From Candidatus Heimdallarchaeota archaeon (GTDB lineage: Archaea > Asgardarchaeota > Heimdallarchaeia > Heimdallarchaeales > Kariarchaeaceae): 32,000 bases of DNA. How positions within the stretch are numbered: position 1 is the stretch's first letter; the number at the start of each line of letters is the position of its first letter. The translations under genes and the position numbers were made by a program. This document shows positions 1 through 32,000 of the stretch, piece after piece. The stretch covers positions 270,001 to 302,000 of the forward strand of contig JASBSB010000006.1 of NCBI GenBank assembly GCA_030149205.1, written 5' to 3'. The notes under the pieces are model-generated. The model saw only the letters and a list, made by a program, of their open reading frames with translations. It was not told the DNA's origin and searched no databases.

Positions 1-57
1 CCATTTTGGCGCGCGGGTTCAAAAGGATCCCTGATCCTGAAATTCCCGCCCGTGTCA
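1..57 (+). tRNA. 3' part of a class II (long variable arm) tRNA, probably tRNA-Leu (Ser not excluded), with a T-loop intron; truncated by the window edge
   Basis: Variable-arm hairpin CCA-TTT-TGG (1-9); T-stem GCGGG (13-17) / CCCGC (45-49); T-loop TTCAAA|T after removing 24-43; acceptor 3' strand CCGTGTC (50-56); discriminator A57. The anticodon lies outside the window. Confidence 0.85.
24..43 (+). other. 20-nt tRNA intron at position 59/60 with a strict bulge-helix-bulge motif
   Basis: TTCA (18-21) pairs with TGAA (38-41); bulges AA|A and AT|T; intron hairpin GGATC-CCT-GATCC. Confidence 0.85.
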
Positions 58-86
58 TCGTTTTTGTTTTAACTCAAATTCATTTT

Positions 87-431
87 TTATTTGATTTCAT
101 ACTGCTCAAATTTATCAAGATATCTTTCATCTCTGAGAATGAGAATATCATCTGATTTATCTGCTGTCTCCTTATCATTTATAATTCCCACAATCTTCTT
201 CTCAGTGATCAACTTCAAAATTCCGGAGGTAATCTTCTCAAAATCCATGTTGATTTTGTCACTTAGCTTTGTAAACTCGATTTCGTTGCCTAACTCATTT
301 TTTAGACTTAGAATGGTAGAATGTAGCTCACTTAGTTCATCCTCACTCACTTCTGGCAAACTTCCACTCTCCACGGTCTCTTTAGCCTTTGTGTATATAT
401 TCTTTATTGATTCGGGATCTTCAAATGACAT
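87..431 (-). CDS. Hypothetical protein, possibly with a winged-helix (PCI-like) C-terminal half
   Basis: 114-aa ORF with a TATA-like box at 456-463; segment IEFTKLSDKINMDFEKITSGILKLITEKKIVGIIND resembles the wHTH/PCI pattern. Confidence 0.7.
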   Translation of the reverse strand: MSFEDPESIKNIYTKAKETVESGSLPEVSEDELSELHSTILSLKNELGNEIEFTKLSDKINMDFEKITSGILKLITEKKIVGIINDKETADKSDDILILRDERYLDKFEQYEIK

Positions 432-455
432 TTGATAATTATTATATAATTCTCG

Positions 456-470
456 TAATAAAGGTTTTTC
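456..470 (-). promoter_or_regulatory. Putative BRE/TATA element for the 87..431 gene
   Basis: Minus-strand GAAAAACCTTTATTA; the TATA-like part lies 25-32 nt upstream of the ATG. Confidence 0.5.
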
Positions 471-569
471 TCGAAAAAATTATTTATACGCAAATTATTC
501 GGAAAGATACTGATAATTTACTTTCAAACACCTCTGTTCTTTTTTAAATATCAGATTGTTAGAAAAAAG

Positions 570-2069
570 GTGTTCACAATGAGTTTGGGTACAGTAATTG
601 CAACTGAGTTTGGTCCGACTCCAACTTTATTTCAGTTTGTCATCTCTTTAGAAGAAGCAAGAAGAATCGCTGAAACTGGATTGTTCATCCAAGTGAAAAA
701 TGATGATGGGCATATTACATTAGGGGTTATCCAAAACCTAAGAAGAACCAACAGATACTTTTCCTCACCTGATGTTATTCATGGTACCTCGACCAATTTT
801 AAACCACCTCAATTGTTTCCATCAGAAAAATGGGATTATCTAATTGCTGAATGTAAGGTTTTAGGAACTTTTGAAAATAACTTAAACTCAAGATCAACAA
901 AACCTGTGACTCCAGGTTCTGAGGTCACGTTAACTGATTCCATGCTTCTCCGCCGGTTTTTAGGGTTAGATATATCCCAAGGAATACAACTTGGAAAAAT
1001 TAAACAGATGGATCTTGATGTACAAATCAATTTAGACAGGTTATTACAAAAACATCTTGCAATCCTTAGTATATCAGGAGGAGGAAAATCTTATACGACT
1101 TCGGTCTTGATTGAGGAGTTACTGAAACGACCAAAAAACATCGGAAGACCAGCAATAGTCCTTTTTGATGTCCATGGAGAGTATTCACAACTCACTGAAC
1201 TCTCAAGACTCAAAGAGTTTAAGCATGCAGAGGTTAATCTAATTCGAGCAGACTCAATTAAAATTAATGCTTCAATGTTATCCTCTAGAGATTTTGCCAC
1301 ATTACAGCCTTCAATGAGTCATGCACAACAAAGAGAACTAAGTGCCATCATCAGTGAACTTAAGCACAAAAAACAAAAAATTACAATAGGAGCCATCAAA
1401 AACCTGTTAATTTCTAAAGAAATAAATCAAATGGTAAAAGAAGCGTTGGTTGGTTGGTTAACTGTTCTTGAAAACTCTAACCTATTTAGCTACTATGAAA
1501 GTCCAAATCTTCAGGAAGAGGTGGTTCCCGGGTCTTTGACAATAATTGATCTTTCTCCAATCATCTCATTGTGGTCCAAACAGGTAATCGTATATTATTT
1601 TTTAAACAGAATTTTCAACTTAAGAAGAGTTAAAGATATTCCCCCTGTAATCACATTAATTGAGGAAGCACACCAATTCTGCCCCGAACAAACAACAAGT
1701 CCAACGAAGAAGATCATTGAGACGATTGCCAGAGAGGGGAGAAAATTCCTGACATCTTTGGTGCTGATTTCCCAAAGACCCGTGAATCTTTCTACCACAG
1801 CACTCTCTCAATGTAATTCCCATTTGATTATGAGAATATTGAACCCACATGATTTAAATTACATTGCCAAAACCTCAGAGGGAATAACTACTGAAACATT
1901 GCAGACAATTACATCATTAGGTGTCGGAGAGGGTTTGCTAGCAGGTAATGCGACGAACTATCCCATTTTTCTGCAAATCAGAGAGAAGATGCTTCAGACC
2001 AATTATGATGAAGTTTCCATGGCAAAGGCAAGTGAACGATATGAACTTCTTTTACAAGAAGCAACTTAA
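570..2069 (+). CDS. herA: HerA/FtsK-family ATPase (HAS-barrel plus DUF87 helicase HerA)
   Basis: N-terminal HAS-barrel-like region; KHLAILSISGGGKS (Walker A); FDVHGEY; LIEEAHQF (Walker B); IAREGRKF; SQRP; QCNS motifs. Confidence 0.88.
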   Translation: MFTMSLGTVIATEFGPTPTLFQFVISLEEARRIAETGLFIQVKNDDGHITLGVIQNLRRTNRYFSSPDVIHGTSTNFKPPQLFPSEKWDYLIAECKVLGTFENNLNSRSTKPVTPGSEVTLTDSMLLRRFLGLDISQGIQLGKIKQMDLDVQINLDRLLQKHLAILSISGGGKSYTTSVLIEELLKRPKNIGRPAIVLFDVHGEYSQLTELSRLKEFKHAEVNLIRADSIKINASMLSSRDFATLQPSMSHAQQRELSAIISELKHKKQKITIGAIKNLLISKEINQMVKEALVGWLTVLENSNLFSYYESPNLQEEVVPGSLTIIDLSPIISLWSKQVIVYYFLNRIFNLRRVKDIPPVITLIEEAHQFCPEQTTSPTKKIIETIAREGRKFLTSLVLISQRPVNLSTTALSQCNSHLIMRILNPHDLNYIAKTSEGITTETLQTITSLGVGEGLLAGNATNYPIFLQIREKMLQTNYDEVSMAKASERYELLLQEAT

Positions 2070-2242
2070 AATGAATTAGAAGCTTCGTCTCATCTAATGT
2101 TAAGTAAAAAAAAATAGCAAACACAAACCATTATCAGTATAGCCTAATTCACCTCAAAAATTCCGAACATTGCTTAACTTGAAAAATTAAAAACAACAAA
2201 AAGTCAACTCCGAATTTAAATACTAAACTCATGAGATAGTTT

Positions 2243-2659
2243 GTGTCTGAGAAACGATTATTTGTTGGTCATAAAGTAATATACGAGCAAATTTTTGATA
2301 AACTGTTAAAATTGATACCGAGCTTGCACATTCCAGAAAATCTCCCCGATACCGGCAGATCAGTGGTTCCAAATTACATGAATCTATCCTTTGATTTAAT
2401 CTCTAACAATGTGGGTGTGATTACTTTTGCGCTCTCTCAGTCTTACCTTCAAAATGGAGACAGAGTCCCAGACCCTGACATGATGATCAGAGTGTTCCCC
2501 AAGTATTACATGGCTGAAGCTCTAACATATCAAGACAGTTACAAATATGAAGAGGTTTATCCAAAGGTAAATTTCGTGGATATAAAAGCTAAGGAGGAAT
2601 TAAACCAATTTCTAAACAACTGGCTTAAAAATTTAATTAACCAAGGTCATAAATTGTGA
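2243..2659 (+). CDS. DUF6908/DUF1249-like protein
   Basis: Motifs YMNLSFD, QNGDRVPDPDMMIRV, AEALTYQD and ELNQFLNNWLKNLINQGH; GTG start with upstream TTTAAA. Confidence 0.7.
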   Translation: MSEKRLFVGHKVIYEQIFDKLLKLIPSLHIPENLPDTGRSVVPNYMNLSFDLISNNVGVITFALSQSYLQNGDRVPDPDMMIRVFPKYYMAEALTYQDSYKYEEVYPKVNFVDIKAKEELNQFLNNWLKNLINQGHKL

Positions 2660-2818
2660 TGACTTCCCAAGTAATGGAATTTTGAAATCCTAGAATGACC
2701 TGATAGGTCTATCAATCTCTTATTTTGAGGAGATGGTTAAAAGAAGTGGGGTATTTATTTTCAATAAATCAATTAAAAAATCTTTATAGATTTATAGAAT
2801 ATTATCTAAAATAACCTT

Positions 2819-3850
2819 TTAATCTTTTTCCAGATAAACCGTTGTGATTGGGAATGGTATATTTATCTTTTCAATTCTATATCTTGCCATAAGGTCTTTG
2901 ATTAACTGGTGCTGAACTAAAAATTGTTGCTCAAAATCTTTGATAGTAACGATCAAATTGAAATTTATTGAAGAGTTCCCAAACAAGTTATATCTAACTT
3001 TAGGAGGATTAACTAGAGTTATACCCATATTTTTTAGAGTTTCGGAGGTGACTTCAATGGTGACACGTTCAACAAGCTCTAGATCAGATTCATATCCCAC
3101 ACCAATTGGGATCTTTACAGACATATCCTTCTTGGGAAGACTGTAATTTGTGATTATCGTAGAAGTCATGTTACTGTTCGGGATGATTATCAAGTTATTT
3201 TGCATGGTTCTAATAGTTGTGTTCCTCCAGTTAATATCTGTAACGTATCCAGCCTCTCCAGACTGAAGTTGAATATAATCCCCTGGTGATATCTGCCTAA
3301 CCAGAATTATGTAAATTCCAGCGAATAAGTTTGATAAGGTATCTTGAAGTGCTAAGGCAACAGCTAATGCACCCACACCAAGTGTGGCCAATAACGGACC
3401 AACATCCACTCTAAAAGCCTGTAAAATTAAGATAACAGCATAAACAAAAATAAGAAACCTCATCAGATTGTGAAATATCGTCGTCTGAGGGAGATTCCCC
3501 TTTCTCATATGGTAGTTTAGAAAGAGGCTGATAGCCCTAGCGAAAACAATCAAAATTGTAATAATAAATAGAATTTGTATTGTTAGCTGGATATCCGGAA
3601 TGTATATTCCAATAGAGTCTTTAACCGTCTGATTGTTTGCATTGTAAGTTAGAAAAAGTGATATAGAACCTAAGATTGTCCAAATGATAACAAATGAACC
3701 AATACCGTTGACTAAGTTACGTAAGAAAACAGCCTGAGATTCTTTTGCGTAGCGTTTAATTATAGGAAAGAGGAGCAGATAAAGAAGCAAGCCTGTTCCT
3801 AAACCGATACCTACGAAGGTTCCTATTTCTACTACCAATGGTTGAGCCAT
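2819..3850 (-). CDS. mscS: Small-conductance mechanosensitive channel (MscS family)
   Basis: TM helices; LGVGALAVALALQDTLSNLFAG; GDYIQL; G-V-DINWRNT; IIPNS; FGNSSINF. Confidence 0.93.
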   Translation of the reverse strand: MAQPLVVEIGTFVGIGLGTGLLLYLLLFPIIKRYAKESQAVFLRNLVNGIGSFVIIWTILGSISLFLTYNANNQTVKDSIGIYIPDIQLTIQILFIITILIVFARAISLFLNYHMRKGNLPQTTIFHNLMRFLIFVYAVILILQAFRVDVGPLLATLGVGALAVALALQDTLSNLFAGIYIILVRQISPGDYIQLQSGEAGYVTDINWRNTTIRTMQNNLIIIPNSNMTSTIITNYSLPKKDMSVKIPIGVGYESDLELVERVTIEVTSETLKNMGITLVNPPKVRYNLFGNSSINFNLIVTIKDFEQQFLVQHQLIKDLMARYRIEKINIPFPITTVYLEKD

Positions 3851-4238
3851 AGTTTGAAATAATTATTTGCTTATTATATTTTTAGTTGGAGATAGATGGA
3901 ACGATTTTACTAAATATACCACATTATAATTAAACTTTAATTTATCTAAAACCAACATTTGAACAAAGAGAAAAGACCTCGGAAAACTAACTTAGAAGGA
4001 CTGAATCCTCGCAATTATTTTTGAGACAGATTTAGAGTCAAAGATAACATTTTTCTTGTTTGAAGCCAATTATATAAAAAAAAGTTGCCTGAAAGTGTTC
4101 TCAGGTTGTTTTTAATAATATTTGAGCCAATTGCATTATTTTTTTTCAAATGACTACTGAAATGATTTGTGAAAATTAGTTCAATTAAGCCCACATTTAA
4201 TAGGAAACAATATAACAGAGGGAAACAGTATTCACTTG

Positions 4239-4484
4239 ATGTACTGTGGTAATTGTAGTCTGGAAATCAGACGCGAGGTTAATTATTGCCCTCATTGTGG
4301 ATATCTTGTAAACAGAACGGGGGAATTAGAAGAAAGTCGAAAGTGTCCCTGGTGTGGACACAGCTCGTTTAGTAAGATAGCAATATCAACAGAGGAGGAA
4401 GAGTCCAGAGCTCTCTTTAACTGTGATGAATGCGGATTTATTGTGAGTTTCATAAAAGAGATAAAACAACAAGAAATGAAATAA
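4239..4484 (+). CDS. Double zinc-ribbon protein (4 CxxC), paralog 1
   Basis: CGNC, CPHC, CPWC and CDEC motifs; ATG at 4239 (TTG at 4236 is an alternative). Confidence 0.8.
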   Translation: MYCGNCSLEIRREVNYCPHCGYLVNRTGELEESRKCPWCGHSSFSKIAISTEEEESRALFNCDECGFIVSFIKEIKQQEMK

Positions 4485-4616
4485 AGAGATGTTTCTTCAA
4501 TAGAAAATTTCTGAAAGACCCCCACATTGAATTAGCAATTAGATAACTTCAGATATATCCTAATACATCAAATGTTAAATGAAAGATTAAAATAACATTA
4601 TTTGAAGACCTTTGTT

Positions 4617-4877
4617 ATGGAATGTGCTTCATGTGGATTTAAGGTCATTGAAACCGATATTTATTGCCCAAACTGTGGAAAAGCTGTGAATCTAAAAACA
4701 GACTCAAAGGACGTGCACAGGTGTGTCTGGTGTGGACATCAGTCCTTTAAAACTGATAAAAGCTCCTTGGACAAAGGCAGAGGTCTTACAGAACATGAAC
4801 TGGTTCTTAGGATCTGTGAAAACTGTGGATTTGTTCATTATTTTCTAGAAGGTGACATTCCACAAGAATTGGACTGA
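4617..4877 (+). CDS. Double zinc-ribbon protein (4 CxxC), paralog 2
   Basis: CASC, CPNC, CVWC and CENC with spacing similar to paralog 1; ATG 4617 preferred over TTG 4602 because a TTAAAA box lies about 25-30 nt upstream. Confidence 0.8.
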   Translation: MECASCGFKVIETDIYCPNCGKAVNLKTDSKDVHRCVWCGHQSFKTDKSSLDKGRGLTEHELVLRICENCGFVHYFLEGDIPQELD

Positions 4878-5186
4878 ATTCAGTTTATCTGGAGTTTGTT
4901 TATTATTCAAGATCAGATATATTTTCTAAATAATGATTCTGAGCCATCCTTTAGCTTCTAATATAGCGAACGGTAGATTCTTAAGTTGGTCTTAGTATAC
5001 TTTGTAGAAATACGATGGAATTCCAGAATGGAGTTAGATATCCAGGGTGATTAAGTATGATTCCAATCTCTCATTAACAAATTATTTTGGTATTTACTTC
5101 TAAATCTCAGTAAATTGAATAGAAATAAATTAAGAAGGGTAAATAAATACTGACATGAAGAAAATACTACTTTTCGACCTAAAGTT

Positions 5187-5200
5187 GAAAAGGTTTATAT
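5187..5200 (+). promoter_or_regulatory. Putative BRE/TATA of the first vapBC operon
   Basis: GAAAAGGTTTATAT; TTTATA lies 25-30 nt upstream of ATG 5224. Confidence 0.55.
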
Positions 5201-5223
5201 TTCAAAACATCAATAATTTAATT

Positions 5224-5481
5224 ATGCCAACAACCATTAAAATTAGTGACGCATCAAAAAATAAGTTAGAGAAGCTGAGAGCAAGGCTATTATTACAGGG
5301 AAGAAAATTTAAGCAGGAAGAATTAATAGACTTTGTAATATCATTGGCTGAAACAAGCCCATTAATCCTAAGCAAAGGAAAGTATAAAGGTTTATCTAAG
5401 GAAGAGAGGAAAGAATTTCTTGCATTTTCTTTTGAAGGTGGAGGTTCAGATAAGTCTATTGATGAGGAAGTATATTCATAA
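5224..5481 (+). CDS. vapB: VapB-type antitoxin with an RHH-like N-terminus
   Basis: MPTTIKISDASKNKLEKL beta-helix-helix pattern; abuts a PIN gene; start moved from 5155 to 5224 on promoter spacing. Confidence 0.72.
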   Translation: MPTTIKISDASKNKLEKLRARLLLQGRKFKQEELIDFVISLAETSPLILSKGKYKGLSKEERKEFLAFSFEGGGSDKSIDEEVYS

Positions 5482-5913
5482 ATGATCGTTCTTGACACCA
5501 ATTTAATATTTGCAAAGTTTGCTTTGGGTGATGAAAACCATAAAAAGGCAAATGAAATTTTCAATGATATTCTTACTGGAAAGTTTGGACTTCCTATACT
5601 TCTAGACTATGTGTATAATGAAATACTAACATTAATTTATATAAGAACCAAAAACTTTGACCTGTGTATGAGGGTTGAAAAATTCCTTAAGAATTATTTT
5701 AATAAAGATGTTATTAGTTTTGTCCAAACACCTAGCGAGCTATTCTGGAAAGCAAATCAGACGTTTCTGAAGCAAGAGATTATCAACCAGAAACGGTTTT
5801 TATCATTTACTGATTCAATTATTGGAGAAATGGCTATTTGGTTAAACAGTTCCTACATAGGCACATTTGATGGACAATTTTATAGATTTGGAATTGAAGT
5901 TATACCAAAATAA
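5482..5913 (+). CDS. vapC: VapC PIN-domain ribonuclease toxin
   Basis: MIVLDTNLIFA, D-x-x-H-x-x-A, YNEIL, LSFTDS and TFD acidic PIN motifs; stop-start coupled to the antitoxin. Confidence 0.9.
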   Translation: MIVLDTNLIFAKFALGDENHKKANEIFNDILTGKFGLPILLDYVYNEILTLIYIRTKNFDLCMRVEKFLKNYFNKDVISFVQTPSELFWKANQTFLKQEIINQKRFLSFTDSIIGEMAIWLNSSYIGTFDGQFYRFGIEVIPK

Positions 5914-6067
5914 TCAAACTGATCAATTGCTTAATTGAATGCCTCTTCTTACTGAATTTGATTTTAAATGAATTGTCTCACTAATGAATTGATTTTTCGA
6001 TTAACTTAAGATATAGTTTTCAGAGGTAGTAAAACCATATAACAAATCTAAGTACTCATAATTATAG

Positions 6068-6331
6068 ATGGTTCAATAAATATCCCTCATGTTGTTTCAT
6101 AAACATTAAATCTGATAAATTTTGCCTGAATTGCTCTAATTCTGTGAGATGAACCAAAGATATGAAGACCCAAACAGGAGTTTATGATAGGGATTCTAAC
6201 CATTTTGAGCAGATAAAGCCCTATGAACAAAGGAATAGGTATCCCAGAACATGAGCTGATGCTTGAATAAGAAAAATTGCAAATTTGTTCACTATTTCTT
6301 GGAAGTTGATATCCCACAAGAACTGGACTGA
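6068..6331 (+). pseudogene. Decayed third copy of the double zinc-ribbon gene (closest to paralog 2)
   Basis: Colinear with 4617..4877: SC-CFINIKSDKFCLNC vs SC-GFKVIETDIYCPNC, and ends FVHYFLEVDIPQELD* vs FVHYFLEGDIPQELD*; both are followed by ATTCAGT; several stops and frameshifts inside. Confidence 0.85.
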
Positions 6332-6489
6332 ATTCAGTGATTTAGTTTTAGTTCCGTTAAATCTTTAAATTTACAGATTTGAAAATGCATGATTTACAGT
6401 TCATACATAACTAATTGATAACTTACAAATTGAGACTCAATAATTTCTATAGGAGTGCTTTAATAAACCAGAAATAATGGAAATTATAT

Positions 6490-8067
6490 TTGAACACACA
6501 AAACAACACCAACAGCAGAGAGAGAAAGAAAGAGGATTCATCACTGAGTCCAAAACAAAACTTTGGAAAGAATAATAAGGAGAATCAATTTAAAACAAAA
6601 TTCAATTCAGGTAAGAAGAAGAAAAATGGTGAAAATTTCAAACAAAGGAAGAGGAATGACCCAGACACAAAGATACCCAGCAAGGATCTAAAGACCAACA
6701 AAAAGAAAAGGATCAACAAGGTTGGCTCTCAAAAAACTGAGAATTCTACTATACCCAGATTACTAAATAATCATTCTAAGGAAGAACCCCTTCAAGTTAA
6801 TAACAATGAAGAAATGAGCTCCTTTGAAAGGTTTGGTTTTAATGATGCAATCAGACGCGCAATCAAAAAGGTGGGATACACCTCCCCAACATTGATACAG
6901 GAACAGGCGATCCAACCAGTACTCAACAGTACGGATCTTTTAGGCATTTCTAAGACTGGCTCAGGAAAAACAGCTGCGTTCATTCTACCACTATTACAGA
7001 TCTACTCAAATATTGACCTAAAAGAAGCCACTTCCCCTAAGATTTTAATAATAACCCCCACACGTGAACTCGCGATTCAGATTGGAGTTAATGTGGAAAA
7101 GTATGGAAAATACACAGGAATAAAACAGACAACCATATATGGAGGTGTGAGTCAGCACGAACAAGTCAAGAAACTTAGGAATAAGGACTCAATTTTTTTG
7201 ATTGCCACCCCCGGAAGATTGTTAGACCTGATAAACCAGGGACATGTAGATTTAAACTCTGTTAAAACACTAATTTTGGATGAGGCAGATAGAATGCTTG
7301 ATATGGGATTCATCCCTGACATGAAGAAAATTGTTGCCTACACCTCACAAAGGGAACAAACTCTACTATTTTCAGCTACCATGCCAGAAAAAATTCTGGA
7401 ACTCGCAAATGAATTTTTGAAGAGTGACTTTGTTCATGTCACGGGAGATCAACAATCAATCCCAGTGGATAAAATCAACCAAGAAATCTTCTTTGTCGAA
7501 AATAGAGAAAAATTTAATCTATTAAAGGCAATTTTGGAACAGGAACAAAACCATAGAGTGTTAATTTTCACCAGAACCAAATATGGGGCTGATAAGTTGG
7601 CCAGAAAACTCTCAAGCAAAAGATCCCGAATTGAGGCAATTCACGGGAACAAGTCTCAACAAAATAGACAAAAATCTCTGAAAAATTTTAGAATCAACAG
7701 ATCAAATATTCTCGTTGCAACCGATTTGGCAGCAAGAGGATTGGATGTAAAAGACATCACACATGTAGTGAACTACGACCTTCCCCGTGAGGCAGAGACC
7801 TATATCCATAGGATCGGAAGAACTGCGAGAGCTGGAAAATCCGGATATGCAATTTCTTTTTGCTCCAAAGATGAAAGAAAATTCCTTCCCCAGATAGAGG
7901 TACTGATGGGTAATCACATCCCTCGAGCAAAAGAAAACCCCTTTCAATCAGAGTTCCAGGAACCAATTTTAGCAAATCTAAATCGCAAGGTGAAACCCAG
8001 AAGATATAAAATTCGAAAAAGAAACAAATCTGCAAAAGCGAAGAACCGAAAAAGAAATGTAAATTGA
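6490..8067 (+). CDS. DEAD-box RNA helicase (RhlE-like) with a basic low-complexity N-terminal extension
   Basis: Q motif; KTGSGKT; PTRELA; TPGRLLD; DEAD; SAT; ATDLAARGLD; HRIGRTARAG. The core starts near Met109 (6814). Confidence 0.95.
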   Translation: MNTQNNTNSRERKKEDSSLSPKQNFGKNNKENQFKTKFNSGKKKKNGENFKQRKRNDPDTKIPSKDLKTNKKKRINKVGSQKTENSTIPRLLNNHSKEEPLQVNNNEEMSSFERFGFNDAIRRAIKKVGYTSPTLIQEQAIQPVLNSTDLLGISKTGSGKTAAFILPLLQIYSNIDLKEATSPKILIITPTRELAIQIGVNVEKYGKYTGIKQTTIYGGVSQHEQVKKLRNKDSIFLIATPGRLLDLINQGHVDLNSVKTLILDEADRMLDMGFIPDMKKIVAYTSQREQTLLFSATMPEKILELANEFLKSDFVHVTGDQQSIPVDKINQEIFFVENREKFNLLKAILEQEQNHRVLIFTRTKYGADKLARKLSSKRSRIEAIHGNKSQQNRQKSLKNFRINRSNILVATDLAARGLDVKDITHVVNYDLPREAETYIHRIGRTARAGKSGYAISFCSKDERKFLPQIEVLMGNHIPRAKENPFQSEFQEPILANLNRKVKPRRYKIRKRNKSAKAKNRKRNVN

Positions 8068-8412
8068 AAGATCTGGTGTTCATAGACCATATAGAATTTT
8101 CATAGAAATATCAAAAATTAATTTAATTCAGAAAGATAAGGAAGTAAATTATATGACAAGCTCTAACCCTTAATTTTAAGTAAGGCTTCTACAAGTTCAG
8201 AAAAAAAATTTTAATGAAGATTAGTGAAAAAAAAAAATTATAATACGTTTGTACTGTGCAAATCTTTTAGATCAATGTATTCAATCTATATTAAGATAAA
8301 TCAATAAATTAAATATTTATTCCATTTTAATCTTGTAAATCAAATCTCTAAATTGGTTAAATTCAATACATATTGTAAAATGATTTATCAATCTTGTAAA
8401 AATCATTAGAAT

Positions 8413-9252
8413 ATGAACCTGAATGATATTACCCCAATTACCAAAAGTCAAATCAAAAATGATAATATAAACATTGATTTATTTGGAATAGATGATCAAT
8501 ATAACACACTAGAGAATTTTGTCAATAATGCCTTTGATAGCAAAAGGGAATATACTACATTGTACCAGAAACTTGACTTTTATAATAATATACTTCTTAC
8601 TGGTCTGCCTGGAACTGGAAAAACTCGTTCTGTTTATAAATTGCTTTCAAATCAAAAAAATAATGTAAGGTTATATCAATTAAAGCTTGGAACATTGTTG
8701 CACGCCGATATGGGTAAAACTTCACAGATAATTGAAGACCTCTTCAATAGTATTAGAGATCAAGCTTCACCTCAAAAAAAAATGATTATTTTACTTGATG
8801 AAATTGATTCTATTGGACTTTCAAGGTTTAATTCAAGTGTATTAGATGGTATTCGAAGAGCTTTAATTTCATTAATGATAGAACTGGATAAAAACATTAT
8901 GAGGAAATATATCGTTTTTATCGGCATTTCAAATATACCTGAGTTCCTAGACCCTGCACTTGTTAGAAGATTTACTTTAAGAATCGAATACCCAGATGTA
9001 ATTTCAAAGAGAGAACTAAAGAAATTTCTCAACTATCTTGTTGAAGAAGATTGGGAATTTGAAAAAATCCATAAAATTGTTCAAGAAAAAGGATATACTC
9101 CCTCAGATATTAAAAACTTGTTTCAAAGGATATTAGTAGAAAATAAGTTTAACGAAGATATAAATTGGAATCAATCTTTGATTATAAAATTGCGTGATAG
9201 CGTATCTACAAAAGAATTAATGCAATTTTCAAAAGATAAATATTCTATATAA
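8413..9252 (+). CDS. Single-domain AAA+ ATPase (classic AAA clade)
   Basis: ILLTGLPGTGKT (Walker A); ILLDEIDSIG (Walker B); SN-PEFLDPALVRRF (second region of homology with arginine fingers). Confidence 0.92.
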   Translation: MNLNDITPITKSQIKNDNINIDLFGIDDQYNTLENFVNNAFDSKREYTTLYQKLDFYNNILLTGLPGTGKTRSVYKLLSNQKNNVRLYQLKLGTLLHADMGKTSQIIEDLFNSIRDQASPQKKMIILLDEIDSIGLSRFNSSVLDGIRRALISLMIELDKNIMRKYIVFIGISNIPEFLDPALVRRFTLRIEYPDVISKRELKKFLNYLVEEDWEFEKIHKIVQEKGYTPSDIKNLFQRILVENKFNEDINWNQSLIIKLRDSVSTKELMQFSKDKYSI

Positions 9253-9254
9253 TT

Positions 9255-9618
9255 TTATTCCTTCTCTTTTTCTCTCTCTTTTTCTTTCTCTATTTCCAGG
9301 TTTATTTCTAAGTACTCTTTATATGATATCCCATTCTTATCCAAGTGATTTTGTGCATTCTTAGATATTCTTCCCCTCGATGTTGCAATACCAACATTAT
9401 CCCTTTGAGTTATTTTTTTTGCGGTTTGGATGTTCATCCCTCTTTCATGTGTTGTAATTCTTTTTTTCTTACCCAATTTCCTAACCTCTAGTATTATATC
9501 TAATTATTCTCATTATTTTTTCATGATCTTTTTCATCATACTCTAATTCAGATCCAATTCTCGTTACCTTAATCCCTCTCCTTCTAAAAAGAACCATTAA
9601 TGAATTAAGATTTCTCAT
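9255..9618 (-). pseudogene. Possible frameshifted restriction-endonuclease-like (Mrr/PD-(D/E)xK) remnant, or two small ORFs (9481..9618 and 9255..9476)
   Basis: A 45-aa ORF (MRNLNSLMVLFRRRGIKVTRIG...) overlaps an open frame 9255..9503 reading LDIILEVRK...VGIATSRGRISKNAQNHLDKNGI; the resemblance is by eye only. Confidence 0.35.
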
Positions 9619-10007
9619 AATATAACTAGATAATTTAACTCGAACCATACTTTTGAAAAGAGAAATAACTAATAAATGTTATTGACATCGCTTGAATCAA
9701 TGTTATAATTGAAACATATGCTATTTTTATTTAAATTATTATTTTATTTTAAAAATTTTAAGAATTTAAGAAGAAATCTTTGTTAATTAAGATAAATACG
9801 GATAGGTGATACGGGCTCCTAAAAATTATATCACCTCCTTGAATTTTATTTCAACAGTTACAATTTCTAAATTTTCGTTATAAAATTATTCATGTCAAAA
9901 CCCTTTCCACAGTCTTTTCCAAATCAGTGTTGTCAACCTGAAAAATGAATCCCTTAAATTCAAATGTTTGTAGAAAAGTATTAATTGTGGAATAATATAA
10001 ATAATAT

Positions 10008-10280
10008 ATGGCATCTTCAATAAAAATCAAAGATGAGACAAAAACTGAGCTTGACAAGTTACAAGCACAACTAATAATAAGGATAGGGAAGAAAATATCA
10101 CAGCAAGACCTAATTGAACTATTAGTGAAAAAGGGTTCTCGTAATATAGATGAATTAATTGAATTCAAGCCATTAGATCCCTCAATTATTGATGAGATAT
10201 TATCAGCATCATCGAAATCAAAAATTCAAACAACTCCCGATATGCTCGATGACTTATTAAAGAGGGAGATGATTAGTTAA
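10008..10280 (+). CDS. vapB: VapB-type antitoxin with an RHH-like N-terminus, paralog of 5224..5481
   Basis: MASSIKIKDETKTELDKLQAQL...GKKISQQDLIE aligns by eye with MPTTIKISDASKNKLEKLRARL...GRKFKQEELID; abuts a PIN gene. Confidence 0.75.
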   Translation: MASSIKIKDETKTELDKLQAQLIIRIGKKISQQDLIELLVKKGSRNIDELIEFKPLDPSIIDEILSASSKSKIQTTPDMLDDLLKREMIS

Positions 10281-10679
10281 TTGAAATATTTCATTGACAC
10301 ATCGTTTCTATTTGCAATAGCTAGTGAGGATGACAAATATCACAAGAGAGCAGTTAACAAATTAAAATCTTTTAGAAAAACTGAAAACATCCAATTAATT
10401 ACTTCAGATTATGTAATTGATGAATTACTGTTGTTATTAATGAAATACCAGAACATGAACAATGCAATACATTGGAGTGAAATCATTATGGAAGGTAAAT
10501 TCTGTTCCTTATATTTCTGCAACAATATGATTTTCAATTCTGCAATCAGTATCTTTCAATCTGAAGCAGATGAAAGAAAGCCATTAACATTGACAGATGC
10601 TGTTGTATATGTTTCCAGCAAAACATTATCTTGTGATGAAATTTTGACCTATGATAATAGGTTGAAAAATTATCGATAG
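10281..10679 (+). CDS. vapC: VapC PIN-domain ribonuclease toxin
   Basis: YFIDTSFLFA, DD-x-H-x-x-A, TSDYVIDEL, LTLTDA and TYD motifs; TTG start directly after the antitoxin stop. Confidence 0.9.
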   Translation: MKYFIDTSFLFAIASEDDKYHKRAVNKLKSFRKTENIQLITSDYVIDELLLLLMKYQNMNNAIHWSEIIMEGKFCSLYFCNNMIFNSAISIFQSEADERKPLTLTDAVVYVSSKTLSCDEILTYDNRLKNYR

Positions 10680-10772
10680 GTAAAACTACATAAAAAAAAT
10701 TCAGTTTGTACTTTTTGCATAGATTCAAAATTTACAATCAATCTTTATAAATTAAATTCAATTATAATTTTT

Positions 10773-11210
10773 ATGAAGCTATTTTTGACAGTTAAGGAAG
10801 GATCCAAACAAAGAAGAGTTTTCGACTATAAGGTGATGTTCTTTCTTAACAAAGGTTTTATACTTCGAGGAACTAATCTGATAATTGATCCCCACAATTA
10901 TGACATTTCCTCTAATGGTTACCTCTACGCTGCGTTTGAAAAAGATCTGCCAGATAATGTTGATATAGAACTTAAAAGAAGAATACTTGGATTAGAATTA
11001 AAAAAAATTTTGTCAAATCAAAGATATAATGTCTATTTAATTGATATAAAGACGAATAAGGAGTACGGTCCAGGGGATAATTATGAAAATATCCCTGATG
11101 AATACGAACAAGAATTTAGATTAAAAAAACAAGAGCTTGAGGGTCGGATTGAGGTCTTCCTTAGAACTAATGACAAACTCACTCGTAAAATACCCGAACA
11201 TAAGATTTAA
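10773..11210 (+). CDS. Hypothetical protein, possibly truncated by a nonsense codon (frame stays open to 11369)
   Basis: 145-aa ORF with TTTATAA 23-29 nt upstream; 52 further sense codons follow the TAA in the same frame. Confidence 0.65.
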   Translation: MKLFLTVKEGSKQRRVFDYKVMFFLNKGFILRGTNLIIDPHNYDISSNGYLYAAFEKDLPDNVDIELKRRILGLELKKILSNQRYNVYLIDIKTNKEYGPGDNYENIPDEYEQEFRLKKQELEGRIEVFLRTNDKLTRKIPEHKI

Positions 11211-11641
11211 GAACTTTCAAGATTAGAAGGATTTTTGAATTTAAAATCTCCAGAATTGAATCTATTGATTGACAACGATAAGATGAATAAATATGAAAGT
11301 TACAGGGATGAAGCTTTAGAACTTAAAGCTTATAGAACAAAATTTTTATTGGGACCTATAGAATTCTAACCCTTAAAAAAAAATCAAAATAAAAACCCTG
11401 AATCTAAACTATCTAAAACAAATTTTAGTACCTTGAAAGTCTATATTTTTTGGCTTTGAGTTCTTTAGTGAGTTTAATCGAATTTTGAACGATAGAATCA
11501 ATTTTCTTGTTCCTCACTTATTCGATTAAAATAAACAATAATTGTCAAAATGAAAAATAAATGACATAAATCAGATATTTATTTGATAAAACAAATTGAA
11601 CTGTAAAATTTTATTAGAGATTATTTTCAAGTAGAGTTAAT

Positions 11642-12487
11642 ATGCAGTACTCTCTTGATAAACTGAAAGAATTAGGATTACTACTTGAACATGAGAATGT
11701 TGCAGATTTTCGATCTGATTTTTATAATACTAAACTCTGGGCTGAAGTATTTTGGAGTAGAAAATATTCTCATGAAAGGAGACTGGATCCAGAGATTGAT
11801 GTTGTGAAAAAATATAACCCAAAAAAGGTTCTTGAAATAGGGTCTGGATATGGAAGGTTTACCTTGAAACTTACTCGGATACTTGAAGATGCATCAATAC
11901 ATGGTGTGGAAACGTGTACACATTTTAAGAAATATGTTGACATTTATACTAAAGATAATCCAAAGTTGATGGATGTTACATTTTCCTTTGTTGATTTTTT
12001 CAATAATGAGGAATTTACTGAAAAGAACTTTGATCAAATCATATTACCCATGAATACACTGTCATCATTTCCATTAGAGACTTATCCTCAAATTTTTGAA
12101 AAGGTAAAGGATCACCTAACCAAAGATGGGAAGTTTATATTCAGTACCCACAAGGGTTCTCCGGAGAAAATTGAAGAATATTTGAAACATTATTTGGAAA
12201 GGTATTCATCTGAAATGATTTTAAGGTGGGGGATTGATAGAATACTGGTTGAGGATTTCAATACAGATTATGAGGTTAAAAATTATGGTGCAAAGATCAA
12301 TTCTTTGAAAGTGAATACACGATTTGATTTCAATTATTCAATTATTGAACGAAATTTATTCACATTCCATAGAGAATACATTTTTCACGAATTCTTTGAT
12401 AATTATATTCGGAAATTGAATTTTGAAATTGTTGAAAAGGATTCATCATCACATTCTAATGTTTATGTGTTGCAAGCGATTAGGTAA
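11642..12487 (+). CDS. Class I SAM-dependent methyltransferase
   Basis: Motif I VLEIGSGYGR; downstream VDFF, FDQIILP and LTKDGKFIF motifs. Confidence 0.87.
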   Translation: MQYSLDKLKELGLLLEHENVADFRSDFYNTKLWAEVFWSRKYSHERRLDPEIDVVKKYNPKKVLEIGSGYGRFTLKLTRILEDASIHGVETCTHFKKYVDIYTKDNPKLMDVTFSFVDFFNNEEFTEKNFDQIILPMNTLSSFPLETYPQIFEKVKDHLTKDGKFIFSTHKGSPEKIEEYLKHYLERYSSEMILRWGIDRILVEDFNTDYEVKNYGAKINSLKVNTRFDFNYSIIERNLFTFHREYIFHEFFDNYIRKLNFEIVEKDSSSHSNVYVLQAIR

Positions 12488-12554
12488 TATATTTTTTGAA
12501 TTTACCTTTTGTTAATATAGTAATACAGTTCATTGTGTACCCCTTTAACAGACT

Positions 12555-12949
12555 GTGGAAAGTGATATAACACCATCTGATTGCCCAGTTGAGACGTATT
12601 ATGCTGACAAGTCCTACTGCGGGGAGAATATTATCGGGCTGCTGGCTCAGGAGTCAGTTCAGACGTCGATCCCCAAGAAATCAAATCTCAGGGTTTATAG
12701 AACTTCCAGTCCCATAGATAGAATGGGTCGGTTGCAAAGCCAACATCTAGGCATTTACAGGAGAAACTGCCGGGTGTACCTCAGAGCCAAAGCTGAGCAG
12801 GTATTTGGTTACCTGAAACAGCGAACACGCCTCCTGCGGGATCACAAGGCTAAAAACAAGTAGAAGACCTTTATGTGCTCTGTGGTCTGGTAAAACCTCA
12901 GAATCCGAGCTCAGGGGTGATCCCAGTGTAAACGAATTTTGGGACAAGC
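12555..12949 (+). mobile_element. IS5-like (DDE_Tnp_1) insertion-sequence relic: transposase 3' fragment plus right terminal repeat
   Basis: YADKSY, SIPKKSN, Y-x-R-x-x-AEQVFGYLK; the frame continues through stops at 12861 and 12891 to VVW*NL, ending at TGA 12920; putative end GAATTTTGGGACAAGC at 12934-12949; locally GC-richer. Confidence 0.78.
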
Positions 12950-13000
12950 TTATTAGAAGAAAAAAATATAAATACTTTCATTTAATAGTTTGTTTCTGCA

Positions 13001-14452
13001 TTATAAAAGTTGTGTTACCCTTTTCAGTCCATTTAATAATACTGGTGACTTTGGATTGATTGATAATCCTCTTCCCAAAATTTTTTTTGCATAAATAAAA
13101 TCTTTCATATCAATTAGTAACCACCCAAATCCTCCTAAAGCATATTCATTATTTGGTTCAAATGTTAAAACCTGTTCATAAATTCTTTTAGATTTTTCAA
13201 AGTTTCCGATTTTTCTAAGTGCAGCCGCATAGCCGATTTGTGTAACAATTCCTTCTACACTATTCAATGATTGCTTTAGTAATAATCTTTCATAGAGAAA
13301 AATAGCATCTTGATATTTTTGCATTGATTTTTTCAATGCAGCAGTTGCAATTAAAACAGCACTATGGTTTGGATCTATAGATAAGCCTCTTTCTAATATA
13401 TTTTCAGCTTCATTTAGTTTTCGAATATCTCTATAACAACCACCTAGACTTGCATAAGAATCTAGCTCTGATTCATTAATTTCAATTGCTTTTTTGTGGT
13501 AGCTAATGGCTTTTTGATAATTTTTAATACGTCTATGCAATATACCTAAATGCGAATATATTATACTTTTGTCCGGATATTCCTCGATCAATAATTCCAT
13601 TTTTCTATTTGCTTCTTCAAAATCTCCTATTTGAAATGATGTAAGTGCATACATCCATTTAACGGCAAATAAATTCTCTTGATTTAGATTATCAATTTCA
13701 ATCTGAGAAAAAATCTCTAATGATTTTGAAGGATTACCAACTAAGAAGTATAGATTACCTCTTGCAATTTGCCAATCAATTGGCCATTCTTCCTCAGTGT
13801 GTTTTCTCAACCACTGTAATAATGTTTCGAATTCTTCTATAATTTCATTCCAAAGGATTATTTTTGTGTCTGAAGTTTCAATGTATAAAAACTCAGGAAT
13901 TTCTTCAAGAATATACTTTATATTCTTCTCAACAATTGATCTTATTTTTTTTCCTTTTTTTGATGTTACGTCATACCCATCCTTATAAAACCAAAATACA
14001 AAGGTACTAATTTTATGCTTGGAATAAGGACTAGACAGAATATTTCTGTAACTAAAATTGATTGAATAAGTGTTTTGTTCATTTAATTTCTGAAGTTTAT
14101 CTTCTAACTCTTCATTGATATTTTGCCAATAACAAATCCCATCTTTTTGAGTTAAATCAACCACACATAAAAATATTGGATTTTCATGATTTGCCCAATG
14201 TTTTAGCCATTCAGTTTTGAAAGAATATGTTAATTGATTATGTTGATTGTACTTTGGTGATTTAGTTCCTTTTATCTGTACTTTAAAAGCATTGTATGTC
14301 CCAATTTCCTCATCAATTGGTATCTTCACATAAAGATCTTCACCAAAGTCTTGGTTCATTTCTTCAACAACCCAATTCCATTTCTGTAAAATAGAAATTA
14401 CATAATTAACTGCGTTTCGTTCTGTATTATACGTATTATTTACTTTTGGCAT
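13001..14452 (-). CDS. DUF4365 (restriction endonuclease-like) N-terminal domain fused to about 7 TPR repeats
   Basis: ERNAVNYV...QDFGEDLYV...FKVQIKGT is the DUF4365 D-G-D...QxK pattern; the C-terminal half has ~34-aa repeats (e.g. YSHLGILHRRIKNYQKAISYHKKAIEINES). ATG 14452 preferred over GTG 14461. Confidence 0.85.
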   Translation of the reverse strand: MPKVNNTYNTERNAVNYVISILQKWNWVVEEMNQDFGEDLYVKIPIDEEIGTYNAFKVQIKGTKSPKYNQHNQLTYSFKTEWLKHWANHENPIFLCVVDLTQKDGICYWQNINEELEDKLQKLNEQNTYSINFSYRNILSSPYSKHKISTFVFWFYKDGYDVTSKKGKKIRSIVEKNIKYILEEIPEFLYIETSDTKIILWNEIIEEFETLLQWLRKHTEEEWPIDWQIARGNLYFLVGNPSKSLEIFSQIEIDNLNQENLFAVKWMYALTSFQIGDFEEANRKMELLIEEYPDKSIIYSHLGILHRRIKNYQKAISYHKKAIEINESELDSYASLGGCYRDIRKLNEAENILERGLSIDPNHSAVLIATAALKKSMQKYQDAIFLYERLLLKQSLNSVEGIVTQIGYAAALRKIGNFEKSKRIYEQVLTFEPNNEYALGGFGWLLIDMKDFIYAKKILGRGLSINPKSPVLLNGLKRVTQLL

Positions 14453-14642
14453 ACTTATCACTTCATTAATTCTGGTTATTAATTAGATAATGAGCATAAT
14501 TGCACCCTTTTCATCATTAATTCAAAGAACCCCATATTAATAAAAATTGTTAACATTATTAAAAATACTCTTTTATTGGATTTGTTAATTTGATCCTTTT
14601 AATGAAGATTTTATAAAATAAAAGAGTAAAATTTTGAACTAT

Positions 14643-14713
14643 AATTAGTTTACACAGGAATCACCCCCTGAGCTTGAGGGTTTAGTGCTTGTCCAAGGAG
14701 TTTTTGAACAAGC
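14643..14713 (-). mobile_element. Second, inverted and highly deleted fragment of the same IS, plus a 27-bp element with two terminal repeats
   Basis: The reverse complement of 14643-14673 (GCTCAGGGGGTGATTCCTGTGTAAACTAATT) matches 12908-12938 (GCTCAGGGGTGATCCCAGTGTAAACGAATT); 14687-14713 reads GCTTGTCCAA-GGAGTTT-TTGAACAAGC. Confidence 0.7.
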
Positions 14714-14789
14714 TTATTATAAATTAAGAGTACACCTTTGAAAGATTAGAATGCAGAATATTTAATTACATAAAGACCAAATATTACAT

Positions 14790-15176
14790 GTGGATATTAA
14801 TTTAGTTTATCACAATCTGGCAAATTCTCAACCAAATTTGTTAAAACTTCAATTTCAGGAGCAATTGAAGAATATAATCTCTCTCTGCAAACAGAGTGAT
14901 CTTCTATTAGAAAACAATCATCCTGAGCATTTAATAGGAATATTGAAAATCAAATTTCAGGAGTTTACTAATTTTATAGTATTAGTGGAATATGTACAAA
15001 AGAAGGATGATAATATATCATATGATCATAGAGATATCAGAGTGATCTGGCTAGTTAATCCAGAAACCGAAAAACCAATTGAACTAGAACTAACATATGA
15101 TCGGGGTTATTGGAACCAATTTGGAATTTATAATTGGAAGGAATTCAAGTTGCAAATAATGAAAAAGGTCAATTAA
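14790..15176 (+). CDS. Hypothetical protein, first gene of a putative three-gene operon
   Basis: 128-aa ORF, GTG start with TTTAAT 24-29 nt upstream; its end overlaps the longest start of the next ORF. Confidence 0.65.
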   Translation: MDINLVYHNLANSQPNLLKLQFQEQLKNIISLCKQSDLLLENNHPEHLIGILKIKFQEFTNFIVLVEYVQKKDDNISYDHRDIRVIWLVNPETEKPIELELTYDRGYWNQFGIYNWKEFKLQIMKKVN

Positions 15177-15562
15177 AACTAATCAGAGGATTAAACTTGA
15201 CATGTAATAACAATAATGATAATTTTCCTTACTTTTGGGAAAAAATCAATCCAACAATATATCACACAATTTTATTGATTGCTGGTTTTTTAAGGGACTT
15301 AAACCTATTTACATCATTTCAATCATATTTTCATGGTTCAATAACTTTAAAGAACCACATTCCAAAAGATATCGATTTAATAATAGTTTGCAATGATAAA
15401 GTAAAGACAATATTTCAGAGAATGTTTATCAAGTTACAGAAGGAAGTACCAATTCAACTAGATGTGATTTACTTCAATAGAGTAGAATTTTCTAAAGCAC
15501 TCGAAAATCCAAACCACCTTCTGAATACTAATAAGTCTATAATTGAAATATCACTTAATTAA
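15134..15562 (+). CDS. Minimal nucleotidyltransferase (pol-beta superfamily, MNT-like)
   Basis: YFHGS...KDIDLIIV (GS plus DxD) and third aspartate in QLDVIYF; the exact start is uncertain. Confidence 0.82.
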   Translation: MEGIQVANNEKGQLKLIRGLNLTCNNNNDNFPYFWEKINPTIYHTILLIAGFLRDLNLFTSFQSYFHGSITLKNHIPKDIDLIIVCNDKVKTIFQRMFIKLQKEVPIQLDVIYFNRVEFSKALENPNHLLNTNKSIIEISLN

Positions 15563-17140
15563 ATGCATTCATATCATCAAATCTCGCCATTGCAAGCTTG
15601 GTTTCGATTTTTACTAGATTATACTTCATCAATACACGAAGGTGAGAATAGGCTTCAAGGAAACAGGAACCGCAAGACAAAATTTTACTTATTTTCTTTG
15701 GAAAACTTATTTCTATTAAATAGGATTGCAAAAGACAAAAAAATTGATTCGTTTGTTTCAAGCAAAATTGATGCAAAAATTGACGCCATACTTGATATTT
15801 TACAAAATCCACCAACAACCAATTATTATCAGGAATGTAATCCTCATAGCAATTCGTATGAAAAAATTCCTGATTGGCCATGTTATTGGATAATGAGAGA
15901 ACTATATTATCGTTTTCTTGAAAAAAAAATCGGAGAAGAACGTTTTAATCAAAATACCAGATTAATTTCATCAATTGATAATTACTTGTATACACGTATA
16001 CCAGAAATTGGATCGAAGTTCAATATAATTTCAAAACCAGCAATATTTATAGCAGTTTTTGGCTATAGTGTATATGATGTAATTTCGAAGTTTGGTAAAC
16101 CAAAATATTATCAAACAGCTGTAGGTTTTAGAGATAATTGTCATAATTATATAATCGATTTTATAGAAAATCTCAGTCAAAATATCACTGAGGTAGATTC
16201 TGAAAAAAGTATTATACTACACTCGATGTTAATTGATTTCTTAGTGAATAATCATGGTAGTGCTTATCAAGATCAAATTAATGAATTAAAGTCAAATATA
16301 GAAATAATAATAAACGAATTGGATAGGATAGCTGATGTACCTGCTGCATTAAGTCTGCTTGTTGATGTCGAGAATGATTTGTATGGAAAATTATTAAAGA
16401 AATCGGTTGAAATTTATAAAAATGATTTTAGTGGTTCTGCTTATACTAAAACAGCAGAACCTGCATATATTTATATCTTAGATACACTTAATACTAATGA
16501 GAAAAATTTAGTTGATGAAGTTATTTGGCTTTTTGAACCATCAAAGCATGAATTTAATAGTTACATCGTTCATCATACTATTCGAATATTAAATATGATT
16601 AATAGTAATAGTTCTATGCTAACCCTAATAAATACAGAAAAAACAAAAATTAAAGAAAAGTACTTTAGAGACCATTTCCAGTCGCATTTTGAACTATTAG
16701 GAAATAGCTCTGGAACTTTTTCTATTAGTGCAGAAGACCCCAATAGAAGGGAGGGTTTTTCAGACCTTGTGATTAAAGACAATATAATAAATAGTCAAAT
16801 GACTATTAGTTGTAAGGTATGGAAAAGAAATTTTGATGACCATCCACCAGTATATCAATTAATCGGTGATATGGGTACACATGAAACTGTAGGGATACTA
16901 TTTATGGTTAATAATAGCATTAAAAAGAAAATTGATGAAGAATACATTGAACTACTAATTAAAAATCATCAATTATATGTTGAAAATTCATTTAAGGAAA
17001 TTAATAAAAATAATGGTGTTTCCCATTATTTGTCAAAATATTACATTGATGATGTAGTTTATACCATTCATCACATTATTTTCAATATTGGCCCTTTCAT
17101 TAAAACTGAAAATCCCTATGAAAAAGTTAGAAAGAAATAA
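15563..17140 (+). CDS. Large protein with an unknown helical N-terminus and a C-terminal PD-(D/E)xK nuclease-like domain
   Basis: EKYFRDHF...SAEDPNRREGFSDLVIK...TISCKVW...VYQLIG...GILFMVN matches the E..RD / G.sD / ExK-W / QL pattern, but ExK reads SxK; TAA-ATG abuts the NTase gene. Confidence 0.7.
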   Translation: MHSYHQISPLQAWFRFLLDYTSSIHEGENRLQGNRNRKTKFYLFSLENLFLLNRIAKDKKIDSFVSSKIDAKIDAILDILQNPPTTNYYQECNPHSNSYEKIPDWPCYWIMRELYYRFLEKKIGEERFNQNTRLISSIDNYLYTRIPEIGSKFNIISKPAIFIAVFGYSVYDVISKFGKPKYYQTAVGFRDNCHNYIIDFIENLSQNITEVDSEKSIILHSMLIDFLVNNHGSAYQDQINELKSNIEIIINELDRIADVPAALSLLVDVENDLYGKLLKKSVEIYKNDFSGSAYTKTAEPAYIYILDTLNTNEKNLVDEVIWLFEPSKHEFNSYIVHHTIRILNMINSNSSMLTLINTEKTKIKEKYFRDHFQSHFELLGNSSGTFSISAEDPNRREGFSDLVIKDNIINSQMTISCKVWKRNFDDHPPVYQLIGDMGTHETVGILFMVNNSIKKKIDEEYIELLIKNHQLYVENSFKEINKNNGVSHYLSKYYIDDVVYTIHHIIFNIGPFIKTENPYEKVRKK

Positions 17141-17366
17141 CAAATAGTACCTTACTCTTATCTCAAAATGAATTGAATGCAAACTTTAAAAAATATAAAC
17201 ACTCTAACAGCTATATTAAATATATGTATACAAACCAAATTCAGAATAATATCATTCTCATTTATTCTGAAAAATGACTTCTCATTCCCGTTATTTTTAA
17301 AATGTGTTCCCATTTTTTCTGAAAACACTCAATATTTGAATGGTTTTGAATTGTTGTTTTAAGTTT

Positions 17367-18656
17367 CTACCAAACACAAACAGGAACAAAAAGCTCTTCT
17401 TTTGACAGTGATCCATGTTCACTCTTGAGAGGAGATATATAATCACCAAATTTGATTATCTCGGGAACAATAAGTTGCACTTCAGGCTTCATCAGGATCA
17501 CGTACTGTCCTAACCTGTTTTCCACCAACCCTATGTAGTGTTTTTTCCCCTCTTTGGAATGTTCTGCTTTGATGACCTCATCGACTGAAAGTATTCCATT
17601 CCCAGCAAGCTTGAATGCCTCCTCTTGTGAAACCACAATGCCAAAATTACCAATCAATTCAGATAGCTTTTCGAAGGTCTTATCACCGACGTCTGATGTA
17701 TACACATGGAGGGTTCGTCCACTTGAGCTGAGCTTAATTCCATCATTTTGGAGTTGTTTAAGTCCAGTAACAAACTTTGGTCTTTTAACCTGCATATGAC
17801 CGTGATCTGATGAGAGAAGGATCATGGTCTCACCTGATATTACACTTGGATGCTCACGTAAGGCATCAATAACTTGTTCTGTCAGTTTCACACTTTGATG
17901 GTACTCTGAGCTGTTAACTCCATAATTATGAGCAGTGTGGTCAGGGTACCCCATATATATTGAGATAACCTGCTGATTGTCCTTTCGGAGAAGTTCCCCT
18001 GCAATTTGAAGAATCTCCTGTGGGTTCTTGTAAAATTTAGGGGACAATCCTTGGCAAATAAAAGAGACAAGTCCTACAGAGGTGTATTCCACAGGTAGAA
18101 GGATATTTGAGTCTGCACCAAGCTCTTTTAGTCGAATGGTAAAGGGGTGACCAAGCATATATTCAGTTACAGAATCATTGGTAAGTACACTCTGAGGGTT
18201 CCCATTATTCAGATACATCCCACTGATTGTATGATACTCCGTTCTCAATTTTTCATGGTAAATATTGGCACCAATGACCCCATGTACTGCTGGAGTGAGT
18301 CCGGTAGAAAGAGAGACCATGTTAGTTCCTGTAAGAGTGGGAAAGCTGCTGTGAGCTGCAAGACCAAGTTCTTCCAGGTTTTTTGTTATCGACCCTTCAA
18401 AGTTTTTTATATTTTCAGTGCCAAGACCATCAACGATAATATAAATAATATTTTTGGGAACATCTCTCTCTTTAAGCTGTTTTTGTAGGGATTTATGTTT
18501 TAAAAGGGTATTCAGATCAGTGTTTAATTCTGGAAATTTATCCCCCCACAACTCTAAAACAGAGGGAAGTATCCCTGCGTTCGAATATGAATAGTTTGGT
18601 CTCAGTAGTTCCATTTCCTCATTAAACCAGCTTGTGGATATTTCAAATGAGTTCAT
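17367..18656 (-). CDS. Alkaline phosphatase superfamily nucleotide pyrophosphatase/phosphodiesterase (NPP)
   Basis: IIVDGLG; SSFPTLTGTNMVSLSTG-PAVHG; PDHTAH; SSDHGH; EHGSLSKEELFVP. ATG 18656 preferred over 18674 on TATA spacing. Confidence 0.9.
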   Translation of the reverse strand: MNSFEISTSWFNEEMELLRPNYSYSNAGILPSVLELWGDKFPELNTDLNTLLKHKSLQKQLKERDVPKNIIYIIVDGLGTENIKNFEGSITKNLEELGLAAHSSFPTLTGTNMVSLSTGLTPAVHGVIGANIYHEKLRTEYHTISGMYLNNGNPQSVLTNDSVTEYMLGHPFTIRLKELGADSNILLPVEYTSVGLVSFICQGLSPKFYKNPQEILQIAGELLRKDNQQVISIYMGYPDHTAHNYGVNSSEYHQSVKLTEQVIDALREHPSVISGETMILLSSDHGHMQVKRPKFVTGLKQLQNDGIKLSSSGRTLHVYTSDVGDKTFEKLSELIGNFGIVVSQEEAFKLAGNGILSVDEVIKAEHSKEGKKHYIGLVENRLGQYVILMKPEVQLIVPEIIKFGDYISPLKSEHGSLSKEELFVPVCVW

Positions 18657-18855
18657 TGTGTTTACAACGAGCAATTTATTTTAATGGCTTTGGCATCTAT
18701 CCATCAGTTAGTCATAAATTTTCAACAAAAAATCAGAGAAAAGTATTCAACACATACACGTATCGGAGTAAAGATACATGATGCTATTTAGAGATTAAAT
18801 AGGAGGCGCAAAGTGGACTTAAATTTATGGTAAATCTCCTGATGAATTAAGGGCA

Positions 18856-20232
18856 TTAATCCAGAGGACGTAATTTACATGTAAAGTGTCTAAGGAGTTC
18901 AGATTCCTCTGTAATTTCATAACCCTTGATCTTATCTTTTTCTTTTTTTATTGATAACAAGGTATCGATAATAAATTCAAAATGTGCTTTCTCGTAGACC
19001 CTTCTAGGAATAGTTAATCTAAGCAGTTCCAATGGTGCAGGAATAAATCTATCCCCTTCTTGGTGACCAAACATAAGGGACCCAATTTCGACAGATCTTA
19101 TACCTCCCTGGAGATATAGTTCCACAGCAAGTGCTTGTGCGGGGAACTGATTTGGAGGGATATGAGGAAGAAATTTTCCAGCATCAATAAAAGCTGCATG
19201 ACCTCCAGCAGGGAGAACAACTGGAATTCCTTCCTCGTGTAATCTATTCACAAGAAATTCCACCTGATTTATCCTGTGAGCTATCACATCTCCTTCAACT
19301 GCCTCTGAGAGGCCAGTTGCCATTGCTTCAAGGTCTCTTCCTGCTAACCCACCATAGGTTGGAAATCCCTCAAATAGAATTAATCGGTCTCTTAGATGAT
19401 CTGAAAAAGTTTTATTGTTTAGGGCTATCAAACCACCAATGTTTACATAGGCATCCTTTTTTGCAGACATCCACATTCCATCTGCAAGGTCAAACATCTC
19501 ATGAAGGATTGTCTTAAGGTTTTTTTCTCTGAACCCATTCTCTCTCTGCTGTATAAAATAAGCATTTTCAATAACTCGTGAGGCATCAATAAAGAATGGT
19601 ATAGAATACTGCCGAGCCAACATAGATACCTCTCTTAGATTCTCAATAGAGGCAGGTTGTCCGCCCCCAGCGTTGTTTGTCAGTACCATTGTAATGACAG
19701 AAACGTTTTGATGTTCGGTTTCCAGAAGCTCTCGAAGTCTCTTAATATCCATATTTCCCTTAAATGGTAGAGTGGTGTCAATCTCCTTTGATTCTTGTAC
19801 CACTAGGTCTTTAGGGTAAGCTTTGTTATACAGTATATGACCAACAGTTGTATCAAAACTCTGGTTTGACACAACAAATGAGTGAGGTTTGTCTTTCAGT
19901 ATGTATCCAAATAATATATTTTCTGCTGCCCTTCCCTGATGAGTTGGAATAATTTCTGAAAAACCAGTTAAGTCTGTTACCACAGATTTTAACCTGTAAA
20001 AACTCTTTGCATTCGCATAAGACTCATCTCCAACCATAAGAGATGCCCATTGTTTATCGGACATTGCTCCTGTACCACTGTCAGTCAAGAGGTCTATAAA
20101 AATATCTTCCGAATTGAGGTTGAACAGGTTGTAATTTGCTTCCTTAATTGCCTGGTTTCGCCTTTCAACACTGGGTAATTTAATTGGCTCTATCATTTTT
20201 ATTCTATAAGGAGGAGGAAAATATTTCACCAT
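18856..20232 (-). CDS. tnaA: Tryptophanase (PLP-dependent tryptophan indole-lyase)
   Basis: IDLLTDSGT; SAKKD (PLP lysine); GFPTYGGLAGRD; FDTT and LRHFT distinguish it from tyrosine phenol-lyase (FTTT, LRFFT). Confidence 0.93.
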   Translation of the reverse strand: MVKYFPPPYRIKMIEPIKLPSVERRNQAIKEANYNLFNLNSEDIFIDLLTDSGTGAMSDKQWASLMVGDESYANAKSFYRLKSVVTDLTGFSEIIPTHQGRAAENILFGYILKDKPHSFVVSNQSFDTTVGHILYNKAYPKDLVVQESKEIDTTLPFKGNMDIKRLRELLETEHQNVSVITMVLTNNAGGGQPASIENLREVSMLARQYSIPFFIDASRVIENAYFIQQRENGFREKNLKTILHEMFDLADGMWMSAKKDAYVNIGGLIALNNKTFSDHLRDRLILFEGFPTYGGLAGRDLEAMATGLSEAVEGDVIAHRINQVEFLVNRLHEEGIPVVLPAGGHAAFIDAGKFLPHIPPNQFPAQALAVELYLQGGIRSVEIGSLMFGHQEGDRFIPAPLELLRLTIPRRVYEKAHFEFIIDTLLSIKKEKDKIKGYEITEESELLRHFTCKLRPLD

Positions 20233-20411
20233 TGAACTATTGAATTACAAATTCCCTCTTAATTTTTGGGGAATCAGACTGGAAAATCAGAGAAAATCAT
20301 ATTAAAAGATGCATTGTATTTTTTGGAATAATTTTTTGAATATCAAAAATAAATGACTTAAGTATTAACAATCGTAAATGAGTATTTAACCTCTTGATTA
20401 GTACATAGGGT

Positions 20412-20834
20412 ATGTTTGATGAACTATTAGAAAATTGGAATATAAACCAAGAAATGAATATGAGATTGCTGGAAATAGCTAAGAATCACATGGATGAACG
20501 TCCTCGACCAAAGGCAAAAACCATCGAGGGACACTTTCAACACATACAGAACAACAGGATCAGTTGGTTGGAACATATCACACCTGTTCAACCAATCGAC
20601 AAAGACTCTACGATAAAGAGCTCCTTGATTGAATCATCGCAAGCTGTGGCTAACCTGATAGAGTTCTCGAAAAATGGGGGAGAGATAACTGGAACAAAGG
20701 CAGGTTTACACAAGTTCATTTTTTATCTTGTGTCTCATGAATCTCACCACCGTGGTCAGATAATGCTGATCCTAAGAAACGCAGGGGTACAGGTGTCACA
20801 CCATGACCAGTACAGTCTGTGGGATTGGAAGTAA
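20412..20834 (+). CDS. DinB/YfiT-like four-helix metal-binding protein
   Basis: HFQHI...W and SHESHHRGQI motifs; C-terminal W-W. Confidence 0.85.
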   Translation: MFDELLENWNINQEMNMRLLEIAKNHMDERPRPKAKTIEGHFQHIQNNRISWLEHITPVQPIDKDSTIKSSLIESSQAVANLIEFSKNGGEITGTKAGLHKFIFYLVSHESHHRGQIMLILRNAGVQVSHHDQYSLWDWK

Positions 20835-21086
20835 TGAGAAACGTTAAACTGGTAAAGAAATTAACTATTGTTTCATATTTTATTGAGATTAGGAATTAAA
20901 CAACCGTCAACATTCGGTTTTTAACCCTTAATTTCAAGAAGAAATATTCAGAAAAAAGTTAATCCAAGCTTGAAAATAGTTCTAATTAGAAGGAGAAACA
21001 ACTTATTTTAAAAACCGACAGATAGCACAAATTTTGAGATTACCTCAGACATAAGGTTAAAATCCAAGCTGGTGCTCTACAATTCT

Positions 21087-23051
21087 ATGAGTCAACAGAA
21101 ACCCAAAGTTCTTCCAGAGGATTATTTAGAACTAAAAAAGGTTGGCAACATCATTTCCAACCGAGATTATGTGGTCTGGACAGAGACAACCCCAAACCAG
21201 CTCAAGCGAACCTACACCTCAAAATTACGAGCACAGAACAAATCTACGGGGGAGATCAAGTACATTACATCTGGTTCCGATAGTAACCCAGAGTTCTTTC
21301 CGGAAGAATTGGGAAAAAACAGATTGATCTTTCTCAGTAGACGGTCAGGAAAGAATCAGGTTTACCTCTTGGATTTAGATTTTGGTGGAGAGGCTGAACA
21401 ACTGACTTCACACAAAAATGGGGTCACTTATGCTAAACTGAGCCCAGATGGAAGTAAATTGGTGTTTTTAGCAAACATCAGAGAGGGAGAAAATGACAAG
21501 CTGACCAAACCTAACAATGAACTAGAAGAAAAAGAGATAATGCTCGTAGAGGAGGAAGAAGAGAGAAAAATTTTTGACCCTTACGTGGCCGATACGCTAG
21601 TCTATAGAGAAGGAACCGCCTACCATGATCAACGAAAAAGCCATGTTTATGTTTATGACTTCAAGACCAATGAGCATAAGAGAGTAAGCAGGCGTAACAC
21701 TAACCATTGGTCTCCACTTTGGATAAATGAGAAAGAGATTATCGCTACTGCAAAGATATATGAACCCACTGACCTAAACCAAAGGATTTCCCTTCTTAAA
21801 TTTGATTTAAGCCAGGTAAAGGAGGGGGGGATTAAAGGGAATGAACTGTTGGAGTTTAGGTCTTGGAACGCCCCCGAGATAAGCATATCACCAAATGGAA
21901 AGCGTATGACACTTCAAAGTTTAGAAGAGGGGACAATTGGAGGGCAGAACGGGGTTCACCTCGTTTATGATTTTGAGTCCAACAGCACTGATCCTATAAT
22001 TTTGGATCGTGCGGCATATGGAGTTCAATGGAAGGACGATGATACTGTTCAGATGATGGTGGATGACACTGGAAGAACTGATGTTCGAGAATATTCAATT
22101 GAGACGAAAGAAATTGATACTCTCATTGAGAAAGCTGATTCAATAACATCATTCTCATTCAGTGATGATGAGGTATTTTTCACTGCCACCGGTTATCTGC
22201 ATTATCAGGCGATCTGGACAGGAAAAAATTCTCCTGTTTTACTTGAGGATCCCAACCAAAGCTACATTGATCAGAGGGAAATTGTGGTACCTGAGGAAAG
22301 ATGGTTCAAAGCAATTGATGGCTCTAAATTTCAAGGTTGGTACTTTAGTGCAGGTGAAAATTCGCCTTTAGCTCTTGACGTTCATGGAGGGCCGCATGCC
22401 ATGTGGAATGGGACTGGCACAATGTGGCATCAATTTCAATGTTTGGTTTCTGCAGGATATTCAGTTTTAGCAACCAATCCAAGGGGGAGTGCAGGATATG
22501 GCCAGGAATTTGCCCAGTCAATATTAGGTGAATGGGGAGTAAATGATGCAAGAGACCTATTAAATGCTGTTGATGAGATATCTAAAGAGACCAATCCCTC
22601 CTCAGTGGTTGTTCTAGGGGGATCATATGCAGGATTTCAGACTATGAACCTAATAGGAATTGACAAGAGATTTAAGGCAGCTGTTGCACAGAGAGGAGTT
22701 TATGATTTTATCACCTTCCCAATTGGAACTGATATCCCACTTTGGTTCTATGATGAGATAAAGGGAACCCCATGGGATGACGTAAAAAGACTCTGGGATC
22801 TTTCCCCTCTCTCTAAAGCCAAAGATATTGAGACACCAGTCCTGATTATTGCATCTGAGAAAGATTTTCGGGTTCAAATATCTCAGTCAGAAGAAATGTA
22901 CGCTGCGTTAAAATATTTCAATAAACCTGCTGTTTTTGTAAGATACCCTCGCGATGGACACGAACTTTCCAGAAGTGGTGAACCCTCTCATGTTGTAGAC
23001 AGATTAAACCGTATCATAGACTGGTTTAACAAATATGTGAATAAAGAATAA
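21087..23051 (+). CDS. S9-family serine peptidase (acylaminoacyl/dipeptidyl peptidase), beta-propeller plus alpha/beta hydrolase
   Basis: VHGGPH; NPRGSAGYG; GGSYAG (Ser); EKDFRV (Asp); YPRDGH (His). ATG 21087 preferred. Confidence 0.93.
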   Translation: MSQQKPKVLPEDYLELKKVGNIISNRDYVVWTETTPNQLKRTYTSKLRAQNKSTGEIKYITSGSDSNPEFFPEELGKNRLIFLSRRSGKNQVYLLDLDFGGEAEQLTSHKNGVTYAKLSPDGSKLVFLANIREGENDKLTKPNNELEEKEIMLVEEEEERKIFDPYVADTLVYREGTAYHDQRKSHVYVYDFKTNEHKRVSRRNTNHWSPLWINEKEIIATAKIYEPTDLNQRISLLKFDLSQVKEGGIKGNELLEFRSWNAPEISISPNGKRMTLQSLEEGTIGGQNGVHLVYDFESNSTDPIILDRAAYGVQWKDDDTVQMMVDDTGRTDVREYSIETKEIDTLIEKADSITSFSFSDDEVFFTATGYLHYQAIWTGKNSPVLLEDPNQSYIDQREIVVPEERWFKAIDGSKFQGWYFSAGENSPLALDVHGGPHAMWNGTGTMWHQFQCLVSAGYSVLATNPRGSAGYGQEFAQSILGEWGVNDARDLLNAVDEISKETNPSSVVVLGGSYAGFQTMNLIGIDKRFKAAVAQRGVYDFITFPIGTDIPLWFYDEIKGTPWDDVKRLWDLSPLSKAKDIETPVLIIASEKDFRVQISQSEEMYAALKYFNKPAVFVRYPRDGHELSRSGEPSHVVDRLNRIIDWFNKYVNKE

Positions 23052-23292
23052 TACATCAGACTATTATAATAAAACTGGGAAAATTCCCTGCTAAGAGGTA
23101 ATCAAAAGATAAAACTAAGATGAACTTTCACCTTTTCAACCTGTTACATCTTTTAATATGAAATATTAGTTGAAATTCGTTACCCACTTCAAAAACCAAA
23201 GTACCTCGAATCTTCGAAGAGAATTTTGAAAAATTGAGAAACAAAAATTCAATTCGAAAACTCTATATAGATAGAGCTACGATTTTGAGATT

Positions 23293-23922
23293 ATGGATAT
23301 TCCAGAGATTGGGAGATGTGACCTTTGCTTTAACGTGAGAGATGTGAAAGACTCCTACAAGTTTTACACTGAACTCGGATTTAAAATGGTTGAGGGAGAC
23401 CTAAAGGAAAACTGGGCAGTTTTGTCACACAGGGGGTTCAGAATTGGTTTGTATAATGGACATATAGACAAAAATCTATTAAATTTCAGAGGTGGAGACC
23501 CTAAATTGATAAATGATTATGTAAATAGAAATGGGTTCAACGTTTCCATCAAGTTCAAAGAGGGAGAGAAAGGAGGGGGTAATCTTACTGTACTCGATCC
23601 CGATGGGTATGCAATATTCTTTGATACTCACTATACAGAGCTGGAAATCCCCATGCAAATGAAATCTTATCTGGAGAGAGAGAAAAGTTCAGAGCTAGGT
23701 GTGGGGGAAGCTCACATAGTCTTAACTGTACAAAATATTGCAACAACCAAAAAATTCTATGAATCTCTTGGATTTATAACCCAAGGAGAAAGTCTAGTTC
23801 ATGGTAATGTGAGACTTTTGTTGAGACCTGGAAACAAAAAAGAGCTTTTGTTGCTGTTTAAGGGAGATAACGAAACAAAACAGCTTGTAGACCCAGATGG
23901 AACCATTCTTATGTTTGAATAG
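23293..23922 (+). CDS. VOC/glyoxalase-family protein with a duplicated domain
   Basis: LCFNVRDVKDSYKFYTELGF...VLDPDG and a second unit LTVQNIATTKKFYESLGF...LVDPDG. Confidence 0.85.
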   Translation: MDIPEIGRCDLCFNVRDVKDSYKFYTELGFKMVEGDLKENWAVLSHRGFRIGLYNGHIDKNLLNFRGGDPKLINDYVNRNGFNVSIKFKEGEKGGGNLTVLDPDGYAIFFDTHYTELEIPMQMKSYLEREKSSELGVGEAHIVLTVQNIATTKKFYESLGFITQGESLVHGNVRLLLRPGNKKELLLLFKGDNETKQLVDPDGTILMFE

Positions 23923-24137
23923 TCATACAGTACTCATAAAAGGTTATATATTCCTTAACTAATCCGGATGAGGCTGTGAATATTGTTTCTTTCTATTGAT
24001 ATATTTTAAGATGGGAGTTAAATCAGATTTTCAAAAAATCTGAATATAGGCTATAGTTTCCCAGTTATCTAGAGTTAATTACCATTGTATAGAACCTCTG
24101 ATACGTTGATTAGTCGATAAAGTGAAGGTTGCAGGAA

Positions 24138-24770
24138 TTAGAGTGAAAGCAAAACATTCACCGGGTCAACGAAGTTAGGTGAATCTACTCGTTTTGTTGC
24201 CACTTTAACAATAGATTGAACCTTAGGATTAAAGGCGATTGAATGCTTCACTGTCTGGAACATATCTATATCATTGAAATTATCACCTATTGCTGCAGTA
24301 TTGTGCACATCAAAACCAAATCTATCCGCTATCTCTTCTATAACAATTTTTTTTGAATTACCAACCTTTACAGTCACTTTTCCAGTTAAGGTTCCATTTG
24401 ACTCATGTATAAGGTTTGAATATGCATGTTTAACATTCAGCTCCTTAGCTACTGCATCAACAAAATAATTGAACCCACCACTTAAGAGAATAATCTCTGC
24501 ACCAGTCTCTTTTAGGGTGCCTATACCCTCTTTAGCTCCCTCTATCAGGTGTGGGGGTAGGATTGCTGAGAGCAGATTTTGAAGAGATTGTCCCCTCCAA
24601 AGACCTACATCTAGCTCAGCCCATTGACCAAAACTAAGTTCACCTTTCATGGCTTTGTCATAATACTTTCTAGCTTGATCTTGAACCCCAAACTTTGTGT
24701 GTGCGAGCTGCCAACAACTTAATCCCTTGGTTAAGGTACCATCCACATCCAAAAATATGGCATCATACAT
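24138..24770 (-). CDS. HAD-IB phosphatase, phosphoserine phosphatase-like
   Basis: FLDVDGTL (motif I); LLSGG (II); K (III); GDNFND (IV); AFNPK. Confidence 0.88.
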   Translation of the reverse strand: MYDAIFLDVDGTLTKGLSCWQLAHTKFGVQDQARKYYDKAMKGELSFGQWAELDVGLWRGQSLQNLLSAILPPHLIEGAKEGIGTLKETGAEIILLSGGFNYFVDAVAKELNVKHAYSNLIHESNGTLTGKVTVKVGNSKKIVIEEIADRFGFDVHNTAAIGDNFNDIDMFQTVKHSIAFNPKVQSIVKVATKRVDSPNFVDPVNVLLSL

Positions 24771-24837
24771 AGCTCTCTTCTGACTGCTTAGTATAAAATA
24801 GTTGATTTTAAGTTCTAAAGTAATAAAGGCAAAATCA

Positions 24838-24948
24838 TACCGGGAGGGGGAATTTCATCCAACATGAGAAATGTCAGATTTTGAACCCCCGAACCTCTAC
24901 AGGATGAGGACCTAAACCTCACGCAATTGGCCACTATGCGATCCCGGT
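24838..24948 (-). tRNA. tRNA-Leu(UAG) with a 28-nt T-loop intron
   Basis: Acceptor ACCGGGA/TCCCGGT plus discriminator A; anticodon stem TGAGG/CCTCA with loop TT-TAG-GT (anticodon 24912-24914); long variable arm CCT-GTAG-AGG; T-stem GGGGG/CCCCC; mature length 83 nt without CCA. Confidence 0.95.
24852..24879 (-). other. tRNA intron at position 59/60 with a strict bulge-helix-bulge motif
   Basis: TTCA/TGAA central helix; bulges AA|A and AT|T; intron hairpin TCTGACAT-TTCTC-ATGTTGGA. Confidence 0.92.
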
Positions 24949-25118
24949 AAACTAGGTGCAAGACCTTAATTTACCTGCTCAATATCTGTTAAAAAGCATT
25001 CTTATACTGTTTGAGAACAATAGATGATTTCATATTTATGGTTGAAAGCCATTTGAAACCTCATCTTCAAAAATGGAAGTTAGATAAAATTTCCTTAAAT
25101 CAGATTCATTAATTGTTC

Positions 25119-25511
25119 TTACTTTTCAAAACACTTGATTTTTTCTTTAAAAAGTTTCTCTACCCAATGAAGAGGGTCTTTCAACTCCTGAGCAACACGG
25201 AGAGTTAGATCATAAAATTCAATACGCTCTGTAAATGCGCAATTGTTTACGTCAAGATAAGTCAAAAGAGTTCCTAAGCCAGCCCGCTTGTTCCCATCAA
25301 CGAAGTAATGGTTTTGGATTATTCTGACATAAATGTACGCCGCTGTTTCTACAATATTTTTCTTTCCTAGGTAAACAGCATTGGGGACTGAATCTATGAA
25401 GCTCTTCAAGCCATCTGGGTTCATTATTCCTCGTTCACCTCCAAATACCTCAATGCTCGAATCGTGAAGATTTTTTATCTGGTCATAGTTTGGAATTTTC
25501 ATTAGCACCAT
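25119..25511 (-). CDS. doc: Doc-type Fic-family toxin (death-on-curing)
   Basis: LHD...FGG-RG; IIQNHYFVDGNKRAG (Doc HxFxDGNKR variant). Confidence 0.9.
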   Translation of the reverse strand: MVLMKIPNYDQIKNLHDSSIEVFGGERGIMNPDGLKSFIDSVPNAVYLGKKNIVETAAYIYVRIIQNHYFVDGNKRAGLGTLLTYLDVNNCAFTERIEFYDLTLRVAQELKDPLHWVEKLFKEKIKCFEK

Positions 25512-25517
25512 TCATAC

Positions 25518-25718
25518 CTACTCCGCTAGCCTTTGAAAGGTAAGCTCATGCTCATCGAATGTCTTCTTGATTGATTTATGCCATTCCTTATTACTTGGAG
25601 GTATCACTCGGATCACCTCAAGCAATCTTCGAAAAAAGTCGTCCCAGCTCTCCTCATCAAATTTGTACTTAATGAACCGTTGATATGTCTGATCAGACAA
25701 CTCAATTTGATGTTTCAC
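25518..25718 (-). CDS. Antitoxin partner of Doc
   Basis: (V)KHQIELSDQTYQRF...ESWDDFFRRLL RHH-like N-terminus; C-terminus KKTFDEHELTFQRLAE; GTG 25718 has TTTTATAT ending about 22 nt upstream; 6 nt before doc. Confidence 0.72.
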   Translation of the reverse strand: MKHQIELSDQTYQRFIKYKFDEESWDDFFRRLLEVIRVIPPSNKEWHKSIKKTFDEHELTFQRLAE

Positions 25719-25846
25719 TAATAGCAGACCCACAGAATCATATAAAAACAGTGTGCTTGAGCTAGCTTCTGACATCAGAAGAAACAAACTTCTAGAGATG
25801 GTTATCGAAGTTACACATTAAATAATCAACAATCCATAGTTTCTTT

Positions 25847-26716
25847 ATGAAAGGTAAAACAGTTCTAATCACAGGAACCTCAGCAGGCATAGGCATGGAG
25901 ACTGCTAAAGGCATTGCAAAGCTGGGGGGAAACATCGTGTCTCTGAACAGAAACGAAGATAAAACCATGAAGGCTCATGAGGAGATCCTTAAGGATGTCC
26001 CAGATGCAACACTCTCCTTTGTGGAATGTGACCTCAGCTCATTTAAATCTGTGAGAAAGGCTGCTGCAAAGATTTTAGAAAAATATCCAAAGATAGATGT
26101 GCTAATAAATAATGCAGGAGGTATCTTCACTGAGAAAGTGTTAACTGAAGATGGATTTGAGCGTACTTACCAAATTAACCATCTTGGGCATTTTCTTTTG
26201 ACAAATCTTATAAGCAAAAATTTTGTAGAAGGAACAAGAATTGTGAATTTATCCTCTTCTGCTCATTATCGTGGAAGGGTTGACTTGGATAATCTCAATG
26301 GCGAAAAATCGTTCTCTGGGTTTGGAACATATTCAAACTCAAAACTGATGAATGTGCTTTTCACAAAAAAGCTGGCTGAAGTGCTAGAACCACAAAAAAT
26401 TACTGCTAATGCAGTTCATCCAGGAGTGGTCAGAACTGAGTTTGGTAAGAAGAACGTTAACCTACTTACAAAAATTGGGGTAAAAGTCCTTGGAATATTT
26501 TCAATCTCACCAGCAAAGGGTGCACAGACGTCTATTTATGTTGCTACCTCTGATGAGGTAAAAGGTGTTACTGGAAAATACTTTGCCAACAAGAAGGTCA
26601 AGAAACCCTCAAAATTTGCGGAAGATAAAGACCTCATTAATAATTTCTGGGTGAAAAGCCTTGTGGATTCAGGGTTGAAAGAAAATCAAGTTATCCACAA
26701 TCCAACCATGTCATAA
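25847..26716 (+). CDS. Short-chain dehydrogenase/reductase (retinol dehydrogenase-like)
   Basis: TGTSAGIG; NNAG; NHLGHFLLT; SS; YSNSK; HPGVVRT. Confidence 0.93.
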   Translation: MKGKTVLITGTSAGIGMETAKGIAKLGGNIVSLNRNEDKTMKAHEEILKDVPDATLSFVECDLSSFKSVRKAAAKILEKYPKIDVLINNAGGIFTEKVLTEDGFERTYQINHLGHFLLTNLISKNFVEGTRIVNLSSSAHYRGRVDLDNLNGEKSFSGFGTYSNSKLMNVLFTKKLAEVLEPQKITANAVHPGVVRTEFGKKNVNLLTKIGVKVLGIFSISPAKGAQTSIYVATSDEVKGVTGKYFANKKVKKPSKFAEDKDLINNFWVKSLVDSGLKENQVIHNPTMS

Positions 26717-26727
26717 CTTGAGAAAAT

Positions 26728-27744
26728 TTATTCAGTAAAAGCTTGTATAAACTTCAGAAAGGCAGATCCAATTGCATCAAGGTTGTATCCACCTTCAAGT
26801 ATAACTCCTAACTTTTTAAAACCAAATTGCTTTATCATAACACCCATCTTGTTAAAGCTTTCTTCTGTAAGATTCAAGCCAAATAAGCCATCTGATCCAA
26901 GCGTGTCTAATCCTAAAGAAATCAACAAAACATCAGGAGAATATGAATCTAAAGCTAGTAAAGCCTCATTTAATTTCTTGAGATATTCCTGTTCGCCGCT
27001 TGATTTTGCCAGAGGAAAATTTTTGGTATACCCTAAACCATTTCCCTGTCCCTGTTCATCTTCGTATCCCCAATAATAGGGAAAGTTATGAGTGGGGTCA
27101 CCATGAATAGACACATAGTATACATCTGATCGCTGATAAAATAACTCTTGAGTCCCATTCCCATGGTGATAATCCAAGTCTAAAATTGCAACCTTGGAGA
27201 CTGATTTTAGAAGTGATACTGCACACACAGCCACATTGTTTAGAAAACAATAGCCTCCTCCCATATCTCGCATTGCGTGGTGTCCAGGAGGACGGCATAG
27301 AGCGACACCTTGATCGTTCTCAAGGAGATGTACTGCTAGCCTATGAGAGGTGCTGGCTGCTGCAACTGCCGACTTATACAAATGCGGAGAAATTGGTGTC
27401 CCAATATCGAAGAAATATATACCAAGTTTTGCCATTAGCGATAATTTTTCCAATTTAGGTTTATCCAAACTCTTTCCCCTAAGATTGAAAATTGATGGGA
27501 CCTGCTCATCAACAACAGGTGGGAGAGAAGTAAGAAATTCTATGTATTCATTACTGTGTACCTCCAAAAGTAGAGAGCTGTCCAAAGTTTCCTGCACTTT
27601 TTCAATTTCTAAACCTCCACTTTTCAGTGATTCAAGTATTCTTGTTACTCTCTCCGGTCGCTCCGGATAATGGCGAGCTCCTCTGCTTGTCATCTCATTT
27701 TTTGGGTCATATAATAACTGATCAGGATGATAGAAGACCTTCAC
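26728..27744 (-). CDS. Histone deacetylase family protein (acetylpolyamine amidohydrolase-like)
   Basis: PERPERV; RPPGHHA; GGYCFLNN; DLDYHHGNGTQ; SIHGDP; LGLD; LEGGY. GTG 27744 preferred over ATG 27762 on TATA spacing. Confidence 0.92.
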   Translation of the reverse strand: MKVFYHPDQLLYDPKNEMTSRGARHYPERPERVTRILESLKSGGLEIEKVQETLDSSLLLEVHSNEYIEFLTSLPPVVDEQVPSIFNLRGKSLDKPKLEKLSLMAKLGIYFFDIGTPISPHLYKSAVAAASTSHRLAVHLLENDQGVALCRPPGHHAMRDMGGGYCFLNNVAVCAVSLLKSVSKVAILDLDYHHGNGTQELFYQRSDVYYVSIHGDPTHNFPYYWGYEDEQGQGNGLGYTKNFPLAKSSGEQEYLKKLNEALLALDSYSPDVLLISLGLDTLGSDGLFGLNLTEESFNKMGVMIKQFGFKKLGVILEGGYNLDAIGSAFLKFIQAFTE

Positions 27745-27826
27745 TGTGATGGCTAACCGCATGGGATTTTAAAGATAATTAGCCTTACTTAGCGTATCGT
27801 ATAATTAGAAAATAAATTTTAAGGAC

Positions 27827-30814
27827 TTACCTTGAATTTTTCTTTTTTCGTCTCTTTTTTACCTGTTGTTTTACGGTTACAGTAGTCTTCCCATTTGTAA
27901 GGATTGTGGACAAGAATCTGCCTGTGTAAGAGTTTTGTCTGCTTGCAATCTCCTCTGGGGTACCTTCCGCAATAATCTCACCTCCTAAATCACCCCCTTC
28001 AGGGCCAAGATCAATCACATAATCAGCATTTTTGATGATCTCCAGATTATGCTCAATTATGATAACCGTGTTCCCTTTATCTACCAATCTATGTAAGACT
28101 TCCAACAACTTCTTTACATCGTGCATGTGTAGACCCGTACTGGGTTCATCCAAAAGTAGGATAGTGTTCCCAGTCGTTCGTTTCGACAGCTCCCTTGAGA
28201 GCTTGATTCGCTGGGATTCCCCACCAGAAAGCGTTGTTGCACGCTGCCCAAGCTTTATGTAACCACATCCAACAGATTCTAATGTCTTAAGAACCCTTTT
28301 GATTCGTGGGACATTCTCAAAGAACTCCAATGCCTCATCAACAGACATCTCCAAGACTTCACTAATGTTCTTATCTTTGTACTTTATTTCTAAGGTCTCT
28401 CTGTTGAATCGTTTTCCTTTACAGACCTCACAGTCCACATAGACGTCACTTAAAAAGCTCATCTCAATCTTGTTGTACCCATTCCCCTGACACGACTCAC
28501 ATCGTCCACCCTTTACATTAAATGAGAACCTCCCTGGTTTGTAACCACGAAGTTTTGCATCAGGAAGGTTTGAAAACAACTTTCTGACCTCATCAAACAA
28601 CTTGGTGTATGTAGAGGGATTACTTCTTGGTGTTCTTCCAATTGGTCTCTGATCTATCATTATTGCCTTGTCGATCAGATTGAGGTTTTCCACCTTCTTA
28701 TGTTTCCCTGCCCTGATCTGTGAGCCATTCAGTCGACGGGAGAGAATTGGCCAAAGGGTTCCTGTGATAAGACTGGACTTCCCACTCCCAGAGACTCCCG
28801 ACACAACAATTAACCTCCCCAATGGGATTTCAACATCAATATTTTTCAAATTGTTGAGTGACGCTCCAATAATCTTGAGGGATTTACCTGAACCCTTTCT
28901 TCTGACCTTTGGGACTGGAATACTCAACTCACCCCTCAGATACTTTGCTGTCAGTGATTCTTGGGTATCCAACACATCAGAAAGGGTACCAGCAACAACA
29001 ACTTCTCCCCCGTGAATTCCTGCTTCCAGACCCATATCAACCACATAATCTGCATTACGAATCGTGTCCTCGTCATGCTCAATAACTATCACTGTGTTTC
29101 CTAGGTCTCGTAATTCAAAGAATGTACGCATCAGTCTTTCATTATCCCGCTGATGTAACCCAATAGAAGGTTCGTCCAACACATAAAGGACTCCTACCAA
29201 TCTTGATCCAATCTGTGTGGCGAGCCTTATACGCTGTGATTCACCACCCGACAAGGTAGATGCCTTTCGGTCCAAGGTAAGATACTCAAGACCCACACTT
29301 GCTAAAAAGCTCAGACGGCTCTTGATCTCCTTCATTACCTGCTCAGTTATCTGTTTCTCCTTCTCAGTCAGGTTCAAGGATTCAAAATATCTGATTGCTT
29401 CCTTGACAGCGAACTTTGAAATCTCCATGATATTTAGTTCACCAACCCGCACATTTAGATAAATTGGCTGAAGTTTCATCCCATGACAGGAGGCACATTC
29501 TCTGTCTGACATGAATTGCTCATAGTACCTTCTCATCCCAGGAGATGAAGTGCTGTTGTACCTTCTTAAGATAATGTTCACCTGCCCCTCGAACTTTCGG
29601 TTCACCTCGTAGCTGAATGCATTCTTATTCTTCCTGGCTGCTTCCTCTTCGGATCTGCTGACCTTTAGCTTAAATGTCTTATTTGACCCATACAGAAGTG
29701 CCTCCCTTAAGGGTTTGGGGAATTTCTTAATGGGGGTGTCCATTGTTGCACCATAGTTTTTGACCAGTGCCTCAATGACCTGATATCCCCAGCTGTCAGG
29801 GTTTTCTGCGTTAAGAGTTGTCAGACCCCCTTCATTTATCGAAAGATCTGGATCTGGAATAAGTAGATCTGGGTCAACCTGTAAAACCACACCTAGACCC
29901 ATACACTCCTGACAGGCACCCAAAGGAGAGTTGAATGAGAACATTCGAGGAGTAAGCTCTGGAATGGAGATTCCATCCTTTGGACACCCTGCAAACTCAT
30001 TGTAAGTAATTCTACGTGGGTCATCCTTATCCAATATGTCAATTATTACCTCTCCTTTTCCCTTTTCTAATGCTTTCTCCACAGAATCTGTCAGTCTACC
30101 CTCAATATCCGCCTTCAAGATTAGTCTGTCTAAGATAATGGAGATATCGTGCCGATAGTTTTTGTCGAGTTCTGGAAACTCCTCATCTAACAAAACTTCC
30201 CTGCCGTTAACCTCTAATCTGACAAATCCATCCTTTTTAAGCTGATTCAAAAGCTTCTTGTGAGTTCCCTTCTCATTTGTTATGACAGGTGCAATTAACC
30301 TCAGACGAGTGCCATCCTTAAGTTTCATTATGTTCTCAACTATCTCCTCCGCACTAAGGGCTTGAATCGGATCCCCACAGATTGGACAGAAGGGTTTACC
30401 AATGGTTGCAAACATGATTCTTAGGTAATCCATGATCTCAGTGACTGTTGCAACTGTTGAACGTGGATTGTGGGAGGAAGTCTTTTGTTCTATACAAATT
30501 GCTGGACTTAAGCCAGAAATTGACTTGACACGTGGTTTCTCTAGCTGACCTAAAAACTGTCTGGCATAAGAGCTCAATGACTCAACAAACCTACGTTGTC
30601 CCTCAACAAAAAGTGTGTCAATTGCAAGACTGGACTTTCCACTCCCTGATAAACCGGTTATAACCACAAATCTGTCTCTTGGGATCCAGACATCCACACC
30701 TTTGAGATTATGTTCATTGGCCTCTTCCACGAAAATCCAGTTTCTTGGATCCTCTTTGGTGGGCAGCTCTAGATGCCTTTCAAACTTTTCTAACTCGTCT
30801 ACAATGACCGTCAA
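27827..30814 (-). CDS. uvrA: Excinuclease ABC subunit A
   Basis: Two ABC ATPase modules (GLSGSGKSS, LSGGESQRIRLA, GVSGSGKSS, LSGGESQRIKL); zinc fingers CPIC, CPKD...CQEC, CASC, CESC, CEVC. Confidence 0.98.
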   Translation of the reverse strand: MTVIVDELEKFERHLELPTKEDPRNWIFVEEANEHNLKGVDVWIPRDRFVVITGLSGSGKSSLAIDTLFVEGQRRFVESLSSYARQFLGQLEKPRVKSISGLSPAICIEQKTSSHNPRSTVATVTEIMDYLRIMFATIGKPFCPICGDPIQALSAEEIVENIMKLKDGTRLRLIAPVITNEKGTHKKLLNQLKKDGFVRLEVNGREVLLDEEFPELDKNYRHDISIILDRLILKADIEGRLTDSVEKALEKGKGEVIIDILDKDDPRRITYNEFAGCPKDGISIPELTPRMFSFNSPLGACQECMGLGVVLQVDPDLLIPDPDLSINEGGLTTLNAENPDSWGYQVIEALVKNYGATMDTPIKKFPKPLREALLYGSNKTFKLKVSRSEEEAARKNKNAFSYEVNRKFEGQVNIILRRYNSTSSPGMRRYYEQFMSDRECASCHGMKLQPIYLNVRVGELNIMEISKFAVKEAIRYFESLNLTEKEKQITEQVMKEIKSRLSFLASVGLEYLTLDRKASTLSGGESQRIRLATQIGSRLVGVLYVLDEPSIGLHQRDNERLMRTFFELRDLGNTVIVIEHDEDTIRNADYVVDMGLEAGIHGGEVVVAGTLSDVLDTQESLTAKYLRGELSIPVPKVRRKGSGKSLKIIGASLNNLKNIDVEIPLGRLIVVSGVSGSGKSSLITGTLWPILSRRLNGSQIRAGKHKKVENLNLIDKAIMIDQRPIGRTPRSNPSTYTKLFDEVRKLFSNLPDAKLRGYKPGRFSFNVKGGRCESCQGNGYNKIEMSFLSDVYVDCEVCKGKRFNRETLEIKYKDKNISEVLEMSVDEALEFFENVPRIKRVLKTLESVGCGYIKLGQRATTLSGGESQRIKLSRELSKRTTGNTILLLDEPSTGLHMHDVKKLLEVLHRLVDKGNTVIIIEHNLEIIKNADYVIDLGPEGGDLGGEIIAEGTPEEIASRQNSYTGRFLSTILTNGKTTVTVKQQVKKRRKKKNSR

Positions 30815-31136
30815 GATACTAACGCACTAGCTGAATAAAGCTATAAAACTTCTCTGATAGGAGTTAGATAAATCTAAAATCGGGGGGTATATGCCTTCTA
30901 ACCAGAAAATCCAATATTTTTGATTAAAGAACCACTGAGAAAATACCGTCATCCTTTTTTCTTGTGTTAAGGTTCTGAGTCTTTTAAAGACAATAGAAGG
31001 TTCTTAAAGAGAAGAAGATTATGAAACATCCCGGTTACATTTTGATATCCTTTAGTTTTGGGTATCCTTAGCTTACCTTTCATTCTTCCGTGTAATCCTC
31101 TAAAAGAATTAAATAATCAATAACCTTCAACAGTGT

Positions 31137-31769
31137 ATGGTAAACTTTGATGATAAATTTAGGATTAAAGATGATAATCAGCTTCTTCAACTATTGGGAT
31201 TGATGACTGGTATAACCCTAGGATTAGTCATCTATCTATTGATTAACCCCCCAAATACCACTTCGTTCAGAGGTTACGAATACCAGAGCTTAATAGCAAT
31301 TATTCCAGCCTTCCTAATTCAGTTTATCCTGCTCAGAGAGCTCGATTTTAGAGTTGAAGAGGATAGCCCCCTAAAATCCTCATATCTGAGGCTGTATAAA
31401 TCAGGTATCTATAGATTGCTAATAACACTGTTACTTGCATTAAACTGGGTATTCATCAACTCCGCAGAGGTGGGTGTACTGGTCTTTCTTCTTGCCCCAA
31501 CCTTCTTTGTTATCGCTTTGGTTCAGGATGGATACACCTTCTGGTTGACTCTGAAGCAGCCAGAACTGAAAAAATTACAAAATTATTCTGCCGCACTCTA
31601 TTTTCTGGTCGATCTCTCTCCCATCTACTTTGCATTAACATGGGATTATCTCCGTAGGGCCATACCTTCTGATTTTGGTCCTGTCATAAACCTTAGCCTT
31701 CTGATGATCCTGTTTGTTGTTCTTCCACTGGGTGTCACCTATCCAATGTACAGAAATCTCTCAGAATGA
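31137..31769 (+). CDS. Multi-pass membrane protein of unknown function
   Basis: 210 aa with about 6-7 hydrophobic segments; TTAAATA box upstream. Confidence 0.75.
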   Translation: MVNFDDKFRIKDDNQLLQLLGLMTGITLGLVIYLLINPPNTTSFRGYEYQSLIAIIPAFLIQFILLRELDFRVEEDSPLKSSYLRLYKSGIYRLLITLLLALNWVFINSAEVGVLVFLLAPTFFVIALVQDGYTFWLTLKQPELKKLQNYSAALYFLVDLSPIYFALTWDYLRRAIPSDFGPVINLSLLMILFVVLPLGVTYPMYRNLSE

Positions 31770-32000
31770 TTATGGATTTTTTTCAACTTTACCCTTAAGT
31801 AATAAATGGCTTAAAAGTTTAATTTATAATACTTTACTCCAAAAATTTTACCATAGTCATCATCTGTGGAAATTATAATCGAATTATACTTTTTACTTAA
31901 GATTGAGTTTACGCAATCAACTAAAGATAATTCCCTATTTCTGTGTTTTAGCTCACCAACTTTTATTATATAATTAAACTGAGTTTCAACGATTATGTTT

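Follow-up and report, generated by a model that had tools for sequence, protein, structure and literature searches.

The locus examined here raises the question of what a minimal nucleotidyltransferase (MNT) does when the gene coupled to it encodes a large two-domain protein instead of a HEPN RNase. To our knowledge, MNTs are among the most abundant "dark matter" genes of archaea, and what is understood of them concerns only their pairing with HEPN RNases. The window, namely the whole 32,000-nt stretch of a Candidatus Heimdallarchaeota contig that was analyzed, had been described in an earlier note as carrying a candidate for an undescribed defense operon of three genes. Our analysis narrows this description to two genes: the MNT (ORF2) and the large protein (ORF3) form a conserved and so far unnamed pair, and the first gene (ORF1) lies outside the unit. 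The pair looks like an undescribed toxin-antitoxin (TA) or defense module.

Organization of the Locus

The ORF listing places three co-oriented open reading frames on the + strand, at 14790–15176 (ORF1, 128 aa), 15134 or 15197–15562 (ORF2), and 15563–17140 (ORF3). Neither of the two small ORFs has an ATG start: ORF1 begins with GTG at 14790 and ORF2 with TTG at either 15134 (142 aa) or 15197 (121 aa), the latter being favored by gene callers and by the family alignment. With the start at 15197, the overlap of ORF1 and ORF2 in the original description disappears and 20 nt separate the end of ORF1 from ORF2, while the shared orientation and the abutment of ORF2 and ORF3 hold. The TAA of ORF2 (15560–15562) is followed directly by the ATG of ORF3 at 15563, which bears out the proposed TAA-ATG coupling of the NTase to the 525-aa protein.

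The TATA-like box placed ahead of the three ORFs was found again as the octamer ATTATAAA at 14716–14723, but it gives little reason to assume a single promoter, because 12 octamers of this kind lie within the 9.3-kb AT-rich island and this one lies at the right edge of a MITE-like remnant. The remnant (14628–14722, no strand assigned) is intergenic, lies 68 nt upstream of ORF1, and consists of two degenerate inverted IS5-like ends. It aligns locally, in both orientations, to the ends of the IS5-like element of the genome, and blastn of 14643–14674 matches IS ends at contig termini. A direct repeat pairs 12931–12958 with 14695–14722, and Rfam gave no match in the window.

The island has a GC content of 26–29%, compared with 35.6% for the genome, and the neighbors of the three ORFs are a DUF4365-TPR gene, PIN toxins, and IS remnants. 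In same-genus genomes the flanking phosphodiesterase has no more than 32–34% identity, leaving the island borders undefined by synteny, and DUF4365-TPR was not found in those genomes with the query used.

ORF2 as a Minimal Nucleotidyltransferase

ORF2 (15197–15562, + strand) carries the complete GS/DxD/D triad read from it earlier, as H-G-S (15332–15340), D-I-D (15368–15376), and a third Asp (15461–15463), and all three motifs are invariant in the six aligned NTases (the window and five relatives), which are of the MNT type. The family profile matches solved MNT structures, namely 2rff (E 3.4e-6), 1ylq, and 1no5; among the solved MNTs matched is HI0073, which comes from a HEPN-MNT pair. Taken alone, the window ORF2 is weak in Pfam (Polbeta, E 0.032), and its homologues match Polbeta; matches to the PADLOC model PDC-M05A, from a candidate described as NTase plus HEPN, are weak. 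With GS, DxD, a third Asp, and a length within ~100–150 aa, ORF2 has the features of the minimal Pol-beta NTases of type VII TA systems. The NTases of the family measure 108–157 aa, and that of the window is without a C-terminal segment of ~11 residues (SLKKGYxILY) found in four of the five relatives.

Modeled Domains of ORF3

ORF3 has 525 residues, in a family of large proteins of ~460–525 aa, and its AF2 model reached a pLDDT of 78 and a pTM of 0.67. The N-terminal domain (residues 1–345; 15563–16597) is all-alpha and is modeled as an (alpha/alpha)6 toroid, a double ring of about 12 helices. The best VIA-align match, to GH76, covers residues ~6–320 with Z 16.2, an rmsd of 4.1 Å, and 262 aligned residues, in a model of middling confidence (pLDDT blocks 52–88) and among helical models that often reach Z ~14 by arrangement alone. 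The best 50 matches are all alpha/alpha toroids, including glycosidases, transcobalamin-like proteins, and complement TED, and Foldseek gave C4b TED and transcobalamin as leads (probability 0.9–0.99). Against the PDB, Foldseek returned no match at E <= 1e-3 for either the full ORF3 model or the C-terminal domain, and rows for tyrosine phosphatases were set aside because their rmsd exceeded 10 Å.

The region is thus modeled as a toroid and not as one of the HEPN, SAVED, or CARF folds for which a check had been advised. Pfam and PADLOC gave no HEPN match for ORF3 or its 25 relatives, although absence from the fold list excludes no fold, and the catalytic HEPN motif Rx4-6H is not conserved in the 8-protein alignment of the N-domain or the 26-member alignment of the C-domain. 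A HEPN motif hidden in a helix of the C-domain (R369-x5-H375) was rejected: the His occurs in only 8 of the 26 members, and the nearly invariant R369 belongs to the first helix in the core of the restriction-endonuclease-fold domain. N-domain identity to the relatives is only 14–24%, with F118 and S137 as the sole invariant residues in the 8-protein alignment. Such a fast-evolving domain, with no conserved residues of catalytic appearance, suits a sensor or a scaffold. There is a precedent in the "APE" systems, for which a TED-like alpha-alpha toroid is proposed to sense invaders (bioRxiv 10.64898/2026.10.19.760177).

Concerning the C-terminal domain (residues ~350–515 plus tail; 16610–17140), its separate model (pLDDT 87, pTM 0.85) predicts the alpha-beta-beta-beta-alpha-beta core fold of restriction endonucleases. 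The best structural matches of residues 326–515 are almost all PD-(D/E)xK nucleases with middling Z, headed by BamHI, BstYI, and OkrAI (Z 6.7) and followed by the CidB/CinB nuclease domains, McrC, BglII, EcoRI, Card1, and Can2. Pfam PDDEXK_9 is matched by 6 of the 26 family members and not by the window ORF3 itself; a shape search of the ESM Atlas returned weak rows only (TM <= 0.35 by query), some with PDDEXK_3. The relatives matching PDDEXK_9 and the domain model agree with the restriction-endonuclease-like C-terminus first noticed in ORF3.

Among the catalytic positions, E365 (16655–16657), D401 (16763–16765), and K418 (16814–16816) are kept, and the acid of ExK is replaced by Ser416 (16808–16810), so that the window ORF3 has D401 and K418 without the canonical D...(D/E)xK triad. 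As E365, E391, and D401 remain, an alternative metal-binding set is possible, and the conserved E365 and E391 might compensate for Ser416.

Conservation of the Gene Pair

About 30 relatives were obtained by exhaustive HMMER searches, and 26 members entered the family alignment; word-index homology searches with ORF1, ORF2, and ORF3 had returned only the proteins of the window. The related loci were located with the C-domain alignment, since the whole-protein alignment was without a conserved stretch. An MNT gene lies directly upstream of all eight distinct toroid-domain proteins, usually overlapping and otherwise abutting: those of the window, L004, L005-8/L014, L012 (Ca. Lokiarchaeum ossiferum), L016, L023, L034, and L029. 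At L034 the upstream ORF is cut by the contig end, and it matches the NTase HMM with E 6e-8. In the window, ORF2 and ORF3 share one frame with a single TAA between them; read-through or fusion was rejected as an explanation, because the gene pairs of the seven other loci overlap out of frame, by 14–29 nt.

The MNT goes with the toroid domain and not with the nuclease. At L029, the MNT and toroid are kept next to a different C-terminal domain, and the nuclease domain also occurs free of MNTs, fused to TPR arrays or to AbiTii or in short forms. This co-occurrence fits the earlier proposal of an NTase that works on the N-terminal region or by way of it.

The related loci are archaeal or from sediment, and most of them adjoin defense genes. 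Matches were found in 5 of 400 genomes of the phylum and in none of 40 close relatives, a patchy distribution as expected for accessory defense genes. Other loci lie next to a type I R-M system and YgjP (L005); Tn7-like rve/TniB, TIR, and NB-ARC (L004); an OLD/AAA_21 ATPase, Schlafen AlbA_2, DUF4365, and a HATPase-like protein (L012); and TIR_2 (L016). With only about eight distinct loci this neighborhood evidence is thin. The pairing of NTase and large protein is real, and it lies in defense-island contexts.

Comparison with Known Systems

No named system was matched in PADLOC v2, Pfam, or NCBIfam, and the novelty check against PADLOC gave no significant match for the window proteins. The pair is closest in layout to the HEPN-MNT type VII TA systems (HI0073/HI0074, Shewanella SO_3165/SO_3166; PDC-M05), in which an MNT of ~110–150 aa with GS...DxD...D likewise lies immediately upstream and coupled, in an archaeal setting that is defense-island-like or TA-rich. 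The partner differs: a HEPN RNase of ~130 aa in those systems and a protein of ~460–525 aa here, with a modeled toroid and a PD-(D/E)xK domain, so that HEPN RNase chemistry is replaced by that of a predicted metal-dependent nuclease.

CBASS and AbiE are defense systems that, like the pair, combine a nucleotidyltransferase of the Pol-beta superfamily with an effector. The CD-NTases of CBASS (cGAS/DncV-like) have ~300 aa or more and a helical C-domain, in contrast to the 108–157 aa of this family, which is also without a SAVED, STING, or TM effector. In AbiE, the NTase toxin AbiEii/DUF1814 (~250–300 aa) is combined with the wHTH antitoxin AbiEi, and gene sizes and order differ; neither AbiEii (DUF1814) nor AbiEi was matched by ORF1–3 in Pfam or PADLOC. 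The original judgment that the architecture is unlike MNT-HEPN, AbiE, and CBASS is thus upheld by the partner and by the size and family of the NTase.

Single-protein sensor-nucleases (PDC-S54; PDDEXK_9) have a homologous C-domain, relatives carrying TPR arrays or AbiTii where ORF3 has its toroid, and, unlike ORF2-ORF3, no NTase partner; PDC-S54 is matched by distant family members (E down to 8e-9; model positions 270–378) and not by the window ORF3. The APE system (alpha-alpha toroid/ParA/effector), a computational proposal (bioRxiv 10.64898/2026.10.19.760177), would likewise combine a TED-like toroid with a variable effector, a likeness by description and fold. Its toroid has a C-terminal helix and its partner is a ParA NTPase, whereas here the partner is an MNT and the nuclease is fused.

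Proposed Mechanism and Alternative Explanations

Based on this evidence, we favor, with a probability of about 0.55, the interpretation that ORF2 and ORF3 together make up a conflict module, either toxin-antitoxin or abortive-infection in type, working in a manner similar to type VII HEPN-MNT systems. ORF3 would be both sensor and effector, its toroid serving as the MNT partner and its PD-(D/E)xK domain as the nucleic-acid-cutting effector. Because the genes are coupled, the MNT would be produced along with the large protein; it would bind the toroid domain and, by analogy, covalently nucleotidylate ORF3, for instance by AMPylation. This modification would hold the nuclease off until it is lost or until a viral ligand is caught by the toroid, whereupon the nuclease would be released. 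Prediction of a complex of the NTase and the large protein scored 0.00, a result that speaks in neither direction on binding. We infer both the target of the nuclease and a role of the module in defense; the module may serve antiviral defense, pure addiction (TA), or a mobile-element function, all of which are compatible with the data.

The replacement of the ExK acid raises the alternative that, in a family that may otherwise be a conflict module, the window holds a decaying or domesticated copy, with a dead nuclease (Ser416) and a trimmed NTase, that has no function or a non-nuclease role. Among the NTase-linked members, SxK is confined to the window, the five others with a nuclease domain having ExK, and the C-terminal deletion in the MNT, the non-ATG starts of both small ORFs, and the IS and MITE debris around the locus point in the same direction. 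However, each of the three frames is open over its full length and has a codon usage like that of coding sequence, the catalytic residues of the NTase are intact, and the Ser variant recurs in three diverged NTase-less relatives (P0004, P0008, and P0012) that keep the rest of the motif (K418, W420, and R/N); the acids left in ORF3 could also still bind metal. We consider such decay unlikely, and Ser416, the shortened MNT, and the TTG-only ORF2 suggest that the window copy may be weakened or work differently.

A triggered MNT might instead make a small nucleotide that binds the toroid pocket and turns the nuclease on, following the logic of CBASS and type III CRISPR. A central pocket for small ligands is typical of alpha/alpha toroids, the fold matches here being glycosidases, transcobalamin-like proteins, and TED proteins, and the C-domain is similar, at Z about 5, to Card1 and Can2, two nucleases activated by ligands. 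The NTase of L005 matches the PADLOC oligonucleotide-cyclase model weakly (E 1.5e-4), and that of the window does not match it. Against such signaling, these short NTases are without the helical acceptor-binding domain of CD-NTases, and the N-domain, invariant only at F118 and S137, has no conserved pocket residues. The MNTs known to us (HEPN-MNT type VII TA) modify proteins and make no messengers, and translation as tightly coupled as here suggests that the complex is stoichiometric. A nucleotide messenger is improbable here.

The remaining alternative concerns ORF1 (14790–15176, + strand), which had been regarded as a toxin or adaptor in a conserved three-gene operon. Its orientation, its stop shortly ahead of the favored ORF2 start, and a codon usage compatible with coding (in-frame score 0.112, the coding mean being 0.170 and the 5th percentile 0.087) agree with this view, as does a protein-language-model similarity of 0.92 to a RelE/ParE-type toxin cluster, a lead only, with 166 of 256 features common. 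On the other hand, no homologue of ORF1 was found in its own genome, in the eight related loci, or in an index of 5.8 billion proteins, and it had no Pfam, NCBIfam, PADLOC, or PHROG match. GTG is its sole start, and no two loci have the same genes upstream of the NTase (YgjP-like, C2H2 zinc-finger, Schlafen, and unknowns). It is highly improbable that ORF1 acts as a toxin or adaptor jointly with ORF2 and ORF3, and ORF1, judged from sequence comparison, is an unrelated, lineage-specific orphan neighbor outside the conserved ORF2-ORF3 unit.

Significance

Beyond the two-gene conflict module favored for the window, it can be proposed, tentatively and at less than even odds, that the MNT and the alpha/alpha toroid represent an immune sensor-regulator pair that is new, belongs mainly to Asgard archaea, and has swappable effectors (mostly PD-(D/E)xK, with another C-domain at L029), in which the toroid completes the minimal NTase as an acceptor- or substrate-binding partner in the place of HEPN. 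If true, this would be a second, structurally unrelated answer to the problem that an MNT needs a partner. One carrier of the pair, Ca. Lokiarchaeum ossiferum, is in cultivation, and a culture of this host with a virus is reported (bioRxiv 10.64898/2026.02.13.705702), which makes the pair testable. A conserved pairing of MNT and toroid-nuclease would show the MNT to be a regulatory module of general use that other toxins, too, can be fitted with, and it would add a candidate immune system to the Asgard archaea, whose defense repertoire is poorly known.

Results

The window (G000:C2:270001-302000) belongs to a 3.3-Mb genome of 35.6% GC, which by kinship falls into the phylum of Ca. Lokiarchaeum ossiferum (Asgard). 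The locus lies within a stretch of 26-29% GC that spans roughly 8-17 kb in window coordinates. The three co-oriented ORFs proposed in the earlier note were all found on the + strand, namely ORF1 (14790-15176, 128 aa, GTG start), ORF2 (15134-15562, 142 aa from a TTG), and ORF3 (15563-17140, 525 aa, ATG start). ORF2 contains no in-frame ATG, and gene callers, applied to this DNA in a separately made assembly, place its start at the alternative TTG at 15197 (121 aa), which is also consistent with the family alignment. With this start ORF1 and ORF2 do not overlap, so that the abutment of ORF2 and ORF3 is what stands of the overlapping or abutting arrangement previously described. At this junction, TAA 15560-15562 is the sole separator of two ORFs in the same frame and is followed by ORF3 at 15563, as the proposed TAA-ATG coupling of the nucleotidyltransferase (NTase) to the 525-aa protein had it. 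By a simple codon log-odds score, which is favoured by the stop absence that defines any ORF, all three ORFs lie inside the coding range of the genome (ORF1 0.112, ORF2 0.104, and ORF3 0.156; genome coding mean 0.170, 5th percentile 0.087).

Taken alone, ORF2 has no more than borderline Pfam matches (DUF6932, E 0.012; Polbeta, E 0.032; NTP_transf_2, E 0.081). It is 23-31% identical to five small ORFs at the same position in related loci, and several of its homologues pass Pfam Polbeta. In all six aligned NTases the H-G-S, D-x-D, and third D are invariant, bearing out the complete GS/DxD/D triad claimed for ORF2, and their profile matches solved minimal nucleotidyltransferases (MNTs), namely 2rff (E 3.4e-6), 1ylq (AF0614), and 1no5 (HI0073). 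The alignment, the matches to MNT structures, and the Polbeta homologues identify ORF2 as an MNT whose catalytic residues are intact. It is without a C-terminal segment of ~11 residues (consensus SLKKGYxILY) that is kept in four of five relatives.

The word-index search with ORF3 returned only ORF3 itself, 0/40 relatives had a counterpart, and no paralogue was found in its own genome. Exhaustive phmmer against 1.84 billion representatives gave 30 proteins at E <= 1e-3. A few of these, P0003 (490 aa), P0006 (500 aa), and P0007 (498 aa), are near-full-length homologues; P0014 (517 aa) matches over the N-terminal part (residues 74-351), and most are alike over residues ~326-515 only. The full-length AlphaFold2 model (28-row alignment; pLDDT 78, pTM 0.67) is all-helical over residues 1-345 and alpha/beta over 350-510.

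The N-terminal domain (residues 6-320) matched (alpha/alpha)6 toroids in all of the best 50 VIA-align rows, led by the GH76 mannanase 6shm (Z 16.2, rmsd 4.1 A, 262 residues aligned); glucoamylases, complement C3/C5 TED domains, and CD109 are among the other matches, and Foldseek pointed in the same direction (C4b TED and transcobalamin, probability 0.9-0.99). Since helical models readily attain a Z of about 14 and the pLDDT of this domain is moderate, the toroid is treated as a probable fold assignment, different from the HEPN, SAVED, or CARF folds considered earlier for residues 1-360. Among eight proteins, identity in this domain is 14-24%, with F118 and S137 as the sole invariant residues; such strong divergence would suit a scaffold or sensor better than an enzyme.

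The C-terminal domain modelled alone reached pLDDT 87 and pTM 0.85. Its VIA-align list consists almost wholly of PD-(D/E)xK nucleases, with BamHI, BstYI, and OkrAI at Z 6.7, followed by the CidB and CinB nuclease domains, McrC, EcoT38I, BglII, and EcoRI; Card1, Can2, and CdiA-CT are also in the list. Pfam PDDEXK_9 is matched by 6 of 26 ORF3 family members, and the PADLOC candidate system PDC-S54 by four, over the equivalent region of the model in two members, each scanned singly. With middling Z values, a consistent list, and agreement with the sequence evidence, this domain is assigned a PD-(D/E)xK nuclease fold, in keeping with the restriction-endonuclease-like C-terminus first read from the DNA. 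As shared by the family, the domain carries E365, FRD (R369), E391, D401, and then (I/V)-E-F-K-I-W with K418 and W420. In the window's ORF3 the ExK acid is Ser416 (16808-16810), a serine also present in P0004, P0008, and P0012; among the NTase-linked members, the window's protein alone has it. These three proteins are diverged and of other architectures, and the rest of the motif is retained despite the serine. The change may mark a non-canonical active site that recurs in the family, or else inactivation that happened more than once, and the window copy, with Ser416 and its trimmed MNT, may be attenuated.

Contexts of related loci were taken from the encoding contigs and from related-locus and genome searches, with domain HMMs run on all ORFs of these loci. 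Every distinct toroid-domain protein (n=8) is directly preceded by an MNT gene in the same orientation: the abutting ORF2 and ORF3 of the window; the directly adjacent pairs of L004 (P0003), L016, and L023; P0006, one sequence on five contigs (L005-L008 and L014); P0007 of Ca. L. ossiferum Loki-B35 (CP104013, L012), with a 17-nt overlap; P0014 (L034), where the upstream ORF is cut by the contig end and gives an NTase HMM match at E 6e-8; and L029, from a genome of the same class (G074), where the genes for a 157-aa Polbeta NTase and a 461-aa toroid-domain protein (E 5e-9) overlap by 29 nt. Linkage of a catalytically intact MNT to the toroid protein is obligatory and includes translational coupling of the two genes; the toroid protein usually ends in a PD-(D/E)xK domain.

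In L029, the 461-aa protein (1486-2871, G074:C47) has a toroid N-domain and a C-terminal region unrelated to the nuclease domain, and gave no Pfam match; this locus may be an effector swap. The cysteine-containing C-terminal region has CENC...ECW and then FEIGD...VIKSGK, a pattern recalling DUF4365-type motifs. The PD-(D/E)xK domain is also found without an MNT, in P0004 (476 aa; the 793 nt that precede it in L009 hold no NTase ORF), in TPR fusions (P0008 and P0020, and P0010 with weak TPR), in one AbiTii fusion, and in short forms of 190-300 aa. As the MNT accompanies every toroid protein and the nuclease domain also occurs without it, the NTase travels with the toroid domain; the predicted effector domain is exchangeable, and the NTase is tied to the toroid domain.

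Searches of its own genome, of every related locus, and of a 5.8-billion-protein index gave no homologue of ORF1, and Pfam, NCBIfam, PADLOC, and PHROGs no family match. The one pointer to its nature is that ESM-Atlas places its embedding close to RelE/ParE-type toxin clusters (similarity 0.92), which by the tool's own statistics is a lead rather than evidence. What precedes the NTase varies from locus to locus; conservation of gene order holds for the NTase and the large protein and fails for ORF1, and the proposed three-gene operon is not supported beyond ORF2 and ORF3. ORF1 is probably a real gene, may be co-transcribed, and is best treated, on homology, as a lineage-specific orphan outside the conserved module.

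The TATA-like octamer noted before the three ORFs is present at 14716, at the edge of a MITE-like remnant (~14628-14722) in which two ends of the IS5-like element of this genome, degenerate and inverted, are joined, and 12 such octamers occur on the ORF strand in the 9.3-kb island; a single promoter common to ORF1-ORF3 is thus no more than possible. A transposase fragment of the same element lies at 12542-12958, with a direct repeat at 12931-12958/14695-14722 (82%), and the fragment and the remnant flank a DUF4365-TPR gene on both sides. Contigs C1, C2, C8, C9, C10, and C12 carry related IS copies at their ends, indicating that this family breaks the assembly.

The DUF4365-TPR gene (13001-14461, - strand, ~7 TPRs) lies upstream of and divergent to ORF1-3 and matches a PADLOC argonaute-associated REase model (E 1.9e-10). 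Also in the low-GC island are genes for an AAA ATPase (8413-9252) and for a SAM methyltransferase (11642-12487), and PIN-domain toxin genes lie at 5155-5913 and 10281-10679, the first with an upstream partner of 108 aa of no known family. In L012, the upstream side has an ATPase of OLD-like type (AAA_15/AAA_21) together with Schlafen AlbA_2, and the downstream side a DUF4365 protein (7156-8319, + strand, 387 aa) and an HATPase-like protein. REase-like DUF4365 thus adjoins the pair in two places, the window and L012, which may be a defence-island coincidence or a functional link. In L005 a complete type I R-M system (HsdM/S/R) and YgjP closely precede the pair, and HepT lies at a greater distance; L016 has TIR_2 downstream. 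In L004 (709-5018), the closest full-length homologue, P0003, lies just downstream of the Tn7-like genes rve and TniB and of a 260-aa protein with several C2H2 zinc fingers. Genes for a TIR protein (CAP12-PCTIR) and a STAND protein (NB-ARC/TPR) come after it, and the region looks like the defence cargo of a transposon. These neighbourhoods are typical defence or toxin-antitoxin (TA) islands.

Discussion

A two-gene MNT-toroid module is well supported by these data. It is patchily distributed, in defence or TA contexts: among 400 genomes from the phylum, five have an ORF3 match at E <= 1e-5, with full-length matches only in the window's own genome and L. ossiferum.

The closest known system is HEPN-MNT, with which the locus has the MNT in common; the MNT's partner here has no conserved Rx4-6H motif, and where HEPN-MNT has a HEPN protein, ORF3 matches toroids over residues 6-320 and REases over 326-515. 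PADLOC describes its candidate system PDC-M05 as an NTase plus HEPN. The locus is neither CBASS nor AbiE, so that its placement outside all three architectures is upheld, and no PADLOC v2 model recognises the ORF1-3 proteins at significance, in agreement with the suggested novelty. PDC-S54/PDDEXK_9 distantly shares the nuclease domain of ORF3.

In type VII HEPN-MNT, the MNT poly-AMPylates the toxin and thereby neutralises it. By analogy, we infer that the MNT would bind the toroid domain of the large protein and nucleotidylate this protein, keeping the nuclease off, and that loss of the modification, or capture of a ligand by the toroid, would release the nuclease. A less likely alternative is that the MNT makes a nucleotide signal sensed by the toroid pocket; the enzyme's size speaks against it, as does the absence of conserved pocket residues in the toroid domain.

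The proposal for the ParA-linked APE systems likewise includes a sensor built on a TED-like alpha-alpha toroid (bioRxiv 10.64898/2026.10.19.760177), a parallel of theme with the MNT-toroid pair rather than a demonstrated relationship. No published description of an MNT with a toroid-nuclease partner was found in the literature searched, whose coverage is incomplete, and the absence holds for that literature only. Viewed alongside HEPN-MNT, the pair would be an MNT-controlled toxin or defence module, in which the partner architecture is new and the control by an MNT is of a known kind.

Follow-up and report, generated by a model that had tools for sequence, protein, structure and literature searches.

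The window, by which the whole 32,000-nt stretch analyzed here is meant (C2:270001-302000 of a 3.3-Mb genome whose source DNA is a sediment metagenome), contains on its minus strand a gene for tRNA-Leu(UAG) with a 28-nt insert in the T-loop, and begins with the 3′ part of a tRNA-Ser(GCU) gene. At the 3′ end of tRNA-Leu(UAG) lies a gene for a HAD hydrolase, followed by a glyoxalase-like gene and genes for an S9 peptidase, a beta-eliminating lyase, and a phosphodiesterase. Directly upstream, on the same strand, a small gene of the Fic/DOC family is found (25119-25511, minus strand). The features relevant to the two tRNA genes are listed below in window coordinates; a slash within a motif marks the splice site.

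24838-24948, minus strand: tRNA-Leu(UAG) gene, precursor 111 nt, mature tRNA 83 nt (ARAGORN on the spliced sequence)
24880-24948, minus strand: 5′ exon, tRNA positions 1-59, with the anticodon UAG at 24912-24914
24852-24879, minus strand: 28-nt intron at position 59/60 (removal restores the cloverleaf; strict BHB scan)
24838-24851, minus strand: 3′ exon, tRNA positions 60-73
24882-24885, minus strand: exon strand of the central 4-bp BHB helix, U54 U55 C56 A57 (hand-built pairing)
24879-24881, minus strand: 5′ bulge A58 A59/A, following the exon strand of the central helix
24854-24857, minus strand: intron strand of the central helix, UGAA (hand-built pairing)
24851-24853, minus strand: 3′ bulge A U/U60, following the intron strand of the central helix
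24858-24878, minus strand: inner hairpin h′ of 8 bp, two of them G-U, closed by the 5-nt loop UUCUC
24831-24834, minus strand: T4 run, 4 nt past the discriminator (read from the sequence)
1-57, plus strand: 3′ part of tRNA-Ser(GCU), full gene at C2:269954-270059 of this genome, with a 20-nt intron at 24-43

In the unedited 32-kb window, ARAGORN called no tRNA, and Rfam yielded none at the gathering score, nor at E values up to 10 around the site; the weak Rfam matches to FTX_4, mir-308, and sn2903 obtained from the unedited window were dismissed as chance. When positions 24852-24879 were deleted, ARAGORN returned tRNA-Leu(tag) of 83 nt, occupying exactly 24838-24948 on the minus strand (24837-24949 when flanks were included), which bears out the original prediction that a complete cloverleaf appears only without this segment. 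The spliced molecule comprises an acceptor stem of 7 bp (positions 1-7/66-72), a 3-bp D stem, a 5-bp anticodon stem, and the long variable arm of 14 nt with a 3-bp stem; the discriminator is A73 (A at 24838), and CCA is not encoded. Both exons are intact, as is the 7-nt anticodon loop (UUUAGGU), which means that an intron at 37/38 is absent. At the start of the acceptor stem, A1-U72 takes the place of the usual G1-C72; A1-U72 is also present in the orthologue of the relative G008 (G008:C313:7637-7721), and G1-C72 in the three relatives G001-G003. The D-loop is two bases shorter than in the relatives. Downstream, the T4 run is likely to be an archaeal oligo-T terminator, judging from its sequence; upstream of the gene, no convincing archaeal TATA box was recognized by eye.

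The cloverleaf and the hBHBh′ structure of the precursor were drawn by hand, with each pair checked, and all assigned pairs are standard. The T-stem itself constitutes the outer helix (G49-G53/C61-C65, GGGGG/CCCCC, 5 bp). It is followed by the 4-bp central helix, in which U54-U55-C56-A57 pairs with UGAA of the intron, and by the inner hairpin, with the bulges A58 A59/A and A U/U60 comprising 3 nt each. Two 3-nt bulges on opposite strands, a 4-bp helix between them, and helices on both sides constitute a strict hBHBh′ motif; the predicted strict BHB intron at 59/60 of a tRNA-Leu(UAG) with an uninterrupted anticodon loop was thus found as described. The intron of tRNA-Ser (24-43) shares the geometry AA/A ... 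TGAA AT/T with that of tRNA-Leu, and the two hairpins are unrelated, also in agreement with the earlier description. The free energy of the BHB conformer was −39.2 kcal/mol, compared with −42.6 kcal/mol for the unconstrained minimum free energy (MFE) fold; its T-arm part lies within 1.8 kcal/mol of its own optimum, the MFE fold favoring, by the same 1.8 kcal/mol, a 6×6 internal loop over two bulges.

How frequently introns of this kind occur in the genome was addressed with a scan for strict BHB motifs on both strands of the whole 3.31-Mb assembly (4-bp central helix, outer and inner helices of 3 bp, introns of 17-140 nt). When the ∼76,000 candidates were spliced and run through ARAGORN, no more than 23 yielded a tRNA that bridged the splice junction, 17 of them at exactly 59/60 and with the form TTCR-AN/N ... 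YGAA-AN/T-CC. Because so few of the candidates gave a tRNA, and 17 of these 23 did so at this one site, chance is excluded as the origin of the match in tRNA-Leu. A second scan, which required only a T-stem, the central helix, and an acceptor stem, yielded 22 genes with 59/60 introns of 17-29 nt. Once these were removed, ARAGORN called 45 tRNA genes (of which two or three are questionable); without intron removal, ARAGORN and the Rfam tRNA model each detect 22-23. A 59/60 intron is therefore present in at least 22 of the ∼45 tRNA genes of this genome, about half of which also have an intron in the anticodon loop. Six of the 22 carriers are class II tRNAs (Leu UAG, CAG, and GAG; Ser GCU, GGA, and CGA). 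The other 16 belong to class I (Gly ×3, Ala ×2, Glu ×2, Thr, Lys, Gln, Trp, Met, Asn, Asp, Arg, and one uncertain), and tRNA-Ser(UGA) has no 59/60 intron, so that the trait is not specific to class II tRNAs, contrary to what had been supposed. Four of the carriers (Met, Asn, Leu-CAG, and Asp) form a cluster within 6 kb (C8:142483-148626 of this genome).

The pairs that define the motif vary in a coordinated manner across the 22 genes. The pair 57:intron(−6) is A-U in 15 and G-C in 7 of them, with neither mismatch nor wobble, in a set that was retrieved in identical composition by a pattern permitting any R/Y combination at this pair, mismatches included. The first two pairs of the inner helix are formed in 22/22 introns by 4-5 pair types, and the relaxed scan did not demand pairing there. 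Because of this covariation, the helices are taken to be under selection, as a spliced intron predicts. In 15 of the 22 T-loop introns the inner helix opens with a U-A pair, and eight introns have the ends AUC...GA-UGAA in common, which creates a C-box-like GAUGA; these features may stem from a common origin of the introns or be favored by the enzyme.

The assembly, which is 93.5% complete, contains a single tRNA-Leu(UAG) gene as far as was found by BLAST with the gene itself and with those of relatives, and in long open frames CUA is used at 13.9 per 1000 codons. Because the gene is the only one found and its codon is common, it must give rise to a working tRNA, and the intron must be spliced, unless a second copy lies in the part of the genome that the assembly lacks. 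The opposite notion, that the insert is an unspliced disruption which renders the gene a pseudogene or leaves a tRNA working with an enlarged T-loop, would account for the failure of ARAGORN and Rfam to recognize the unspliced gene; it is, however, very improbable, given not only the demand for this sole isoacceptor but also the strict BHB and the intact exons, and given that 21 other genes, many of them again sole isoacceptors, share the design with helices maintained by covariation. The same intron-bearing sequence was present in a hydrothermal-vent metagenome from a separate study, on two overlapping contigs with ∼99% identity or more, and the intronless junction was not seen in the DNA contigs aligned at the tRNA-Leu intron. 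As the same allele occurs in this independent metagenome, the insert does not stem from misassembly of a single sample.

Two encoded proteins identify the host as an Asgard archaeon, namely a eukaryote-type actin (445 bits to Pfam Actin) and a Vps25-like protein of ESCRT-II (63 bits; 0 of 14 control prokaryotes matched); a Pfam search for profilin gave no match in the genome, but none in the controls either. The type of its splicing endonuclease, the determination of which had been proposed together with the original prediction, was assessed from its two EndA paralogues, both of which contain the N- and the C-terminal domain of EndA. The α paralogue aligns without gaps to α from Aeropyrum pernix (3p1z_B; residues 18-170, phmmer E 2.6e-31). 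The alignment spans the Crenarchaea-specific loop, where K49 of the query lies opposite APE K44, as well as the active-site Tyr/His/Lys; the loop of the catalytic subunit is thus of the crenarchaeal type. Because the match is at the E 1e-31 level, this protein is regarded as the Asgard orthologue. The second paralogue is devoid of the 9-residue specificity loop and has its best matches in EndA from Methanopyrus and Methanocaldococcus. As judged from these sequences, the pair fits an (αβ)2 enzyme with an L1 loop, its assembly and the role of the second subunit being predicted; such enzymes have been reported in Asgard genomes (Kaneta et al, 2018; PMC5829648). An RtcB ligase is also present (555 bits). 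With this machinery, the primary transcript would carry the 28-nt intron between T-loop positions 59 and 60, and U54-U55-C56-R57 would pair with the 3′-proximal YGAA of the intron to form the 4-bp central helix, flanked by the T-stem as the outer and the intron hairpin as the inner helix. By analogy with established archaeal splicing, both bulges would be cut by the two-subunit EndA, the catalytic subunit of which has the crenarchaeal-type specificity loop; RtcB would then join the exons and probably also circularize the intron.

A stretch at ∼8000-17000 of the window is AT-rich (GC 0.27-0.33 vs 0.36-0.44 elsewhere) and contains genes for an AAA ATPase, a methyltransferase, a DUF4365-TPR protein, and a 525-aa protein without Pfam match. 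The stretch resembles an accessory or defence island and adjoins the 3′ end of neither tRNA. A 66-nt direct repeat (82% identity; 4819-4884 and 6273-6338, 1.45 kb apart) is located upstream of a gene for a DEAD-box helicase. The idea that tRNA introns are protective has been published (Randau and Soll, 2008, as reviewed in PMC4090602), and, with an accessory stretch at ∼8-17 kb, one might presume that the two tRNAs bound an integrated island and that the intron was retained as a shield of the tRNA 3′ half from integrating elements. This explanation is improbable, and reading the two tRNAs as the borders of an island is contradicted by the evidence at this locus. Between tRNA-Leu and the AT-rich stretch lie approximately 7 kb of conserved genes that are syntenic in G001. 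In the original prediction, the two tRNAs were said to flank an accessory-rich region; the 3′ end of tRNA-Leu, however, adjoins ordinary core genes, and those for the HAD hydrolase and the S9 peptidase flank the orthologous tRNA in a relative (synteny with G001). In line with the absence of an att duplication already stated there, the 14-nt 3′ exon of either tRNA has a single match in the window at up to 2 mismatches, with no relevant repeats. Tyrosine integrases (PF00589) had no match in C2:270001-302000; the three encoded in the genome all lie elsewhere.

The history of the intron was traced at the orthologous locus. In G001 and G003, which belong to the same genus, tRNA-Leu(UAG) directly precedes the orthologue of the HAD hydrolase, as it does here, but is intronless. 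G002, also of this genus, has a 30-nt intron at 59/60, on a contig too short for a synteny check, and the tRNA-Leu(UAG) genes of four genomes from three other genera of the family are intronless. One gene of G004 (L015), at first called Leu(tag) with two introns, was discarded as an orthologue, being syntenic with the Leu(GAG) locus of this genome. Also rejected was an 88-nt tRNA-Leu called by ARAGORN on the unspliced gene of G002 (G002:C144:851-938), a misfold with three G-U pairs in the acceptor stem. This call pairs the 5′ strand of the acceptor with bases of the intron; intron-bearing genes can thus be mis-annotated, not only missed. Its presence in some members of the genus and absence from others mark the intron as young or labile at this locus. 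The patchy distribution fits the repeated independent gain that had been suggested earlier, the accompanying restriction to class II tRNAs being the part that did not stand. G001 and G003 count as one lineage because they are 97% identical in RpoB, and a single-gene RpoB tree, in which the G002 sequence is partial and on a long branch, did not separate the order of this genome, G002, and G001/G003. On present data, parsimony does not discriminate between two separate gains and one gain followed by one precise loss.

If the intron was ancestral to the genus, it would have been lost precisely in the lineage of G001/G003, for example via cDNA of the spliced tRNA or by gene conversion. The introns of this genome and of G002 do occupy the same site and are similar in length (28 vs 30 nt), and their common ends (ATCTG...TGGATG, with TCTG...TGGA as the helix ends) gave the best score of all comparisons. 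Yet the likeness is limited to 8 helix-end bases, and ends of the form TC...GA are also found in other introns of the genome; with the ends fixed, the middles of the two introns were no more alike than shuffles (P = 0.37). As all four genomes outside the genus are also without the intron, loss is a serious alternative that we nevertheless hold to be less probable than its opposite.

Whether T-loop introns as such are more frequent here than in related genomes was assessed with a 59/60 signature, which had 22 matches in this genome compared with 0-10 in 80 other genomes of its class (reversed-pattern controls, 0-3), a comparison in which other designs are undercounted because the signature was built on the introns of this genome and is limited in intron length. 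A signature with a longer gap, N{28,58}, was too noisy for counting long T-loop introns in relatives. By a less biased measure that points in the same direction, the Rfam tRNA model detects 22 genes here, compared with 38 (G001), 35 (G003), 36 (G008), and 39 (the closed genome G015) at similar completeness, and 26 in G002. Because of this difference, standard annotation would miss approximately half of the tRNAs of this genome. Together, these counts suggest from sequence that T-loop introns have expanded in this lineage, and perhaps in G002, which is a lead and not a demonstration.

A recent gain in the lineage of this genome, possibly an independent one in G002, as part of such a lineage-specific expansion would explain why the syntenic locus is intronless within the genus and the gene intronless outside it, why the introns of this genome and G002 resemble each other at their helix ends only, and why signature matches are many and Rfam-detectable tRNAs few; it also agrees with the many gains on terminal branches reported for Asgard archaea (Goswami et al, 2026). 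Since the bias of the signature toward the introns from which it was derived, the single lineage formed by G001 and G003, the order of branching that one gene did not separate, and the equally parsimonious loss all weigh against it, we consider recent gain about evenly poised between right and wrong. More specifically, a burst of 59/60 gains may have occurred recently in this genome, and to a lesser extent in G002, by way of a generic cassette, consisting of a hairpin and YGAA-AU, that fits the invariant T-loop of any tRNA. The exon strand of the 59/60 central helix is the near-invariant UUCR, and for this reason one intron tail (YGAA-NN) fits any tRNA. The burst itself is put forward tentatively, as a rather unlikely scenario. 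If true, it would make the clade a natural system for catching the mechanism by which BHB introns arrive, since a single genus has the same syntenic tRNA genes both with and without the intron. For Thermoproteales, copies of one intron in different tRNA genes, pointing to transposition, have been reported.

Taken together, the locus very probably represents a functional, single-copy tRNA-Leu(UAG) gene of an Asgard archaeon with a 28-nt T-loop intron that is predicted to be spliced by EndA and RtcB, is one of at least 22 of its kind in the genome, and is young or labile at this position. By itself, it matters little beyond being one more example of a published trait, and its intron is an ordinary case of that trait. 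The annotation of one genome is corrected in that the sole tRNA-Leu(UAG) found, which serves ∼1.4% of the codons, is invisible to standard tRNA finders. What is new is the presence or absence of the intron at a syntenic locus within one genus and the apparent enrichment of 59/60 introns in this genome. The wider pattern, with approximately half of the tRNA genes split at one site in the T-loop and apparently fewer such introns in relatives, is of modest specialist interest. To learn how BHB introns arrive, a point on which the 2026 census of Asgard introns expressly took no position (Goswami et al, 2026; 10.64898/2026.10.13.758758), one needs close relatives that differ at defined loci.

Introns at 59/60 have been known since the 2000s, and dense, repeatedly gained tRNA introns of Asgard archaea, with hot spots in the T-arm, were published in 2024-2026. 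Non-canonical BHB introns at 59/60 were reportedly described by Marck and Grosjean in 2003 and by Sugahara et al. in 2008. The position is among the non-canonical ones listed for archaeal tRNA introns (Yoshihisa, 2014; PMC4090602). In three Asgard genomes, 92-95% of the tRNA genes contain introns, often non-canonical and often more than one per gene (Valentin-Alvarado et al, 2024; PMC11291895), and Asgard introns concentrate at 37/38 and in the T-arm, where insertions lie at canonical BHB motifs and have been gained repeatedly (Goswami et al, 2026; bioRxiv 10.64898/2026.10.13.758758). Against this background, the novelty of the trait falls, as the original prediction had foreseen should such introns prove to be documented: both the site and the density of Asgard introns were already in the literature (PMC4090602; PMC11291895; 10.64898/2026.10.13.758758). 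The survey of the tRNAs of this genome, which had been named as a check, gave at least 22 of ∼45 genes with a 59/60 intron.

Compared with the 59/60 introns known before, those described here share the site, the strict hBHBh′ motif, and the dependence on an EndA of broad specificity. However, the former were mainly from Crenarchaeota and Nanoarchaeota, in which they occur among many positions, whereas here 59/60 alone is occupied in approximately half of the tRNA genes of an Asgard genome. With the published Asgard introns, the present ones have in common the Asgard host, multiple introns per gene, the clustering of introns at 37/38 and in the T-arm, boundaries marked by BHB motifs, gains that were repeated and in many cases recent, and the fact that many genes are missed by standard callers. 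They differ in that the two studies (PMC11291895; 10.64898/2026.10.13.758758) center on Atabeyarchaeia and Jordiarchaeia (the Freyr/Jordi families) and attribute lower burdens to several Heimdallarchaeia, whereas here approximately one intron per gene is found and 59/60 dominates. The predicted endonuclease resembles the (αβ)2 EndA of A. pernix (PDB 3P1Z/3AJV) in its two paralogues, in the loop with its Lys, and in the catalytic Tyr/His/Lys of α; it differs in that the likeness is that of a phmmer match at the E 1e-31 level and that assembly and specificity are predicted here. The closest parallel is the canonical intron at 37/38. In both cases a 5-bp stem is the outer helix, the first four bases of the loop form the central helix with the 3′ part of the intron, the cut falls between loop bases 6 and 7, and the same enzymes act; the difference is the location in the T-arm instead of the anticodon arm. 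As both sites lie between the sixth and seventh base of a 7-nt loop on a 5-bp stem, the 59/60 geometry would be the exact counterpart of that at 37/38.
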